From Candidatus Woesebacteria bacterium (GTDB taxonomy: Bacteria; Patescibacteriota; Microgenomatia; UBA1400; UBA12108), in NCBI GenBank assembly GCA_018060845.1, contig JAGOVG010000002.1, positions 23,581-87,580 on the forward strand: DNA of 64,000 nucleotides. The letters run 5' to 3'. Of this stretch, positions 1-64,000 are shown one piece after another; position 1 is the first letter of the stretch; every line of letters begins with the position of its first letter. Under the pieces are notes generated by a model, which made no database searches, had not been told where the DNA came from, and saw only the letters and a program-made list of their open reading frames with translations. The position numbers and the translations under genes were made by a program.

Positions 1-1
1 A

Positions 2-697
2 GTTTTTGATCTTATCAAAACTGACTATATCCTCTATCTCGATGGCGACGAGTCAGTCACACCATCGCTCATTAATAAGCTAGCCGAGCTGGCAGATGGT
101 GGGGTAGATTACGTAAAGATCCCGAGGCAAAATTACATTTTTAATTCTTGGGTTCAAGCTAGTCGGTGGTGGCCAGACTATCAGGTACGTTTTTTCAAAA
201 AAGGTATGGTAACCTTCCCAACCACGCTCCATAGTGAGCCAGTTGCGACTGGTCACGAGGTAGTGCTCCCAGCGACGCCCGATCTCTCAATCAAACATCT
301 CAACTATCAAAACCTAGACGAGTGGTTACAAAAGAATCAACGCTACGCTCGGGCAGATGCTCAGGATCGCATAAACAGCGGTGAGGAATTTAGTATTTTG
401 ACCGCCTGTCGACTCTCAGTCTCTGAGCTAGTGAGCCGCTTTTTTGCAGGATCTGGTTATGCCGATGGCATGCACGGGCTAGTGCTCAGCATCCTCCAGT
501 CTTTCTATTATTTCTTAGTCTATGCCTACTACTGGGAAGGTAAAAAATATGAGAGCAACCTCTCAATACAGGAGATCAAATCAGTGCCACGAAAATGGTT
601 TGGCCACGGCTTGTCTGAGATTATGTTTTGGGACAATCAGGACAATGGTTTGCTTAATAAGCTCAAGGGGAAACTCAAGCGAAAGTTACTAGCATGA
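2..697 (+). CDS. GT2 glycosyltransferase, WaaE/KdtX-like, C-terminal part (5' end lies outside the window)
   Basis: Frame 2 is open from the window edge to TGA 695-697. Translation VFDLIKTDYILYLDGDESVTP...IPRQNYIFNSWVQASRWWPDYQVRFFKKG parallels the DxDE ... RRNY.LG...HGG.YPD...RLF block of the paralogs at 2986-3774 and 10237-11046. Confidence 0.7.
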   Translation, partial: VFDLIKTDYILYLDGDESVTPSLINKLAELADGGVDYVKIPRQNYIFNSWVQASRWWPDYQVRFFKKGMVTFPTTLHSEPVATGHEVVLPATPDLSIKHLNYQNLDEWLQKNQRYARADAQDRINSGEEFSILTACRLSVSELVSRFFAGSGYADGMHGLVLSILQSFYYFLVYAYYWEGKKYESNLSIQEIKSVPRKWFGHGLSEIMFWDNQDNGLLNKLKGKLKRKLLA

Positions 698-1584
698 AAA
701 AGACAAAAAAAATCAAACACGCGGCAATATTGATCAACTATTCTGATGCAAAAACTACCGCTGACTGCGTTAACAGTATCAAGGCTTCCAAGGATGCTCC
801 GCACATAATCGTCGTCGATAATGGCAGTAGCGATGAGTGTATTGCAGAACTAAAGTCTCTCTGCCCTAATCTAGACCTAATCCAAGCCGGTAGCAATCTC
901 GGATACTCCGCTGGCAATAATATCGGAATCAAAAAAGCACTGAGGCTGGGCGCGCAGGTCGTCTATATTATCAACAACGATACACTAGTAGACCAGAACC
1001 TTTTCTTTAGAGCTTACCGCTATGTTGCCAACAAGACTCGTATTGCAGGCGCTAAGATTTACTACGCAAAAGGTCATGAATATCACGAGGAGTCTAAGGG
1101 GAAGGGGGATATCCTCTGGTATGCTGGCGGATATTTTGATTATGCAACAGCGACTGCTCGCCACTACGGGATCGATGAGCGCGATCAGTCTCAGTATGAC
1201 AAAATCAGACCTGTTGAGTTTGTAACTGGTTGTTTTATGGCAATTCCCCGAGTAGTGCTAAACAAAATCGGCAACTTTAGCGAGGAATATTTCCTCTATC
1301 TAGAAGATACGGACTATTGCTTGCGCGCACAACAGCGTGGGGTCGAGGTAATGTATAACCCTAATCTCGTGCTATATCATCTCAATGGCGGTAGTACCAA
1401 AGCCGGAAGCAAGTTAGTTGACTATTACATGACCAGAAATCGCTTTTTGATCGCTAAGAGGTACGGGAGCTGGAGACTCAGGTTTGCACTACTTAGGGAG
1501 GGGCTGCGTAACTGGTCCGACCCCACTCGAAGGCGCGCACTAATTGATTACCTGAGTAGTAAGTTGGGTAATCGCAGCCTATGA
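694..1584 (+). CDS. GT2 family glycosyltransferase (rhamnosyl/galactofuranosyl-transferase-like)
   Basis: ATG 694 overlaps the upstream TGA (ATGA). Motifs VVDNGSSDEC, YSAGNNIGIK and ED.DYCLRA are typical of GT2 (GT-A fold, DxD). Confidence 0.75.
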   Translation: MKKTKKIKHAAILINYSDAKTTADCVNSIKASKDAPHIIVVDNGSSDECIAELKSLCPNLDLIQAGSNLGYSAGNNIGIKKALRLGAQVVYIINNDTLVDQNLFFRAYRYVANKTRIAGAKIYYAKGHEYHEESKGKGDILWYAGGYFDYATATARHYGIDERDQSQYDKIRPVEFVTGCFMAIPRVVLNKIGNFSEEYFLYLEDTDYCLRAQQRGVEVMYNPNLVLYHLNGGSTKAGSKLVDYYMTRNRFLIAKRYGSWRLRFALLREGLRNWSDPTRRRALIDYLSSKLGNRSL

Positions 1585-3008
1585 TCAAACTAGATTCAAA
1601 TATTCTAAAAAAGATTACTCTGTTCTTCTTGGCAGTTACTACTATTCTGCTATACCACAACCTCGGGCGGGACTACCTCTATGACTGGGATGAGAGTATC
1701 TATGCTCAACTAGGTGTCGAACAGTCAATAAATACTTTGCTCACTCCTACCTGGAATGGTGAATTATGGTTAGAAAAACCACCACTTATCGCTCACCTGA
1801 CAGCGCTTGGGAATGTGGTTAGTAGTGATGGAGAGCTAGGTGCACGGCTATTTATCCCGATAGCCACACTAGTTACCTTGGTCTCAGTCTATGTGATTGG
1901 TGTTCACATCGGGGGAGCTGTTACTGGCTCGATTGGTACTATGATGCTCATGTATTTTGATCTCTTTATTGGTCGAAGTCGAAGTGTTAATACCGATATC
2001 TTCTTGCTCGCAGGGATAACCCTCGCAGTCGCCCTAATCCTCAAAAATGCCAAAACTTACTTAGTTGCACTCGCTCTCGCACTCGCCATCTTAGCCAAAG
2101 GTCCCGCCGGCATCCTCGCCATTTTTATCATGCTGCCGCTCTTGCTAAGCAAACCAAAAAAATACATTCTACTTTCTACTATCTACTTACTACTCTTCAC
2201 TCTCCCATGGCATCTCTACCAGCTATTCATAAATGGGGCAGATTTTTACACACCATATCTACTAGAGCAAGTGATCAGGCGCGCTACAGTCCCGATCGAG
2301 TTTCATATGGAGTCTCGCTGGTTTTATTTTGTGCACTTATATCGAGATCTGGGTGTTGGAGTGTTGCTTGCGTCAGTACTCGGACTGTTAGCATCACTCA
2401 AAAAAAAGAACTACTTACTAGTATGGTGGGTGGTTTTGCCACTCGCAATTTTTACTATTGCTAAGACTCGGCTATCTTGGTATATCCTGCCAGTATATCC
2501 CGCGATCGCTCTCTCAATCGGTTATATTTTTGAATATTTAACTAGTGGCGTAGCCAAAAAATATCGATGGGCTCTAGTCGGACTTGTATCACTAATTGCC
2601 TTGCAATCACTTTTGCATCTTGGTAAGACTACAGAGGTGAGTAGAGTAAATACCACCTATCCCGACCACATTAAGATCGCACTCACTCTATCCGACTATC
2701 TAGAGCCATCCATCGCGTTCTTGGTGAGCCAGAGCGAGCGAACCGCTGAGGCTATTCTGCCGGATAGTCAGCGGCTCAGCAGCAGCTTCCGCTACGGTGG
2801 TGCACCATCGGTAGTTTTTTATAGTGGTAAAAAAGTTGCGTATTATTACAACTATGATCTTTTTATCAAAGACTTAAACGAAGGTGTTCATGAGCTAGCG
2901 GTAGTCACGATAGGGGATATCGACAAAGTCCCAGACAATTACCGAGAAGTTGGGCGTGAGGGTGCATACTATGCCTACCAGAAAGATGTCTCATATGCTA
3001 AGCGTTAG
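1581..3008 (+). CDS. Polytopic membrane glycosyltransferase, GT-C fold (PMT/ArnT-like, GT39/GT83-type)
   Basis: 475 aa with about 11 predicted TM helices. The first extracytoplasmic loop carries YDWDESIYAQ (D-E motif of PMT/ArnT-type GT-C). ATGA overlap with the upstream gene. Confidence 0.65.
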   Translation: MIKLDSNILKKITLFFLAVTTILLYHNLGRDYLYDWDESIYAQLGVEQSINTLLTPTWNGELWLEKPPLIAHLTALGNVVSSDGELGARLFIPIATLVTLVSVYVIGVHIGGAVTGSIGTMMLMYFDLFIGRSRSVNTDIFLLAGITLAVALILKNAKTYLVALALALAILAKGPAGILAIFIMLPLLLSKPKKYILLSTIYLLLFTLPWHLYQLFINGADFYTPYLLEQVIRRATVPIEFHMESRWFYFVHLYRDLGVGVLLASVLGLLASLKKKNYLLVWWVVLPLAIFTIAKTRLSWYILPVYPAIALSIGYIFEYLTSGVAKKYRWALVGLVSLIALQSLLHLGKTTEVSRVNTTYPDHIKIALTLSDYLEPSIAFLVSQSERTAEAILPDSQRLSSSFRYGGAPSVVFYSGKKVAYYYNYDLFIKDLNEGVHELAVVTIGDIDKVPDNYREVGREGAYYAYQKDVSYAKR

Positions 3009-3774
3009 TACACAAATAGCAAAAGAAGATGATCTATCGGTTTTTGCACGCATGCTGGATAGTGTCCGCTCGGCCGATGAGGTAATTATCTTTAATATGG
3101 AGCGCAAGGATAGTGAAGCACAAAAACTTTTTGGCAAATATCATGCTCGGGTAATTAACATCAAAACCCCGAAAGTTGTCGAAGAGATCAGGGAGCGTCA
3201 GATCAAAGAGTCTAAATCTGATTGGATACTAGTTATGGACTACGACGAGGTAATAACAGCAGGTCTCGCCAAAGAGATTAAAAAAGTGGTAGGAAGTAGT
3301 AATCAAAAGTATGGTGCCTATTACATAACTCGCCGCAACTATTCGCTCGGCTATCCATTAAAGCACGGTGGTTTTGGTGACGATGTAGTTCCTCGCTTAT
3401 TCAATAGATCTGAGTTTATAAGCTGGCCTACAGAGATCCACGGTATGCCAAAAATAAAAGGTGAATTTGGTTATCTAACTAACCCAATGGAACATCACAA
3501 AGATGCGAGCCTCGCACAAATGGTCGCAAAGACCAATAGGTATACGGATGTTGAGGCACACCAGTTTTTTGAGGGCGGAGTAGCTGATGTTACCCAGATC
3601 ACTCTGCTTCGCAAAACTATCATGGAGTTTATCAGGCGTTTTGTCATTAAGGCAGGTTTTCTCGATGGCAAGATTGGCACCATCCAAGCTCTCTATCAGA
3701 GCTACGCCATCTATCTGCGCTACGCCAAACTTTACGAAATCCAAAACAATATGAAAATTGAGCACAACCGATAA
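2986..3774 (+). CDS. GT2 glycosyltransferase, WaaE/KdtX-like
   Basis: DYDEVI, YYITRRNYSLGYPLKHGGFGDDVVPRLFNR. The start is ambiguous: in-frame ATGs at 2971, 2986 and 2995, and the track ORF begins at TTG 2950. It overlaps the end of the upstream gene. Confidence 0.7.
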   Translation: MSHMLSVSTQIAKEDDLSVFARMLDSVRSADEVIIFNMERKDSEAQKLFGKYHARVINIKTPKVVEEIRERQIKESKSDWILVMDYDEVITAGLAKEIKKVVGSSNQKYGAYYITRRNYSLGYPLKHGGFGDDVVPRLFNRSEFISWPTEIHGMPKIKGEFGYLTNPMEHHKDASLAQMVAKTNRYTDVEAHQFFEGGVADVTQITLLRKTIMEFIRRFVIKAGFLDGKIGTIQALYQSYAIYLRYAKLYEIQNNMKIEHNR

Positions 3775-3775
3775 T

Positions 3776-4837
3776 ATGAATAATTCGAAATCCCGCAATG
3801 GCGGGAAGGCTCTTATCGTCTCTCCCTACTTAGACCACTTAGGCGGAGGGGAGCGCTATATGCTCACCTGCGCAAGCTCCCTTGAGTCACTCGGTTACGA
3901 AGTGAGTATTGGCTGGGATAACCTGGAGTCTATCAGTAACATCTGTCGCATGCTCGCCATTGATCTAAAAAATCCTGTCTTAGTCCCACATATTCGAGAG
4001 CTATACCACAGCCGCAATCCCCTCGCTATGTTTATGGCTACCCGCCCTTACGACGTTGTGGTCTACCTCTCTGACGGCTCTATCCCCCTGCTAGGTGGCC
4101 GGGTCAATCTGCTTCATATGCAGGTGCCATTTCACAATGTGAATGGATCTAACTGGAAGAACAAACTCAAACTAAAAACTATACATCGAGTTATAGTCAA
4201 TTCGAACTTTACGAAGAAAATAGTCGACTCAGAATATGGCATTGATTCATTTGTCCTCTACCCACCAGTCAGTAGCAATAATAAAGTAGGTGCCAAAGAA
4301 AAAATAATTCTCTCTGTCGGTCGCTTTGAACCTTCGCTCAACGTCAAAAAACAGGATGTCCTGATCAATGCCTTCAAAAAAATCTCATCAACTCTATCAG
4401 ATTGGAAGCTCATACTAGTCGGCGGGAGCACCGAAGATAGCTGGATCAAAGAGTTAAATGAACAGGCTGCCGGCTACAACATCGATATACTGCCAAACGT
4501 AGATAGTACTACTCTAGTAGATCTGTACGGTAAAGCTAGTATCTATTGGCACGCTGCCGGATACGGCGTAGACGAAGCTAGGAGTCCCGAGCTAGTAGAG
4601 CATTTTGGCATTAGTACAGTCGAGGCCATCGCCGCGCGTGTCCTCCCACTAGTCTACCGAGCCGGCGGGCAGACCGAGATAGTCAAGCACGATGATCTGC
4701 TCTGGGAGACTATTGATGAGTTAGTTAACAAAACAATTAACCTTACAAATAAAAACTTTAGTCACTACGAGAGCGTGCTCAAAATTGATAGCTTCTCCGA
4801 AGAGGCATTTAAGAACACTCTAAAAACCTTGTTATGA
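3776..4837 (+). CDS. GT4 family glycosyltransferase (GT-B fold)
   Basis: C-terminal E..G(I)STVEAIAARVLPLVYRAGGQTEIV block is typical of GT4. The first ATG is 3776, immediately after the upstream TAA; the track start at 3758 is a TTG. Confidence 0.7.
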   Translation: MNNSKSRNGGKALIVSPYLDHLGGGERYMLTCASSLESLGYEVSIGWDNLESISNICRMLAIDLKNPVLVPHIRELYHSRNPLAMFMATRPYDVVVYLSDGSIPLLGGRVNLLHMQVPFHNVNGSNWKNKLKLKTIHRVIVNSNFTKKIVDSEYGIDSFVLYPPVSSNNKVGAKEKIILSVGRFEPSLNVKKQDVLINAFKKISSTLSDWKLILVGGSTEDSWIKELNEQAAGYNIDILPNVDSTTLVDLYGKASIYWHAAGYGVDEARSPELVEHFGISTVEAIAARVLPLVYRAGGQTEIVKHDDLLWETIDELVNKTINLTNKNFSHYESVLKIDSFSEEAFKNTLKTLL

Positions 4838-6180
4838 AAATAATATTAAATTACGCCCTACCAATCGGCATCATCATCCTCGCGGCGTTTCTGCGCTTCA
4901 ATAACCTAAGCTACCGTGCACCCTTTGACTGGGATCAAAATCGCGACTACCAAGAAGTAGCAAAGATTGCTTCAGGCAAGCTAACTCTCATTGGTCCTGT
5001 TGCCCGCGGCGAGGGTGGGTTTTTTCTCGGCCCGCTTTATTACTACCTCCTCACTCCATCATTTGTCATAACGGGAGAGGATCCAATTGCACTCCCAGTT
5101 TCTAGCATCTTGTTAGATATTCTTGCAATTGGGCTCATTCTCTACTTAGGCAAGTATCTAGGTAATGCCAAATTTGGCTACCTTTTTTCACTCTTCTACG
5201 CTCTCTCGCCGAGCATGGTAGATGCATCTCTCGTCTCATGGAATGTTGCACTCTTGCCTCTCTGGGTCATCGCGATGCTACTCTTTTTGATCAAGCCAAA
5301 ATACAAAAGTATTGACCTCTTACTTGGTGGACTATTGCTCGGATCTAGCTGGCATATCCATGCGGCACTGATCCCGCTCGCACCTATCCTCCTCCTAGCT
5401 CGCTCCCGCTCTATCTCACTATTTTCTATTAAGTCCTTATGGTTGGTCACAGGCTACCTTCTCATGCTCTCGCCTCTCATCCTCTTTGATATCAGACACG
5501 TGGGGTTGCAGTCTAACTTAATCTCGAGCATGGTGACTGCTCAAGGTGAATCACGCGCTGCACTCCCTCTACTACTTGATTCTGTTTTGTCTCGCTTTGG
5601 CAAAAATCTCTCTAGTATGTTTGGAGGGCCAGGTGATCTTAATCTTTGGTTAGGTATCGTGGGATTATCTACATCTCTAGTTGCGGCCATCCGTGGTAAT
5701 GTGTTGTTGAGATTGTCAGCTCTCGCTGTTATTGCCAACATTACTCTTGTTATCCTCTTGGGATCGGTTGGCTTCCCAGAGTACTATCTCGCAACTGCGA
5801 CGATCGGCACACTACTAATCATTACTTACATCTTGTCTACTCACTGGCTAGGGATAGTCATAGCACTTTCTCTCTCACTTTTTTTACTCGCCACAAATAG
5901 CGCGACCGTTGGTCCATTCACGCTCGGTCACAAACTAGATCTTGTGTCTGTTGTTACAGAAGATAAGAGTCTTCATAAAGTCCTCTATGACCTTCCATAT
6001 GGGCGAGATAGCGGTCTGCCAGTTCTACTTAAACGTAGCGGTGCCCATACAAGTAGCGAGGGCAGAGTAATCTATATGATTAGCGACAAAACCGACCCCT
6101 CGCTATTTATAGAGGGTGAGATCGCGAGCGAGGTAGGCTGGTACGGCGGATTTCGATTAGTAAAGAGGGAGTTAAGATAG
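4834..6180 (+). CDS. Polytopic membrane protein, GT-C-like glycosyltransferase candidate
   Basis: 448 aa and highly hydrophobic. N-proximal loop FDWDQNRDYQEV resembles the PMT/ArnT loop-1 motif. ATGA overlap. Confidence 0.5.
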   Translation: MKIILNYALPIGIIILAAFLRFNNLSYRAPFDWDQNRDYQEVAKIASGKLTLIGPVARGEGGFFLGPLYYYLLTPSFVITGEDPIALPVSSILLDILAIGLILYLGKYLGNAKFGYLFSLFYALSPSMVDASLVSWNVALLPLWVIAMLLFLIKPKYKSIDLLLGGLLLGSSWHIHAALIPLAPILLLARSRSISLFSIKSLWLVTGYLLMLSPLILFDIRHVGLQSNLISSMVTAQGESRAALPLLLDSVLSRFGKNLSSMFGGPGDLNLWLGIVGLSTSLVAAIRGNVLLRLSALAVIANITLVILLGSVGFPEYYLATATIGTLLIITYILSTHWLGIVIALSLSLFLLATNSATVGPFTLGHKLDLVSVVTEDKSLHKVLYDLPYGRDSGLPVLLKRSGAHTSSEGRVIYMISDKTDPSLFIEGEIASEVGWYGGFRLVKRELR

Positions 6181-6184
6181 ATAT

Positions 6185-7096
6185 ATGAAGAAACAATTGA
6201 GTAAGTCCATCACTGTCGCCATTCCCTCTTGGAATAGTGCCAAACAACTAAAGAAAAATTTGCCTTCGGTTATCAACGCAGCCAAAAGGGTAAATGCCGA
6301 GATAATCATTGTCGATGATGCAAGCTCCGATGACTCAGTCGCTATAATCAAAGGAGACTGGGGTTATCCAATCAAGCTTGTACAAAATTCGACCAACCAG
6401 GGATACGGCGAGACCATTAATCGTGCGGTTGCTCTCGCCCAGTCAGAGCTTGTGGTGATCTTAAATACCGACGTCTCGCTAAGCGATGACTGTATCGAAA
6501 AATCACTTCCCTACTTTGTAGATCCATCGGTCTTTGCCTTAGGTTTAAACTCAGGCGAGGGGTATATGCGAGTCAAATGGGATCGCGGACTCTTTCATCA
6601 TTTTAAAGGGGTAACTGGGGTAGAAGATCCTGGCGTTACTCCAAGTAGTCTCTGGGCTTCAGGAGGTCAGAGTGTTGTCAGACGGTCTTATTGGCTAGAG
6701 CTCGGGGGAATGTGTCCACTCTACAAGCCATTTTACTGGGAAGATACAGACCTCGGCTACGCAGCCTGGAAGAGGGGATACACAATCCTCTGGGGTCGGG
6801 ATTGTCACTGTGTTCATGATCACGAATCTAGCGTAATCGCAGGGAGCTTTGGTAAAAAAGATGTGATGGATGTGGCTCAGCGTAATCAGTTCCTCTTTAT
6901 CTGGAAGAATATTAGTGACGTAGGTCTCTTGCTAACTCATCTACTCTATTTACCAATCTATCTGATTCGCTATCCGAGGACCGTCATATCTGCTCTACGC
7001 TATCTACCTACTGCACTTAAATATCGCAAACTTCAGTCACAGTACTGGACACGGCTTGATGAGGATATACTATCAATATGGCGAGACTCACAATGA
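6185..7096 (+). CDS. GT2 family glycosyltransferase
   Basis: VAIPSWNSAKQL, IIVDDASSDDS, YWEDTDLGYAAWKRG. Confidence 0.7.
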   Translation: MKKQLSKSITVAIPSWNSAKQLKKNLPSVINAAKRVNAEIIIVDDASSDDSVAIIKGDWGYPIKLVQNSTNQGYGETINRAVALAQSELVVILNTDVSLSDDCIEKSLPYFVDPSVFALGLNSGEGYMRVKWDRGLFHHFKGVTGVEDPGVTPSSLWASGGQSVVRRSYWLELGGMCPLYKPFYWEDTDLGYAAWKRGYTILWGRDCHCVHDHESSVIAGSFGKKDVMDVAQRNQFLFIWKNISDVGLLLTHLLYLPIYLIRYPRTVISALRYLPTALKYRKLQSQYWTRLDEDILSIWRDSQ

Positions 7097-8730
7097 TCAT
7101 TAGTTTTATCAAGAAACACTTCTTAATCCTGACCCTTGCTCTGGCACTACTCTTGCGTGTAGTCAACCTATCAACTAATCCTCCTGAGCTAAACTGGGAC
7201 GAGATCAGCATGGGCTACACTGCCTACTCACTACTAGAGACTGGTCGAGACGAATGGGGTGAGCCTTGGCCCATTCTCTTCCGCTCGTACGGCGAATGGA
7301 AATCACCTGTCTATATCTACCTCCTCATTCCGTTTATCAAAATTTTTGGCCTTACCGAGTGGGGCGTCAGGTTGCCGGCCGCTCTCTTTGGAGTACTCAC
7401 AGTTTATCTTACATATGTTCTAGCTATCAGGCTCTATTCGCGTCGGGTAGGCCTACTCGCAGCATTATTTCTTGCTGTCTCACCATGGCACCTCATGCTC
7501 TCTCGTCCTGCGTTTGAGGCAGGGGTCGCGCTCGCTCTCATCCTCGCCGGCCTGCTATTTTTCTTAAAAAGCATCGAAAAAAACCCTTTAACCTTTAACC
7601 TTTACGCTTTAATCTCAGCGACAGCGTTTGGTCTCTCACTCCACACCTACCATAGTGCCAAAATCGTGGTACCTCTCCTTATCCTCTACATAGGTTGGGT
7701 ATACAGAGCTCGCTTGAGTCTCAAATCACTCATTGCCCCAATCCTAGTTCTTTCTATTTTTGCATATCCAATAGCAAGCGACGTAGTAACCGGCAAGACT
7801 CAGGCACGCTACAATCAGGTAGGCATCACAACCGATGCCGAGCTGACCGAGCGCTTTTTCCGCTATAGAAACACCGCTCCATTTGGTGAGCTAGGCAACA
7901 AAATAGTTTTTAATAAATATACTTTTATCCTCTCTAAGGGGTTCTCTAACTGGACATCTTACCTCTCCCCACATTTTCTCCTGGGTTCTAGTAGTATCAG
8001 AGCGCAGCATAGTATCCCATTCCGCGGCGTACTATATTTTGTTGAGTTTGGGCTCGCAGTCTATGGATTATTTTTACTCAAAAAGTCCTCCTCGCCACTG
8101 CGATACCTCCCAATCGTGCTCATCCTGGTCGGTTTTATCCCACCAGCACTAACCAAAGATATTTATCATGTGCTCCGTAGCATCTTGACCCTGCCTTGGT
8201 GGCAAGTACTCGCGGCCTTAGGACTCAGCGAGCTATTATCCAATAAAAAGTATCAAAAACTTTCTACTTTTACTTTGCTACTTTTAGCTTGCGAAGTAGT
8301 AATCTTTGTCTTTATCTACTTCGCCTGGTACCCCAATGCCTTTGCCAGGGACTGGCAGTATGGACACAAAGCTATCGCCGCATGGGTTCAGGCTAACGAG
8401 AGTAAGTATAAGCAGGTCTATATGACCAAAGCATATGGAGAACCACAGCTCTTCCTCGCTTTTTACAACAAATGGGATCCTAACTGGTATCAAGAAGAGA
8501 ACAAAAAGTTAATCGAATACGAATCCCGTGGTTACCCGTGGCTAGATCAGCTACCAGAGTATAGTCTCGGCAAATACACTTTTAGAGATATCAACTGGCC
8601 CGTCGATAACGGGAAGAACGAAATGGTCTTTATTGGCAAAGGTGACGACTTTTGGCTCGATACCCCCCACCCACTAAGTATTAACTTCCCCGATGGGACT
8701 GCTGCATTTAGAGTTTCTGAGGGCAAATAG
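7078..8730 (+). CDS. Polytopic membrane glycosyltransferase, GT-C fold (PMT/ArnT-like)
   Basis: 550 aa and multi-TM. Loop-1 motif LNWDEISMGYTAYSL. Overlaps the upstream gene by 19 nt. Confidence 0.65.
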   Translation: MARLTMIISFIKKHFLILTLALALLLRVVNLSTNPPELNWDEISMGYTAYSLLETGRDEWGEPWPILFRSYGEWKSPVYIYLLIPFIKIFGLTEWGVRLPAALFGVLTVYLTYVLAIRLYSRRVGLLAALFLAVSPWHLMLSRPAFEAGVALALILAGLLFFLKSIEKNPLTFNLYALISATAFGLSLHTYHSAKIVVPLLILYIGWVYRARLSLKSLIAPILVLSIFAYPIASDVVTGKTQARYNQVGITTDAELTERFFRYRNTAPFGELGNKIVFNKYTFILSKGFSNWTSYLSPHFLLGSSSIRAQHSIPFRGVLYFVEFGLAVYGLFLLKKSSSPLRYLPIVLILVGFIPPALTKDIYHVLRSILTLPWWQVLAALGLSELLSNKKYQKLSTFTLLLLACEVVIFVFIYFAWYPNAFARDWQYGHKAIAAWVQANESKYKQVYMTKAYGEPQLFLAFYNKWDPNWYQEENKKLIEYESRGYPWLDQLPEYSLGKYTFRDINWPVDNGKNEMVFIGKGDDFWLDTPHPLSINFPDGTAAFRVSEGK

Positions 8731-8731
8731 C

Positions 8732-10222
8732 ATGAACTATTTCAGGCTATTCCTTGTAATACTTGCTCTAGGTATCTTCGCTATAACTCTCCCATACTAT
8801 CGTAGTCATATTTTTGCAGTACATTTCGTAGATGAGGATGACAATATCGTGATCGGCAATTACCTTCGCGAAGGTAAAAAGCTCTACACGGATATTTTCT
8901 CTCAGCATCAACCAAGTATGTTTGTGTTGTCTGCTGCTCTGCAGGATAGAGTCTTCGTAAATAATGTTCAGATGGTCGTTCAGCGTCACCGCGAACTGAT
9001 GATCGTTTGGAGTTTATTATGGGTAATCTTCTTGGTAGCTCGATTTGGTTTTCCACTACTACTAACCACAAGTGTAATCGAAATGTCGAAGATAGCCTTA
9101 TTAGGCAACCTCTTCTTAGCAGAAAGCATAGTGATCTACCCACTCATCTATGTATTAGCCCATTATTTTTTTGCTCCCTCAATCATCAAGACTAGTGAAA
9201 AAATAATCTTATCAATAGTGTTCTGGTTTTTATGGTATAGCTTAACCCCGCTCTGGCCATTATTAATCCTTATATTCTTGATCTTTGGCTATAAAAATCG
9301 TAGTGATATTTCGTTACTCAAAATTTACATCACAACCGCGGCTATATTTACTTTGTTGCTCTTAATAATAACCAATTTTCGCGACTATTTTATTAGTGCT
9401 CTATATATTAACTACAAATATTACATTCCGCTAACAACCCCATTCGGATTCGCAGAATCGATCTACAAATCACTTTTTGCGCCCATCCTGGCTATATTCT
9501 CGACCCACACAGGGGAACTACTCATGCTAATTCGTATACTCTCGGTAGCTTTGATAATAAACATTGCTTACCTCATAAAATCAAAAAAATATATGCAAGT
9601 GGTGATAACTGTAATTTTATTATGGCTTACTTCACTTAGGTATATCGACCCAGCAGGTATGCTATATGGCGTGTTTCATATGCTGCCATGGTTTGCAGTC
9701 TTGACGATACTTTCATTTATAAATGACGCCACCCCAAAACTCGTTAACATCATTATGATGATCATGGTTATACTAGCAGCGTGCGGGGTCGCGCGAACAA
9801 ATCTATTTGACAGTCGTATTCCAGAAAATGACTATTATATTAACTTTTCACCTAAGTCAGATATCAGGGAGGCGGTCAAGATTTTGTCCGTTTCTTCACC
9901 TCAGACAATCTGGGTCGAACCAGTAATGTATTACCCTCATTGGCGAACCAAAGCACGTCCTTACACCAAAATGGTCAACTATTACGGTTGGATGGATCAA
10001 ACCGAGCCAATGAAGAGTGATCTTGATCACAATCTAGAGATAAACTTACCTACAATTGTCTACGCAGAAACTAAGCTAGGAATAGGTACTTATTTAGAAA
10101 AATATATTCCGATTACTAGAGAGGGTAGGCCAAGCGGGCTTTATCTGCGAGCCGATCAAGTTGATGGGTTAAGCAAAGAGACTCGCGCGCACCTGCTATA
10201 TTATAGATTTGAAATTAACTAA
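8732..10222 (+). CDS. Polytopic membrane protein (GT-C candidate)
   Basis: About 497 aa and very hydrophobic. VHFVDEDDNIV acidic loop near the N-terminus. First ATG at 8732, just after the upstream TAG. Confidence 0.45.
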   Translation: MNYFRLFLVILALGIFAITLPYYRSHIFAVHFVDEDDNIVIGNYLREGKKLYTDIFSQHQPSMFVLSAALQDRVFVNNVQMVVQRHRELMIVWSLLWVIFLVARFGFPLLLTTSVIEMSKIALLGNLFLAESIVIYPLIYVLAHYFFAPSIIKTSEKIILSIVFWFLWYSLTPLWPLLILIFLIFGYKNRSDISLLKIYITTAAIFTLLLLIITNFRDYFISALYINYKYYIPLTTPFGFAESIYKSLFAPILAIFSTHTGELLMLIRILSVALIINIAYLIKSKKYMQVVITVILLWLTSLRYIDPAGMLYGVFHMLPWFAVLTILSFINDATPKLVNIIMMIMVILAACGVARTNLFDSRIPENDYYINFSPKSDIREAVKILSVSSPQTIWVEPVMYYPHWRTKARPYTKMVNYYGWMDQTEPMKSDLDHNLEINLPTIVYAETKLGIGTYLEKYIPITREGRPSGLYLRADQVDGLSKETRAHLLYYRFEIN

Positions 10223-10236
10223 GCTATACTAAATAT

Positions 10237-11046
10237 ATGAACAATACTATTAATGGGCTAAGCGTCGCCTTAGCTGTCTACAACGAAGAATCTAGTTTGG
10301 CTGAGTGCTTAGATAGTATCAAAGACTTGGCGCATGAAATAATAATAGTCGACGGTAACTCGAGCGACAATACAGTCCAAATCGCTGAAAGTTACGGCGC
10401 CAAGGTCATCCATGAGTCCAATCGCCAAAACTTTCACATTAACAAGCAGTTAGCAATTGACGCCTGTACTGGTGACTGGGTGCTACAGCTAGACGCCGAT
10501 GAACGTGTCAGCTCTATGCTAGCTAATGAAATTAAGCAGGTTATTAGGGACCCAGGTGCCAAAGATGCTTATTATCTAAAGCGGCGCAACTACTTTCTCG
10601 GTCGTTTCATGAATAAAGGAGGAATGTATCCTGATCCAGTCATCCGCTTATTCAAAAAGGGGAAGGCCAAGCTACCTCAAGCTAGCGTACACGAGTTAAT
10701 GGCGGTCGATGGTACTCTAGCCTGGCTTCACAACGACTTGATCCATATCGCGGACCCAACATTTACTCGTTATCTACTCCGTAGTAATAGGTACACCACC
10801 CTAACGTCTCTCGACTACGCGAGAGATAATATTGGTACGAGCACTGTCACTATCCTCAACTATATGCTCCTCAAACCATTTGTCCGTTTTGTAACCATTT
10901 ACTTCCGACACAAAGGTTTCCAGGATGGTTTTCCCGGCTTTGTCTTTGCACTATATTCAGGCCTACATATCGCGAGTTCGTATGTTAAATACTGGGAAAA
11001 AAAGACAACCAACCAATCAACCTCTATGAAACATGATTGGAATTAG
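10237..11046 (+). CDS. GT2 glycosyltransferase, WaaE/KdtX-like
   Basis: LSVALAVYNEESSL, IIIVDGNSSDNT, LQLDADE, YYLKRRNYFLGRFMNKGGMYPDPVIRLFKKG. Confidence 0.75.
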   Translation: MNNTINGLSVALAVYNEESSLAECLDSIKDLAHEIIIVDGNSSDNTVQIAESYGAKVIHESNRQNFHINKQLAIDACTGDWVLQLDADERVSSMLANEIKQVIRDPGAKDAYYLKRRNYFLGRFMNKGGMYPDPVIRLFKKGKAKLPQASVHELMAVDGTLAWLHNDLIHIADPTFTRYLLRSNRYTTLTSLDYARDNIGTSTVTILNYMLLKPFVRFVTIYFRHKGFQDGFPGFVFALYSGLHIASSYVKYWEKKTTNQSTSMKHDWN

Positions 11047-12697
11047 CATGAAAAGACTGCTGCAAAAATATTTTCCTATCCTACTTATTTTAATATCAGG
11101 TCTGTTTTTGACATCGAGCCTGCTTAAGTCAGGTTGGTACCTCTCTCACGATGGTATTTTTCACATCTACCGAACCGAAGAAGCACTCTCCATGCTCAAG
11201 CTTGGACACTTTCCGCTGCGTTGGGCAGGCAACTTTGATCAAGGATTTGGCATACCACTCTTTAGTTTTGTTTATCCACTCCCATACTATATTAGCGCCA
11301 CATTATCAGTAATCTTTGGGACCATGTGGTCACTAAAGATGCTGACTATACTCGCTTACCTCCTAGGCGGCACAGGGATGTATTATCTGCTCTCCGCTTA
11401 TGGCCGGAGTTTTGGTATCTTTGGCGCCCTAATCTTCCTATTAACCCCTTACCAGTTTCTAAATATCTTTGTCCGTGGCACAATCGGAGAGACTCTCGCC
11501 ATTGGTCTCATGCCCTGGGTTTTGTATACCTACCAGCATCTCAAAAAGTCTGGTAATACGCTCGCATGGTACCATCCCATCCCGCTCGCGCTCGTCCTCT
11601 TATCTCACAACTTCCTTGGTATTTTATTCTCAGCTTTCTTGTTGGGTTACATGTTGACTGACAGGTCTTCGATCAAGCGCTCGATTGCAAGTCTCCTATT
11701 ATCACTTAGTCTTAGTGCATTCTTTATCCTGCCAATGATCATTCAAAAAAATCTGCTTTACTCTTTTGAATACAAAGATTTGACTTTCCGTTTTGACCAA
11801 CACTTTGTTACGCTAAAACAGCTCTTATATAGCAAATGGGACTATTGGTATTCGATGCCCGGCGATAACGATGGGATGTCATTCCAGCTAGGGATCGCAC
11901 AGCTCGGGATCGCAGCCGTATCCATACTAGTCATCCTCTGGCGCAGTCGTAGTTTATCTAATATATATCTAGTGATCGCGTATATTGGCACGGTATTTCT
12001 GATGCACAGCAAGAGTTTCTTTATCTGGGACAGCTTACCACTTTTGCAGTCAGTCCAGTTCCCTTGGCGCTTCCTCTTTATGCCACTGATTCTAACCCCG
12101 ATCCTCAGTGTTTCACTACTTAAGCTAATCAAATCAAAGCAACTTCGCTACATTTTAATGTTAATTTTTATATCTGTGGCGTTTGTGAATATCCGCAACT
12201 ATCGCAACCCCCAACAATTCATGGACAACACCACTTACACAGACCTATATCGTTTGTACTACAACAAAACGAGCACTACTTTTAGAACCGAGATACTACC
12301 CAAATGGAGCGTGCCACACGAGAGGTACAAGACAGATGAAGTATTGATTAATTCTGGCAACATGACAATAGATAAGCTAAAGTATGACCCATTATCAATT
12401 ATCATGACTATCAACAACAAACCTGATAGTAGCGAGGGCAGGGTTACAATTCTACGCAACTATTACCCCGGTTGGACTGTGACCATGGATAATTCAAAGA
12501 AAATAAAGATCGAGGCAACTGTCGATGGTATGATAATGCTCAAACCAGAGCTAGGTATTCATGAATATGAGATAGTAATGAAGAGTACAGTCGTTGAGAT
12601 GATTAGCAACGCTCTATCAGGTCTCACTTTAATAACATTAGGATATTTATGGTACAAAAACAAAAAAGCACTGCATTCAAAGGCAAAGTCGAAATAA
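11033..12697 (+). CDS. Large polytopic membrane protein (YfhO/GT-C-like candidate)
   Basis: 554 aa with many TM helices. YLSHDGIFHIYRTEEA loop. Contains an internal QLGIAQLGIAA mini-repeat. Alternative start ATG 11048, just after the upstream stop. Confidence 0.45.
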   Translation: MIGISMKRLLQKYFPILLILISGLFLTSSLLKSGWYLSHDGIFHIYRTEEALSMLKLGHFPLRWAGNFDQGFGIPLFSFVYPLPYYISATLSVIFGTMWSLKMLTILAYLLGGTGMYYLLSAYGRSFGIFGALIFLLTPYQFLNIFVRGTIGETLAIGLMPWVLYTYQHLKKSGNTLAWYHPIPLALVLLSHNFLGILFSAFLLGYMLTDRSSIKRSIASLLLSLSLSAFFILPMIIQKNLLYSFEYKDLTFRFDQHFVTLKQLLYSKWDYWYSMPGDNDGMSFQLGIAQLGIAAVSILVILWRSRSLSNIYLVIAYIGTVFLMHSKSFFIWDSLPLLQSVQFPWRFLFMPLILTPILSVSLLKLIKSKQLRYILMLIFISVAFVNIRNYRNPQQFMDNTTYTDLYRLYYNKTSTTFRTEILPKWSVPHERYKTDEVLINSGNMTIDKLKYDPLSIIMTINNKPDSSEGRVTILRNYYPGWTVTMDNSKKIKIEATVDGMIMLKPELGIHEYEIVMKSTVVEMISNALSGLTLITLGYLWYKNKKALHSKAKSK

Positions 12698-13722
12698 TAG
12701 GCAAGAGTCCCTACGCAGGATCCGGCCCTCGTGGTATCGATGTCTATACGAGGCAGCTTAGTGAGCATCTATCTCGGGATCTCCCTCACGAGTCGCTGAT
12801 CGTGAGTCGTGAAGTAACTAGCAACCTCCCAGTTAACTTAGTACATTACACATTTTTTGACCCATTCTTTTTGACACTTTGGGGTAAGATCCCGAGGAGT
12901 GCTCCGTTTATAGTAACTGTCCACGATCTGATACCTCTACGTTTCCCTGAGCACTTCCCAAGTGGTGTACGCGGCAAAATTAAGTATCTGCTGCAAAAGA
13001 GCGCGCTCAAGCAGGCATCGGGGATCATCACTGACTCTGTTGCCTCAAAAGCCGATATAGTCAAATACGTAGGCTACCCTGAGTCTAGGGTTCATGTCGT
13101 ACCGCTCGCTGCCGGGAGTATTAGCGCTACAGTTGCACTTGGTCGGACTATTGCCAAAGAGTATGATCTGCCAGAACGTTACATATTGTACGTTGGTGAT
13201 ATCAACTGGAATAAGAACATTGTCGGGTTGATCAAAGCTTTTAGTAGTATCGTAGACGACAAAACTCAGCTAGTATTAGTAGGCAAAGCCTTTGCGTCAA
13301 AGTCAAATACTCCAGAATCTATCGCAATCAACGAGGCGATTTCGGCAAGTCCCAAAAAATCTTTGATAAAAATAGTAGGTTTCGTCCCGACTCATCACTT
13401 AAGCGCCATTTATCGCGGTGCCACACTCTATGTCCAGCCGTCTTGGTATGAGGGATTTGGTTTCCCAGTCATCGAAGCGCTGATTCAGGGTGCCCCGGTC
13501 CTTAGTAGTAATCAGGGTAGTCTCCCCGAAGTAGGAGGGGAGAATGTCCATTACTTTGATCCGAATGTCAGTAGCGATCTGTCAGACAAATTGAGCGTAC
13601 TCATCAAGAATGGCAATCTTCGTACCAAATACCGCGACGCGGGTATAAACTGGGCCAAGAAATTTACCTGGAAAAACGTCGCCCACGAGACTATGCTCAT
13701 CTATGAAAAATACTCACGCTAA
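12649..13722 (+). CDS. GT4 family glycosyltransferase
   Basis: EGFGFPVIEALIQGAPVLSSNQGSLPEVGG (GT4 E-x7-E region). ATG 12649 lies 49 nt inside the upstream gene. No ATG exists after the upstream stop, so the start is uncertain. Confidence 0.7.
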   Translation: MVQKQKSTAFKGKVEIIGKSPYAGSGPRGIDVYTRQLSEHLSRDLPHESLIVSREVTSNLPVNLVHYTFFDPFFLTLWGKIPRSAPFIVTVHDLIPLRFPEHFPSGVRGKIKYLLQKSALKQASGIITDSVASKADIVKYVGYPESRVHVVPLAAGSISATVALGRTIAKEYDLPERYILYVGDINWNKNIVGLIKAFSSIVDDKTQLVLVGKAFASKSNTPESIAINEAISASPKKSLIKIVGFVPTHHLSAIYRGATLYVQPSWYEGFGFPVIEALIQGAPVLSSNQGSLPEVGGENVHYFDPNVSSDLSDKLSVLIKNGNLRTKYRDAGINWAKKFTWKNVAHETMLIYEKYSR

Positions 13723-15475
13723 ACTTTCATACTTTCTGCTGTTTATATTCGCTTTGATACCAAGAATGTATGCGCTCGGGACTATTCCAACCGCGCTATC
13801 TCATGACGAAGTTGATGTAATCATACAAGCACATAGCATTAGACTAACCGGTAGAGACTTGTCAGGGAAGTGGTCTCCGTTTACTTTACTCCCCAATGAT
13901 GGTTTGATGGCTGAGCTATCTCCGATTATTAATCTCCCTGCGCTTACCCTCCTACCAAACACACTATTTACAGCACATTTCACGACTGCTCTGCTCGGGA
14001 GTCTATACCCAATACTAATCGTAATATTGCTAACGTCCTGGGGTCTGAACAAAAAAGCTTCCTGGATAAGCGGAGTCTTGCTCGCACTCTCACCTTGGCA
14101 TTTACTCTTTAGTCGGACTACTCTCGAGCAGCCTGCGAGTCTATTTTTCTATACTTTATCATGGATTATTCTCGCAAAAATATTTTCGACAAAAAATAAT
14201 CCAAAAGTGCTGCTACTTTCTACTTTCACCTTTATAACTTTTTACTCGTTAGGCTTCTATACTTACCATGGTTACAAGTTTTCACTCCCACTATTAACAA
14301 TCCTTATTGCTTTTTACAATTACATCAGGTCACTCCGTCATAATAAATTAATAATTCTTACAATTGTTCTGTCTGTTATCGGAGGTCTATATCTTCGCAC
14401 ATATGTAAACATGCGTAGCTACCTAGGGAGACAAAGTGAAATTGTATTTCTTGACCAGTCGCGTTTCTCAAACATCGTAAACCTTGATCGAAGTATAAGC
14501 GTCATGCCAGCAAAAATAAATGAATATTTAGTTAATAAACCACTTGCCATGGCACACCTAACTATTAATAAATACTTATCACTGCTATCGCCTCAACAAA
14601 TGTTTATGAATGGGGAGAAAAATGGCGTGTTCTCAACCGGTCGTACCGGCTACTTATACTTCTTTTTACTCCCATTTGTTTTAATCGGTGCTGTTTGTAT
14701 GGTTATGTCTGGCAAAAAAGAAGAAATATTCATCAGTATACTAATATTTCTTTCTCCAATAGCAACAATTATTCATAAAAACGATTCATTTGCATTTCGG
14801 TCTGGGATCTTTATTGCTTTACTCACCATCACTAGCGCTATTGGAATAGAGTATTTAAATCGGCGCTACCCAAAACTTAGGATTGACGCTGTCGCATTAG
14901 TACTAGCGATATTTAGTTTTACCCATTTTAGCTACACCTATTTTGGATTTTACCCTGTTGAGAGCTCACGTGCCTACTTTTTCGCAGACAGTACTCTCGC
15001 TACCTACTTATCTCACAGAGGTCAAGAAAGAATCTTAGTAATCGACCCACAACCAAGATACATCATGAGTTACCTAGTCTTAACAAATAAGAATGTTACT
15101 CTCGATGCAATTAATCCACTGATCGGGAGGTATAGCGTGAATGAAGAGCAAAACAGCTACGAGGTCGATAATCTAACGATCAGAAGAGATTGTCCATCTG
15201 ATAGTTCTATTGTTTACGATACAGTGATCGCAGATTTTACCCTATTAGACGGTCTGGGGAGTTGTATACCGCTCCACAAACTAAAATCTACTAAGATCCT
15301 CACTCGTAATATTGTAGATCCATTAGATGGAGGGGTGATTAAGAAAATTTATGGAGACCGCATTTGTGGCGACACAGCTGTCGCTAGATACCTCAGTCTA
15401 ACTGGGATTAACACTTTTGCAATTAACAAGATGTCTAAGGTACAATTCTGTTCTAGCTGGATTATTGAAAATTAA
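13703..15475 (+). CDS. Polytopic membrane glycosyltransferase, GT-C fold (PMT/ArnT-like)
   Basis: 590 aa. LSHDEVDVIIQAHSIR loop-1 motif. Multi-TM. Confidence 0.6.
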   Translation: MKNTHAKLSYFLLFIFALIPRMYALGTIPTALSHDEVDVIIQAHSIRLTGRDLSGKWSPFTLLPNDGLMAELSPIINLPALTLLPNTLFTAHFTTALLGSLYPILIVILLTSWGLNKKASWISGVLLALSPWHLLFSRTTLEQPASLFFYTLSWIILAKIFSTKNNPKVLLLSTFTFITFYSLGFYTYHGYKFSLPLLTILIAFYNYIRSLRHNKLIILTIVLSVIGGLYLRTYVNMRSYLGRQSEIVFLDQSRFSNIVNLDRSISVMPAKINEYLVNKPLAMAHLTINKYLSLLSPQQMFMNGEKNGVFSTGRTGYLYFFLLPFVLIGAVCMVMSGKKEEIFISILIFLSPIATIIHKNDSFAFRSGIFIALLTITSAIGIEYLNRRYPKLRIDAVALVLAIFSFTHFSYTYFGFYPVESSRAYFFADSTLATYLSHRGQERILVIDPQPRYIMSYLVLTNKNVTLDAINPLIGRYSVNEEQNSYEVDNLTIRRDCPSDSSIVYDTVIADFTLLDGLGSCIPLHKLKSTKILTRNIVDPLDGGVIKKIYGDRICGDTAVARYLSLTGINTFAINKMSKVQFCSSWIIEN

Positions 15476-15482
15476 TACTTCT

Positions 15483-17291
15483 ATGAATTTCATCAAAAAA
15501 CTAATTACGCCAGTATTCTTACTTTTGATCGCACTCATAATCATCTTTCCTCGTTTTTATCAGCTAGGTGACACTCCACACGGCCTACATATCGATGAGG
15601 TTAGTTTTGCTGCTGACGCCAAGTCACTAGCCGAAACTGGCAAAGATACATGGGGAGTGACTATGCCTAGGGTTTTCAAAGCTTTTGGCGAGTATAAGGC
15701 GCCCGGCCTCACCTATAGTATGGCATTTTGGGCCAAAGTAACTGGCGACATGAACAATTATGTTGCCCGTCTCCCATCAGCGTTCGCCGGTCTAACCATG
15801 ATTGTAATGCTAGTTTTAACACTCAAAACACTTGTTCCCTCTATTAGTCCGATTCTCTTAGCTACTGTTGCTTTCATGCTCGCATATAGTCCTTGGCATT
15901 TTGATATGTCTCGTATTTTTTATGAAGCTTTTAGTGCCACGGCCTGGCTCTCTATCTCTATTTACTTTGCTACTAGACTATTACTACCATCTAAAAAAAG
16001 CTCCAAATATGACTGGCTCCTTATGCTCTCGACTGCCTCTATAGCTGGTTACTATTACGCTTCACTTCGCTACGTCATTATTATTTATGCATTAATCGTA
16101 TCTTATCTGCTAGAGACTAGGTTTAAAGCTATTCTTAAGAGAAGTGTGATAGCACTATTAGTACTCACATTGGTCGGTGTCGGCTGGGTAGGCGACCTAT
16201 TCTCCGATGTTGGCTTAAATAGACTCTACTACTATCAACAAAAAGCCGATTTTGGATCTGCCTTAGAGATCGATGAGAAACGTCAGTTCTGCTATCTAGC
16301 ACTGGATCGTGATTCAGAAGCAACGAGAGGATGCTACTTACTTTGGAATAAGCCTGTCTCGCGGATCACTGGGATCATAGCTACCACCTTGACCTATCTT
16401 GGTACTGATTTTCTGTTTATAAAAGGCGTGAGCGAGTACGGTTTTGATAGCCAGTACGGAGCGTATTTACCTCCACTTGTGCTTATTTACTTGATAGGGC
16501 TGTATTATGCTCTAACGAGCTTTGTACGCTTCATGACATCTCGATTAAAGAAGGAAGATAATTTGCAAATTAATCGAGAAGATAGGGTATTTGTTCTATA
16601 TCTAGGTCTTACACTGCTTTCGCTAGTTCCTGCAGCTGTTGCAATGAATCTAAATATGCGAATGGCAATGGTTAGTTTATATATAATCTCTATTCTAATT
16701 GGATATGGCATATATCAGTTGAACGAATACCTTGTGCGTACAGTCAAACCAACTATTCAAATACTATCTTATTGCTTGCTCGGTGGAGCATTTCTATTTT
16801 ACGCATTTCAATCAACGATCCATTATTGGTTCGTATTTACCAAAAGCAACGACCTTCAATGGACATCAGATGCAGGATCAATATTTCATTATGTTAAGAG
16901 TGTCTCTAATAGTTATGACCGTATTGTCGACACCGAACTACATGGTCCGTTGGCCCCATATTTTTACGGAGATATTACAACAGCTGAGGTTCATCATGGG
17001 GAGTACAGCAAGCCAGATGCAATAGGTTTTACATACCTAATAATGGCAGGTAAATATGAACTTAACCATATCAATATCAAAGATCTTGCATGCGAAGTAG
17101 TTAGTAAAAATGATAAGCGGAGAACTCTCTTAATTACAAATCCATACCCAGAACTCGTTTCTATGCGAAAATATGAATCACGTTCTTGGAATGGAGCACT
17201 CCTGCTTCACGAAGTCTACGATCTTGCAGACGTTATCGCATATATGCAGCGATCCGAGCCAAACTTTATGAGTCGCTGCGGGCCAAAATAA
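15483..17291 (+). CDS. Polytopic membrane glycosyltransferase, GT-C fold (PMT/ArnT-like)
   Basis: About 602 aa from ATG 15483 (MNFIKKLITPVF...). LHIDEVSFAADAKSL motif. Paralog of its neighbours. Confidence 0.6.
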   Translation: MNFIKKLITPVFLLLIALIIIFPRFYQLGDTPHGLHIDEVSFAADAKSLAETGKDTWGVTMPRVFKAFGEYKAPGLTYSMAFWAKVTGDMNNYVARLPSAFAGLTMIVMLVLTLKTLVPSISPILLATVAFMLAYSPWHFDMSRIFYEAFSATAWLSISIYFATRLLLPSKKSSKYDWLLMLSTASIAGYYYASLRYVIIIYALIVSYLLETRFKAILKRSVIALLVLTLVGVGWVGDLFSDVGLNRLYYYQQKADFGSALEIDEKRQFCYLALDRDSEATRGCYLLWNKPVSRITGIIATTLTYLGTDFLFIKGVSEYGFDSQYGAYLPPLVLIYLIGLYYALTSFVRFMTSRLKKEDNLQINREDRVFVLYLGLTLLSLVPAAVAMNLNMRMAMVSLYIISILIGYGIYQLNEYLVRTVKPTIQILSYCLLGGAFLFYAFQSTIHYWFVFTKSNDLQWTSDAGSIFHYVKSVSNSYDRIVDTELHGPLAPYFYGDITTAEVHHGEYSKPDAIGFTYLIMAGKYELNHINIKDLACEVVSKNDKRRTLLITNPYPELVSMRKYESRSWNGALLLHEVYDLADVIAYMQRSEPNFMSRCGPK

Positions 17292-17293
17292 TT

Positions 17294-18919
17294 ATGAAAA
17301 AATATACTCTTGCTCTCATTATTGGTATTGCCGCTCTCTTGCGTTTACCATTCCTCAACTCTCACATGGACACTCTTTATGGCGACGAAGTGGCACTTGG
17401 CTACAACGCCTTTGCGATCCGTGAGACTCTCCGAGATGAGTTTGGGCGTTTTATGCCGCTCCAGTTTGAGTCTTGGGGGGATCAAAAAAATCCAGTGTAT
17501 ATTTATGCAACAGCACTGACTCAGCTAGTAACTGGTCCCACAATGGCGAGTGTTCGCATCCCCTCTGCTATTGTGGGAGTACTCGCAGTCTACCTAACTT
17601 ACCGGCTAGTTATACTCCTTAAGCTGGGTAGTAGCGTGGCATTATTCTCAGCACTCCTCCTCGCTGTGAGTCCGTGGCACATCCATATTAGCCGGGGTGG
17701 GTACGAGGCTAATGTGGCACTCACCTTAGGCCTCGGTAGTGTAGTCCTACTATTCTCCCGACGCTTTGCACTATCTGCACTCCTCCTCGCACTCTCCGCC
17801 TATACCTACTACACCACTAAGATGTTTGCGCCAATCCTCTTACTCTTTGCCTGGGTCTACATGATTGACTGGTCCAAGTACAAAAATAGTATCAAGCCAT
17901 TCGTCAAATACTGGCTACTGTCCTTATTTTTTGTGATCCCAATTATTTATCTCGCGCTCTTTAAAGGTGGGCAAATCCGTTTTCAGAGTATTAACATATT
18001 CGTTGATAAAACTGTAACACCTAGGGTTGAGCGTGCCCGCAACTTCTTTGATAACCCAGAGAGTCTGGGGGCAAAACTCAGCGAGAACAGGTTCACCTAT
18101 CATCTGAGTGACTTTGTCATGTACTACCTAGAGAACTTTTCTGGGCAATTCCTCTTTGTAGGCGGGGATAGTAATGTGCGTTACGGTCTCGCCGGCCATG
18201 GCATGCTCTATTTGCTAGATGCACCACTTATCTTAATGGGTCTGATACTTCTGTATCATAAGAATCGGCGTGTTTGGTACTTCCTCGTAGCCTGGCTGCT
18301 GCTCGCCCCACTCCCAACAGCCCTTGTTGGTCGAGCGTATGGCTTGCGTAGTCTCGCCATGCTTCCAATCCCCCAGATCCTGGCAGCCTACGCCCTCACG
18401 TCTTGGGTAACAAACATAAAAAAATCCAAATTTACATTGTTGCTTTTTTCATTGTTCGTTATTCTCTATACCTTCTCCGTAGTCAATTGGCTCCATCGTT
18501 ACGTCTATCAATATCCCGCCTACGGGCGATACTGGTACGATGCCCCTATGCAAGATGCAGTAACTTATGCCAAAGAACGAGAGGATAAATATGATCAGAT
18601 CATTATCAGTCAGAGCTACGGCGAGGTCTCGATGTATTATGCATTCCTAAACAAGGTTCATCCCGACGTCTATAGGGCAGCCAAAGCCAACAAAGTCACA
18701 GTCGACGGCGTACCAATGGTCAAGCTTGGCAAATACTACTTTGGCGACATCAGGCCACGTGGACCGATTGAGAAGATGGATATCCCATACAATACTCTGA
18801 TCCTAGTCCAGCCATATTTTGAATACGGCGAAGGCACAATTATAGCTCGTGATGACGGCCGCCCTATTTATCGAGTCTTTGAGTTTCCAACAGTCCACAT
18901 GAAAGCTAAAGACCAATGA
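17294..18919 (+). CDS. Polytopic membrane glycosyltransferase, GT-C fold (PMT/ArnT-like)
   Basis: ATG 17294 (MKKYTLALIIG...). GDEVALGYNAFAIRE motif. Multi-TM. Confidence 0.6.
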   Translation: MKKYTLALIIGIAALLRLPFLNSHMDTLYGDEVALGYNAFAIRETLRDEFGRFMPLQFESWGDQKNPVYIYATALTQLVTGPTMASVRIPSAIVGVLAVYLTYRLVILLKLGSSVALFSALLLAVSPWHIHISRGGYEANVALTLGLGSVVLLFSRRFALSALLLALSAYTYYTTKMFAPILLLFAWVYMIDWSKYKNSIKPFVKYWLLSLFFVIPIIYLALFKGGQIRFQSINIFVDKTVTPRVERARNFFDNPESLGAKLSENRFTYHLSDFVMYYLENFSGQFLFVGGDSNVRYGLAGHGMLYLLDAPLILMGLILLYHKNRRVWYFLVAWLLLAPLPTALVGRAYGLRSLAMLPIPQILAAYALTSWVTNIKKSKFTLLLFSLFVILYTFSVVNWLHRYVYQYPAYGRYWYDAPMQDAVTYAKEREDKYDQIIISQSYGEVSMYYAFLNKVHPDVYRAAKANKVTVDGVPMVKLGKYYFGDIRPRGPIEKMDIPYNTLILVQPYFEYGEGTIIARDDGRPIYRVFEFPTVHMKAKDQ

Positions 18920-19572
18920 AGCTATACGTTGTTGTGCCAGCATATAACGAATCAAGATTTATTGGCGCCTTCTTAGATAAATTATCCAAGAAAACTAAAA
19001 ACATTATTGTAGTAGACGACGGAAGTCGCGATCGCACAACTGACATCGTCAAATCTAAGGGGATCAAAGTGCTTACGCATATCACCAACCTGGGCAAGGG
19101 TGCTGCTTTAAAAACAGGTTGCGAGTACGCGTTTAATAGACTCGGCGCTGATGGAGTTATTATTATGGATGGAGATGATCAACACGACGTCTCAGATATC
19201 TCACAGTTTGCCAATGCACTAAGTAGAGGCGCACACATAGTTCTAGGAGTTAGAGCAATGGATAGCAGGATGCCGCTGACCCGGTTACTTGGCAACAGAT
19301 TTACTTCTGTTCTGATAAACGTTCTTTTCGGTCGCTATATCTCTGATGTCCCGAGCGGCTTCAAGGCTATGACAAAGAGTGCATACAAAAAGCTCTTATG
19401 GCACAGTAGTGGGTACGAGGTCGAGACCGAAATCGCAGTTAGGCTCGCAAAAAGTAAGATTAATTATGTAGAGATACCTATCAATACTATCTATCATGGC
19501 AAAGAGTACGGATTTAACTTGATCGACGCTGCCCGTATTATAATAAAGATACCTTACTGGATATGGAGCTAA
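18916..19572 (+). CDS. GT2 polyprenol-phosphate sugar synthase-like (Dpm1/GtrB-like) glycosyltransferase
   Basis: 218 aa. VVPAYNESRFI, VVDDGSRDRT, DGDDQHD. A short soluble GT2 typical of dolichyl/undecaprenyl-phosphate mannose/glucose synthases. ATGA overlap. Confidence 0.6.
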   Translation: MKLYVVVPAYNESRFIGAFLDKLSKKTKNIIVVDDGSRDRTTDIVKSKGIKVLTHITNLGKGAALKTGCEYAFNRLGADGVIIMDGDDQHDVSDISQFANALSRGAHIVLGVRAMDSRMPLTRLLGNRFTSVLINVLFGRYISDVPSGFKAMTKSAYKKLLWHSSGYEVETEIAVRLAKSKINYVEIPINTIYHGKEYGFNLIDAARIIIKIPYWIWS

Positions 19573-19898
19573 ACACTATGATTGGTATACAAATGTTCTC
19601 GATCGTATTTATCTTCATCATGTTATATGTCGTACGTATCCACTACAAAAAACAAGAATTGCCACGCGTAGAAGCTATGTTTTGGAGCATAGTCCTCCTA
19701 TCTCTAGCTACGATCGTAATAGTCCCTGGTAGTGCTGATGCAGTTAGAAACCTTTTTCAAGTATCGCGATTACTAGATGTAATCATGATAATAGCCTTTA
19801 TGGGAACATTTATATTCTTAATCGAGAATCGAATCCAGATAAGCAAACTCCGCTCCAAACTAGAGCTGTTGACTAGAGAGAAAGCCATGAAAGAGTAG
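19563..19898 (+). CDS. Small two-TM membrane protein with C-terminal coiled-coil tail (DUF2304-like), partner of the preceding GT2
   Basis: 111 aa, two hydrophobic helices, then charged KLRSKLELLTREKAMKE. This family commonly follows polyprenol-P GT2 genes. Alternative start ATG 19578, preceded by GGAG. Confidence 0.45.
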   Translation: MELNTMIGIQMFSIVFIFIMLYVVRIHYKKQELPRVEAMFWSIVLLSLATIVIVPGSADAVRNLFQVSRLLDVIMIIAFMGTFIFLIENRIQISKLRSKLELLTREKAMKE

Positions 19899-19899
19899 T

Positions 19900-20676
19900 A
19901 TGAAGTTGCCAAAAATTTCTATCGTTACTCCTAGCTACAATCAGGCTAAGTATATAAGAGCTACTATCGATAGTGTCCTTACCCAAGCCTACCCTAATCT
20001 CGAATATATCGTAATGGATGGAGGTAGTACGGACGGCACAGTTGAAATACTCAAAAGCTATGGCACTAAAATACGATGGGAGAGTAAAAAAGATAATGGT
20101 CAGACTCATGCAATTAACAAAGGGTTACGCCGAGCTACGGGACAGGTACTCGCATATCTCAACTCTGACGACATATATCTCCCTGGCACGCTTCAGACAG
20201 TAGGGGAGTATTACGCTCGGACCAAAGCCGATTGGATTACAGGGGATTGTATAGTAATAGATGAACACGGTAATCCTAGTCGTAGTAACTGGCTGATCTC
20301 AGGATATAAGCGTTTGCTTATGAAATTATATAGTCGTACTACACTTATGATCGCCGATTCGATGTTGCCGCAACCATCGACTTTCTGGTCCCGCAATGCA
20401 GCGAGTGTGGTAGGTGAGTTTAATGAAAAATATCACTACGTCATGGACTACGACTATTGGCTCAGATTATCTAAGCATTATCGTCCTCATGAACTCAAGG
20501 TTGCACTCTCTGGCTTTCGCGCCCAACCAGACAGTAAAAGCGAAACTAGTCGTCCAAAGTTAATGGCAGAAGGAGAATTGGCATTAGTGGCAAATGGAGC
20601 CAAACCCTGGCATCTCACTCTCCATCGAGCACATTCAGCAGTTGTTCGCCTAATCTACAACTTAATCAAGCAGTGA
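19900..20676 (+). CDS. GT2 family glycosyltransferase
   Basis: ISIVTPSYNQAKYIRATIDSVLTQAYPNLEYIVMDGGSTDGT. Confidence 0.75.
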   Translation: MKLPKISIVTPSYNQAKYIRATIDSVLTQAYPNLEYIVMDGGSTDGTVEILKSYGTKIRWESKKDNGQTHAINKGLRRATGQVLAYLNSDDIYLPGTLQTVGEYYARTKADWITGDCIVIDEHGNPSRSNWLISGYKRLLMKLYSRTTLMIADSMLPQPSTFWSRNAASVVGEFNEKYHYVMDYDYWLRLSKHYRPHELKVALSGFRAQPDSKSETSRPKLMAEGELALVANGAKPWHLTLHRAHSAVVRLIYNLIKQ

Positions 20677-20699
20677 ATACTTGATAGTAAATTAAATTA

Positions 20700-22079
20700 A
20701 TGAAATTAAATAAATTAACAATAATCGGAAGTGTCATTCTATGTATAGCTTTTGCATTATCAGGGACATTTGTTTCAGTACACCGATTCTATCAATTTGA
20801 TTCCTTTTACTATGATTTTGGTATTTTTGATCAAGCAATTTGGCGAGTCTCACAATTTAGTGCGCCAATAATAGATCATTATGTTGTTGGTGGATCATGG
20901 ATATTTGGCGATCATTTTAGCCCAGCTCTAATGTTGCTCGCCCCCATCTACTGGGCTACACACGCTCAAGAGGCCATATTCTTAGTTCAAGCTGCATTTG
21001 CAGCCTTAGCAGGGCTTGTCTTGTACAAGACAGCATATGCACTAACTAGTAATAATATTATCTCTCTCACAGTCCAAGTGGTTTTTTATCTATTTACTGG
21101 CCTACAAAACGCAGTGATTACAGATATCCATGAGTTAACATTCGCTACTCTCCCGATCTCAGTGGTTCTATATTCCCTCGTCACGCGTAATAAGCATATG
21201 TATATATTCTCATCACTATTTCTACTCCTCTTCAAAGAATCAACATTCCTCGTTATTTGTGGTATTCATTTCTATACTTGGTTAAAAGTAAAAGAATGGC
21301 GAAATACGGCTATTTTGCTCTCTATACTTAGTATTATTTATGCTTATTGCGTAATAACCTTTGTAATCCCAGCTTTTTCAAACTACTATCAATACAACTT
21401 TTTGTCTGGACACACCATTCGGAGTGCGATCAGCTCGCTCTATGACAACCCCATCAAGATAAAAACGGTGGTCGATAGTCTCACTAGCTTCTCATTTGCC
21501 GCGATATTTACACCAGCACTCTGGCCAACATACTTAGCTCATTACTGGGCACGATTTTTATCCACCGCTGGTTCGCGCTGGGAAATAGGACTTCACTACA
21601 ACGCTGAAATTGCACCTATATATGCTTTCTCATTGATGCTCATCTTACATAAAATAACTATTCACAAGAAGATGGCAACTCAGTTAGTGGTTGCTTTAGT
21701 TGTTGTAGCCATTGCACTCTATCAAAACTATGTTCGGCTGAAGATGCCCTTCTTAATGGCGACCAATCCCGCACTCTATCTTGCATCAGATCGAACAGTC
21801 GAAATACGAAAATATCTTAAACAAATGCCATCAGATCAAATAATTATGGCACCAAATCATCTAGCTGCCCATCTCACACATAAAAAAGTACTGCTCGCTC
21901 GCGATAAATATAAGGATTACGATCCAGAATACATAATATTTGATACTAATCCAGATCAAAGTGGTAATAACTGGTACGGTTTGAAAGATAAGGAGCAGTA
22001 TATTAAAAATGTGTCTGCAGATTTTGATTATATGCTGATACAATCAATCTCTAGTTACCAAATTTATAAGAAGAACTGA
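20700..22079 (+). CDS. Polytopic membrane protein, DUF2079-like (putative GT-C glycosyltransferase)
   Basis: 459 aa. [17 protein letters not shown] matches the conserved HF.P segment of the DUF2079 family. Confidence 0.45.
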
Positions 22080-22080
22080 T

Positions 22081-23025
22081 ATGTCTAATGACTCTTGGGC
22101 AAACAAGCGAGTAGTTGTAACCGGCGGTGCAGGGTTCCTGGGATCGAATGTAGTTAAACAACTAGAAGATTTAAGCGTTAAGGATATTGTAATTCCTCGC
22201 TCAAATACTAACGATCTAAGATCTCAAGAGGCTTGTGCCAAAGTGGTAGAAGGAGCAGATATAGTCATTCATTTAGCTGCCAACGTCGGTGGTATTGGAT
22301 ATAACCGCGACTTCCCTGGGACGCTCTTTTACGATAACCTCCTAATGGGTGTACATATGATGGAAGAGAGTAGGAAGGCAGGGGTTAAAAAATTTGTCGC
22401 TATCGGAACAATTTGCGCCTACCCAAAATTCGCCCCAATCCCTTTCAAAGAACAAGATCTTTGGGATGGTTACCCAGAGGAGACAAATGCTCCCTATGGT
22501 CTAGCCAAAAAGATGATGTTAGTCCAGAGTACTGCGTACAGGGATCAGTACAACTTTAATAGCATCTTTCTCCTACCAGTAAACTTATACGGTCCAGGTG
22601 ATAACTTTGAGCCGGGCAGTAGTCACGTGATACCTGCGCTTATAAAAAAATTTGTCGAAGCAAAACAAAATGGATCCAATAGCGTCGAAGTATGGGGAGA
22701 TGGCGCTGCTACTCGGGAATTTTGTTATGTTGATGATGCTGCAAAGGGCATTATTCTCGCAACTGAAAAGTATAATAAGAGTGAGCCTGTAAATATCGGT
22801 GCAGGCTTCGAAATATCGATACACGATCTCGCAAACAAAATTTCAGATTTGATAGGTTACACTGGTCAAATAATCTGGGACAAATCCAAACCGAATGGTC
22901 AGCCTAGACGAATGCTAGATGTGTCACGCGCAGCATCCGAATTTGGTTTTACTGCAAACACTACCTTTGACGTAGGATTATCAAAAACAGTGAGTTGGTA
23001 TATCAATAACGTCTCAAAAATATGA
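22081..23025 (+). CDS. NAD(P)-dependent epimerase/reductase, GDP-L-fucose synthase (Fcl/WcaG)-like
   Basis: [15 protein letters not shown] Rossmann motif. [34 protein letters not shown] parallels the Fcl catalytic Y-x3-K region. Confidence 0.65.
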
Positions 23026-23975
23026 ACTGGTATAGGCATTACATCGGGCTATATCTCAGCGTTTTCTCAGTGTTGATGGCTGCCATAGAAACCTACAAAT
23101 ATCCTGGATTTATATTCAAGCATTTCAATTTTTTGCCGATGATATTTTATGTTATTACTGGTATAGCAATAATTGCTATCAAGCTATACCCTCCGCCAAC
23201 TCCAGAAAAATCTCTCCTAGCCATAACATTTAGATTACTGGCAATTTATGCCATCATTTTGACAGGCGTGTTCTATATTATCGAAACAATAACTTATCCG
23301 AACTTCATTTTTACTTACCTCCATGTCCACCTAGATGGTTTGCAGATCCTAACGGGTATGCTTTTTGTATACTTTGCCTTATCAAACCTCATGCATAGAC
23401 ACTATGTCGCTATTCTAAACAGCACCTTTCTTCTGGCCATATCATCACTCTTAATAAACTATGCGATCATCAATACGATAGATGTAACAAAATTAGTGAA
23501 AAAAGAAGTCAAGGCCATGCAGATACCTGCAAAAAATGACGAAGAAAAAAACGAAGCAGGGTGGGGAACAATCTATCTATATGCACAAATGCTAAAACAA
23601 GCTACCCCTGAAGATGCGGTTATCGCAATGCCACCGGCTCAAAATCACTGGCTATACTCTGGCAACATAGTATTGATGCGTTACTTTTTGTACCCACGGA
23701 CTCTCGTTAACGTCAAAGAAACCGCCGACCCTTCAACACTCCTCGAACTACCCGATCAAGAGTATGGTTATGTCGCACTCGTTTGGGGTGAGTCAAATGA
23801 GCGTGATATGTCTCCCTATGGTTGGCCAAAGACTAGTATCAGCGCAGAATATATAGACTACTTTGACCTAAGTAGTAAGACCACTAAACGTGAGGTTAAT
23901 ACAGAATATCTACCCACTGTTTTAAATGAGTCTATATGGGGAGTAATTAAGGTTAAGCAAGAGGAGTCGCAATGA
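23022..23975 (+). CDS. Polytopic membrane protein, unknown function
   Basis: 317 aa, multiple TM helices, C-terminal soluble segment. ATGA overlap. Confidence 0.5.
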
Positions 23976-25267
23976 TGTTAATATTGATCACGCTACTCGT
24001 CATTATCGGTGGGTTCATCCTAGGTAGATATTTATACCCAGCCGCAAACACTCCTATCTCTATAAGTATTGGTATTCTCCTAGGAACAGGTCTCTATATT
24101 ATCTCGATGTATCTACTCGGATTGCTAGGAATTTCGTGGACTCAACTGAGTTTAACTCTGTTGGCATTAATCATATTTGTTGCCTCACTACCTCTCGTTA
24201 GGTTGATTACAAAACCAACCAATGCCCCTAACCAAACTCTAGGAATTGTTGTAGTTTTGCTTTTTACTAGTTTTTCGATGATAGTTAATTCGTATTGGCC
24301 AGTTCGAGACTGGGATGCGCTTACTCTCTATGATTTTAGAGCCAAAGTATTTTCTGAGAACCAAGAAATAGCTGGTATCTTTACTCCCGAGCTCAACTAC
24401 TATTTAGCCTACCCTTTCTTTACTTCTTTAGTTCATACAGTATCTTATGTCTTCGAATATGCGAGGCCTGCAATTTACTACAGTTTGGTATATGCAGTAC
24501 TCGGGTTATTTATCTTCGGCTTTTTGAGTCAAAAGGTGTCAAAAGTTCTTTCAATTATCTTTACCATCTTAGTGATGCTGAGTGGTGACATCTTTAACCA
24601 TTCATTCATTTCTTATACCAACCTCACTTATACTACATATTTTGTAGTCGGGATGCTTACCTTTTCCGAAGGGATAGCAACTAAAAAGATCAAGCTATTG
24701 ATCTTGGGTTCAACGTTGATAGGGGTTATGCAGCACGTTAGATATGATGACCCATTTTGGATCATACCAATGCTAATTTCTGGCTTATTATTTATTAAGA
24801 GTAAAAACTACAAGCCATTACTCATCTCTATTATAATAGTTTTACTATTTAGATTTCTCTGGTCAGGATACAAGAGCGCCATGATGCATGGGTATATGCC
24901 AGTTGGGTCACTAACTACACCTAATTTACTAGAAACATTGCTCTCTACCGATATATTACAACGAGTCGTTGATGTCTCGACATTTTTATATAAAACACTC
25001 TGGCTAAAATATGGAATCCTGATTTACATATTTATCTTTTCAGTTCTGATCTCATGGAGAAAAAAATCAGAACTTCTCCGCCTTAGCCAATTTACTACAT
25101 TTCTCATCCTTGCCATACTTTATTTTGGGACCATAGCAATGAGCTATTTATACGCAAAATGGAACGTAGTTGGAGGGTCCGTTGCACGAATGATGATGAT
25201 CCTAATCCCTACATCATTAGTCTCAGCTTGCCTCGCTCTCGGAGAATATTTTAATGAAAAAAAGTAG
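23972..25267 (+). CDS. Polytopic membrane protein (GT-C-like candidate)
   Basis: 431 aa with about 12 TM helices. WPVRDWDALTLYDFRAK loop. GAGGAG RBS at 23961-23966. ATGA overlap. Confidence 0.45.
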   Translation: MMLILITLLVIIGGFILGRYLYPAANTPISISIGILLGTGLYIISMYLLGLLGISWTQLSLTLLALIIFVASLPLVRLITKPTNAPNQTLGIVVVLLFTSFSMIVNSYWPVRDWDALTLYDFRAKVFSENQEIAGIFTPELNYYLAYPFFTSLVHTVSYVFEYARPAIYYSLVYAVLGLFIFGFLSQKVSKVLSIIFTILVMLSGDIFNHSFISYTNLTYTTYFVVGMLTFSEGIATKKIKLLILGSTLIGVMQHVRYDDPFWIIPMLISGLLFIKSKNYKPLLISIIIVLLFRFLWSGYKSAMMHGYMPVGSLTTPNLLETLLSTDILQRVVDVSTFLYKTLWLKYGILIYIFIFSVLISWRKKSELLRLSQFTTFLILAILYFGTIAMSYLYAKWNVVGGSVARMMMILIPTSLVSACLALGEYFNEKK

Positions 25268-26333
25268 AACTTTAATCTTGGGATATGGCTTAAATCCAGA
25301 TCGAACTGAGGCGATCGCTAAATCAGCAATCAAGCTACAACGTATTCATGGGAAAATTGGCCTAGCCTGCGACATCGTGTCGATCGACCAAATAGTAGGA
25401 ACTGAATCTCTCATAAAATGTATAGTTAACCATCGTAAAATTACAGAGAGATTAATCCAATTAATATCAAATAATCACTACACGCATATTGTGGATGTTT
25501 TTGCCTTACCTATCTCTTCACTCGTTTTTACCAAACCCATCTTGGCGAAATTTCCTGGCATAGTATTTATCAAGGAAATTCAAAATGATTATGGATCTTC
25601 TCGTCATTTAACCTACGAAACACTTATCAGGATAATCGGGAATAACAAAATAATATTTGACTATGTCCGTAAAGCAGCAAATATCTGTTTTAGTCGTAAT
25701 CTAAATCTATGCAACAAATACTCACTCCACTACCTACCAACCTCGATACCCACAAAGCCACTTATGGAAAGACGTTATAAGTCTACTCTGAGTGTTTGCT
25801 ACTTAGGGCACCCTTTAGCCAAAAAAGGCATATCGATATTTCCAGAGATCTTCAAAGACTCTGGGTTCGGCAATAAATCTATAAAATACAGCTTCGCTTT
25901 TAGCGACATTGGGCCTAGAGACGAAGTGATCAAAGAATTTACAGTCGTGGCAGAGGAAAATAATATAAAAATTAACATCGAAGGTAAAGTAGATCCGGCT
26001 ACTTTTTTCCGTAAGAATGATATCTATCTCTTGCCTATCCATGACCAGTTTGGTGCTGCCTCTACACCCAATACTGTGTTAGAAGCGATGGAGGCGGGGT
26101 GCGTCGTTATGACTACTCCTATAGAATCAGTGCAGGGAGTCTTAAATGATCAAAACTCAATCTTGCTAAAAACTATAGATACATCTACGATACATGAAGC
26201 ATTAGTTACTTGCCAGAAAGACATAAAGACCCTACTCAACAAATCAAAAACTGGCAGGAGGGTTATAATTAATAAATATTCTGAAAGTAATTATATTTTA
26301 CATTTAAGGAAATTATATGAAACGAAAAAATAA
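25254..26333 (+). CDS. GT4-like glycosyltransferase (GT-B)
   Basis: C-terminal FGAASTPNTVLEAMEAGCVVMTTP block. The N-terminal half is divergent. Confidence 0.5.
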   Translation: MKKSRTLILGYGLNPDRTEAIAKSAIKLQRIHGKIGLACDIVSIDQIVGTESLIKCIVNHRKITERLIQLISNNHYTHIVDVFALPISSLVFTKPILAKFPGIVFIKEIQNDYGSSRHLTYETLIRIIGNNKIIFDYVRKAANICFSRNLNLCNKYSLHYLPTSIPTKPLMERRYKSTLSVCYLGHPLAKKGISIFPEIFKDSGFGNKSIKYSFAFSDIGPRDEVIKEFTVVAEENNIKINIEGKVDPATFFRKNDIYLLPIHDQFGAASTPNTVLEAMEAGCVVMTTPIESVQGVLNDQNSILLKTIDTSTIHEALVTCQKDIKTLLNKSKTGRRVIINKYSESNYILHLRKLYETKK

Positions 26334-27051
26334 AAAAGAAATTCAGAAGTATTATCAGATCAACGATGTTGCATCTACCTATGACGATCGACGCTTTGTA
26401 GGTAAAGGTGGGGAATATATAAATAGTACCGAAGTCAAAACTACGCTAAACATCATGAAAAAATGTTTGCGCGTCGACTCTCCTAAGATTCTAGATTTAG
26501 GATCAGGTCGTGGCAGGCTCTCTATACCTCTAAAAAAAGCCGGTTATAACACATATTGCCTGGATTCAAGCGTTAGTATGTTATCATTTTTGACTAAAGA
26601 ATTTGGTCGAGAGCATATCTATATCCAATCGGTATTTGACAAACTAGCCTCTAATAACAAATTTGACGGAGTTACTTCTCTTCGTTTTTTTGATCACTTT
26701 GACGAGGCTGATCAGATTAAGATACTGATCAATGTCTCCAAATCATTAAAAAAAGATGGCAAGTTCTTTTTGAGCGGTCTAAGCAGTAGCTCGCTCGAGT
26801 ATCTGGTTTCATTTCTCTATCCTTACGGTAGATACAACTACTACCTACCACCTTCGGCCTACTCCAAAATATTCGCCAAAGCTGGCCTTCGGCTAACTAC
26901 TTACGATAGCGCGTTTTTTATACCACGCGGCGTATTTTTGCATACCAATAATTATCCTAAATTGCAGAGCATCTTAGTAGCTATAGACTCCTTTATGATC
27001 AGATTACTGCCATCACTAGGGGCTATGAAAATTTTTGCACTAGAAAAGTAA
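26317..27051 (+). CDS. Class I SAM-dependent methyltransferase
   Basis: ILDLGSGRGRLS (motif I, GxGxG) and downstream acidic motif II. Confidence 0.65.
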   Translation: MKRKNKKEIQKYYQINDVASTYDDRRFVGKGGEYINSTEVKTTLNIMKKCLRVDSPKILDLGSGRGRLSIPLKKAGYNTYCLDSSVSMLSFLTKEFGREHIYIQSVFDKLASNNKFDGVTSLRFFDHFDEADQIKILINVSKSLKKDGKFFLSGLSSSSLEYLVSFLYPYGRYNYYLPPSAYSKIFAKAGLRLTTYDSAFFIPRGVFLHTNNYPKLQSILVAIDSFMIRLLPSLGAMKIFALEK

Positions 27052-27055
27052 TACT

Positions 27056-28108
27056 ATGATCGCAGTTATCTACGGGACTCGACCAGAAATAATAAAGCTG
27101 AGTCCGATAATCAGATCGGCTATCGAGCAGGAACGTGATCTTGTTACCATTCATACTGGACAGCACTTTTCTCGTAACATGAATGATGTTTTTTTTGACA
27201 ACTTAGAGCTTCCGCGTCCCGATTACGAATTAAATGTAGGCTCCAAATCGCATGCTGAAATGGTCGCCGAGGCACTAGTTGGGATCGAAAAAATATTATT
27301 AAAACATAAGCCAACTATTGTTTTAGTCCAGGGTGACACTAACTCTGCTCTCGCAGGTGCTCTAGCCGCCGCAAAATTAGGGATCAAAGTCGGTCATATC
27401 GAGGCTGGACTTAGGAGCTTTGACCGCCGAATGCCAGAAGAACTAAATCGCGTCCTGATTGACCATATGTCTGATCTGCTTTTTGCACCTACCGATATAG
27501 CCTCTAACTTTTTGCTTAGCGAGGGGATAGATAAGGATAAGATAAAAGTAGTCGGTAATACGATAGCTGACGCTCTCAAATATGGTCTTAAAAAATCAAT
27601 CAATACACCACTACCACTCTCGCAAACTTCAAAACAATACTACCTAGCCACTCTCCATCGTCAAGAAAATGTCGATGATCCGATCATCCTCAAACAAATC
27701 ATAACTAACTTCAAAAGCATTACAAAAGATTTTTCAACCACGCTAGTATTGCCGCTTCATCCTCGAACTAAGCAGCTACTCAGCACGAACAACATCAATA
27801 CCACCGGGATTAGTGTAATCGAACCCCAGGATTACTTTAACTTCCTCTCTTTACTTAGTAACGCGAAATTGGTACTTACTGACTCCGGGGGTATCCAAGA
27901 GGAGGCATGTATCTTAGGGATTCCATGCATCACTCTACGTGACAATACCGAACGACCAGAGACAGTAGAGCTAAAGTCGAATATCCTCGTAGGCAGTGAT
28001 CTAACTCAAACAATTAACGCGATAAACTATTTCGAGTCTCACCAGGATGGCTGGAAGCAGCCATATGGCGAAGGTGATACAGCTGAGAGGATACTTTCGT
28101 CGCTATGA
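27056..28108 (+). CDS. wecB: UDP-N-acetylglucosamine 2-epimerase (non-hydrolysing)
   Basis: MIAVIYGTRPEIIKLSPII, HTGQH, GHIEAGLRSFD, DSGGIQEEA are hallmark WecB/MnaA motifs. Confidence 0.85.
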   Translation: MIAVIYGTRPEIIKLSPIIRSAIEQERDLVTIHTGQHFSRNMNDVFFDNLELPRPDYELNVGSKSHAEMVAEALVGIEKILLKHKPTIVLVQGDTNSALAGALAAAKLGIKVGHIEAGLRSFDRRMPEELNRVLIDHMSDLLFAPTDIASNFLLSEGIDKDKIKVVGNTIADALKYGLKKSINTPLPLSQTSKQYYLATLHRQENVDDPIILKQIITNFKSITKDFSTTLVLPLHPRTKQLLSTNNINTTGISVIEPQDYFNFLSLLSNAKLVLTDSGGIQEEACILGIPCITLRDNTERPETVELKSNILVGSDLTQTINAINYFESHQDGWKQPYGEGDTAERILSSL

Positions 28109-30342
28109 AAATCCTCTATATGGTCGACTACTATCAGCCGCAGATAGGGTACAACGAGTACTATCTCCCATCTGAGTGGTCGCGACTTGGCCATGATGTC
28201 ACAATCCTGACTTCTGATCACTACTATCCTTTTCCTAACTATGAGGAGACTGTAGGTAAACTGCTCGGTGCACGTCGTCAAAAACCAGGGATTTATAAGC
28301 AAGACAAGATCACGGTTATTAAAAAGCCCATGCAGTTTGAAGTCTTTACTAGAGCAGTATTCGGTGGTCATGAGTCAATAATTAACAAAATACGACCCGA
28401 CATTGTAATCGTAAATAAGTCATCTAGCTATAACTCATTCCAAGCAGCTAGGTTAAAAAAGAAATATCACTACAAATTAATCACATATGATGCCCATTTG
28501 ATGTCTGGGTACAACGCCGTCGGAAATGTTGCGTTCAAAGATTTTGTTTATTGGCTGTATCGCTTGACCATATCGAGATATATGAACAAGAGAGTAGACA
28601 AATACATCGCAGTGCAAGAAGGCACGGTTGATGTGATGATCAACTTGTATGGTCAAAAACCTGTAGAACACATACCGCTTGGTACCGATCCTGAGCGTTT
28701 TAGGTATGATATTGCAGCAAGGCGGGAAACAAGAAAAAAATATCAGATTCCGATCACTGCGAGCGTTGGGATATATACTGGCAAAATAATCCCTACTAAA
28801 GGCGTATCTATCTTATATGAGGCATTTGGTAGACTAGCCAAAAAAAATCCCAACCTACACCTCTTAATCGTTGGTTCAGGAGGTGCTGACTACATCAAAC
28901 AATGCGAAAGTCTAGTTGACTCAAAATATCTCAAGCGAATCCATCTAGTTGGATTTAAGGAAACCAAAGAGTTATACAAATTCTACTCAGCATCAGATTT
29001 TGGGATCTGGCCTCTAGAAGAATCTACTTCAATGAATGATGCTGCAGCGTGTGAAATACCCTTTATAGCTAACGACGAAGCCGGGGTGAAGCAAAGGTTC
29101 AAAAATGACAATGCGCTTAAATATCTGAGAGGTGATAGTAGAGACCTCTCAGTTAAAATGGAGTACCTAATTAACAACCCCAAGGAAGCTAAAAACATGG
29201 GAAAAAGGGGTAGAGAGTTAATTTTGAATGAGCTTAGTTGGAACAAGATCGCAAAGCAGTATTTATCTGTCATAAAGGGTGACGTAGAGCAAGACCTAAG
29301 TAAAACCCTTGATTGGCTAGAAGAAGCGCAGCGTGTAACTGGAGACGGAGGTGTGTCAGCATACCATATGATAATCAGAGGGTGGGCACCTTCTTTTATC
29401 GAAACGACTGGATATATTATATCGACGTTTCTAGATGCCGCTAAACATAAGAATAATAAAATATATCTTCGTCTCGCTATCAAGATGGGGGATTTCATTA
29501 TCAGCAATCAGCTAGGTAATGGTGGGTATCGAACTTATACCAAAGGGCATGTTGAATTATCTGAACCTACGATCTTTAACACAGCTCAAGACATTATTGG
29601 ATTAGTCGACCTATATCTTGTAACTAAAGACAAAAAGTATCTTAACTCAGCTCAGCTAGCCGGAGATTTTTTAGTTTCTTCTCAAAATCAGGATGGATCA
29701 TGGACTCAGTTTACCCATAATAGCGTGCCAAAAACATATCACTCACGAGTAGCTTATGCACTCCTAAAATTATATGAAATCAATCGCAAGTTAACATTTA
29801 AGAAAGCAGCGATAAAGCAGCTAGATTGGGTGCTATCAAGACAGCTAAAGAATGGTTTTGTCACTAATGCCGAGTTGCCAGTCGCTAAATATCCTTTTAC
29901 CATCACTCATACGATTGCGTATGTCGCCGAAGGATTGTTATACAGTGCAAAAATCTTAAAATCAAACAAATATCAAACAGCAGCTCTAAGAATTATTGAT
30001 AAAGTTCATCGGCACTATCTCTCATACAACGAACTCCCGTCATATTTTGATCAAAACTGGAAACCACAGGAGAAGTTTGGATGTCTGACTGGTGAAGCTC
30101 AGTTTGCGATCCTATTTATGGAGACGTACAAAATCAAGAACGATCAGTCTTATCTATCAAGCGCATACAACCTTATTAATAGAATAGGGGTAGACATGTC
30201 GGCTACGGGTGGTATCCCAGGTTCCAGACCAATATACGGAGATTTATTGCACAACCGGGGTTATTGTCGCTTATCTTATATCAACTGGGCAGCAAAGTTT
30301 ACCGCTGATGCCGAAATGTTATTCTTAAGTATATGGAAATAA
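28105..30342 (+). CDS. Bifunctional-looking protein: N-terminal GT4 glycosyltransferase fused to a C-terminal alpha/alpha-toroid (six-hairpin, QW-repeat-like) domain
   Basis: 745 aa. The GT4 region spans roughly residues 1-390. The C-terminal portion (about 350 aa) has repeated Q..(D/N)G(S/G)(W/Y) units (QNQDGSWTQ, NQLGNGGYRT, RQLKNGFVT) reminiscent of prenyltransferase/terpene-cyclase or AGE-type toroids. Confidence 0.55.
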   Translation: MKILYMVDYYQPQIGYNEYYLPSEWSRLGHDVTILTSDHYYPFPNYEETVGKLLGARRQKPGIYKQDKITVIKKPMQFEVFTRAVFGGHESIINKIRPDIVIVNKSSSYNSFQAARLKKKYHYKLITYDAHLMSGYNAVGNVAFKDFVYWLYRLTISRYMNKRVDKYIAVQEGTVDVMINLYGQKPVEHIPLGTDPERFRYDIAARRETRKKYQIPITASVGIYTGKIIPTKGVSILYEAFGRLAKKNPNLHLLIVGSGGADYIKQCESLVDSKYLKRIHLVGFKETKELYKFYSASDFGIWPLEESTSMNDAAACEIPFIANDEAGVKQRFKNDNALKYLRGDSRDLSVKMEYLINNPKEAKNMGKRGRELILNELSWNKIAKQYLSVIKGDVEQDLSKTLDWLEEAQRVTGDGGVSAYHMIIRGWAPSFIETTGYIISTFLDAAKHKNNKIYLRLAIKMGDFIISNQLGNGGYRTYTKGHVELSEPTIFNTAQDIIGLVDLYLVTKDKKYLNSAQLAGDFLVSSQNQDGSWTQFTHNSVPKTYHSRVAYALLKLYEINRKLTFKKAAIKQLDWVLSRQLKNGFVTNAELPVAKYPFTITHTIAYVAEGLLYSAKILKSNKYQTAALRIIDKVHRHYLSYNELPSYFDQNWKPQEKFGCLTGEAQFAILFMETYKIKNDQSYLSSAYNLINRIGVDMSATGGIPGSRPIYGDLLHNRGYCRLSYINWAAKFTADAEMLFLSIWK

Positions 30343-31205
30343 TAATAAAAGCGTTGATTCGCGTTTACTCGCACCCTAATAATCAAGGAAAAATATTCCT
30401 CACAACCTTACGACTAATCTGGTGGATGATAAACCGACACTTCCTTAAATTGAATGTAATTGTCGAAATGTTGCCAGGTGCAAAGCTAATCTGTGATCCT
30501 AAAAGCTCATATGGTAGTCTAGTTTTCTACAATTCCTTACCAGAGTACGCCGAACAAATGTTTATGTATCAATATGTGCAAGCAAATGACAAAGTAGTCG
30601 ACGTTGGCGCACATATCGGCAGTGAAACGGTCTTACTTGGCTCAAAGCTAACTGGAGGGCGTATGTACAGTTTTGAACCAACGCCTTCAGTTAAACCTCT
30701 CCTCGTCGCAAATATTGGCATCAACAATTTGCACGATCGGGTAGTGGTCGAAGATATGGCAGTGTCAGACCATGTTGGCTCAACCCAATTCTATCTATCG
30801 ACCGAGTCAGAGGTGAATAGTCTCCACAATCATGAGGGATCAAAAGCGATAAGCATCAAAACCACCACATTAGATATCTACGCCAAAAAACTTAAGATAG
30901 ACCATATACATTTACTCAAAATAGATGTCGAAGGTCATGAGCTCGCTGTAATCTCTGGTTCTAAATCTCTCTTATCTAAACACAACATTGATGTGATAGT
31001 ATTTGAAGTTAATGATCAATCAGGTAGCTGTTACCAGGATAACCTTAAGGCTCGAGAATTACTAACTCGCTCAGGATACAAGCTCTATTTAGTCTCGCAA
31101 GATGGTGTGTTATCTAACTATGTACACTGTCCCCAGGTGCATAATTGCATAGCTATCTCCCCAAAAATTAAACCATCACGGATGAAAAATCTCAGGTATG
31201 AATAA
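30333..31205 (+). CDS. FkbM-family methyltransferase
   Basis: VVDVGAHIGSETV, YSFEPTPS, IDHIHLLKIDVEGHE are FkbM-domain signatures. Confidence 0.7.
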   Translation: MEIIIKALIRVYSHPNNQGKIFLTTLRLIWWMINRHFLKLNVIVEMLPGAKLICDPKSSYGSLVFYNSLPEYAEQMFMYQYVQANDKVVDVGAHIGSETVLLGSKLTGGRMYSFEPTPSVKPLLVANIGINNLHDRVVVEDMAVSDHVGSTQFYLSTESEVNSLHNHEGSKAISIKTTTLDIYAKKLKIDHIHLLKIDVEGHELAVISGSKSLLSKHNIDVIVFEVNDQSGSCYQDNLKARELLTRSGYKLYLVSQDGVLSNYVHCPQVHNCIAISPKIKPSRMKNLRYE

Positions 31206-31920
31206 CGCGCTACTAATGCACCCAACTTATCTTTTTTGGAAAGGCATCTTAAACGATCGCTTTAAGCATGAGCAGATCAGTGTTCTTGATTATGGGTGTG
31301 GTAATGGGATACTGCTAGATCTGCTCGACGCGTCAAGTCTTAAAAAGTATCAGGGATACGACACTAGCTCCGATGCAGTTACTGTTGGTAGCACTAAATA
31401 CAAAGATAATAAAAACGTCAAATTAATAGCTATCAAGCCTAATTCGCGGCCAAATTTTGGTTTAGCAAGTTCATACGATTTAGTAATGCTAATCGGCGTG
31501 TTTCAATATTTAGAAAAAGGTGAAATCGATCATGTCATACACGATGCCAAACGGACGCTTAAAAAAGGCGGTTACCTTATGTTTAGCACTGTTCTGGATG
31601 ATGGTTTTTATAAGTTTATTAATCTATACCGATTTGTTTTTCCCAACCACTACGTTAATCGAAATAATATGGAGAATAGCCTGAAAAATGCTGGCTTTAA
31701 ACTAAGAGTCAGTAAAGCCAGGGGACTCATACTAGGTCCTCTAGTCTCTCACGGTCTGGTAATTCCGTTTGATGCGATTGACCACTATATTTTTGGGGTT
31801 AGGGGCAAAATAGGCATGCTCGGCAAGTTAGTTCGCTTGCTAGCCTTTCCGTTTATGTATCTCGAACTGCTAATACCGATTGACCGCGGATATACCTGGT
31901 ACGTCGTGGCCAAAAAATGA
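31198..31920 (+). CDS. Class I SAM-dependent methyltransferase
   Basis: VLDYGCGNGILLD motif I. Confidence 0.65.
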   Translation: MNNALLMHPTYLFWKGILNDRFKHEQISVLDYGCGNGILLDLLDASSLKKYQGYDTSSDAVTVGSTKYKDNKNVKLIAIKPNSRPNFGLASSYDLVMLIGVFQYLEKGEIDHVIHDAKRTLKKGGYLMFSTVLDDGFYKFINLYRFVFPNHYVNRNNMENSLKNAGFKLRVSKARGLILGPLVSHGLVIPFDAIDHYIFGVRGKIGMLGKLVRLLAFPFMYLELLIPIDRGYTWYVVAKK

Positions 31921-33476
31921 AAAAAATACTCTTTCTTTTAGCCACAGCTTTCATCTTAATCTTTTGGCAAGCACTACACTTGCCATTCGAAATACCTGAC
32001 GAGCAGTCGCACTTTGCGACAGTCAACTTTTTAGTCGACCAGGGGCGTATTCAAGGAGAAAAAGAGTATGACCTCTCTCGCGAGCAAGAGCAGGTAGAAT
32101 ACATCTTTGGCGTTATGACAGATGGAACGAATAAATATGCTCACAACCCTGGACATCGTATTGATTACTCCGAAGAAGCGAGTGCAAAAAATGAAGAACT
32201 TATTAAGTCGCTAAATACTCCTGATAATCGCTCGACTTACACACTACATCAAGGAGCTGTATATCCACCACTCTATTACTATCTAACAGGGCATTTTTAT
32301 CGCTTAAATTACGGATCAGATATCATTAGTCGGCTCTACACATCACGATTTTTTTCGACGTTCTTAGTCATAGCCACGATCTACGTTTACTTTCTGACTG
32401 GTAGGCTCATATGGTCATCAACTCAGATGGGATACTTTTTTGCGAGCCTAGCGCTTTTTTATCCGATGACAACGTACATCGGAGCAGGTGTAAATCCTGA
32501 CAATCTACACAATCTACTCTTTTCATTCTTCGTTTATGTCTGTATACGAGTAGTCAAGGGTGGTCTAACTTATATCGACACATTCAATTTAGCCGTACTC
32601 TTGGTCCTAGATCTACTTACCAAACCACAGGCGTACATCATGATCCCTCTAACTGTGGTTGCAATCTTGCTCTCTAACTCCAAGTTGAGTCTAAGAGTGG
32701 CACTCAGGAGCGGATTATTATATTTTGCAGTCCTTTTGATCGGAGCAGGGTGGCACGAAATCCCAAAATTTTATAGCGGTAACCCATACATTGCTGACTC
32801 GAGCGCCACCTCAATCTCTGGCATCTCGCTGCTTAGTTATCTCAAAATGATCTTCCACAAATTTACCAGCGAGTTAGTAGTCTGGTACTGGGGCGTGTTC
32901 AAATGGACTACAATCATTGTTCCAAGACTGTGGTGGTGGAGCGGGATACGGTTGATACTACTTTCTATCCTAGGATTAGTATATTTGTCTTATCGAGCTC
33001 TTAGATCAAAACACTTTGAATTTATTCATAAAGTAATAATCTTTGCGGTTGTTGCTAATAGTATTTATGTCGCAGCTCTTGTGTATTATGACTGGAACTA
33101 CTATCACCTATCAGGTAGATCGCTCGGTTTTCAAGCTCGATACTTTATGCCACTCTTATCCGCTCAGCTAATACTTATCGTGGAAGGCGTAAGAGCTTTC
33201 ACTACTAAGGTGCATCTTGGCAAGCTATTACTAGGGCTGATATTTACATATTTCTTCACACTTCAACTAGTCGCAGTATTTACCGTTGCCTCAAGCTACT
33301 ATAAAACCTCTAACATCACATCATTTATTGCTCAGGCGAGTAGGTATAAACCGCCATATTTCCAGTCTGACTTTTGGTATTTATGGCTAGGCCTATACTT
33401 AGTCAGCATGATTTATGTAGCAACATTAATCATTATTCAGATCTCAAGAGTCAAACTTAGCTCAAAAAAAGGATAA
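31917..33476 (+). CDS. Polytopic membrane protein (DUF2142-like / GT-C candidate)
   Basis: 519 aa. EIPDEQSHFATVNFL loop after TM1. Multi-TM. ATGA overlap. Confidence 0.45.
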   Translation: MKKILFLLATAFILIFWQALHLPFEIPDEQSHFATVNFLVDQGRIQGEKEYDLSREQEQVEYIFGVMTDGTNKYAHNPGHRIDYSEEASAKNEELIKSLNTPDNRSTYTLHQGAVYPPLYYYLTGHFYRLNYGSDIISRLYTSRFFSTFLVIATIYVYFLTGRLIWSSTQMGYFFASLALFYPMTTYIGAGVNPDNLHNLLFSFFVYVCIRVVKGGLTYIDTFNLAVLLVLDLLTKPQAYIMIPLTVVAILLSNSKLSLRVALRSGLLYFAVLLIGAGWHEIPKFYSGNPYIADSSATSISGISLLSYLKMIFHKFTSELVVWYWGVFKWTTIIVPRLWWWSGIRLILLSILGLVYLSYRALRSKHFEFIHKVIIFAVVANSIYVAALVYYDWNYYHLSGRSLGFQARYFMPLLSAQLILIVEGVRAFTTKVHLGKLLLGLIFTYFFTLQLVAVFTVASSYYKTSNITSFIAQASRYKPPYFQSDFWYLWLGLYLVSMIYVATLIIIQISRVKLSSKKG

Positions 33477-33489
33477 TCAACGAATCGAT

Positions 33490-34617
33490 ATGCGATATAT
33501 AATGCTGGCCGTAGTCATCTTCTTAAGTTCTGCAAATCTTGCTCGGTCTGCCGATTATAAGTACTCTCAGTACTGTTTGATTGAGTTTCGTAAACAGTTT
33601 TCCCTAGATACCCATTACCCAGAGTATAGTAGAAACTGTAGTGATGGTACCGAATTTCGTGGCAATATCGACGACCCCGAACTTTATGTTTTAGCTGGCC
33701 AACATTATATGCGAGGTGAGTCTCCAACAGCTATTAACTGGGAGCTGCAGCCGCTAATAAAGTACTTTTTTGGTATGTTCGCCCAAAATCCTTTGGTTGC
33801 ACAGTATCTCTATGCTCTAGGTGTATTTTACTTACTGTATAAGTTATCAAAACAAATACTGTTGCGCAGAAATGTTTTAGTCCATCTAATACCCGGTCTA
33901 CTTTTTCTAACAGACCACTTGACTATGGAGCAATTAAACAATCCGTATCTAGATCTAGGTCAAACTTTCTTTATCTTGTTATTTATCTATTATTTATGGC
34001 GCTATCTCGCTACAAATCATAGAGTCTCTTTCGTCGCACTGGTACTAGGACTAGTTGCACTCAGTAAATCATTCTCAATTGGTATTCTGCTTGGTTTATT
34101 CAGCATTATTTCCATCTATTTAATTGACAAAAAAAAGCTGGGAAAATATCTCAGAAGCCTATATATTTCGGTGGTTGTGTACCTTCTAGGTTATGCAGCT
34201 TTCTTTGTATACCATAAGCCTCAAGACTTTATAACCCTCCACATAGATATCTTGAGATACTACAAATCATACGTCCCTGAGTATCCTAAAGGTGAGATTT
34301 TTCGCATTATCTTTACTGGTCAGTGGCGGACTTGGTGGGATAACCACGACTTAATTAGTGTAAGCACTTGGAGTATCCTGTGGCCAATTTCCATACTTTC
34401 AACGCTAACAATAATCAACCAAAAGCTGCGTCAGAACCCACTTATATTTATGAGTTCGATCTGGATAGGATTATACTTACTATTTGTCTCTCTGAGATTA
34501 GTTTTTCCTCGGTATCTACTACCAATCTTACCGTTTGCTTACCTAAACTTAACTTACCTGATATTTAACGTTATCCCTGGGATAATTAAAACTAGGGAGT
34601 CTTCACGTTCTTCATGA
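33490..34617 (+). CDS. Membrane protein with N-terminal signal peptide and periplasmic domain, unknown function
   Basis: MRYIMLAVVIFLSSANLARSA signal-like N-terminus, Cys-containing soluble segment, then about 8 TM helices. Confidence 0.45.
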   Translation: MRYIMLAVVIFLSSANLARSADYKYSQYCLIEFRKQFSLDTHYPEYSRNCSDGTEFRGNIDDPELYVLAGQHYMRGESPTAINWELQPLIKYFFGMFAQNPLVAQYLYALGVFYLLYKLSKQILLRRNVLVHLIPGLLFLTDHLTMEQLNNPYLDLGQTFFILLFIYYLWRYLATNHRVSFVALVLGLVALSKSFSIGILLGLFSIISIYLIDKKKLGKYLRSLYISVVVYLLGYAAFFVYHKPQDFITLHIDILRYYKSYVPEYPKGEIFRIIFTGQWRTWWDNHDLISVSTWSILWPISILSTLTIINQKLRQNPLIFMSSIWIGLYLLFVSLRLVFPRYLLPILPFAYLNLTYLIFNVIPGIIKTRESSRSS

Positions 34618-34656
34618 CGAATAGGTTAATTTAACTATGCGTAGTAAAATAGCCGC

Positions 34657-35640
34657 ATGGGAAAAATCTTAGTGACAGGCGGGTGTGGGTATATTGGTAG
34701 TCATGTTGTTTTGACACTCTCAAATGCAGGTGAATCAGTTATAGTTTTTGATAATCTCACGCAAGGTAGTAAATCAGCATTAATTAACGGTGGAGTCTTA
34801 GTTGAGGGTGATATCCGAGATAAAAATGCCTTGGCTCAAGTCATGAATAATAATGACATAGAAATAGTGATACACCTTGCTGCGCTCGTCAATGCCGCAG
34901 AGAGTGTCTCCAAGGCAGAACTCTACAACGAAGTCAACTCTACTGGTTCTAGAAATGTCTGGGAGTGCGCAATCAACGCTCAGGTCAAACATATTATTTA
35001 CGCAAGTTCTGCTGCAGTATACGGGACACCTGTAAATGGCGATCCTATCAAAGAATCCGCCGTAACTATACCTACTAACCCATATGGTGAGAGTAAGCTT
35101 GCAGGAGAAAAATATCTGATCGAGCTATCACCAGAAAAGTACAACTACTTATCCTTTAGATTTTTTAACGTTGGCGGAGCAGAGAGTCAGGGTAGGTTAG
35201 GTCAAAGTCTAGAGAGTAGGGCGATTATGCAGCGCTTGTATGCGCACGCGCTAAAATTAGACGATAGCGTGACAATCAGCGGCAACGACTATGATACTAC
35301 AGATGGTACGGTAGTTCGTGACTTTGTGCATGTCCAAGATATTGCAGATGCAATCATAAAAGGCATCAAATATCTTAGAGTTGGCAATAACTCCGCTGTA
35401 ATCAATCTTGGTGGCGGAGTCGCTCACTCTATCAAAGAAGTGATTAGTATAGTACAAGATCTCGTTGACCACCCCTTAAATATTATCTACGGTCCACGAA
35501 ATCCTGGGGATATCAGTTATTCTCTCGCAGATATTTCATTAGGCGCAAAAACACTAGGTTGGAGACCGACTAAAACCATCTTTGATATCGTTAGAGACGG
35601 GTACCAGAGCTTCAAAAATAGACAATCCAATAAGGCATAA
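34657..35640 (+). CDS. galE: UDP-glucose 4-epimerase
   Basis: MGKILVTGGCGYIGSHVV, YGESKLAGEKY (Y-x3-K), FRFFNVGGA are classic GalE features. Confidence 0.8.
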   Translation: MGKILVTGGCGYIGSHVVLTLSNAGESVIVFDNLTQGSKSALINGGVLVEGDIRDKNALAQVMNNNDIEIVIHLAALVNAAESVSKAELYNEVNSTGSRNVWECAINAQVKHIIYASSAAVYGTPVNGDPIKESAVTIPTNPYGESKLAGEKYLIELSPEKYNYLSFRFFNVGGAESQGRLGQSLESRAIMQRLYAHALKLDDSVTISGNDYDTTDGTVVRDFVHVQDIADAIIKGIKYLRVGNNSAVINLGGGVAHSIKEVISIVQDLVDHPLNIIYGPRNPGDISYSLADISLGAKTLGWRPTKTIFDIVRDGYQSFKNRQSNKA

Positions 35641-35645
35641 TTACT

Positions 35646-36371
35646 ATGCCAGTTTCATTTTTATCCTTAAATATCGAAGCCGATAGGCATCTAGATAAAG
35701 TTGTTAGTTATCTAGCAGCTAACATGCCCGACGTCGTCTTTTTGCAAGAAGTCTACAAAATCCATGCCGAGGAACTAGCTGCACAGTTTGAATACCAATT
35801 ATCCTTTGCTCCTCACGTCGACTTTAATATCTCCGAACACATCTTTAAACCACTCGGAGAGTGGGGTATCGCAACGCTAACCAAAATTAAACCTGTTAAT
35901 GTACAGCTAGATTACTACTCAGAGCATCCTGTCGTGATCCCCCATGAGTTTATGAAGACATTAAAGCATCCTCGGGCACTACTAGTCTCCGAGATAGTGA
36001 TCGAGGGTAAGAGCTACTTTTTTGCTAACACTCACTTTACCTGGGCTCTCACGACCGATGCCGATGTGGTACAGCTCCCAGATTATCAAAGACTGCAAAA
36101 GTTGCTAGACAAAATGCCGAGCTTTGTCCTCGCTGGCGACCTCAACACTAACCGGGGATCGAGGGTTTATCAGGAGCTCGCTAGTCGCTATATCGACCAG
36201 CTCCCAAGTGATGTTAAGTCTACTCTCGACCCCATCTTGTTTCGCAAACCAGAGCTAAAACTAGTGGTAGATCACCTCTTCTCGACCCCTGACTATCATA
36301 TGGAAAATGTTCAGGTTATAAGTGGTTTATCTGATCATTGTGGGATATCTTGCCAAATAACCAGAGTCTAA
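35646..36371 (+). CDS. Endonuclease/exonuclease/phosphatase (EEP) family protein
   Basis: LNIEAD, FLQEV, NTHF and C-terminal SDHCGISC (catalytic His) form the EEP fold motif set. Confidence 0.6.
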   Translation: MPVSFLSLNIEADRHLDKVVSYLAANMPDVVFLQEVYKIHAEELAAQFEYQLSFAPHVDFNISEHIFKPLGEWGIATLTKIKPVNVQLDYYSEHPVVIPHEFMKTLKHPRALLVSEIVIEGKSYFFANTHFTWALTTDADVVQLPDYQRLQKLLDKMPSFVLAGDLNTNRGSRVYQELASRYIDQLPSDVKSTLDPILFRKPELKLVVDHLFSTPDYHMENVQVISGLSDHCGISCQITRV

Positions 36372-36388
36372 TGATAAACTAACTGCAT

Positions 36389-37501
36389 ATGGATCCAGAA
36401 ATCAAACCTCTCTTACCAAAAGAACCACCAACCACTCCTATCCTACAGGTGGTGGGTGAAGTGTCACCTAGCACTAGCGGGGTAGAGTCAGTTATCGCAA
36501 AAAAACCAATCGCCAAGAAAACTCTTTATCTCTATATTGGTCTCGGCATCTCCGTCATGTTAGTCATCGGCTTAGTAGCATCAGCGCAGGCCAAGTTTGC
36601 CCGCTACCAAAATAGCCAAAAAGTAGCTGTGGTCACGCCATCTCCTACTCCCGCCGCCACGCCTACCGCTACCCCCGAGCCCACCGAGGAACCAACTCCC
36701 TCACCCTCAGTTAAGCCCTCGCCATCACCTTCGCCAAAACTATCGCCATCCCCCAAGCCCTCACTCTCTCCCTCACCTAGTCCAACTCCAGTGGTCGTCG
36801 TCGACAATACTTTTACCTGTGGTACCTACAGTGGTGATAGCTATCCCGCACTCCCCGCCTACGGCAAGACTCCTCTATACGCCACCCTCTACCCATCCGG
36901 TGGTACCTCCGGCGGGATTAGTCTCGCTGGATTTGAATGGGATTTTGATGGCGATGGTGTCTGGGAGGGTGGAGTCGCCAATAGTAAGGTCGGCCGCACT
37001 TTTGATAAGTCAGGGACAGTCACGCCAAAGTTCCGCGCCAAAGGCAACAATGGTGCCGTTGGTCCTACCTGTACCTACCCGTACCAGGTGGTCGCTGGCG
37101 GTAGCACGGCATTCGAGAATGATATTTTGATGGTAGATAAACTAAGTCTCGAAACAACAGTTAGCAAATCCAAGAACAATCATACTTTCACCGGGTCTCT
37201 CACCAAATTTAACAATGACAATAGCACCATCTATGTCCCATTTATCATTATCAGTACCAAAAAAGATAATAGAACGATAGTGACCACCTATACCAACAAT
37301 ACGGCCGGCGGCAATTATGGCGCGACCACAGGCAACCCTTACATGGATGCAGGTACTGCCTACTACACCCAGCTCTGGATCAGTAAGACAATAGCCAATG
37401 GTACGTATGATGGGACCATGAAGATCCAGTACAAAGATGCTGCAGGTGTAGTAGTCTCGGATGCAACCAACGCGACCTACAAAATTACTGTCACAGATTA
37501 A
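36389..37501 (+). CDS. Membrane-anchored surface protein: N-terminal TM, Pro/Thr/Ser-rich linker, PKD-like domain, Asn/Thr-rich beta domain
   Basis: [21 protein letters not shown]. Linker [64 protein letters not shown] (PKD WDFGDG-like). C-terminal region dense in N-x-T/S. Confidence 0.6.
36640..36790 (+). repeat. Low-complexity coding repeat (PT/SP dipeptide-like iterations) inside the 36389-37501 CDS
   Basis: Degenerate CCn-TCn/ACn iterations encode the PT/SP-rich linker. Such a tract is a potential length-variable region. Confidence 0.6.
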
Positions 37502-37548
37502 AAAATCCCTCTACTTGCAGTCTTTTCTCAATTTGCTATTCTTTATTT

Positions 37549-38148
37549 ATGGTAGTTAATCTATCTGAACGTGCTAGTGAGACAAAAAGAAAGATCGGTA
37601 GGAGTGTCTCGGTTAACGGGGTGCACGCAGTCGACGTAGACTTGATCAAAGCCGAAAATCTAAATGACCCCTTGCTAGATCTTAACATCAAAGTGAACAA
37701 TCCCATCGGGCGTCTGTGGTTAGCACTCAAGCGGATGTGGAAGAGCCAAAATACCGTGGTCGCTCTGCGCTTTACAATCCCCCTGATCGTTTTGCCCATT
37801 GCTCTCTATGTCGGGTATCGTCTGTGGCAGGGCAGGGGAGTGAGTACTCCGATGAGCAAGCTGGGGATTATCCACGAGGTTATTGTGACAGGCTCACCTA
37901 AAGATGTGTTGGTCTTGCCAACCAGTGATGTGTATATGCTGTCGTATGACCTTAGCTTTAACACGGCTCACAGGGTCACCGAGAAGCCGGTCATCGTGGT
38001 CGGTAGCTACAACCACCTAAATAACGAGCTATCCGTCCAGGACATCATCGCCTACAAACCCCTAGATATCCCGTCTACTCCCGTTAATCCAGCAGCACCA
38101 AAAGAGACTTGGGAGACTATTCTCCAGTTTATTTCGCAGTTTCGCTAG
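37549..38148 (+). CDS. Hypothetical single-pass membrane protein
   Basis: 199 aa. Charged N-terminus, TM TIPLIVLPIALYVGY, extracytoplasmic C-terminal domain. No recognised motif. Confidence 0.45.
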   Translation: MVVNLSERASETKRKIGRSVSVNGVHAVDVDLIKAENLNDPLLDLNIKVNNPIGRLWLALKRMWKSQNTVVALRFTIPLIVLPIALYVGYRLWQGRGVSTPMSKLGIIHEVIVTGSPKDVLVLPTSDVYMLSYDLSFNTAHRVTEKPVIVVGSYNHLNNELSVQDIIAYKPLDIPSTPVNPAAPKETWETILQFISQFR

Positions 38149-38168
38149 AGGTGTGAGACAATAGAGAT

Positions 38169-39446
38169 ATGTTATCTACTGTCTTAAAATTAGGCAAATC
38201 TAAAGGGTTAAAATCTGCTATCCTCATGACTATTGGCAACGTTGGTTCAACTGGTGTTGCTGCCGTTGCCATGATTATTTTTTCTAGACAACTTGGTCCT
38301 GAGCAATTTGGCATTTTCTCTGTGCTCTTTTCGCTTATGCTAATAATCTCTCGAATAGGAGATATGGGTATTAACATCGCAGTCTCTCGGGCTATCGCCC
38401 AAAATCAAGAGAACAAAACCCAGAGCCTCTCTTATGCTCAAAACGGATCCTACTTAAAAGCCATCATTATGGCAGCTGTAATAATGATTGGTCTGCTCAC
38501 TACTCCATTTATCACCGAGACACTCCTGAGTCTAACTCCTGATTTTTTGCCGATGGTACGAGCCGTCATAATACTTTCTACATCTGTGGTTGTCTACGAA
38601 TACATCAACTCTCTCCTTCAGGCTAGACAGTTCTTTGGTCTCTCAGTCTTAACCAACACAGTTCAATCTTCACTCAAGCTACTCTTGGCGCTTGCGACAT
38701 TAGTCTTTGCAGGAATTAACTTAAACACTATCACCCTAGGATACATGATCTTGCCACTTATCGGAGCAAGTGTTGGCTTTATGGCAATAAATGTGCGCGA
38801 GCTCTTGCCTAGCTATAATCCAAAAATCACAAAATCGATACTAAATGTGGTTCGATGGACCAGTATCTCTATCCTAGCTAGTGCTGTCGCCGAGAATGTC
38901 GATGTTTTAATCGTCCAGAACTATCTCTCAGCTCATGAGACAGGACTTTATGCAGCCGCAACTAGGATTGCGACTGTTGCTTCGCTAATCGGTTGGTCGC
39001 TCGGTACGGTCCTAAACATGCGAGTTGCAAAATATAAAGACAAAGTAAACCTTGATCGCTACCTAAAAAAAGGCATCATGCTCGCTATCGTTTCGCTCCT
39101 TGCGACTATCGCTCTCTGTTTTATTTCGTACCCTATTGTTACATATACTATCGGGTCAGCCTACCTGAGCGTCATCCCAACCTTAAATATTCTATTAATA
39201 TCTACCGCCTTCTTAACAGCCACTACACCGTTTGTTGCTTTGTTTTATGTCTTTGATTACCCAAGATATTTTGCAGTCTCTGGGATTATCACGGCACTTA
39301 GCTTGCTCATCTCTGACATAATCTTGATACCTTCCTACGGGTTAATCGGTGCAGGGTGGGCGAGAGTGATCACTAGACTAGTAGTCGGTATCTATACTTT
39401 ATATATTGCTTACACCCTATACCAAAAGACCTATGGCAAAAAGTAA
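38169..39446 (+). CDS. Polysaccharide/oligosaccharide flippase, MOP superfamily (Wzx-like)
   Basis: 425 aa with about 12 TM helices. Organisation is typical of Wzx/RfbX flippases and it sits inside a GT cluster. Confidence 0.6.
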   Translation: MLSTVLKLGKSKGLKSAILMTIGNVGSTGVAAVAMIIFSRQLGPEQFGIFSVLFSLMLIISRIGDMGINIAVSRAIAQNQENKTQSLSYAQNGSYLKAIIMAAVIMIGLLTTPFITETLLSLTPDFLPMVRAVIILSTSVVVYEYINSLLQARQFFGLSVLTNTVQSSLKLLLALATLVFAGINLNTITLGYMILPLIGASVGFMAINVRELLPSYNPKITKSILNVVRWTSISILASAVAENVDVLIVQNYLSAHETGLYAAATRIATVASLIGWSLGTVLNMRVAKYKDKVNLDRYLKKGIMLAIVSLLATIALCFISYPIVTYTIGSAYLSVIPTLNILLISTAFLTATTPFVALFYVFDYPRYFAVSGIITALSLLISDIILIPSYGLIGAGWARVITRLVVGIYTLYIAYTLYQKTYGKK

Positions 39447-40239
39447 AATCACCGTTCACATGATGGTCAAAAACGAGGACCAATGGGTCAGATATAGCCT
39501 GCTCTCGATCCTCCCTTATGTTGATATAGTTCTCGTGACAGATACAGGTAGTACAGATCACACGATCGAAGCAATCAAGTCTATCGATTCCCCCAAAATC
39601 AAGTTAACAATCTCACGTGCCGCAACTTCTATGGACGTCACTCGCATCCGTGAGGATCAAATAAATAACACAAAATCAGATTGGTTTTGGGTAGTCGATG
39701 GGGACGAAGTCTATCCAGAAAAAACAGCACGCGAAGTAGTTGCTGCAATTAACACAAATAAATTTGAAGGGATCACTGTCCGACGCTATGACCTACTAGG
39801 TGATATTTATCATCGTCAAAACGAAAGTGTCGGTACCTACAAAATGTGGGGTACTAGTGGTCACCTAGTGCTCAGATCACTCAATAAAAGCAAACTCAAT
39901 GGGCTACATTTGCGTGGTGGTTACCCAAACGAAGGTTACTATGACAGTAGCGGAATCGCAATTATCGATCACGACCCTGCTCTGCACTATATCACTGACA
40001 ATTACCTCTACCATGCAATGTACCTGAAAAGAAGTAGTTTAGGCGGTAATCTGGATATGTTTAATCGTTCAAAAAACAAAATCGAACTAGGGATTCCACT
40101 GGACTCTAACCCGCCTAACGTTTTTGACTCTGCACCTCTTCCATGGGAAAAAGACCCAAAAAAAAGTAGGTCTCTCACTTATCTAATACTTGCATCTCTG
40201 ATTACTCCGATCAAGTATCTCAAACGTAAAATTATATGA
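39433..40239 (+). CDS. GT2-like glycosyltransferase
   Basis: ITVHMMVKNEDQWVRYSLLSILPYVDIVLVTDTGSTDHT and VVDGDEVY (DxD). First ATG is 39433; the track start 39406 is a TTG. Confidence 0.55.
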   Translation: MAKSKITVHMMVKNEDQWVRYSLLSILPYVDIVLVTDTGSTDHTIEAIKSIDSPKIKLTISRAATSMDVTRIREDQINNTKSDWFWVVDGDEVYPEKTAREVVAAINTNKFEGITVRRYDLLGDIYHRQNESVGTYKMWGTSGHLVLRSLNKSKLNGLHLRGGYPNEGYYDSSGIAIIDHDPALHYITDNYLYHAMYLKRSSLGGNLDMFNRSKNKIELGIPLDSNPPNVFDSAPLPWEKDPKKSRSLTYLILASLITPIKYLKRKII

Positions 40240-41300
40240 AGATACTCTTTCTCAATCTTACTCAGGGGTTGGTAGATCGAGGTCTCGAGCGTGTTGTTGA
40301 TCTATATGCCCATGCACTCTCAAAAAATAATCAAGTGACGGTAGTTCAAGCAGGTCCTGTTAAACCAGAAAAAACATATCAAACTATTCGTAGCCTGAAG
40401 CTGGAGTCTGCTCCTCAGGCCGCTCCCTATAATATCTTCGAAAAACTATTATTTAGACTTGAGTGCGACCCAGCTAGTGTCGCTGCTCTCAACTTTACCA
40501 AAGCATCACTTAGATCAATCAAGACAGTTAACCCAGACATTGTAATCGCATGTAACGGCGCACCTCAAATAAAAATACTAAAGAGAGAGTTGTCTTCTCC
40601 GAAAATAGTGGCATTTGGTCAAGCAGGTATGGGTCACCATGATCTCAAGACTTTGCTTACAAAACCAGATCTCTTTATTGCTTTAACCGATGCACAAGCT
40701 ATCTGGTGCAAAAAATACGCAAGACCATCGACTAAGCTAGTAGTTATCCCTAATCCAGTCGACATTTCTAAAGTTTCAAAAAAGATCGATCTCAAACTGC
40801 CTCGCCCAGTAGTCCTAACTGTCGGCGCACTCTCCCACTACAAAAACATCACCAGAATTGCCAAAACTCTAAAATCGCTCCCTCTCACTCATATAATTAT
40901 TGGTGATGGTGAGGAGCGCAGTGTATTACAAGACATACTATCTGAGCGCAGATATGACTTTCGCTGGATAAAACATGTCAGCCCAGATGAGATTTCTGCC
41001 TACTACCGCTATAGTGATGTGTTTTGCTTTACTCCAGACCCAAGAGAAGCTTTTGGGAATGTCTATATCGAGGCTATGGCAGCAGGACTGCCCATTATCG
41101 CAACAGACGATCCCATTAGACGTGAGATCATAGGCAGTTTAGGATATTACGTAGACCACAACGATGATCAAAGTATCCGTTCAGCAGTCATAAAAGCCGC
41201 CGAAGCTGGTAGGGTTGACTATTCCTCACAGCTAAGCAGATACAATATTAAGGTAGTCTCTAAGCTATTAGAAAAAGAACTCTATGACCTCATCAAGTAA
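40236..41300 (+). CDS. GT4 family glycosyltransferase
   Basis: EAFGNVYIEAMAAGLPIIATDD GT4 block. ATGA overlap. Confidence 0.65.
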   Translation: MKILFLNLTQGLVDRGLERVVDLYAHALSKNNQVTVVQAGPVKPEKTYQTIRSLKLESAPQAAPYNIFEKLLFRLECDPASVAALNFTKASLRSIKTVNPDIVIACNGAPQIKILKRELSSPKIVAFGQAGMGHHDLKTLLTKPDLFIALTDAQAIWCKKYARPSTKLVVIPNPVDISKVSKKIDLKLPRPVVLTVGALSHYKNITRIAKTLKSLPLTHIIIGDGEERSVLQDILSERRYDFRWIKHVSPDEISAYYRYSDVFCFTPDPREAFGNVYIEAMAAGLPIIATDDPIRREIIGSLGYYVDHNDDQSIRSAVIKAAEAGRVDYSSQLSRYNIKVVSKLLEKELYDLIK

Positions 41301-42174
41301 GTTGAACACCAACAACAAATCTAATAGCGTGAAATCCCGACGCACGTCGGGACCAGTCGCCTCAGCCATCCTCGCTGCCTACAATTGTGACAAGAGTATA
41401 GTCCCAGCTATCTCCTCCCTCCTGACACAAACTATGGAGATCGAGATTATAGTAGTGGACGATGGTAGTACCGATAAGACCAGTGAGATACTCAAGCAGT
41501 TCCCAAGCTTAATCTGTCTCAATCAGTCGCACCAGGGACCAGCTAAGGCTCGCAACCTAGGGGCAGCGCATACGAACTCCGAGATTCTGCTCTTTGTTGA
41601 TGCCGATATGACCTTCGCTCCAGACTACGTCGAGACATTGATCAAGCCAATATTAAATAATGAAGCTAAGGGTACATACTCAGTCAAAGAGCTGGTCGCC
41701 AACTGGGAGAGTCCGCTTGCTCGTTGCTGGAATATTCAAGAAGGCTGGGCAGACACACTTCGCTTCCCCCCCAATCCTCCAAAATATGGCACAGACTATC
41801 GTGCGATCCTCAAATCCGAGTTTGATAGGGTAGGTGGGTTTGACAACATTGGATACACCGATACTTGGAGTCTGTTTAACAAGTTAGGAGTCAGACCTCT
41901 ATCAACCCAGGCAGTTTGCTACCACAAAAACCCAGATAGTATGGCCGCAGTCTATCGTCAAGCTCGTTGGGCAGCTAAGCGTCCCTACAAACATGGATAC
42001 CTAGGGTTCCTCTATGCACTTATTCGCACTTCATTGCCAGTTTCGGTCTGTATTGGCTTGTACAAATCAATCAGGCATCAAAACCTTCACTTCTTTTTTT
42101 TCAAAATAGTATATGACTTCGGTCGTTTTGTTGGTATCCTCGAGATGCTCTCTACTGGTAAACTAAGTAAATAG
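41284..42174 (+). CDS. GT2 family glycosyltransferase
   Basis: IIVVDDGSTDKTSEIL, FVDADM (DxD). Confidence 0.7.
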   Translation: MTSSSKLNTNNKSNSVKSRRTSGPVASAILAAYNCDKSIVPAISSLLTQTMEIEIIVVDDGSTDKTSEILKQFPSLICLNQSHQGPAKARNLGAAHTNSEILLFVDADMTFAPDYVETLIKPILNNEAKGTYSVKELVANWESPLARCWNIQEGWADTLRFPPNPPKYGTDYRAILKSEFDRVGGFDNIGYTDTWSLFNKLGVRPLSTQAVCYHKNPDSMAAVYRQARWAAKRPYKHGYLGFLYALIRTSLPVSVCIGLYKSIRHQNLHFFFFKIVYDFGRFVGILEMLSTGKLSK

Positions 42175-42175
42175 T

Positions 42176-43522
42176 ATGGTTTACATCCTAGGGCTCGCAC
42201 TTATTCTAAGACTAGTGTTAATCAACCAATCACTTTGGTTAGACGAGGCGATCGAGGCACTCGCCCTGATGGGGCGCATGGGGCCGCTGCTTACATATGC
42301 CCTCGCAGACTTTCAGCCGCCCTTCTACCATCTCATTGGTTGGCTCTGGACTAGTATGGCTGGCTACAGCGAATTAGCCCTCCGCACACCATCGCTCCTA
42401 GCTGGTCTAGGTATCGTCTACTTTGCTGCCAGACTAGGTAAAGAGTTTGGAGGCAAAAAGATAATGTATCTAGCTGGACTACTAACAGCCACCAACCCGC
42501 TCCTTATTTATTACTCTCAAGAGGGTAGGACATATGGTCTAACCACTTTTTTTGTTACTGCCGCTATCTACTATTTCTACAAGGTACTTACCAATCCCAA
42601 AAACAAACTATTTACTATTTACTATGTACTATTCACCGTCGCGTTCCTCTGGACCTCCTACCTCTCCTGGTTCCTCCATCTTGCACTCTTTGTCTATGCG
42701 CTATTCCTCAGGCGCCGTGACCTAATAATATCTCAGATTCTAGCTGGTCTAACACTTATTTTTTGGTTACCATCACTCATCAGTTCGCTCGGTATAGGGC
42801 TCAGCACGGTCGCAAGTAGTCCAGAGTGGGGGAGCATTGTGGGTGGGATATCGCTCAAGGCTCTAGCTCTCACCTGGGTCAAAGCCAATATTGGCAGGAT
42901 AAGCATAGAAAGCGATCTCTTATATGGCACAGTTGCAGTCTCCCTACTCTCACTTCATATATTTGTCTTGTCCAGGGTCAAACTCAAGTCGTATCTCTCA
43001 AACAAAAACTACCAACTCCTCTTGGTCTGGCTCTCGGCCGTCCCAATCGCTGCGGCCGCCTCCCTCATTCTCCCTGTCTATAGCTACACTCGTATCATGT
43101 TTGTAGTCCCAGCATATTTACTAGTATTAGCACTAGCTCTATCACACACTAGGCTCCGATATGCTGCACTCATTATTTCACTTCAGCTACTCTCACTCGG
43201 CTACTTTTGGGTCAATCCTGAGTTTCATCGAGAGGGCTGGCGAGAAGTTGTTAGAGATCACGGCCGAGGTGCTACCTATGCGCTCCCTAGTCGTGCGCAG
43301 AACGCGCCTTTACTATACTATGGTGTGCCACGTTCCCAGATTATCGAACCAAAAACAAATGTAGAACTAAAGTCAAAGAGCATTATTTATATAAAATATG
43401 CCGAAGAAGTTTTTGACTCGTCGCATGTAGGGGGGAATAACCTAATCGAGGCAGGCTATACGCTCGGGAGTCAAAAAGTGTATCCTGGATTACAGTTAGA
43501 TTTATATGAAAATAACAATTGA
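42176..43522 (+). CDS. Polytopic membrane glycosyltransferase, GT-C fold (PMT/ArnT-like)
   Basis: 448 aa. LWLDEAIEALAL loop-1 motif. Multi-TM. Confidence 0.6.
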   Translation: MVYILGLALILRLVLINQSLWLDEAIEALALMGRMGPLLTYALADFQPPFYHLIGWLWTSMAGYSELALRTPSLLAGLGIVYFAARLGKEFGGKKIMYLAGLLTATNPLLIYYSQEGRTYGLTTFFVTAAIYYFYKVLTNPKNKLFTIYYVLFTVAFLWTSYLSWFLHLALFVYALFLRRRDLIISQILAGLTLIFWLPSLISSLGIGLSTVASSPEWGSIVGGISLKALALTWVKANIGRISIESDLLYGTVAVSLLSLHIFVLSRVKLKSYLSNKNYQLLLVWLSAVPIAAAASLILPVYSYTRIMFVVPAYLLVLALALSHTRLRYAALIISLQLLSLGYFWVNPEFHREGWREVVRDHGRGATYALPSRAQNAPLLYYGVPRSQIIEPKTNVELKSKSIIYIKYAEEVFDSSHVGGNNLIEAGYTLGSQKVYPGLQLDLYENNN

Positions 43523-44594
43523 CGTCTCTCAGATGGCTTATTCGGGTACTGGCGTAGGTCGCTATACCTTTGAGCTAGTCAAAGCTCTACTAAGTTTACC
43601 CTCTAGGCACGAGTTCATCCTCTGGGCTGGGGTGCGCAAACAGCGCTTTTATTTTGAGGCACTCCAAAAAACTGCGCCTTGGAATAAAGCGACCTGGGTC
43701 TATTCTCACCTTTCACCTAAGCTAGCGGGAGTGCTCTTTAATTATTCTCCACTGCATCTAGAGTATCTTAGCGGTGAGACAGATCTCATCCATCTCTCAG
43801 ACTGGACTGCTCCTGTTACTCGTGTACCAACAGTCACGACCATTCATGACCTGGCTTACGCCAAATATCCAGAGACTGTTCATCCTCTTATTAGACACAC
43901 TCAATCACTTAGACTCTCTCGGATCGTCAAACACGGCAACCATATTATTGCAGACTCACTGAGTACAAAAAATGATCTCATCGAAAAATATCAACTACTA
44001 GACTCACAAATAGACGTTGTTTATCCAGGTCTAAGTCAGGAATATTTCCCTCAATCAGAGTTAGAAATTGAACGAGTGAAAACTAAATATAACTTGCCTA
44101 ATAAATTTGTCCTTAGCCTTGGTACTCAGGAACCACGCAAAAATCTAGAACGTCTTATCCAAGCTACAGCTGGTCTGTCGATCCCTCTCGTCATCGCTGG
44201 TAAATACGGTTGGGGCAAAAAGATCGAAAACCCGTCACATGTAACTGTGCTCGGTTTTGTAGACGAAGCTGATCTACCTGCACTCTATAGTAGTGCGACG
44301 GTTTTTTGCTACCCATCACTATATGAAGGGTTTGGTTTCCCCGTGCTCGAAGCTATGGCCTGCGGCACCCCGGTCGTGACCAGTAATATTAGCTCACTCC
44401 CCGAGGTGACGGGTGAGGCAGCTGTCTTAGTAGACCCATTAAATATAGAGTCTATTAGGTCTGGTATTGAGCAAGTAATAGATTCAAGTGAAAACATGAC
44501 CACAAAAGGTATTCGACATGCCAAAATGTTTAGTTGGGAAGTAACTGCTAGACAAGTTATGACAATCTATGAAAAGCTAGGTAATAAGAAATAG
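43506..44594 (+). CDS. GT4 family glycosyltransferase
   Basis: MKITIDVSQ..GVGRYT N-terminus. EGFGFPVLEAMACGTPVVTSNISSLPEV. Confidence 0.8.
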   Translation: MKITIDVSQMAYSGTGVGRYTFELVKALLSLPSRHEFILWAGVRKQRFYFEALQKTAPWNKATWVYSHLSPKLAGVLFNYSPLHLEYLSGETDLIHLSDWTAPVTRVPTVTTIHDLAYAKYPETVHPLIRHTQSLRLSRIVKHGNHIIADSLSTKNDLIEKYQLLDSQIDVVYPGLSQEYFPQSELEIERVKTKYNLPNKFVLSLGTQEPRKNLERLIQATAGLSIPLVIAGKYGWGKKIENPSHVTVLGFVDEADLPALYSSATVFCYPSLYEGFGFPVLEAMACGTPVVTSNISSLPEVTGEAAVLVDPLNIESIRSGIEQVIDSSENMTTKGIRHAKMFSWEVTARQVMTIYEKLGNKK

Positions 44595-44601
44595 GTACTT
44601 T

Positions 44602-45711
44602 ATGACTCAAAAAATTGGTATCGATGTTAACGAGGCAAACGTTGGTAGTAGGGTAGGTACTGGACAATATACTTATCATATCCTCAAGAGATTAAAAGAC
44701 ATTTCACCTCAGACTGATTTTCATCTTTACCACCGTGATCGACTGGTCTCGGATATGCCCACAGAGGGTTCCAACTGGCATTACCATCATGTTGGCCCAG
44801 CACGTGTATGGCTCAGGCTAGGTCTCCCACTAAATCTCTTTATCACCCGCGCCCACTATGACTCGTTCTGGTCACCCGCCCACAATGCTCCATACTATGT
44901 TGGTAGTCCGTCGGTAGTCACGATTCATGACCTCGCGTATGAGTACTTTCCTGATTTATTTCTTAAGAGCGATCTCTACAAACTAAAAAACTGGACTCGT
45001 ACAGCAGTCAAGGCTGCGGCTCGTGTGATCGCAGTTTCTCAGGCCACCAAAGACGATCTGGTTAAGCTGTATGGTACCGACCCCAACAAAATCACAGTCA
45101 TTCACAATGGCTACGACTCAGATATTTTTAATACTAAAACAAAAATCAAATCTTCACATCTAGATAACTTTAACCTTGTCCCTTTCAACTATCTTCTCTT
45201 CCTCGGTACCATCCAGCCTCGCAAAAACGCTATCAAGCTAGTTCAAGCTTTTCGACTCCTCAAAGAAAAGGGGTACAAAGGCAAGTTGGTTTTGGCCGGC
45301 AAAATAGGATGGATGTCAGAAGAGTCGCTGCAGGTTATTAAAAACTCGCAGGATGCCAAAGATATTGTCATGACAGACTACGTTAGCGACGAGACGCGCC
45401 TCGCACTATATCGTGGCGCCGACGTCTATGTCCTACCGTCTCTTTACGAAGGGTTTGGAGTGCCAGCAATCGAAGCAATGGGTTGCGGAGCACCGGTTGC
45501 AGTCTCAAACAATAGCAGTCTCCCCGAAGTAGTTGGAGATGCTGGGGTATTGTTTGACGAGCGCGACCCAGCAGATATCTCAAGGGCAATTATGGAGCTC
45601 AAAAAAGACCGTGATACCTGGTCCAAAAAATCTCTAAATCGAGCCAAACAATTCTCCTGGGACAAATGTGCCAAGGAAACTCTCGATGTATTACTAGGAA
45701 AACAAATATGA
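44602..45711 (+). CDS. GT4 family glycosyltransferase
   Basis: EGFGVPAIEAMGCGAPVAVSNNSSLPEV. Paralog of the 43506 gene. Confidence 0.8.
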   Translation: MTQKIGIDVNEANVGSRVGTGQYTYHILKRLKDISPQTDFHLYHRDRLVSDMPTEGSNWHYHHVGPARVWLRLGLPLNLFITRAHYDSFWSPAHNAPYYVGSPSVVTIHDLAYEYFPDLFLKSDLYKLKNWTRTAVKAAARVIAVSQATKDDLVKLYGTDPNKITVIHNGYDSDIFNTKTKIKSSHLDNFNLVPFNYLLFLGTIQPRKNAIKLVQAFRLLKEKGYKGKLVLAGKIGWMSEESLQVIKNSQDAKDIVMTDYVSDETRLALYRGADVYVLPSLYEGFGVPAIEAMGCGAPVAVSNNSSLPEVVGDAGVLFDERDPADISRAIMELKKDRDTWSKKSLNRAKQFSWDKCAKETLDVLLGKQI

Positions 45712-46214
45712 TTAACTGCACATTTGAAAACGGCAACGTTGCACTCCCAGGTATTAGGCACGTCACTACCTCTAACATTATTTTGAATGATAAGAATCAG
45801 GTAATAATGTGTTTGCGAGGTTCAAAAAATGGCATACCAATACTAGAGAGCGGAAAATGGGGACTACTAGGTGGCTTTGTAGATCGTGACGAAACTGTCT
45901 CTGAATCAGTTAGACGTGAGGTAATGGAAGAATCTGGCTGGACGATTGATGATGTATCCTTATTCTGCATTAACGATAACCCCAACCGTCCCAAAGAAGA
46001 TCGCCAGAATATCGATTTTGTCTATATTGCCCGGGTAGTTAGTCAAAAAGAAGTTATCGACGAAGAAGTCAGAGAACTCCGCTGGTTTGATCTAGACAAG
46101 TTGCCGCCCGATGACCAGATCGCCTTTGACCACTCACTCGCACTAAAGCTATACAAAAAGCATCTAAAAAATCCTCTCGTCCTACCCATCTTTGGGTATG
46201 GTGCGCTAGAATAG
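45708..46214 (+). CDS. NUDIX hydrolase (nucleotide-sugar/GDP-mannose hydrolase-like)
   Basis: GGFVDRDETVSESVRREVMEESG is a Nudix box (G-x5-E-x7-REuxEExGu). ATG 45708 forms ATGA with the upstream stop. The track start at 45666 lies inside the upstream gene. Confidence 0.7.
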   Translation: MINCTFENGNVALPGIRHVTTSNIILNDKNQVIMCLRGSKNGIPILESGKWGLLGGFVDRDETVSESVRREVMEESGWTIDDVSLFCINDNPNRPKEDRQNIDFVYIARVVSQKEVIDEEVRELRWFDLDKLPPDDQIAFDHSLALKLYKKHLKNPLVLPIFGYGALE

Positions 46215-46218
46215 ACAT

Positions 46219-46827
46219 ATGAACTTCCCCCTCAAAGACAAACACGGCAAGAGTTATACCTGGAGCGAGGCCTTTTTTGGCAAGGCAATCCCGAGACTCG
46301 AGTCGTATCTCCTCGACTTTACACTCATGTGCTTGGATGTAACTACTCACATCCCCAGCCATACTCTCCGTAACTTTATCTGGCGCAGTGTCGGGATTAA
46401 GATGGGTGCTAACTCCACACTCCATACAGGCGTCAGGGTATACGACCCTCGCAATATCAAGATCGGGGAGGGGACTATCATCGGCCGCGGTGTCTTTATC
46501 GATGGCAGAGATATGGTAACTATCGGCAGTCACACCAGCATCGCGAGCGAGGTCATGATCTATAGCAGTGAACATGATCTAGCTGCTACTGATTTTCGCG
46601 CAGTTAGTGAGCCAGTCAAAATCGGCGACTACGTCTTTATCGGCCCACGAGCGATCATCCTCCCAGGTGTCAGTATCGCTGATCGCGCTGTTGTTGGAGC
46701 TGGAGCAGTCGTCACCAAAGATGTCATGGAGGGCGAGATAGTAGGTGGTGTCCCTGCAAAACTAATTGGAGAGCGCAAACTAAAGAAAGCCAACTATCGC
46801 CTAGGTCGCTTTAAACTATTCCAATGA
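46219..46827 (+). CDS. Sugar O-acetyltransferase, left-handed beta-helix (hexapeptide-repeat) family (WbbJ/WcaF/LacA-like)
   Basis: Repeating [LIV]-G-x-x-x-x hexapeptides (IGEGTIIGRGVFIDG, IGDYVFIGPRAIILPGVSIADRAVVGAGAVV). Confidence 0.75.
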   Translation: MNFPLKDKHGKSYTWSEAFFGKAIPRLESYLLDFTLMCLDVTTHIPSHTLRNFIWRSVGIKMGANSTLHTGVRVYDPRNIKIGEGTIIGRGVFIDGRDMVTIGSHTSIASEVMIYSSEHDLAATDFRAVSEPVKIGDYVFIGPRAIILPGVSIADRAVVGAGAVVTKDVMEGEIVGGVPAKLIGERKLKKANYRLGRFKLFQ

Positions 46828-47756
46828 ACAAATTAGTCTCAATCATTATTGTCTCCTACAACACAGCTAATCTGACTCAAAAATGCGTAAAACATGCACT
46901 TGCGAGCTCGGGAATAGATGCAGGCCAGCTCGAAATAATCGTCGTCGATAATAATAGTAGCGACAATACCATCCAGCTTCTCAAAAAATCTTATCCAGAT
47001 ATAAAAATAATTAGTAGCCCCAAAAATCTCGGCTTTGGTGGCGGCAACAACCTCGGTGCTAAACATGCTACAGGGGAGTATGTTCTCCTCCTCAATACCG
47101 ACGCCTTCCTCAATCCGGGTTCACTCTCCGAACTCGTAACCGTGTTGGACAAAAACAAATCTATCCTAGCTGTCGCCCCCAAATTGACGTACGAAGATGG
47201 TCAAATACAGCAGTCAGTCGGTTACTTTCCAACACTTGCTAGGGTTGTGGGCTGGATGTGGGGACTAGACAAGTTACCAGGGATCAAGCTCCTATTCCCG
47301 ACTCCATACCACTTTTATGACGTATCCAAATATAACAAAGATCTCTCCCCAGATTGGCTAATGGGTGCCTGTGTCCTTGTGCGTAAAGACGCATATCTCA
47401 GTGTGGCTGGGTTCGATGAGAAAATCTTTATGTACGGCGAAGAAGTCGAGCTATTTTACCGCTTAAAAAAGAAGCATCCTGATCAATTTGTGCGTCTTGT
47501 CACGTCTGTATCTGTTACCCACCTAGGCTCATATAGCTCAAATGCCGCAAATACTTCTAGACTATTGTCAGAGCTCGACGGTATTATCACTTTTTATAAT
47601 CTGCATTTCCCGAGCCTTACATGGGTGATTAAATGGGTCATTAATCTCGGGGTAATCATGCGGATTATTATCTTTAGTCTAATCCCAGCAAAGCGGAGTA
47701 GTGCAGGGCAATACCTTAGCTATCTTGGACAAGCCAAGCAGAGCCGGGTACAATAA
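46824..47756 (+). CDS. GT2 family glycosyltransferase
   Basis: VSIIIVSYNTANL, IIVVDNNSSDNT, FGGGNNLGAK, LLNTDAF. Confidence 0.75.
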   Translation: MNKLVSIIIVSYNTANLTQKCVKHALASSGIDAGQLEIIVVDNNSSDNTIQLLKKSYPDIKIISSPKNLGFGGGNNLGAKHATGEYVLLLNTDAFLNPGSLSELVTVLDKNKSILAVAPKLTYEDGQIQQSVGYFPTLARVVGWMWGLDKLPGIKLLFPTPYHFYDVSKYNKDLSPDWLMGACVLVRKDAYLSVAGFDEKIFMYGEEVELFYRLKKKHPDQFVRLVTSVSVTHLGSYSSNAANTSRLLSELDGIITFYNLHFPSLTWVIKWVINLGVIMRIIIFSLIPAKRSSAGQYLSYLGQAKQSRVQ

Positions 47757-47761
47757 ACGCT

Positions 47762-49426
47762 ATGCGGCGCATCTTAGCCTGGTTAGACAACAATCTCCTT
47801 ACACTCCTGACTGGTTTTTTGATTGTTTTTATTCCACTATATCCAAAGATCCCGATGGCCGAGCTCATCCAGGGTTATATCGTGCGCATGCGACTCGAAG
47901 ATTTAGTAGTTATGGCAACGAGTATACTCTGGCTTGTCCAGCTCCTGAGGCGCCGGGTAAGTTTGCCTAAAAATTACCTCACCGTCACGATCCTCGCGTA
48001 TCTTGGTTTTGCGCTCTTATCTGTCCTCTCGTCCCTCTTTATTACCGAATCAACTCCTCTAGAGAAAGCGCATGTTCTCAAGCTAATCCTCCATTACTTT
48101 AGGCGTATCGAGTATTTTGCTCTATTCTTTATTACCTATAGCGCGATCAGGACCAAAAAAGATCTAAATCTATTCTTAAAAGTCGCTCTTATCACAACTG
48201 TTGGTATCGTGCTCTACGGGATCGGTCAAAAATACTTTTACTTTCCCGCATTCTCTACCATGAACAGGGAGTTTAGCAAAGGTGTGAGACTTTATCTCCA
48301 GCCCAATACTCGGCTCTTTAGTACCTTTGGTGGTCACTATGACCTAGCTGGGTACTTAACCATCGCCTTGAGTTTCGTCCTCCCCGCCGCTTATTTGGCC
48401 AAGCAAAAACTCGCGAAGTTTGGCTTCTATACTCTCTCTGTGATCGCCTACTGGTGTTTGGTCTTAACTACCTCACGTACCTCATTCATTGGCTATCTTG
48501 TAGGCACCACTATTATTTGTTATCTATTAGTCAAATATCGTGGCTGGTGGTGGAGCATACGGCACTACATCCTCACTATGTTTATGAGTCTGCTAATCAT
48601 GTTTAGCTTTAGTACGCTCCTTGAGCGCTTTACCCAGGTTATTCCTGACCAAAAAACCCGTGATACTATCCTCACTCTCCAAAAAATAATCAATCAGCCA
48701 TTTGTCAGTGAGCCTCAAGGTAAAGATACAGTTGCAGAATTGCCTAGTCTCTTCGCGTTTATTTTTAACAACAAACAACTCAAAACCATTGATCTAACCG
48801 ATGCCGAAAAAACTCAGCTCGATATAGTCGCCTCTAGTTCCGATATGCCACCAAGTCCAGTCAAGCCTACACCGACCCCTCGCTCTGATCTCCCGACCGA
48901 TGTAAGCGATGAGTCTGAGGCTATTAGAGTCCAAACCGCAGAAGATGAGGGGCGGGAGTATACAGGACCACAATATAGCGCCAACGCCCTCAAATACGGA
49001 CTATCCATGGGTATTAGACTAGACGTTCTCTGGCCTAACGCCATCCGAGGTTTTATGACCAACCCACTCCTCGGTACCGGGTATGCGACACTGGTTAAGA
49101 GCAATGTAGGTGAGTTTACTTATGCCGAGAGTACAGACAATGACTATCTACGAATGCTGGGGGAGACTGGGATACTAGGTACTATCGCCTTCCTCTCAAC
49201 TATCTATCTAGTAATCAAATATAGCTACCAAATACTCAAAACAAATAATGACAAGGTAGACCTCCTGGCGCTCGGCGCAATCGGGGCCACTGTCGCACTC
49301 CTAGTGACCGCTACCTACATCGACATTTTTGAGAGCAGCAAAGTAGCCTATACGTACTGGATGCTAGCCGGCATGGTAGCTTACCGCTACGACAACTTAG
49401 CGAGTGTTAAGGATAAAAAGAAATGA
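47762..49426 (+). CDS. O-antigen ligase/polymerase-like (Wzy_C domain) membrane protein with Pro-rich periplasmic insert
   Basis: 554 aa, multi-TM. LTTSRTSFIGYLVG resembles the Wzy_C core. Insert DMPPSPVKPTPTPRSDLPTD. Confidence 0.5.
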   Translation: MRRILAWLDNNLLTLLTGFLIVFIPLYPKIPMAELIQGYIVRMRLEDLVVMATSILWLVQLLRRRVSLPKNYLTVTILAYLGFALLSVLSSLFITESTPLEKAHVLKLILHYFRRIEYFALFFITYSAIRTKKDLNLFLKVALITTVGIVLYGIGQKYFYFPAFSTMNREFSKGVRLYLQPNTRLFSTFGGHYDLAGYLTIALSFVLPAAYLAKQKLAKFGFYTLSVIAYWCLVLTTSRTSFIGYLVGTTIICYLLVKYRGWWWSIRHYILTMFMSLLIMFSFSTLLERFTQVIPDQKTRDTILTLQKIINQPFVSEPQGKDTVAELPSLFAFIFNNKQLKTIDLTDAEKTQLDIVASSSDMPPSPVKPTPTPRSDLPTDVSDESEAIRVQTAEDEGREYTGPQYSANALKYGLSMGIRLDVLWPNAIRGFMTNPLLGTGYATLVKSNVGEFTYAESTDNDYLRMLGETGILGTIAFLSTIYLVIKYSYQILKTNNDKVDLLALGAIGATVALLVTATYIDIFESSKVAYTYWMLAGMVAYRYDNLASVKDKKK

Positions 49427-50841
49427 AAAAATTTAACTTAATTATAATCTTCGTCATCATGGCACTCGGGGCTGCACTCCGACTATACCGACTAGACGCC
49501 CCTCTAGCCGACTGGCATAGTTGGCGACAGACTGATACAGCTAGCGTCGCCCGGGAATATGTAAAAAATGGTATAGACCTAATGCACCCCACTTACCATG
49601 ATCTTAGTAGCATCCCATCGGGGTTAGATAATCCAAATGGCTACCGCTTTGTTGAGTTCCCGATCATAAGTGCTCTCCATGCTACACTCGCCAAAAACTA
49701 TCCTGCACTCAGTCTTGTAGAGTGGGGTAGATTTCTCTCAGTGATAGCTTCTTCGATCTCAATAGGCTTGATCTATCTAATCATGAAGACCGTTAGTGGC
49801 AACTTAGCTGCCATGGTTGCAGCCCTGGTCTATGCCACACTCCCTTACAATATTTTTTATGGTCGTGTCATCCTACCCGAGCCACATCTTGTCTTATTTA
49901 TGCTTACTGCCCTGTATGCCTTTATTCGCTATTACGAAACGGGCAAAATAATCTCTCTCATTTTCTACACTATCACCATGACCCTAGCGGTACTTATGAA
50001 ACCGACAGCACTAGTAGTAGCGATCCCAATCGCGCTTTATGGACTATTTGGAACTAAAGTTAATTTGAAGAGGTTGGGAGTAGTTGCCTTAGTGAGTGCT
50101 CTTTCAGTCTTGCCTTATGCATGGTGGCGCAGCTACGTGGCTAGCTATCCCGCTGGTATCCCCGCTAACGCTTGGCTATTTAATGGTAATGGGATTAGGT
50201 TCAAAGGAGCCTGGCTCCGCTGGCTCTTTGGCGATCGCATCGGTCGCCTAATCATGGGCTACTGGGGTATGATCCCGCTTGGTTTTGGGCTGTTGGCCAT
50301 AGGTCAAAAAAAGTCTGAGACCACGATTGTTGGCGGCCTCGCACTCGCTAGTCTCATATATATGACTGTTATCGCAACTGGCAATGTTCAGCACGATTAC
50401 TATCAGATCCAGATCATCCCGAGCTTGGCCATGCTGATCGGGGTCGGTGTTAGCTACGTCTATACTCTTCGCAAAACATTATTATCAAAGATAACTTTAA
50501 CCTTTTTACTTGTCCCTTGTTACTTAATTGCTCTCGCTCTCGGTTGGTACGAAGTCAGGGGTTACTTTAATATCAATAACCCAGCCATCGTGGCTGCAGG
50601 AGAGCGGATCGATGCAATCACAAATGCCGATGCCAAAGTCATCGCTCCTTACATGGGCGATACAGCATTTCTTTTTCAGACAAACCGGACTGGCTGGCCG
50701 ATCGGTGGGGATATAGATCTAAAGATAAAATCAGGTGCTAGTTATTATGTAACCACGACTCGGGACGCCGAATACCAGGAGCTAAAAAAGAAATACACTT
50801 TAGTCGAAGAAACCGATCAGTACAGCATAATTAAGCTATGA
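49423..50841 (+). CDS. Polytopic membrane glycosyltransferase, GT-C fold (ArnT-like, GT83/GT39-type)
   Basis: 472 aa. DWHSWRQTDTASVAREY loop. About 11 TM helices. ATGA overlap. Confidence 0.6.
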   Translation: MKKFNLIIIFVIMALGAALRLYRLDAPLADWHSWRQTDTASVAREYVKNGIDLMHPTYHDLSSIPSGLDNPNGYRFVEFPIISALHATLAKNYPALSLVEWGRFLSVIASSISIGLIYLIMKTVSGNLAAMVAALVYATLPYNIFYGRVILPEPHLVLFMLTALYAFIRYYETGKIISLIFYTITMTLAVLMKPTALVVAIPIALYGLFGTKVNLKRLGVVALVSALSVLPYAWWRSYVASYPAGIPANAWLFNGNGIRFKGAWLRWLFGDRIGRLIMGYWGMIPLGFGLLAIGQKKSETTIVGGLALASLIYMTVIATGNVQHDYYQIQIIPSLAMLIGVGVSYVYTLRKTLLSKITLTFLLVPCYLIALALGWYEVRGYFNINNPAIVAAGERIDAITNADAKVIAPYMGDTAFLFQTNRTGWPIGGDIDLKIKSGASYYVTTTRDAEYQELKKKYTLVEETDQYSIIKL

Positions 50842-52043
50842 AAATCCTGATGCTCACCCCTTATCTCCCGTACCCACTGGTCTCCGGGGGACAGATCAGG
50901 ACTTACAATCTTCTTAAGGCTCTCAGTACCAAACACGAGATCACACTATTCGCTCTGATCAAAGAAGATTCAGAACGGGAGCACCTTGCTGAGCTCAAAA
51001 AATACTGTAGCAAAATAATCTTATTCAAAAGAACGCGTCATCCATTTGTGTTGCGCAATATCCTCCTCGCTGGCTTTACCGCTTACCCCTTTGTTGTGAC
51101 TCGCAATCTCCCGCTAGGAATGGCTACAGCTATTGAGAAAGAACTCTCAACCACAGCTTATGACCTGATCCACGCTGAGACTTTTTACATGATGCCTAAC
51201 ATCCCAGATACCAAGATCCCGATCATCTTAGCTGAGCAAACAATTGAGTACCTGGGTTACCAAGATTACATGAAAAAAGCTAATCCGCTCCTGCGTCCCA
51301 TCCTCGCGATCGATGTCGCCAAGATCAAATATTGGGAGCGACACTACTGGAAAAAGGCTGACAAGCTAATCACGATGTCTGAAGAGGATAAACAGTTTAT
51401 CGAAAAAGAGCTGGGAACAACGACTAATACTAGTGTCGTTGCTAACGGGGTAGACCTAGCCTATTTTTCAGCTCTCAAAAAAAAGCTCCCCAAAGACCCC
51501 ACTGTCCTCTTTGTCGGAACATTTAAGTGGCTACCCAACAAAGAAGCTGTCGAAGAAATAGTGACAAAGATCTGGCCGCTAATCAAAGCCAAGTTGCCGA
51601 CTGCCAAGCTTAAGATAGTTGGTTTTTCACCTACTCCACGCATCCAGTCTTTTGCCTCAGATCCATCAATCGAAGTACTCGGGGCTATCAAAGATATCCG
51701 TGATGCTTTTGCGACCAGCCACATGCTCCTGGCACCGATTAGGAGTGGTAAGGGGACTAGGTATAAAGTGCTCGAAGCCATGATTACAGGCACTCCAGTG
51801 GTCGCGACTAGCTTAGCTGCGGAGGGGATTGAGCTCACAGACGGCCAAAATGTCTTGATCGCCGATACAGTTGCCGATTTGGCTGAGAGTACCGTCCGCT
51901 TGCTCAAAGACAATGCGCTCCAAACTAAGCTCGGTGCAGCTGGTCAAAGCGTGGTTAAGCGCTCCTACAGCTGGGATGGTATAGCTCGCCAGCTAGATGC
52001 AGTCTACCAAGAATTCAAAAATTCAAAGTATAAAAAGAGTTAA
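50838..52043 (+). CDS. GT4 family glycosyltransferase
   Basis: MKILMLTPYLPYPLVSGGQIRTYNL N-terminus. GTRYKVLEAMITGTPVVATS. Confidence 0.75.
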   Translation: MKILMLTPYLPYPLVSGGQIRTYNLLKALSTKHEITLFALIKEDSEREHLAELKKYCSKIILFKRTRHPFVLRNILLAGFTAYPFVVTRNLPLGMATAIEKELSTTAYDLIHAETFYMMPNIPDTKIPIILAEQTIEYLGYQDYMKKANPLLRPILAIDVAKIKYWERHYWKKADKLITMSEEDKQFIEKELGTTTNTSVVANGVDLAYFSALKKKLPKDPTVLFVGTFKWLPNKEAVEEIVTKIWPLIKAKLPTAKLKIVGFSPTPRIQSFASDPSIEVLGAIKDIRDAFATSHMLLAPIRSGKGTRYKVLEAMITGTPVVATSLAAEGIELTDGQNVLIADTVADLAESTVRLLKDNALQTKLGAAGQSVVKRSYSWDGIARQLDAVYQEFKNSKYKKS

Positions 52044-52049
52044 GATGAT

Positions 52050-52952
52050 ATGAAAAATAAACTTGATTTATCAATCATTATTGTCTCACACAACAGTCAC
52101 AGTTTTTTGCGCCAAACACTCAACTCACTAGCTACTCAACAAAATATTTCATACGAGATCATCGTCGTAGATAACTTAAGCACTGACAAGACTCGTGAGA
52201 TGCTAAAGAGTGAATTCCCCGGGGTTACTTTGATCAAAAGAGATACTTCTGTAGGCTTTGCCGCTGCCAACAATGTAGGGATCAAGCAAGCTACTGCGGG
52301 GACTCTGCTCTTCCTCAATCCCGATATTAGTTTTAATACTCCGACTGACCTCGCTCGCTGCTATGAACACTTGAACATTGATAACAAGATCTCCTGTCTC
52401 GGTCCCAAGGTGACTCTCGCCCTAACAGGTGAGATCGACGCTACCTCGCACCGCGGCTTCCCGACCCCTTTTGCGAGCTTTACTCACTTTAGCGGACTCT
52501 CTAGATTGTTCCCGAATGTTGCCATGCTTAATCAATACACCAAGAGTTATCTTGGCTACGATCACGAACACGAGATCGATGCGATCGGTGGTATGTTTAT
52601 GATGCTCAAGCGAGAGGCGGGGGAGAGCATCGGATGGTGGGACGAAGAATATGATTTTTATGGTGAGGATCTAGACTTATGTTATCGATTGTGGCAACAC
52701 AATCTGCGGATTCTTTACTACCCAACAGTAACTATCAAGCACTATAAGGGTGCGACCACCGGCATGAGCCGAGCTAGTCGCTCAGTCACTACTGCGTCAG
52801 TCGAAAAAACGCGCCAGGTCCGCCGCTGGTCTATACAGGCGATGGAGATTTTTTACCGTAAGCATTATCAAAAAAAGTATCCATTCTTGATCAACTGGAT
52901 TGTCTTCCTCGGTATTCGCCTTATGAAGTTCCGTCGTGTCACCCTAGCATAA
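52050..52952 (+). CDS. GT2 family glycosyltransferase
   Basis: LSIIIVSHNSHSFL, IIVVDNLSTDKT, FAAANNVGIK, EDLDLCYR. This is the last gene of the long co-directional array. Confidence 0.75.
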   Translation: MKNKLDLSIIIVSHNSHSFLRQTLNSLATQQNISYEIIVVDNLSTDKTREMLKSEFPGVTLIKRDTSVGFAAANNVGIKQATAGTLLFLNPDISFNTPTDLARCYEHLNIDNKISCLGPKVTLALTGEIDATSHRGFPTPFASFTHFSGLSRLFPNVAMLNQYTKSYLGYDHEHEIDAIGGMFMMLKREAGESIGWWDEEYDFYGEDLDLCYRLWQHNLRILYYPTVTIKHYKGATTGMSRASRSVTTASVEKTRQVRRWSIQAMEIFYRKHYQKKYPFLINWIVFLGIRLMKFRRVTLA

Positions 52953-52953
52953 A

Positions 52954-53478
52954 CTAACTTGGCCATTTCTCGTATACTATTCCAAGGCTAAGCATTTCTA
53001 AGCTGTAATTCAATACATTGCTAAAAAACGCCTCTCCAACCTCCTTATGTAAATCATGAAACTCGAGTAATACTGGCAACAAATCCGCGACAGCATAACT
53101 CGGAATCTTAGGCTTTCCGCTTATATACCTCAAACCATTGATTGAAAGTTGAAATAGCATATTTAGACCAGGTCCCTCCTTGTAGGTCGCCAGCTGACAA
53201 AATGGTCGTACTACGGTTTTCATATCTGGGCTAATAATCGTCCCTTCAAGACTTCTGTTAGTGTCACACCTAATCGCTAGATATGAAACGTGTGGATTCT
53301 CCTTCTTTATAGCAATCACCTCAGTTCCCATATTTTTCAGAGTTACAATCTGTAATGCCTGACGACGTTTGAAACTATCCGACATGTTTTGCAAGGTCAT
53401 CATTTCCGCAAACGCGCACCCCGGATGATTAAATATGAGCTGTGATAGGTCGTATTGAGTAGGGGAAATTTCTGTCAT
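52954..53478 (-). CDS. Hypothetical protein (about 174 aa), the only antisense gene inside the glycosylation locus
   Basis: Clean 525-nt ORF with no competing sense-strand ORF. Its TAG stop (52954-52956) lies 1 nt from the TAA of the convergent GT2 gene. The likely start is ATG 53476-53478 (the track start 53479-53481 is TTG). No recognisable motif. Confidence 0.5.
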   Translation of the reverse strand: MTEISPTQYDLSQLIFNHPGCAFAEMMTLQNMSDSFKRRQALQIVTLKNMGTEVIAIKKENPHVSYLAIRCDTNRSLEGTIISPDMKTVVRPFCQLATYKEGPGLNMLFQLSINGLRYISGKPKIPSYAVADLLPVLLEFHDLHKEVGEAFFSNVLNYSLEMLSLGIVYEKWPS

Positions 53479-53481
53479 CAA

Positions 53482-53538
53482 TGCATTATACCCTATAATA
53501 TAATAGATAGCAGGTGGCTAATCAGCTATAATCATCAC
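53482..53538. promoter_or_regulatory. Divergent intergenic promoter region between the antisense gene and the downstream GT4 gene
   Basis: 57-nt AT-rich spacer contains TATAATATAATAGATAG and CAGCTATAATCATCAC (-10-like hexamers on both strands). Confidence 0.35.
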
Positions 53539-54642
53539 ATGGTCAGAATCGCAATTGATGCACGCTTTTATGGGACAGAGCACACAGGGCTAGGTCGCTA
53601 TACCACTAACGTTCTTAGTTACCTCCCAAGCCACCTCAAAGATCATCAGTTATTTGTCCTCTTGCGCCGTAAATACTTTGAGACTTTAACATTGCCAGCT
53701 AACTGTACCAAGGTACTCTTTGACGTGCCACACTATACATTTGCAGAGCAAATTTTTTACCCTCTCAAGCTTGCTTCTTTAAATATCGACCTGCTCTACA
53801 CACTCCACTTTAATACGCCTATTCTGATTAGAGTGCCGACAGTGGTAACTCTGCACGACCTCATCAAAACCTACTTTACTGGTCGAGAGACGACTACTCG
53901 CGCTCCCTGGCTCTACCATATCAAGCGAGCCGGGTACAATCTAGACGTCCGCCACAGCCTGGTCAACGCTAGTGCAGTGATTGTCCCGACTAATACAGTC
54001 AAAAACCAGATTCTGGCCAACTTCCCCCTGGTCAAACCAGAGCACATCCACCCCATCCCCGAAGCACCCGACCCCATGTTCAAAAGTAGTCCAAAATTGG
54101 ACACAGGACATTCGTCACTAGACATTCCCTCCAAATACATTTTATTTGTCGGTAACGCATATCCACACAAAAACCTCCCTGTTCTGTTAGAAGCCTTCAA
54201 AAAACTAAAAGACCCAGCCCTAAACCTGGTAATAGTTAGTAAGCTATCGCCATTCCTCTCCCGTACGCTAGCCCCATACGAACCCAAAAATATTCATATT
54301 ATGAGTGAGTTAACGGATCAAGAGTTGCACTTGGTCTATCAAAGCGCGTCTGCATTGGTTACTCCATCACTTATGGAGGGCTATGGTCTAGTAGGACTCG
54401 AGGCGATGATGCTCGGCGTGCCAGTGATCGCGAGCAACATCCCAGTCTATCGCGAGGTCTATGGTGACTTGGTTACCTATTTTGATCCAACCAATTCTGA
54501 CCAGTTATCTACAGCTATAAAATCAGTGCTAGCTGACCCTGCACCTGTTCCTCTCAATTTTACTCGCACCTGGGATAACGTCTCACAATCTATCGCGGAG
54601 GTGATTAATGCGAGTTGCGCTCGTTTACGACCGGCTAAATAA
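53539..54642 (+). CDS. GT4 family glycosyltransferase
   Basis: MVRIAIDARFYGTEHTGLGRYT N-terminus is typical of GT4. EGYGLVGLEAMMLGVPVIASNIPVYREV. Confidence 0.8.
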   Translation: MVRIAIDARFYGTEHTGLGRYTTNVLSYLPSHLKDHQLFVLLRRKYFETLTLPANCTKVLFDVPHYTFAEQIFYPLKLASLNIDLLYTLHFNTPILIRVPTVVTLHDLIKTYFTGRETTTRAPWLYHIKRAGYNLDVRHSLVNASAVIVPTNTVKNQILANFPLVKPEHIHPIPEAPDPMFKSSPKLDTGHSSLDIPSKYILFVGNAYPHKNLPVLLEAFKKLKDPALNLVIVSKLSPFLSRTLAPYEPKNIHIMSELTDQELHLVYQSASALVTPSLMEGYGLVGLEAMMLGVPVIASNIPVYREVYGDLVTYFDPTNSDQLSTAIKSVLADPAPVPLNFTRTWDNVSQSIAEVINASCARLRPAK

Positions 54643-55702
54643 AACAGGAGGAGCCGAGCGAGTCCTCGTAGCTTTTCACGAACTGTTTCCAGATGCCCAT
54701 TGGTATACCAGCATCTGGGATCCGAGTGGTGCTTCCTTTAGCCGTGATTGGCATGTAACCTCTAGTTTTGTCAGCAAAATCCCATATCTGCGAAGGCGTC
54801 ACGAGATATTACCTCTACTCATGCCATTTATTTTCGAATCCTTTGACTTTTCTCAATATGACCTCGTAATCAGTATCGGTAGTGCCGAGTCTAAGGGGAT
54901 TATTACAAAGCCAGGTACTCTCCACATTAACTATTGTCTTACGCCTACTCGTTACCTCTACTCGCATAGTGAGGAATATTTAAATAACAAGCTATACAAA
55001 TTCCTCTCAAATCCGCTGCGAGCTTGGGATCAGGTAGCAGCTAGACGCCCAGATAGAATGATAGCAATAAGTACTCAAGTGAAAAAAAGAATCAAGCAGT
55101 ATTACAACCGGGATAGCGAGGTCATCTTTCCCCCCGTCGATACGAAAAAATTCTCGAATCTAGATACACTTGATTCACTTGTTTTACCTGATTTCCCATC
55201 TTTCTATTTCCTCGTGGTCTCCCGCTTGGTGCCGTACAAAAAAATCGACACACTCATACATGCCTTTAATCAGCTCCCCGATCACAACTTAGTAATAGCC
55301 GGTACAGGGAGCGAGATGAGCAAGCTCAAAAAGATGGCAGGGGATAATGTCACCTTTTTGGGAAGTGTTGCTGACTCTGACTTACCTAGTCTCTACCAAC
55401 ATGCGACATCATTTTTACAAGCTAACGAAGAAGATTTTGGCATTAGTATGGTCGAAGCTCAGGCGGCCGGGGTTCCGGTTATTGCATATAATCAAGGTGG
55501 AGCGAGCGATATTGTCAAAGACGGTCTAACTGGTATACTTCTCAGGTCTAACTCTGTAGAGAGTTTTGTTCAAGCGATTGACAATTTTGACGCTAAGCGT
55601 TTTGATAGGGTGGACTGCCAAAGAAATGCTAAGCGTTTTGAAACCGCTAAATGGATGCAAAAAATAATGGAAAGGATAGGTGGATATGTCGACACTCACT
55701 AA
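54608..55702 (+). CDS. GT4 family glycosyltransferase
   Basis: MRVALVYDRLNKTGGAERV. EDFGISMVEAQAAGVPVIAYNQGGASDIV. Confidence 0.75.
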   Translation: MRVALVYDRLNKTGGAERVLVAFHELFPDAHWYTSIWDPSGASFSRDWHVTSSFVSKIPYLRRRHEILPLLMPFIFESFDFSQYDLVISIGSAESKGIITKPGTLHINYCLTPTRYLYSHSEEYLNNKLYKFLSNPLRAWDQVAARRPDRMIAISTQVKKRIKQYYNRDSEVIFPPVDTKKFSNLDTLDSLVLPDFPSFYFLVVSRLVPYKKIDTLIHAFNQLPDHNLVIAGTGSEMSKLKKMAGDNVTFLGSVADSDLPSLYQHATSFLQANEEDFGISMVEAQAAGVPVIAYNQGGASDIVKDGLTGILLRSNSVESFVQAIDNFDAKRFDRVDCQRNAKRFETAKWMQKIMERIGGYVDTH

Positions 55703-56786
55703 TATGCGCATCGTCATCTTTGCAGGAGGAGTAGGTACTCGGATGTGGCCACTCTCGCGTAAGTCTACCCCCAAGCAGTTTGAAAAGATCGTCGGTGACA
55801 AGTCCACTCTGCAGCTTGCTGTTGATCGTGTACGACCTGAGGTAGATTATACAAACATCTATATCTCAACCGGCGCGCAGTATGTCGAAACAGTCAGAGC
55901 CCAGCTACCAGAGCTCCCACCAGAAAATGTGATAGGTGAGCCAGAGATGCGTGATGTTGGTCCTGCTGTTGGATACCTTATGTCTATCCTCGCCAAAAAA
56001 GACCCATGGGGTCCTGTCGCCATCCTTTGGAGTGATCATTTAGTCGAACATGTAGATCGCTTTAAATCTGCGATTGCTGCTGGTTCAGAATATATTAACC
56101 AAAACAAAGAAAACTTTGTTTTTATCGGGCAACATGCTCGCTTTGCTAACCAAAACTTGGGTTGGATCGAGCATGGAGAGAAAATCGCTGAGATTAATGG
56201 GATCGAGCTTCACAAATTTGTCTCATGGCATTATCGACCAGACCAAGAGACTGCCGAAAAATACTATCAGAGCGATAATTACTCATGGAACCCTGGGTAC
56301 TTTATCCTCGCGCCCCAGTTTGTCCTAGATCAGTACAAAAAACACGCGAGTGTTATGTATGACGGATTGCTCAAACTCCAAGAGAGCTACGGCACTCCTG
56401 TTCATGAAAAGTTGCTAAGCGAGATCTATCCAACACTCGAAAAGATTTCTTTTGACGATGCCGTAGTTACCAAGACCGAGCCACAAAAAGCAGTAGTTCT
56501 GACAGTCGATCTAGGCTGGAGCGATATCGGGACCTGGGAAGCACTCAAAGAAGCTCTCCAAAAAACACCAGCAGAAAACTTGATAAAAGGTAACGTAGCT
56601 ACCTACGAGACGACCAATACCGTTGTATATAACTTTACAGATCAGTTAGTCTCGACTATTGGTCTCGATGGCATGGTGGTTGTGGCAACAACAGATGTAA
56701 TCATGGTTGCACCGCAATCACGGATTCCTATGATCAAAAAACTCTTAGAGACATTTGCAGGGACTCCTAACGAAAAATATGCCTAA
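55686..56786 (+). CDS. manC: Mannose-1-phosphate guanylyltransferase / sugar nucleotidyltransferase
   Basis: RIVIFAGGVGTRMWPLSRKSTPKQF is the nucleotidyltransferase G-G-x-G-T-R motif. First ATG is 55686 (the track start 55680 is GTG). Alternative ATG at 55704. Confidence 0.7.
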   Translation: MSTLTNMRIVIFAGGVGTRMWPLSRKSTPKQFEKIVGDKSTLQLAVDRVRPEVDYTNIYISTGAQYVETVRAQLPELPPENVIGEPEMRDVGPAVGYLMSILAKKDPWGPVAILWSDHLVEHVDRFKSAIAAGSEYINQNKENFVFIGQHARFANQNLGWIEHGEKIAEINGIELHKFVSWHYRPDQETAEKYYQSDNYSWNPGYFILAPQFVLDQYKKHASVMYDGLLKLQESYGTPVHEKLLSEIYPTLEKISFDDAVVTKTEPQKAVVLTVDLGWSDIGTWEALKEALQKTPAENLIKGNVATYETTNTVVYNFTDQLVSTIGLDGMVVVATTDVIMVAPQSRIPMIKKLLETFAGTPNEKYA

Positions 56787-57414
56787 TAATTCATACGAGT
56801 TAGTCAAGCGCACTCTCGACGTCTCTGTGGCTCTTATCCTCATCCTTGTTTTCCTGCCTTTTTGGCTGATTGTCCCGACCTTAATTGTCCTAACTAGTCC
56901 AGGGCCAATCATTTATAGACACAAAAGAGTGGGTAGGGGTGGCAAGCAGTTCTTTATGTATAAGTTTCGCTCTATGGTGACTGATGCGGACTTTATCCTG
57001 CACCACAAAAATAAGGAGTTGCTAAAAAAATTCAAAGCAGGGGATTGGAAACTAGAGGCCAAGGATGATCCACGCATTACACCGCTCGGCCGGATCCTGC
57101 GCGCACTCACAATCGACGAGTTCCCACAGATCTACAATGTTTTGACAGGTGATATGAGCATGGTCGGCCCACGCGCTTATTTGGAGCGCGAGTTAACAGA
57201 ACAAGTCAAAAAATATCCAAAAGCCAAAGCGTTCATCCCAACCGTGTTATCGGTCAAACCAGGGATCACTGGGTTGTGGCAGGTCTCGGGGAGAAATGAG
57301 GTTACGTTTGACAAACGTGCCGAACTTGACGCACAATACGTTAAAAGGATGAGTTTATGGACGGATCTATCAATACTCTTAAAGACACCCCAAGCAATGA
57401 TCTCGAAATGGTAA
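56779..57414 (+). CDS. Monotopic phosphoglycosyl transferase (PglC/WbaP-C-terminal type bacterial sugar transferase), priming enzyme
   Basis: KRTLDVSVALILILVFLPFWL re-entrant helix, PIIYRHKRVGRGGKQFFMYKFRSM, IDEFPQ. About 211 aa. ATG 56779 (the track start 56755 is TTG). Confidence 0.8.
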   Translation: MPNNSYELVKRTLDVSVALILILVFLPFWLIVPTLIVLTSPGPIIYRHKRVGRGGKQFFMYKFRSMVTDADFILHHKNKELLKKFKAGDWKLEAKDDPRITPLGRILRALTIDEFPQIYNVLTGDMSMVGPRAYLERELTEQVKKYPKAKAFIPTVLSVKPGITGLWQVSGRNEVTFDKRAELDAQYVKRMSLWTDLSILLKTPQAMISKW

Positions 57415-59372
57415 ATGGGTCGAGTGCTGCGACTGAACCTCAGTTTGACAAGTTTAAAAAAGATGAGCCGGTTAGTCTGGTCGAGCCAAAAAAATCTTCT
57501 AAGAAGCCACTCTACAAACGCCCCTGGTTCATAATTCTTTTAACTTTTATCTTGGTACTTTCGACTCTCTTTGGTTACCTCGGTTATATTGCCTTTAACA
57601 CTTACTCAAAAATAGGTGCAGTCGAGTCGCATGGTCGCGGTGCTGCAGCAGCTTTTCAGGCACGTGATCTCCAAACCGCAAAGACCGAAATCGAAAATAC
57701 CAAAAATGCTCTCGCCGAGGCCAACCAGACTTATCAATCAGTGAGACCATTCATGGCTATCCCCGTGCTCGGCGCCTATCTCAAAGACGGTGATAGGGTC
57801 TTTACTGCCAGCACACAGGGTGTAGAGGTAGCAGAACTCGTAGTTCGTGCAATTGAGCCTTACGCTGAACTCATGGGCTTTACCGGTGCCATCTCCTCTG
57901 ACCCAGCGCTAGCTACTGCCGAAGACAGGATCATTTTCGTCGCCGAGACAGTCGAAAAATTGGCACCCGAAATGGACAACATCAGTGCCAAGCTAAAACA
58001 GGTCGATGAGGCCATCTCCCAGATTGACGAGAACCGCTACCCCAAAACCATCAATGGCATGAATGTGAGAGAGAATATTACTCAGGCCAAGGCTACTGTC
58101 TCTGGTCTCGCTAGCTCGCTCAGCAATTTTCAACCAATAGTCAAACTATTGCCTGATCTCCTAGGTAACCCCGATCCTCGCAAGTACTTGCTCCTTTTCC
58201 AAAACGATGCGGAGCTGCGTGCAACTGGTGGCTTCTTAACTGCTTATGCAACTCTCACTATCACCAAAGGCAAGATAGAGCCCGGTATCTCCGAAGATAT
58301 CTATACTCTCGATAATGGTTTTAAGAAAAAAGTCCCAGCCCCAGATCCTATCAAAAAATACCTACCACTAGTCTATAACTGGAATCTTAGAGACATGAAT
58401 CTCTCTCCAGATTTTAAAGTGAGTATGGATACCTTTACCACCTACATGCGCGAGAGCTCAGTGGCTCCCGAATACGACGCCATTATCGCGATCGACACCG
58501 AGGTGCCAGTTCGCATACTTAAAGTCTTGGGTCCTATTGGAGTGTCTGGTTACGGTGGCAAGTTTAGTGCAGAAAACGATCCACGCTGCGACTGTCCTCA
58601 GGTCATCTACGAACTAGAGAATATTATTACCAAGCCAACCTACGAGATTAGGGAGGGTCGAAAGAGTATCCTAGGGCCCTTGATGAACAGTATGCTAGCC
58701 AACATGATGGGTAGTCCTAAGGCCAAATGGGCAGAGTTCTTTAATATCTTTACCGAGAGTATCGAGCAAAAACATCTCCTTATGTACTTTAAGGACGAGA
58801 ACAAACAGTTAGCCGCCGAGGCACTCGGTGCGGCCGGCAGACTAACTTCTTATACCGAGGGTGACTACCTCCACATCAACGACAGCAACTTTGCAGGAGC
58901 CAAGAGTAATCTGTTTGTCGAATCCGAGGTGACCCAAGAGATCTCGTTAAATGAAGATGGAAGTGCAACCAAAAAACTGACTCTAACTTACAAAAATCCC
59001 AGGAAAGGTGACAACTGTAATCTCGAAGCAGGTCAGCTCTGTCTCAATGGACTCTTGCGTAGCTGGACCCGGATCTATGTCCCCAAAGGCAGTGTGCTCA
59101 AGGGTGGACGAGGCTTTGAGGCAGACATGGAGACCAACGAGGATCTAGGCTATACCGTACTCGAAGGGTTCTTTACCTTAGCTCCCCAATCTGTCAAAAA
59201 ACTAGAGGTCGAATATACCATCCCCGCTGGCACCATTAAGGGGAATGATTACAAGATGTTAATCCAGAACCAGCCAGGTACTGACCCCGTCAAACACACG
59301 ATCACGGTAAGCGGTACCAAAGCCAAGGTAGTGACTATTGATTCTGATCAAGAGATTACGATAAGTAGATAA
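57408..59372 (+). CDS. DUF4012-like secreted/membrane-anchored protein
   Basis: N-terminal TM (WFIILLTFILVLSTLFGYLGYIAF). LLLFQNDAELRATGGFLTAYATL matches the N.ELR.TGG hallmark of DUF4012. ATG 57408 overlaps the upstream stop. Confidence 0.55.
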   Translation: MVNGSSAATEPQFDKFKKDEPVSLVEPKKSSKKPLYKRPWFIILLTFILVLSTLFGYLGYIAFNTYSKIGAVESHGRGAAAAFQARDLQTAKTEIENTKNALAEANQTYQSVRPFMAIPVLGAYLKDGDRVFTASTQGVEVAELVVRAIEPYAELMGFTGAISSDPALATAEDRIIFVAETVEKLAPEMDNISAKLKQVDEAISQIDENRYPKTINGMNVRENITQAKATVSGLASSLSNFQPIVKLLPDLLGNPDPRKYLLLFQNDAELRATGGFLTAYATLTITKGKIEPGISEDIYTLDNGFKKKVPAPDPIKKYLPLVYNWNLRDMNLSPDFKVSMDTFTTYMRESSVAPEYDAIIAIDTEVPVRILKVLGPIGVSGYGGKFSAENDPRCDCPQVIYELENIITKPTYEIREGRKSILGPLMNSMLANMMGSPKAKWAEFFNIFTESIEQKHLLMYFKDENKQLAAEALGAAGRLTSYTEGDYLHINDSNFAGAKSNLFVESEVTQEISLNEDGSATKKLTLTYKNPRKGDNCNLEAGQLCLNGLLRSWTRIYVPKGSVLKGGRGFEADMETNEDLGYTVLEGFFTLAPQSVKKLEVEYTIPAGTIKGNDYKMLIQNQPGTDPVKHTITVSGTKAKVVTIDSDQEITISR

Positions 59373-59403
59373 TTTGTGAAGATTTGAGAATTTGAGATTT
59401 GTG
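59371..59403. promoter_or_regulatory. Four tandem ATTTG(T/A)G units upstream of recO (candidate operator/promoter element)
   Basis: AATTTGTGAA-GATTTGAGA-ATTTGAGA-TTTGTG with about 9-nt periodicity in the 45-nt intergenic space. The GGAG RBS follows at 59413-59416. Confidence 0.3.
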
Positions 59404-59417
59404 TAGATTATAGGAGT

Positions 59418-59930
59418 ATGAAGTATCACAAATATCACGCCATAGTCATCAATCGTCGAAATATTAAAGATGCAGATCGGTTTTTGACGCTTTATACTCT
59501 AGAGTCAGGCAAGGTAGATGTATATGCGAGGAGTGTGCGGAGCCTCAAATCTAAGCGCCTAGCGAGCCTAGATCTCTTTACCCACATCTCATGCGAGGCT
59601 ATCGAGAAGAATGATCGTCTCACCCTCACTCACGTTGACTTATTGCATACCCACCAAGATAGTAAGACCAGTCTCGCCAACATTTCGCGCCTATTCCAGA
59701 TAGGGGAATTAGTCGACAAACTGACGCCTGATGGTGATCCACATCCCGAGGTCTACAATCTACTATTAACAGCCCTAACCCACCTCCACCGCTTTGACAC
59801 CCCCGAATACTTAACCAGATTCAAAAAGAAGCTCCTGACTGAGCTAGGCTTTGATCCAGATCCTGCCGATCTCGACGCATACATCGAGAGTTTACTCTCT
59901 CGCCCGCTCCGCACTAGACATATATTGTAG
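59418..59930 (+). CDS. recO: DNA repair protein RecO (short form)
   Basis: YHAIVINRRNIKDADRFLTLYTLESGKVDVYARSVRSLKSKRLASLDLFTHI matches the RecO N-terminal OB-fold consensus pattern. Confidence 0.6.
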   Translation: MKYHKYHAIVINRRNIKDADRFLTLYTLESGKVDVYARSVRSLKSKRLASLDLFTHISCEAIEKNDRLTLTHVDLLHTHQDSKTSLANISRLFQIGELVDKLTPDGDPHPEVYNLLLTALTHLHRFDTPEYLTRFKKKLLTELGFDPDPADLDAYIESLLSRPLRTRHIL

Positions 59931-59964
59931 AATTATATAACTGTCCAATAATTTAAGGAGCAAT

Positions 59965-60171
59965 ATGTTTGTGCAATATCCAACACCAGATATGAATTAT
60001 GGTCAGGCTAATATGATTGTCAGTGAATGGGAGAGAGCTGGGAGACCAGAGCCGATGACATCAGAACAAGCATTGGCATATGCGATGATGTCACCGATTC
60101 CTAAAGAAATAGATCTGACACCATTAGTCGCAGCTATCGGTGATGGGCCAATTCCTGAAGGTACTCCATAA
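59965..60171 (+). CDS. Small hypothetical protein (68 aa) between recO and glyS
   Basis: AAGGAG RBS at 59955-59960, 4 nt before the ATG. This position parallels the small ORF found between recO and glyQ in Firmicutes. Confidence 0.45.
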   Translation: MFVQYPTPDMNYGQANMIVSEWERAGRPEPMTSEQALAYAMMSPIPKEIDLTPLVAAIGDGPIPEGTP

Positions 60172-60204
60172 GAACAGGTTAGTTTGTTGTGCTAAACTAT
60201 TCAC

Positions 60205-61590
60205 ATGACAGTAACTCTAAACGACATCGTTAGTCTCGCCAAGCGCCGCGGCTTTTTCTACCCAGGGTCCGACATTTATGGCGGCCTTGCCAACACCTGG
60301 GACTATGGCCCATTAGGCGCGGAGCTTAAGAAAAAAATCAAGGATCTCTGGTGGGAGACATTTATTACTCACCGCTCCGACATGGTCGGACTAGATTCAG
60401 CCGTAATTAGTAGTAGCAAAGTCTGGGAGGCTTCCGGGCATGTTGCCAGTTTTGCTGACGCCATGGTCGATTGTAAGACATGCCACAGTAGAACTCGTGC
60501 AGATCATCTAATCGAGGGTCATTTTGAGAAAAAGGGGAGCGAGATCAAGGTTGAGGGCAAGAGTATGGACGAGCTCTCAAAGCTGATCAAAGACAACAAG
60601 ATCAAATGTCCAACCTGTGGTGGATTAGAATTAACCGACGCCCGCAGCTTTAACCTACTATTCCCAGTCCATCTAGGAATCCTAGCCGAGACCGCCGACC
60701 TAGCTTATTTACGTGGCGAGACCGCGCAGGGGATATTCACTAACTTTAAAAATATTACCGACTCTACTCGTGTCAGACTACCTTTTGGGGTAGGGCAAAT
60801 GGGCAAGAGTTTTCGCAACGAGATCACCAAGGGTCAGGCTATTTTCCGTACCGTCGAGTTTGAGCAGGGTGAGATCGAATACTTCTTTAACCCTGAGAGT
60901 AGCAACTGGGAAGAACTCTTTGAAACCTGGCTTACTTCCATGAAGAATTTTGTGACAGACACGCTCGGGATCAATAGCGAAAACCTAAGAACCAGAGAAC
61001 ACGACGACAAAGAGCGAAGCTTCTATAGCAAGCGAACCGTCGACTTAGAGTACAACTATCCTTTTGGCTTTAAAGAACTCTGGGGACTCGCATACAGGAC
61101 TGACTATGATCTCAATCAACACGTCAAGCATAGTGGCAAAGATTTAAGCTATTTAGATCCAGCAACCAATACCAAGTTGGTCCCTCACGTCATCGAGCCA
61201 GCAGTAGGTATCGATCGCCTCGTCCTCATGGTCCTGTGCGACGCCTACTGGAACGATACGGCTAACAATCGCGTAGTGCTCAAGCTAGCGCCCAAGCTGG
61301 CTCCTTACTCAGTCGCAGTATTCCCACTCGTTAAGAACAATGAGGAAGTAGTTGCAAAGGCTCGCGGTGTCTTTGACACTCTGGCCACCAAGTTTAGGGT
61401 CGCCTGGGATGATCGGGGCAATATCGGCAAGCGCTACTACTACCAGGACGAGATGGGTACCCCATATTGTGTAACGGTCGATTACCAGACCTTAGAAGAC
61501 GGGACAGTTACTGTGAGAGATCGTGACACAACTGAACAAGTTCGCTTGCCAATCGAATCATTATCTGCCCACCTGGAGAAGTATTTATGA
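60205..61590 (+). CDS. glyS: Glycine--tRNA ligase, single-chain alpha2 type
   Basis: FYPGSDIYGGLANTWDYGPLGAELKKKIKDLWW is the class II motif 1 region of alpha2-type GlyRS. 461 aa. Confidence 0.85.
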   Translation: MTVTLNDIVSLAKRRGFFYPGSDIYGGLANTWDYGPLGAELKKKIKDLWWETFITHRSDMVGLDSAVISSSKVWEASGHVASFADAMVDCKTCHSRTRADHLIEGHFEKKGSEIKVEGKSMDELSKLIKDNKIKCPTCGGLELTDARSFNLLFPVHLGILAETADLAYLRGETAQGIFTNFKNITDSTRVRLPFGVGQMGKSFRNEITKGQAIFRTVEFEQGEIEYFFNPESSNWEELFETWLTSMKNFVTDTLGINSENLRTREHDDKERSFYSKRTVDLEYNYPFGFKELWGLAYRTDYDLNQHVKHSGKDLSYLDPATNTKLVPHVIEPAVGIDRLVLMVLCDAYWNDTANNRVVLKLAPKLAPYSVAVFPLVKNNEEVVAKARGVFDTLATKFRVAWDDRGNIGKRYYYQDEMGTPYCVTVDYQTLEDGTVTVRDRDTTEQVRLPIESLSAHLEKYL

Positions 61591-62387
61591 ACAAACCACT
61601 AGTCGCGACCATCGTCGGTCTCATACTCGCCATTATTACTGGCTTCTTAGTCTTTAATAAAAAGGACAAGGCTCCAACCGAACAGGTAGACGAAGAAGAG
61701 CTCGATCTCCCGATCAATACCATCCCCCAGTCTGAGCGTCCATTTATTACCCTCTCACCCGATGAGAGTGGGCGTAGTCTCGACCTGTATGTCGCAGGTG
61801 CCCCGACCGAGGGAGAGCTAGAGTACGAGCTGGTCTATCAGACAGTCGAAGTCCAAGAAGGGGTCTTTGGTCGACTAGATCTAGAGAACGAAAAACAGCC
61901 TGTGATTAAAAGCCTGTTGCTAGGTAGCAAATCTGCTGGTGGCAAGGTGACCTATCACGAGGGAGTATCCGGTGGCACAGTGACAGTGACCTATGGCACT
62001 ACGAGACTCAAAGAGAACTTTAGTTACCTCAAGTTTGATCCGGCAGACCCAACCCTCCTTTCGACCGACGGCAGGTTCGTCGTGACTTTACCAAAGACAG
62101 CTCTCAAAGCTGACACCAGAGTCTTAACAATGAAAACTTTTGGCTATCCGAAGGCTGGCCTGCCCGCCGAAACTGCGAAGCTGTTGGCGGGGCCATACTC
62201 TGCTGCTTATTCAGTCGAGCCAAAGAGTGTAACCTCAGTTGAGATCAAGCTCCCCGCTGGTGAACACACCAATCCAGCAATCTATGGCTGGGATGGCAAG
62301 ACTTGGACAAAGTTACCAACTAAGCTAGGTAAAGACAGTGTACTTACGACTTCGGCTCTAGAAAGCTATGTAGTTATAACTGACTAA
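61587..62387 (+). CDS. Hypothetical membrane-anchored extracytoplasmic protein
   Basis: N-terminal TM LVATIVGLILAIITGFLVF, then a soluble domain of about 235 aa. ATGA overlap with glyS. Confidence 0.5.
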   Translation: MNKPLVATIVGLILAIITGFLVFNKKDKAPTEQVDEEELDLPINTIPQSERPFITLSPDESGRSLDLYVAGAPTEGELEYELVYQTVEVQEGVFGRLDLENEKQPVIKSLLLGSKSAGGKVTYHEGVSGGTVTVTYGTTRLKENFSYLKFDPADPTLLSTDGRFVVTLPKTALKADTRVLTMKTFGYPKAGLPAETAKLLAGPYSAAYSVEPKSVTSVEIKLPAGEHTNPAIYGWDGKTWTKLPTKLGKDSVLTTSALESYVVITD

Positions 62388-62724
62388 CTACTATATTTTT
62401 GACCGCTACCCTTAATCTCTGAGCTAAATCCACTCTACCACTTTGTTCGAGAGAGTCAGCTTTTAAGTTAGTTAACGCAGCAAGATCGCTATTATGTATA
62501 TCTCCGCCGTTAATTCGGTCGGGATCAACGGTATTCCAAATGAGTTCGTACAATATTGTAGTATTCTCAGAAATCTTACTGGGATCACCGTCACTGAAAA
62601 ACTCGATAGAAGCACACCATCCGAATAGAGTACCCAGATCAAATGGAGTGGGGAGACGTTTCACATCTCTTCCAAAAATCGGCTTTAATTCAACTGGTAT
62701 TTCTGGCAAATTACTACTAATCAT
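62374..62724 (-). CDS. Small hypothetical protein (116 aa), convergent with and overlapping the 3' end of the upstream gene
   Basis: Minus-strand ATG 62722-62724 is preceded by AGGAG with a 5-nt spacer (ctaactAGGAGtcgttATG). Overlaps the plus-strand gene by 14 nt. No motif recognised. Confidence 0.45.
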   Translation of the reverse strand: MISSNLPEIPVELKPIFGRDVKRLPTPFDLGTLFGWCASIEFFSDGDPSKISENTTILYELIWNTVDPDRINGGDIHNSDLAALTNLKADSLEQSGRVDLAQRLRVAVKNIVVSQL

Positions 62725-62896
62725 AACGACTCCTAGTTAGATTATAAACTACTATAAGTCTATTATTATAACCTATAAGTCAATACGTCACAACACGCAG
62801 TAAGTTACGAAGAATTACCAAACAAACATCTTATAATATCTAATTCGGGTACTGTTCGGTTTTTATATCAAACCACTATTTCCTAGTGCTAAATAG

Positions 62897-62925
62897 TTGA
62901 CAACTATATCAATATGTTCTTTAAT
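62897..62925 (+). promoter_or_regulatory. Sigma70-like promoter of mraZ (dcw cluster Pmra-like)
   Basis: TTGACA (62897-62902), 17-nt spacer, TTTAAT (62920-62925). Confidence 0.5.
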
Positions 62926-62932
62926 AAACGAA

Positions 62933-62947
62933 GTGGGACAAAGTGGG
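62933..62947 (+). promoter_or_regulatory. MraZ-box direct repeats (GTGGG-N5-GTGGG)
   Basis: GTGGGACAAAGTGGG lies immediately downstream of the -10 and upstream of the mraZ ATG (62960). This matches the known MraZ operator architecture of direct GTGGG repeats with 10-bp periodicity. Confidence 0.6.
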
Positions 62948-62959
62948 AGATAGTCTTAT

Positions 62960-63391
62960 ATGTTTATCGGCACACATTATCATTCACTCGACGATAAAAA
63001 GCGTGTTGCCGTCCCCAAATCATTTCGTAGTCAGTTAGAGTCCGGTGCAGTTACAACTTACGGACTAGATGGCTGTCTATTTATCTTTACCGCCGATAGT
63101 TGGGCCAAGCTAGCTGACAAACTCCAAGCCTTACCACTAACCAACAAAGCCGCCAGAGATTTCTTACGCCTACTTACTTTCAACGCATCACCCTTAGAGT
63201 TAGATGCTCACGGTCGTATGCTACTTCCTGACAACTTAAAAACCCTCGCAGGCCTCAAAAAAGATGTCGTCTTTGCCGGAGCCCTAACCAGAGTCGAAAT
63301 CTGGGACAAAGACCGCTACCACACATACGTCGATGGCTTAACCTCACAAACTGGCGAACTAGAAAATACTTTATCTGAGCTAGGGATCTAA
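62960..63391 (+). CDS. mraZ: Transcriptional regulator MraZ
   Basis: MFIGTHYHSLDDKKRVAVPKSFR and the second DxxxR half (LDAHGRMLLPDNL). 143 aa. Confidence 0.9.
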   Translation: MFIGTHYHSLDDKKRVAVPKSFRSQLESGAVTTYGLDGCLFIFTADSWAKLADKLQALPLTNKAARDFLRLLTFNASPLELDAHGRMLLPDNLKTLAGLKKDVVFAGALTRVEIWDKDRYHTYVDGLTSQTGELENTLSELGI

Positions 63392-63393
63392 TT

Positions 63394-64000
63394 ATGGACA
63401 ACAAACTCCTCCACACCCCAGTATTACTCAAAGAAGTAACGCAGATCTTAAGTCCTGAGGCGGGTAGGTCCTACATCGATGCTACCCTCGGCTTTGGTGG
63501 TCACACCCTAGAGCTCTTAAAAGCTGGTGCCGCGGTAGTTGGAATCGATCAAGATGCTGACATTCTCGAAAAAGCCATGGAGCGGATTACCGAGTCAGGC
63601 TTATCAGCCAACTTTACCGGCATCCACAGCTCATTCGCCAGTGCACTCGGTAGTGACAGGCTCGAAGATGGTCTCTATAACGGAGTCCTAATGGATCTGG
63701 GAGTTAGCTCTTACCAGCTCGATACACCTGAGCGAGGTTTTTCTTTCCGCCACGATGCACCTCTTGATATGCGCATGAACAAAGACTTGGCGGTTACCGC
63801 AAAAGATCTAATTAATGGTCTAGGCAAAAACGAACTAGTCGCACTTTTCTCAACATTAGGCGAAGAGCATGCCGCCAAAAAAATAGTCGCCGCAATAGTC
63901 GATGCCCGCAAAACCAAACCAATTGAATCAACTGCCGAGCTCGCAGCCCTGGTTGCTCGTAACGTTACTCGTAGCAAAAGTCATCTCCACCCCGCCACCA
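63394..64000 (+). CDS. rsmH: 16S rRNA (cytosine1402-N4)-methyltransferase RsmH, N-terminal part (3' end outside window)
   Basis: Frame 1 is open from ATG 63394 to the window end. LLHTPVLLKEV...YIDATLGFGGHT...DLGVSSYQLD...GFSFRHDAPLDMRM are RsmH/MraW motifs. Confidence 0.85.
   Translation, partial: MDNKLLHTPVLLKEVTQILSPEAGRSYIDATLGFGGHTLELLKAGAAVVGIDQDADILEKAMERITESGLSANFTGIHSSFASALGSDRLEDGLYNGVLMDLGVSSYQLDTPERGFSFRHDAPLDMRMNKDLAVTAKDLINGLGKNELVALFSTLGEEHAAKKIVAAIVDARKTKPIESTAELAALVARNVTRSKSHLHPAT

Follow-up and report, generated by a model that had tools for sequence, protein, structure and literature searches.

ORFan genes of the flexible genome are typically acquired horizontally and are often located in surface-polysaccharide loci. 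Around the free-standing homing endonuclease genes of phages, the neighbouring sequence is recoded while the protein that it encodes is kept homologous. As regards the start of transcription, a -10 box situated 6-8 nt 5' of the start codon in the first genes of transcription units has been described as a leaderless signature (PMC6028130), and our search of the literature on leaderless transcription in CPR returned nothing specific.

In this study a 64 kb stretch of a Candidatus Woesebacteria MAG (hereafter the window) was analysed with regard to a single minus-strand open reading frame, ORF174, which lies between two glycosyltransferase genes, GT2 and GT4, of a glycan locus. We consider it reasonably probable that ORF174 is a real, independently transcribed and protein-coding orphan, carried by an accessory cassette which one Woesebacteria sub-lineage acquired.

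Results

GT2 is the last gene of the upstream plus-strand run, with its TAA stop at 52950-52952, and GT4 is the first gene of the downstream plus-strand run (Table 1). ORF174, entered in the MAG annotation as KBD69_01630 (MBP9702364.1, hypothetical protein), stops at 52954-52956 (CTA on the plus strand, TAG on the minus strand) and starts with the ATG at 53478-53476; an alternative in-frame TTG start at 53481 would give a product of 175 aa. The first-pass annotation had described the stops of GT2 and ORF174 as convergent and 1 nt apart, with no room for terminators, and both points were borne out: only base 52953 separates the two stops, a hairpin scan of the junction was negative, and folding 52900-53010 on either strand gave z = +0.3. 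The divergent spacer of 57 nt that it reported is correct if the TTG start is taken and becomes 60 nt with the ATG start, a trivial mix-up. It was also right in calling ORF174 the sole strand switch within the glycan locus; every other non-overlapping ORF that reaches 150 aa lies on the plus strand. A second minus-strand ORF (62374-62724, 116 aa), unrelated to ORF174, lies beyond the glycan cluster, so that it would be wrong to speak of the only switch of the window. The minus-strand ORFs found in two of the other loci (L011 and L033) show no relationship to ORF174 nor, as far as the comparison was made, to the 116-aa ORF.

Table 1. Features of the GT2-ORF174-GT4 region, in window coordinates.
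Feature	Position	Strand	Evidence
GT2 glycosyltransferase gene, 300 aa	52050..52952	+	Pfam PF00535 Glycos_transf_2, E 2.3e-21; MBP9702363.1
Near-identical tract shared by window and L001, 707 nt, 2 differences	52836..53542	.	Pairwise alignment
Cassette, 640 nt in place of 68 nt of the closest ORF-less alleles (L002, L003, L004)	52886..53525	.	
Swapped 3' tail of GT2, encoding ...YPFLINWIVFLGIRLMKFRRVTLA	52886..52952	+	BLASTN and protein comparison
ORF174, orphan of 174 aa	52954..53478	-	ORF list and NCBI annotation
Divergent spacer, 60 nt, four perfect TATAAT	53479..53538	.	Hexamer count
TATAAT, GCATTG (6 nt), ORF174 ATG; putative -10 box, leaderless-type	53485..53490	-	
Two overlapping TATAAT inside the cassette	53494..53499 and 53499..53504	+	
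TATAAT, CATCAC (6 nt), GT4 ATG; ancestral -10 box just beyond the cassette	53527..53532	+	
GT4 glycosyltransferase gene, 367 aa	53539..54642	+	Glycos_transf_1, E 6e-28; ATG 53539

The predicted soluble product of ORF174 has a mass of 19.7 kDa and a pI of 6.4, and contains no transmembrane segment (maximum 19-residue hydropathy 1.20). Its frame is the sole open one of the 586-nt gap between GT2 and GT4, with 2 stops (the terminal ones) against 11-21 in each of the other five, and it is stop-free for 187 codons, almost the full length of the insert; the plus-strand frames opposite ORF174 carry 11-16 stops each. Calculated by hand from base composition, the probability that 175 consecutive codons are free of stops at 41% GC is ~1.6e-5. 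GC at the three codon positions (0.47/0.35/0.41) resembles the native pattern (0.49/0.37/0.45), and the codon score is above that of 98.9% of composition-matched, stop-free random ORFs. This score is no proof of coding, since at 0.068 it falls below all 48 native genes (lowest 0.103) and inside the range of spurious antisense ORFs, which reach 0.12. Chance antisense ORFs of 160-174 codons are present opposite real genes in the window; they were discounted as a parallel because real coding on the opposite strand suppresses stops, while the strand opposite ORF174 is non-coding. A near-identical copy of ORF174 on a second contig, L001, is also called as a gene in an ENA-derived record. The single-sequence AlphaFold model of ORF174 reached a pLDDT of 40, which fits an orphan folded without an alignment and equally a product that does not fold. 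At sequence level ORF174 looks like a real gene.

The first-pass statement that the protein has no recognisable family was confirmed, ORF174 having no match in Pfam, NCBIfam, PHROG or PADLOC even at lenient thresholds (for PADLOC, E up to 10). Among ~15 billion proteins its sole relative is P0001, which is 99% identical and is encoded on contig L001. A word-indexed search of 5.8 billion clusters returned no relative beyond this copy, and with phmmer, run exhaustively over 1.84 billion representatives, nothing else that was genuine appeared, three further matches below 1e-3 being artefacts caused by tandem-repeat proteins which align short stretches repeatedly. There was no match among PDB sequences and no significant match in a fold search. 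Searches of phage and plasmid records with ORF174 (tblastn) and of phages with the cassette (blastn) were empty, and scanning viral, metagenome and GTDB genome contigs for back-translated patterns gave nothing either. Loose likenesses to a Bet v 1, START or frataxin-like fold, from the predicted order of one helix, seven strands and one helix, and to an HD domain, from the motif FHDLHK, were dismissed for want of statistical support. Judged by these searches, ORF174 is a strict orphan.

Readings of the insert other than as a minus-strand gene were also considered. No RNA family was matched in an Rfam E-value scan of 52700-53800 or in a gathering-threshold scan of the window, and no tRNA or tmRNA was found; on these results a structured non-coding RNA was rejected. 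A decayed plus-strand gene with an open shadow frame was rejected on account of the stops in the plus-strand frames and of tblastx comparisons of the insert with the window and all loci, in which the GT2 tail alone is matched.

ORF174 is missing from 15 out of 15 syntenic loci of related Woesebacteria/Microgenomates, in which GT2 and GT4 share a strand and are separated by -4 to 42 nt. These loci keep the order PMT_2-GT4-GT2-GT4-GT4-NTP_transferase-Bac_transf-DUF4012 on a single strand, and their GT4 orthologues range from at least 90% down to 36% identity with that of the window. The glycan operon can be said to need no ORF174, because all 15 loci keep the operon, and mostly the -10 box as well, without the gene. 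The regulatory or accessory role that had been proposed for ORF174 from its position is therefore not supported, failing as it does the first-pass annotation's own check of conservation in syntenic loci, and no features of a glycan-pathway enzyme or accessory protein (family match, transmembrane segment) were found in it. Since only two strains carry the cassette and 15 related loci are without it, ORF174 is a recent add-on, being neither a conserved part nor a regulator of the glycan pathway.

The edges of the cassette were placed by BLAST breakpoints at 52885 and 53526 and by the junction sequences. Its left part replaces the end of GT2: the tail at 52886-52952 shows homology to the ORF-less alleles at protein level (12/24 aa, hand count) and gives no BLASTN nucleotide alignment with them, while the adjoining 50 nt are 100% identical in five strains. 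The best tblastx match of this tail is that of L011/L022 (57% aa), which implies that the tail was brought in from a lineage that is more distant and unsampled. The GC content of ORF174 (41% vs 43.8%) is hardly atypical, and there is no integrase, transposase, tRNA or repeat at the insertion. An insertion sequence, transposon or MITE was rejected, there being no transposase domain, only short end repeats of 75-80% identity (chance level) and no second copy of the cassette in the window or in 34 loci. An integron gene cassette was likewise rejected, as neither end has an inverted repeat, the neighbours are glycosyltransferases and ORF174 is served by a promoter of its own, which typical cassettes lack; so too was an anti-phage defence or toxin-antitoxin function, PADLOC being empty and the cassette holding a single gene with no partner. 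A second variable slot, located upstream of mraZ, shows the same behaviour as the GT2/GT4 junction.

The window and L001, both of them metagenome assemblies (L001 at ~3.9x coverage), are the only carriers of ORF174. Within the tract that they share, 2 differences were seen vs ~39 expected (53139 T/C, giving N114D, and 53419 C/A, synonymous), which are too few for selection to be measured, and in the flanks the two diverge by 5-10%. Between them dS is 0.009 for ORF174 compared with 0.14-0.32 for five neighbouring glycan genes, so that the cassette has been exchanged recently; it is ~25 times younger than its flanks. The tract is not unique in kind, because divergence within the pair is mosaic elsewhere too, the 707-nt tract being the longest of the young ones. 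In the right flank (5' half of GT4_b, 5' end of GT4_c) L001 is nearer the ORF-less strains than the window, and in the body of GT2 the window, L001 and the ORF-less lineages are about equidistant. At the right edge the shared tract runs just 4-17 nt past the cassette, which is short for the anchor of a plain homologous recombination event.

With regard to promoters, the divergent spacer is indeed rich in TATAAT, as had been claimed: it holds 4 of the 41 perfect hexamers of the window, against an expectation of ~0.04 at the window-wide density, and the hexamer is rarer in the window than chance (41 vs 63 +/- 8 in shuffles). The arrangement TATAAT-N6-ATG occurs at just two sites in 64 kb on both strands, these being the starts of ORF174 and GT4, whose -10 boxes are separated by 36 nt. 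Its relaxed form, TANNNT-N6-ATG, precedes 8 of the 21 genes of the window that are first in a unit (after a positive gap), ORF174 and GT4 included, against a background of 2% (P = 8e-9). TATAAT-6 nt-ATG may consequently be taken, from its geometry, as a leaderless-type start signal of this genome. The overlapping plus-strand pair inside the cassette could provide extra, putative upstream promoters for GT4. The GT4 -10 box is found at the same place in most ORF-less relatives (L002-L005, L007, L008, L010, L011, L015, L016 and L022), and the promoter boundary is for this reason older than the insertion. The transcriptional boundary proposed by the first-pass annotation is thus supported by the box 6 nt before the GT4 ATG, but the suggestion that ORF174 created it is not.

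Discussion

The best explanation of these observations is that the cassette landed at a promoter junction already present inside the operon, between GT2 and GT4, and that it has lately passed between two strains that elsewhere diverge by 5-10%. The most likely route would be homologous recombination, with the conserved 3' region of GT2 and the conserved start of GT4 serving as anchors, and the final 22 codons of GT2 may have come along in a foreign version. Transcription of ORF174 probably begins at or beside its ATG from its own TATAAT, which would yield a leaderless mRNA; because there is no terminator, this transcript would run antisense into the end of GT2. Transcription of the long upstream operon would, for its part, have to pass 586 untranslated bases antisense to ORF174 before reaching GT4, and interference may be expected. 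GT4 and the later genes would stay independently expressed because the ancestral -10 box is retained.

Several other readings must be weighed against a protein-coding orphan gained by recombination. The insert may be non-coding or dead DNA, in which the 174-codon frame is untranslated and the cassette matters as a spacer or promoter module or not at all; this would account for the lack of homologues, the poor structure prediction and a codon score that lies under every native gene and is equalled by spurious antisense ORFs, and chance antisense ORFs of comparable length do exist opposite real genes in the window. We nevertheless regard it as unlikely, since the strand opposite ORF174 is itself non-coding, unlike that of the chance ORFs, so long an open frame is hardly to be expected by chance at this GC content, the first ATG of the frame stands exactly 6 nt past a perfect TATAAT and GC by codon position is gene-like. 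Likewise unlikely, in our estimation, is that ORF174 acts as a divergent regulator or accessory factor which, by binding either the shared 60-nt control region or a component of the pathway, tunes the GT4 sub-operon in the carrier strains. The back-to-back promoters, with -10 boxes so close together, have the classical layout of a regulator and its target operon, and 5' of the GT4 -10 box the cassette brings new sequence, in which TAGATA makes a better -35-like element. Set against this, neither a DNA-binding (helix-turn-helix or similar) nor any other domain is found with Pfam and NCBIfam, no operator-like repeat rises above chance level, the syntenic loci keep the operon and in most cases the box without the gene, and a gene so much younger than its surroundings has not co-evolved with the locus. 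An assembly artefact is highly improbable. The cassette, or the near-identity of the two contigs, would in that case come from strain-chimeric metagenome assembly, with which the metagenomic origin of both carriers, the low coverage of L001 and the mosaic divergence of the pair, compatible with strain switching, would agree; the same 640-nt cassette and junctions are, however, present in two independent assemblies with diverged flanks, and as identity ends 4-17 nt past the edge, a switch in the k-mer graph would presumably require the cassette to be already present in both strains.

It is also conceivable, if improbable, that ORF174 is a selfish homing-type element, i.e., a site-specific DNA endonuclease of an unrecognised family that cuts the ORF-less GT2/GT4 junction, repair from the carrier then copying the gene together with a co-conversion tract and the diverged GT2 tail making the carrier uncuttable. 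Such an element would be expected to sit, as ORF174 does, between genes adjacent in all non-carriers, to have its own promoter, to be near-identical in otherwise diverged genomes, to show sharp edges of the exchanged tract near the cassette and to have adjacent DNA (here 67 nt) recoded in nucleotides with the protein still homologous. No nuclease motif or domain was however detected (Pfam, NCBIfam, PHROGs and PADLOC at lenient thresholds, PDB sequences, fold search), homing endonucleases form large families whereas ORF174 has no relatives, neither the window nor any of the loci retrieved holds a second copy, and just two carriers are known. Moreover, ordinary recombination with selection or drift yields the same pattern, and the replacement of the tail at 52886-52952 and the near-identity of 52836-53542 between carriers are likewise predicted by plain recombination. 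That ORF174 founds a new family of homing-type endonucleases, or is another self-propagating gene spreading among Woesebacteria strains, we hold to be very doubtful. If the homing reading were true, it would mean a new nuclease family in a new setting, that of intronless homing in a CPR chromosome with no known nuclease signature.

For a recently gained orphan gene, which remains our preferred interpretation, the locus is instructive in several respects. A strand switch inside a biosynthetic cluster is, taken alone, no sign of a regulator, the comparative data here pointing to a recent and dispensable add-on. Single-gene flux can be followed in a streamlined CPR genome with base-level edges, which bears on how orphans are gained without recognisable mobile-element machinery, and insertion exactly at a conserved internal promoter suggests that operon boundaries may be permissive landing sites. 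That a Woesebacterium shows signs of leaderless-type promoters at sequence level should also help the prediction of start codons and operons in CPR.

In comparison with known systems, the LysR- and TetR-type pairs of divergent regulator and operon share with ORF174 the back-to-back promoters and the short intergenic region 5' of a biosynthetic operon, but ORF174 has no DNA-binding domain, is not conserved with the operon and is much younger. The seg and mob genes of T4-like phages (intronless homing) are similar in that one small gene with its own promoter lies between otherwise adjacent genes, the flank is co-transferred, the target is diverged in carriers and the carriers are near-identical within diverged genomes; they differ in that ORF174 has no GIY-YIG, HNH, LAGLIDADG, PD-(D/E)XK, His-Cys or EDxHD signature and no family members, and that its host is a cellular CPR bacterium instead of a phage. 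The 'group C' leaderless promoters of GeneMarkS-2 (Actinobacteria, Deinococcus-Thermus; PMC6028130) find their likeness in the TANNNT-N6-ATG of 8/21 first-in-unit genes, here in a MAG of Woesebacteria (CPR), where the leaderless start is suggested by geometry alone. Strain-specific ORFan genes differ from ORF174 in that its GC is barely atypical, its insertion is free of integrase, transposase, tRNA and repeat, and its cassette holds a single gene, has clean edges and brings a swapped tail for the gene next to it. They resemble it in that it is taxonomically restricted (two carriers), without homologues and dispensable in relatives, in its codon usage, which lies under that of all native genes, in its own promoter and in its position within a cell-surface glycan cluster, where its neighbours are conserved. 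ORF174 is most probably to be classed as a dispensable, horizontally acquired and strain-specific gene of the flexible genome, of the mobile-element or phage-interaction type.

Results

Gene layout at the GT2/GT4 junction

The coordinates reported by the first-pass annotation for the GT2 stop, the minus-strand ORF (ORF174) and the downstream GT4 gene were correct on re-check (see table); the GT2 and ORF174 stops lie 1 base apart, and every other non-overlapping ORF of 150 aa or more in the 64-kb window is on the plus strand. The 57-nt spacer described between ORF174 and GT4 requires the in-frame TTG at 53481 to be the start; measured from the ATG it is 60 nt. A scan for terminator-like hairpins at the convergent GT2 and ORF174 ends found none, and 52900–53010, folded on either strand, was no more stable than shuffles (z about +0.3), bearing out the claim that no terminator is present there. 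The layout is confirmed as described, its interpretation being only partly supported.

Coordinates of features (in the window unless a contig is named)
Feature	Position	Strand	Details
GT2 glycosyltransferase gene	52050–52952	+	Pfam Glycos_transf_2, E 2e-21; TAA at 52950–52952
ORF174	stop 52954–52956, ATG at 53478	-	174 aa; TANNNT-N6-ATG start
GT4 glycosyltransferase gene	start 53539	+	Glycos_transf_1, E 6e-28
TANNNT-N6-ATG starts	6185, 10237, 20700, 34657, 37549, 46219, 53539, 60205	+	motif preceding ATG
Shadow ORFs within plus-strand genes	28985–29507, 46071–46578, 51463–51943	-	160–174 codons
ORF between recO and glycyl-tRNA synthetase gene	59965–60171	+	68 aa
Same ORF in relatives	L011 12877–13098; L031 10664–10924		73 and 86 aa
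Orphan ORF KBD69_01680	62374–62724	-	116 aa; between 266-aa gene and mraZ

Relatives and coding status of ORF174

ORF174 (KBD69_01630, MBP9702364.1, annotated as a hypothetical protein) encodes a protein of 19.7 kDa and pI 6.4 with 0 transmembrane segments, and, as had been stated, it has no recognisable family: Pfam, NCBIfam, PHROGs and PADLOC gave no match, lenient thresholds included. When 5.8 billion protein clusters were queried through an index, the sole match was P0001 (99% identical), encoded on L001, an ENA contig of 8.8 kb whose genes follow the order seen in the window. Exhaustive phmmer against 1.84 billion representatives added just three tandem-repeat proteins, rejected as homologues since their scores reflect a short chance match repeated many times, and nothing was found in viral, metagenome or GTDB genome contigs, phage and plasmid records or PDB sequences. 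Rfam and tRNA scans of the region were empty, and a structured RNA or tRNA was rejected. On these searches the protein is new, in the sense of being without relatives.

The ORF174 frame is stop-free for 187 codons within the 586-nt gap, the other five frames having 11–21 stops, and its GC content per codon position matches the native gene pattern. Its codon log-likelihood (+0.068 per codon, above zero in this frame only) exceeds that of 98.9% of random stop-free ORFs of equal composition and is lower than that of all 48 native genes (0.10–0.37). Comparable scores, up to 0.12, were reached by spurious ORFs antisense to real genes, so codon usage alone is no proof that ORF174 is coding. Three shadow ORFs in the window also score as high as ORF174, a warning against calling minus-strand genes here by length or codon usage alone.

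Promoter signals

The spacer between ORF174 and GT4 holds four perfect TATAAT hexamers, against about 0.04 expected for such a length. Window-wide, on both strands, the hexamer is depleted (41 versus 63 ± 8 in dinucleotide-preserving shuffles, 100/100 of which had at least 41), as might be expected if genes avoid spurious -10 boxes in their interior. A perfect TATAAT stands exactly 6 nt upstream of the ORF174 ATG, and TATAAT-N6-ATG occurs at only two sites in the window (both strands), those of ORF174 and the divergent GT4. Of the 21 plus-strand genes separated from the preceding gene by a positive gap, 8 carry the looser TANNNT-N6-ATG at their start (background 2%, P = 8e-9) and three others have 7–8 nt spacing; no obvious Shine-Dalgarno motif was seen at the TANNNT-N6-ATG starts. 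A -10 box 6–8 nt before the start codon is a signature of bacterial leaderless transcription (PMC6028130). The enrichment suggests that leaderless-type transcription starts are widespread in this Woesebacteria genome. With their shared TATAAT-N6-ATG geometry, both divergent genes bear its typical first-gene signal. ORF174 is inferred to be expressed.

Ancestral state and cassette edges

Fifteen Woesebacteria/Microgenomates loci without ORF174 span the junction (L002–L005, L007, L008, L010, L011, L014–L016, L022, L023, L031 and L032), with GT4 orthologues whose identity to that of the window falls from at least 90% to 36%. In all 15 the order PMT_2-GT4-GT2-GT4-GT4-NTP_transferase-Bac_transf-DUF4012 is collinear on the plus strand, and GT2 and GT4 are adjacent (gap -4 to 42 nt, no intervening gene); the ancestral junction thus had no ORF, its presence in the window and L001 representing a gain. 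The 42-nt spacer of L031 (4172–4214) contains a small tandem duplication (ACTTTATAAACTT ... ACTTTATAAACTT), and the junction is length-variable even without the ORF.

Compared with the closest ORF-less alleles (L002–L004), homology ends at 52885 and restarts at 53526, a 640-nt cassette standing in place of 68 nt; the exchanged part takes in the last 67 nt of GT2. The protein encoded by the swapped GT2 tail is still homologous to ORF-less tails (12/24 residues identical by hand count), yet BLASTN found no nucleotide alignment to the closest ORF-less alleles across it, and its best match, at 57% aa, is in L011/L022, a lineage further removed. Over the 50 nt just before the tail (52836–52885), identity among all five strains is 100%. 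ORF174 would thus have arrived jointly with a foreign GT2 tail from an unsampled lineage. Terminal inverted repeats, target duplications and extra copies of the cassette were looked for and not found.

The transcriptional boundary proposed at the junction is plausible, but ORF174 did not create it. The GT4 TATAAT box (53527–53532) lies just outside the cassette and is kept, 6–8 nt before the ATG, in ORF-less L002–L005, L007, L008, L010, L011, L015, L016 and L022; L014 and L023 lack the box, and L031 has no perfect copy. The boundary would therefore predate ORF174, as an old feature of the locus where the cassette landed.

Recent exchange between strains

Across 7.6 kb, identity between the window and L001 is 94.8%, whereas 52836–53542 (707 nt, running 4–17 nt past the cassette on its right) holds two differences, N114D and one synonymous, against about 39 expected. 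For ORF174 their dS is 0.009; the five glycan genes next to it give 0.14–0.32, and recO gives 0.84. The two backgrounds therefore split roughly 25 times longer ago than the cassette is old, and the cassette was recently exchanged between strains. Selection on the protein was rejected as the cause, as it cannot account for conserved synonymous sites. In the right-hand flank L001 is closer to ORF-less strains than to the window, at the GT4_b 5' half (92.2% versus 89.9%) and the GT4_c 5' end (about 96% versus 93.1%), and in the GT2 body the window, L001 and ORF-less lineages are about equidistant. Divergence is mosaic elsewhere too, rising to 60–69 differences per 200 nt at 59276–59930 (DUF4012 3' end, recO), with further near-identical tracts at 54876–55275, 57976–58175 and 59876–60175. 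Both strains are mosaics, which fits frequent recombination.

Other variable intergenic genes

KBD69_01680, a second orphan, has no Pfam match and is a singleton in a 15-billion-protein collection. At this slot upstream of mraZ, L005, L031 and L032 have a plus-strand Ser_hydrolase gene, and L033, L034 and L011 have minus-strand ORFs of 154, 130 and 95 aa, those of L033 and L011 showing no similarity to KBD69_01680; the slot looks to be another operon-boundary site where variable genes land. The ORF between recO and the glycyl-tRNA synthetase gene, with no Pfam match recorded in the window, L011 or L031 and absent in L005 and L032, is another small variable gene.

Discussion

We consider it probable that ORF174 is an orphan gene that is dispensable, was acquired horizontally and has a leaderless-type promoter of its own. 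The cassette would have landed at a permissive promoter junction inside the operon and lately passed between strains, most simply by recombination anchored in the conserved block at the 3' end of GT2 and in the start of GT4. Because nothing terminates transcription there, the ORF174 transcript would extend into the 3' end of GT2 in antisense; transcripts reading through from the operon upstream would have to traverse 586 untranslated bases antisense to ORF174, and GT4 and downstream genes would depend on their kept promoter.

That the insert is untranslated is unlikely, the start signal being a stronger argument for a gene than codon usage. The regulatory or accessory role initially suggested does not hold against the empty domain searches and the 15 syntenic loci without the gene, making a divergent regulator quite unlikely. 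The anatomy would suit a homing-type selfish gene well: an insertion between genes that brings its own promoter, a recoded target next to it, and a young tract with sharp edges. With neither nuclease signature nor family, however, this is improbable. Assembly chimerism is unlikely because a k-mer graph would switch strains at the tract end only if both shared the cassette, and an artefactual cassette is very improbable indeed.

What is useful here, though no major surprise, is that the cassette edges are well resolved, that cassette and flanks contrast in age, and that a CPR genome shows leaderless-type promoter geometry; ORF174 itself belongs to a known kind, that of strain-specific orphan genes in surface-glycan loci.
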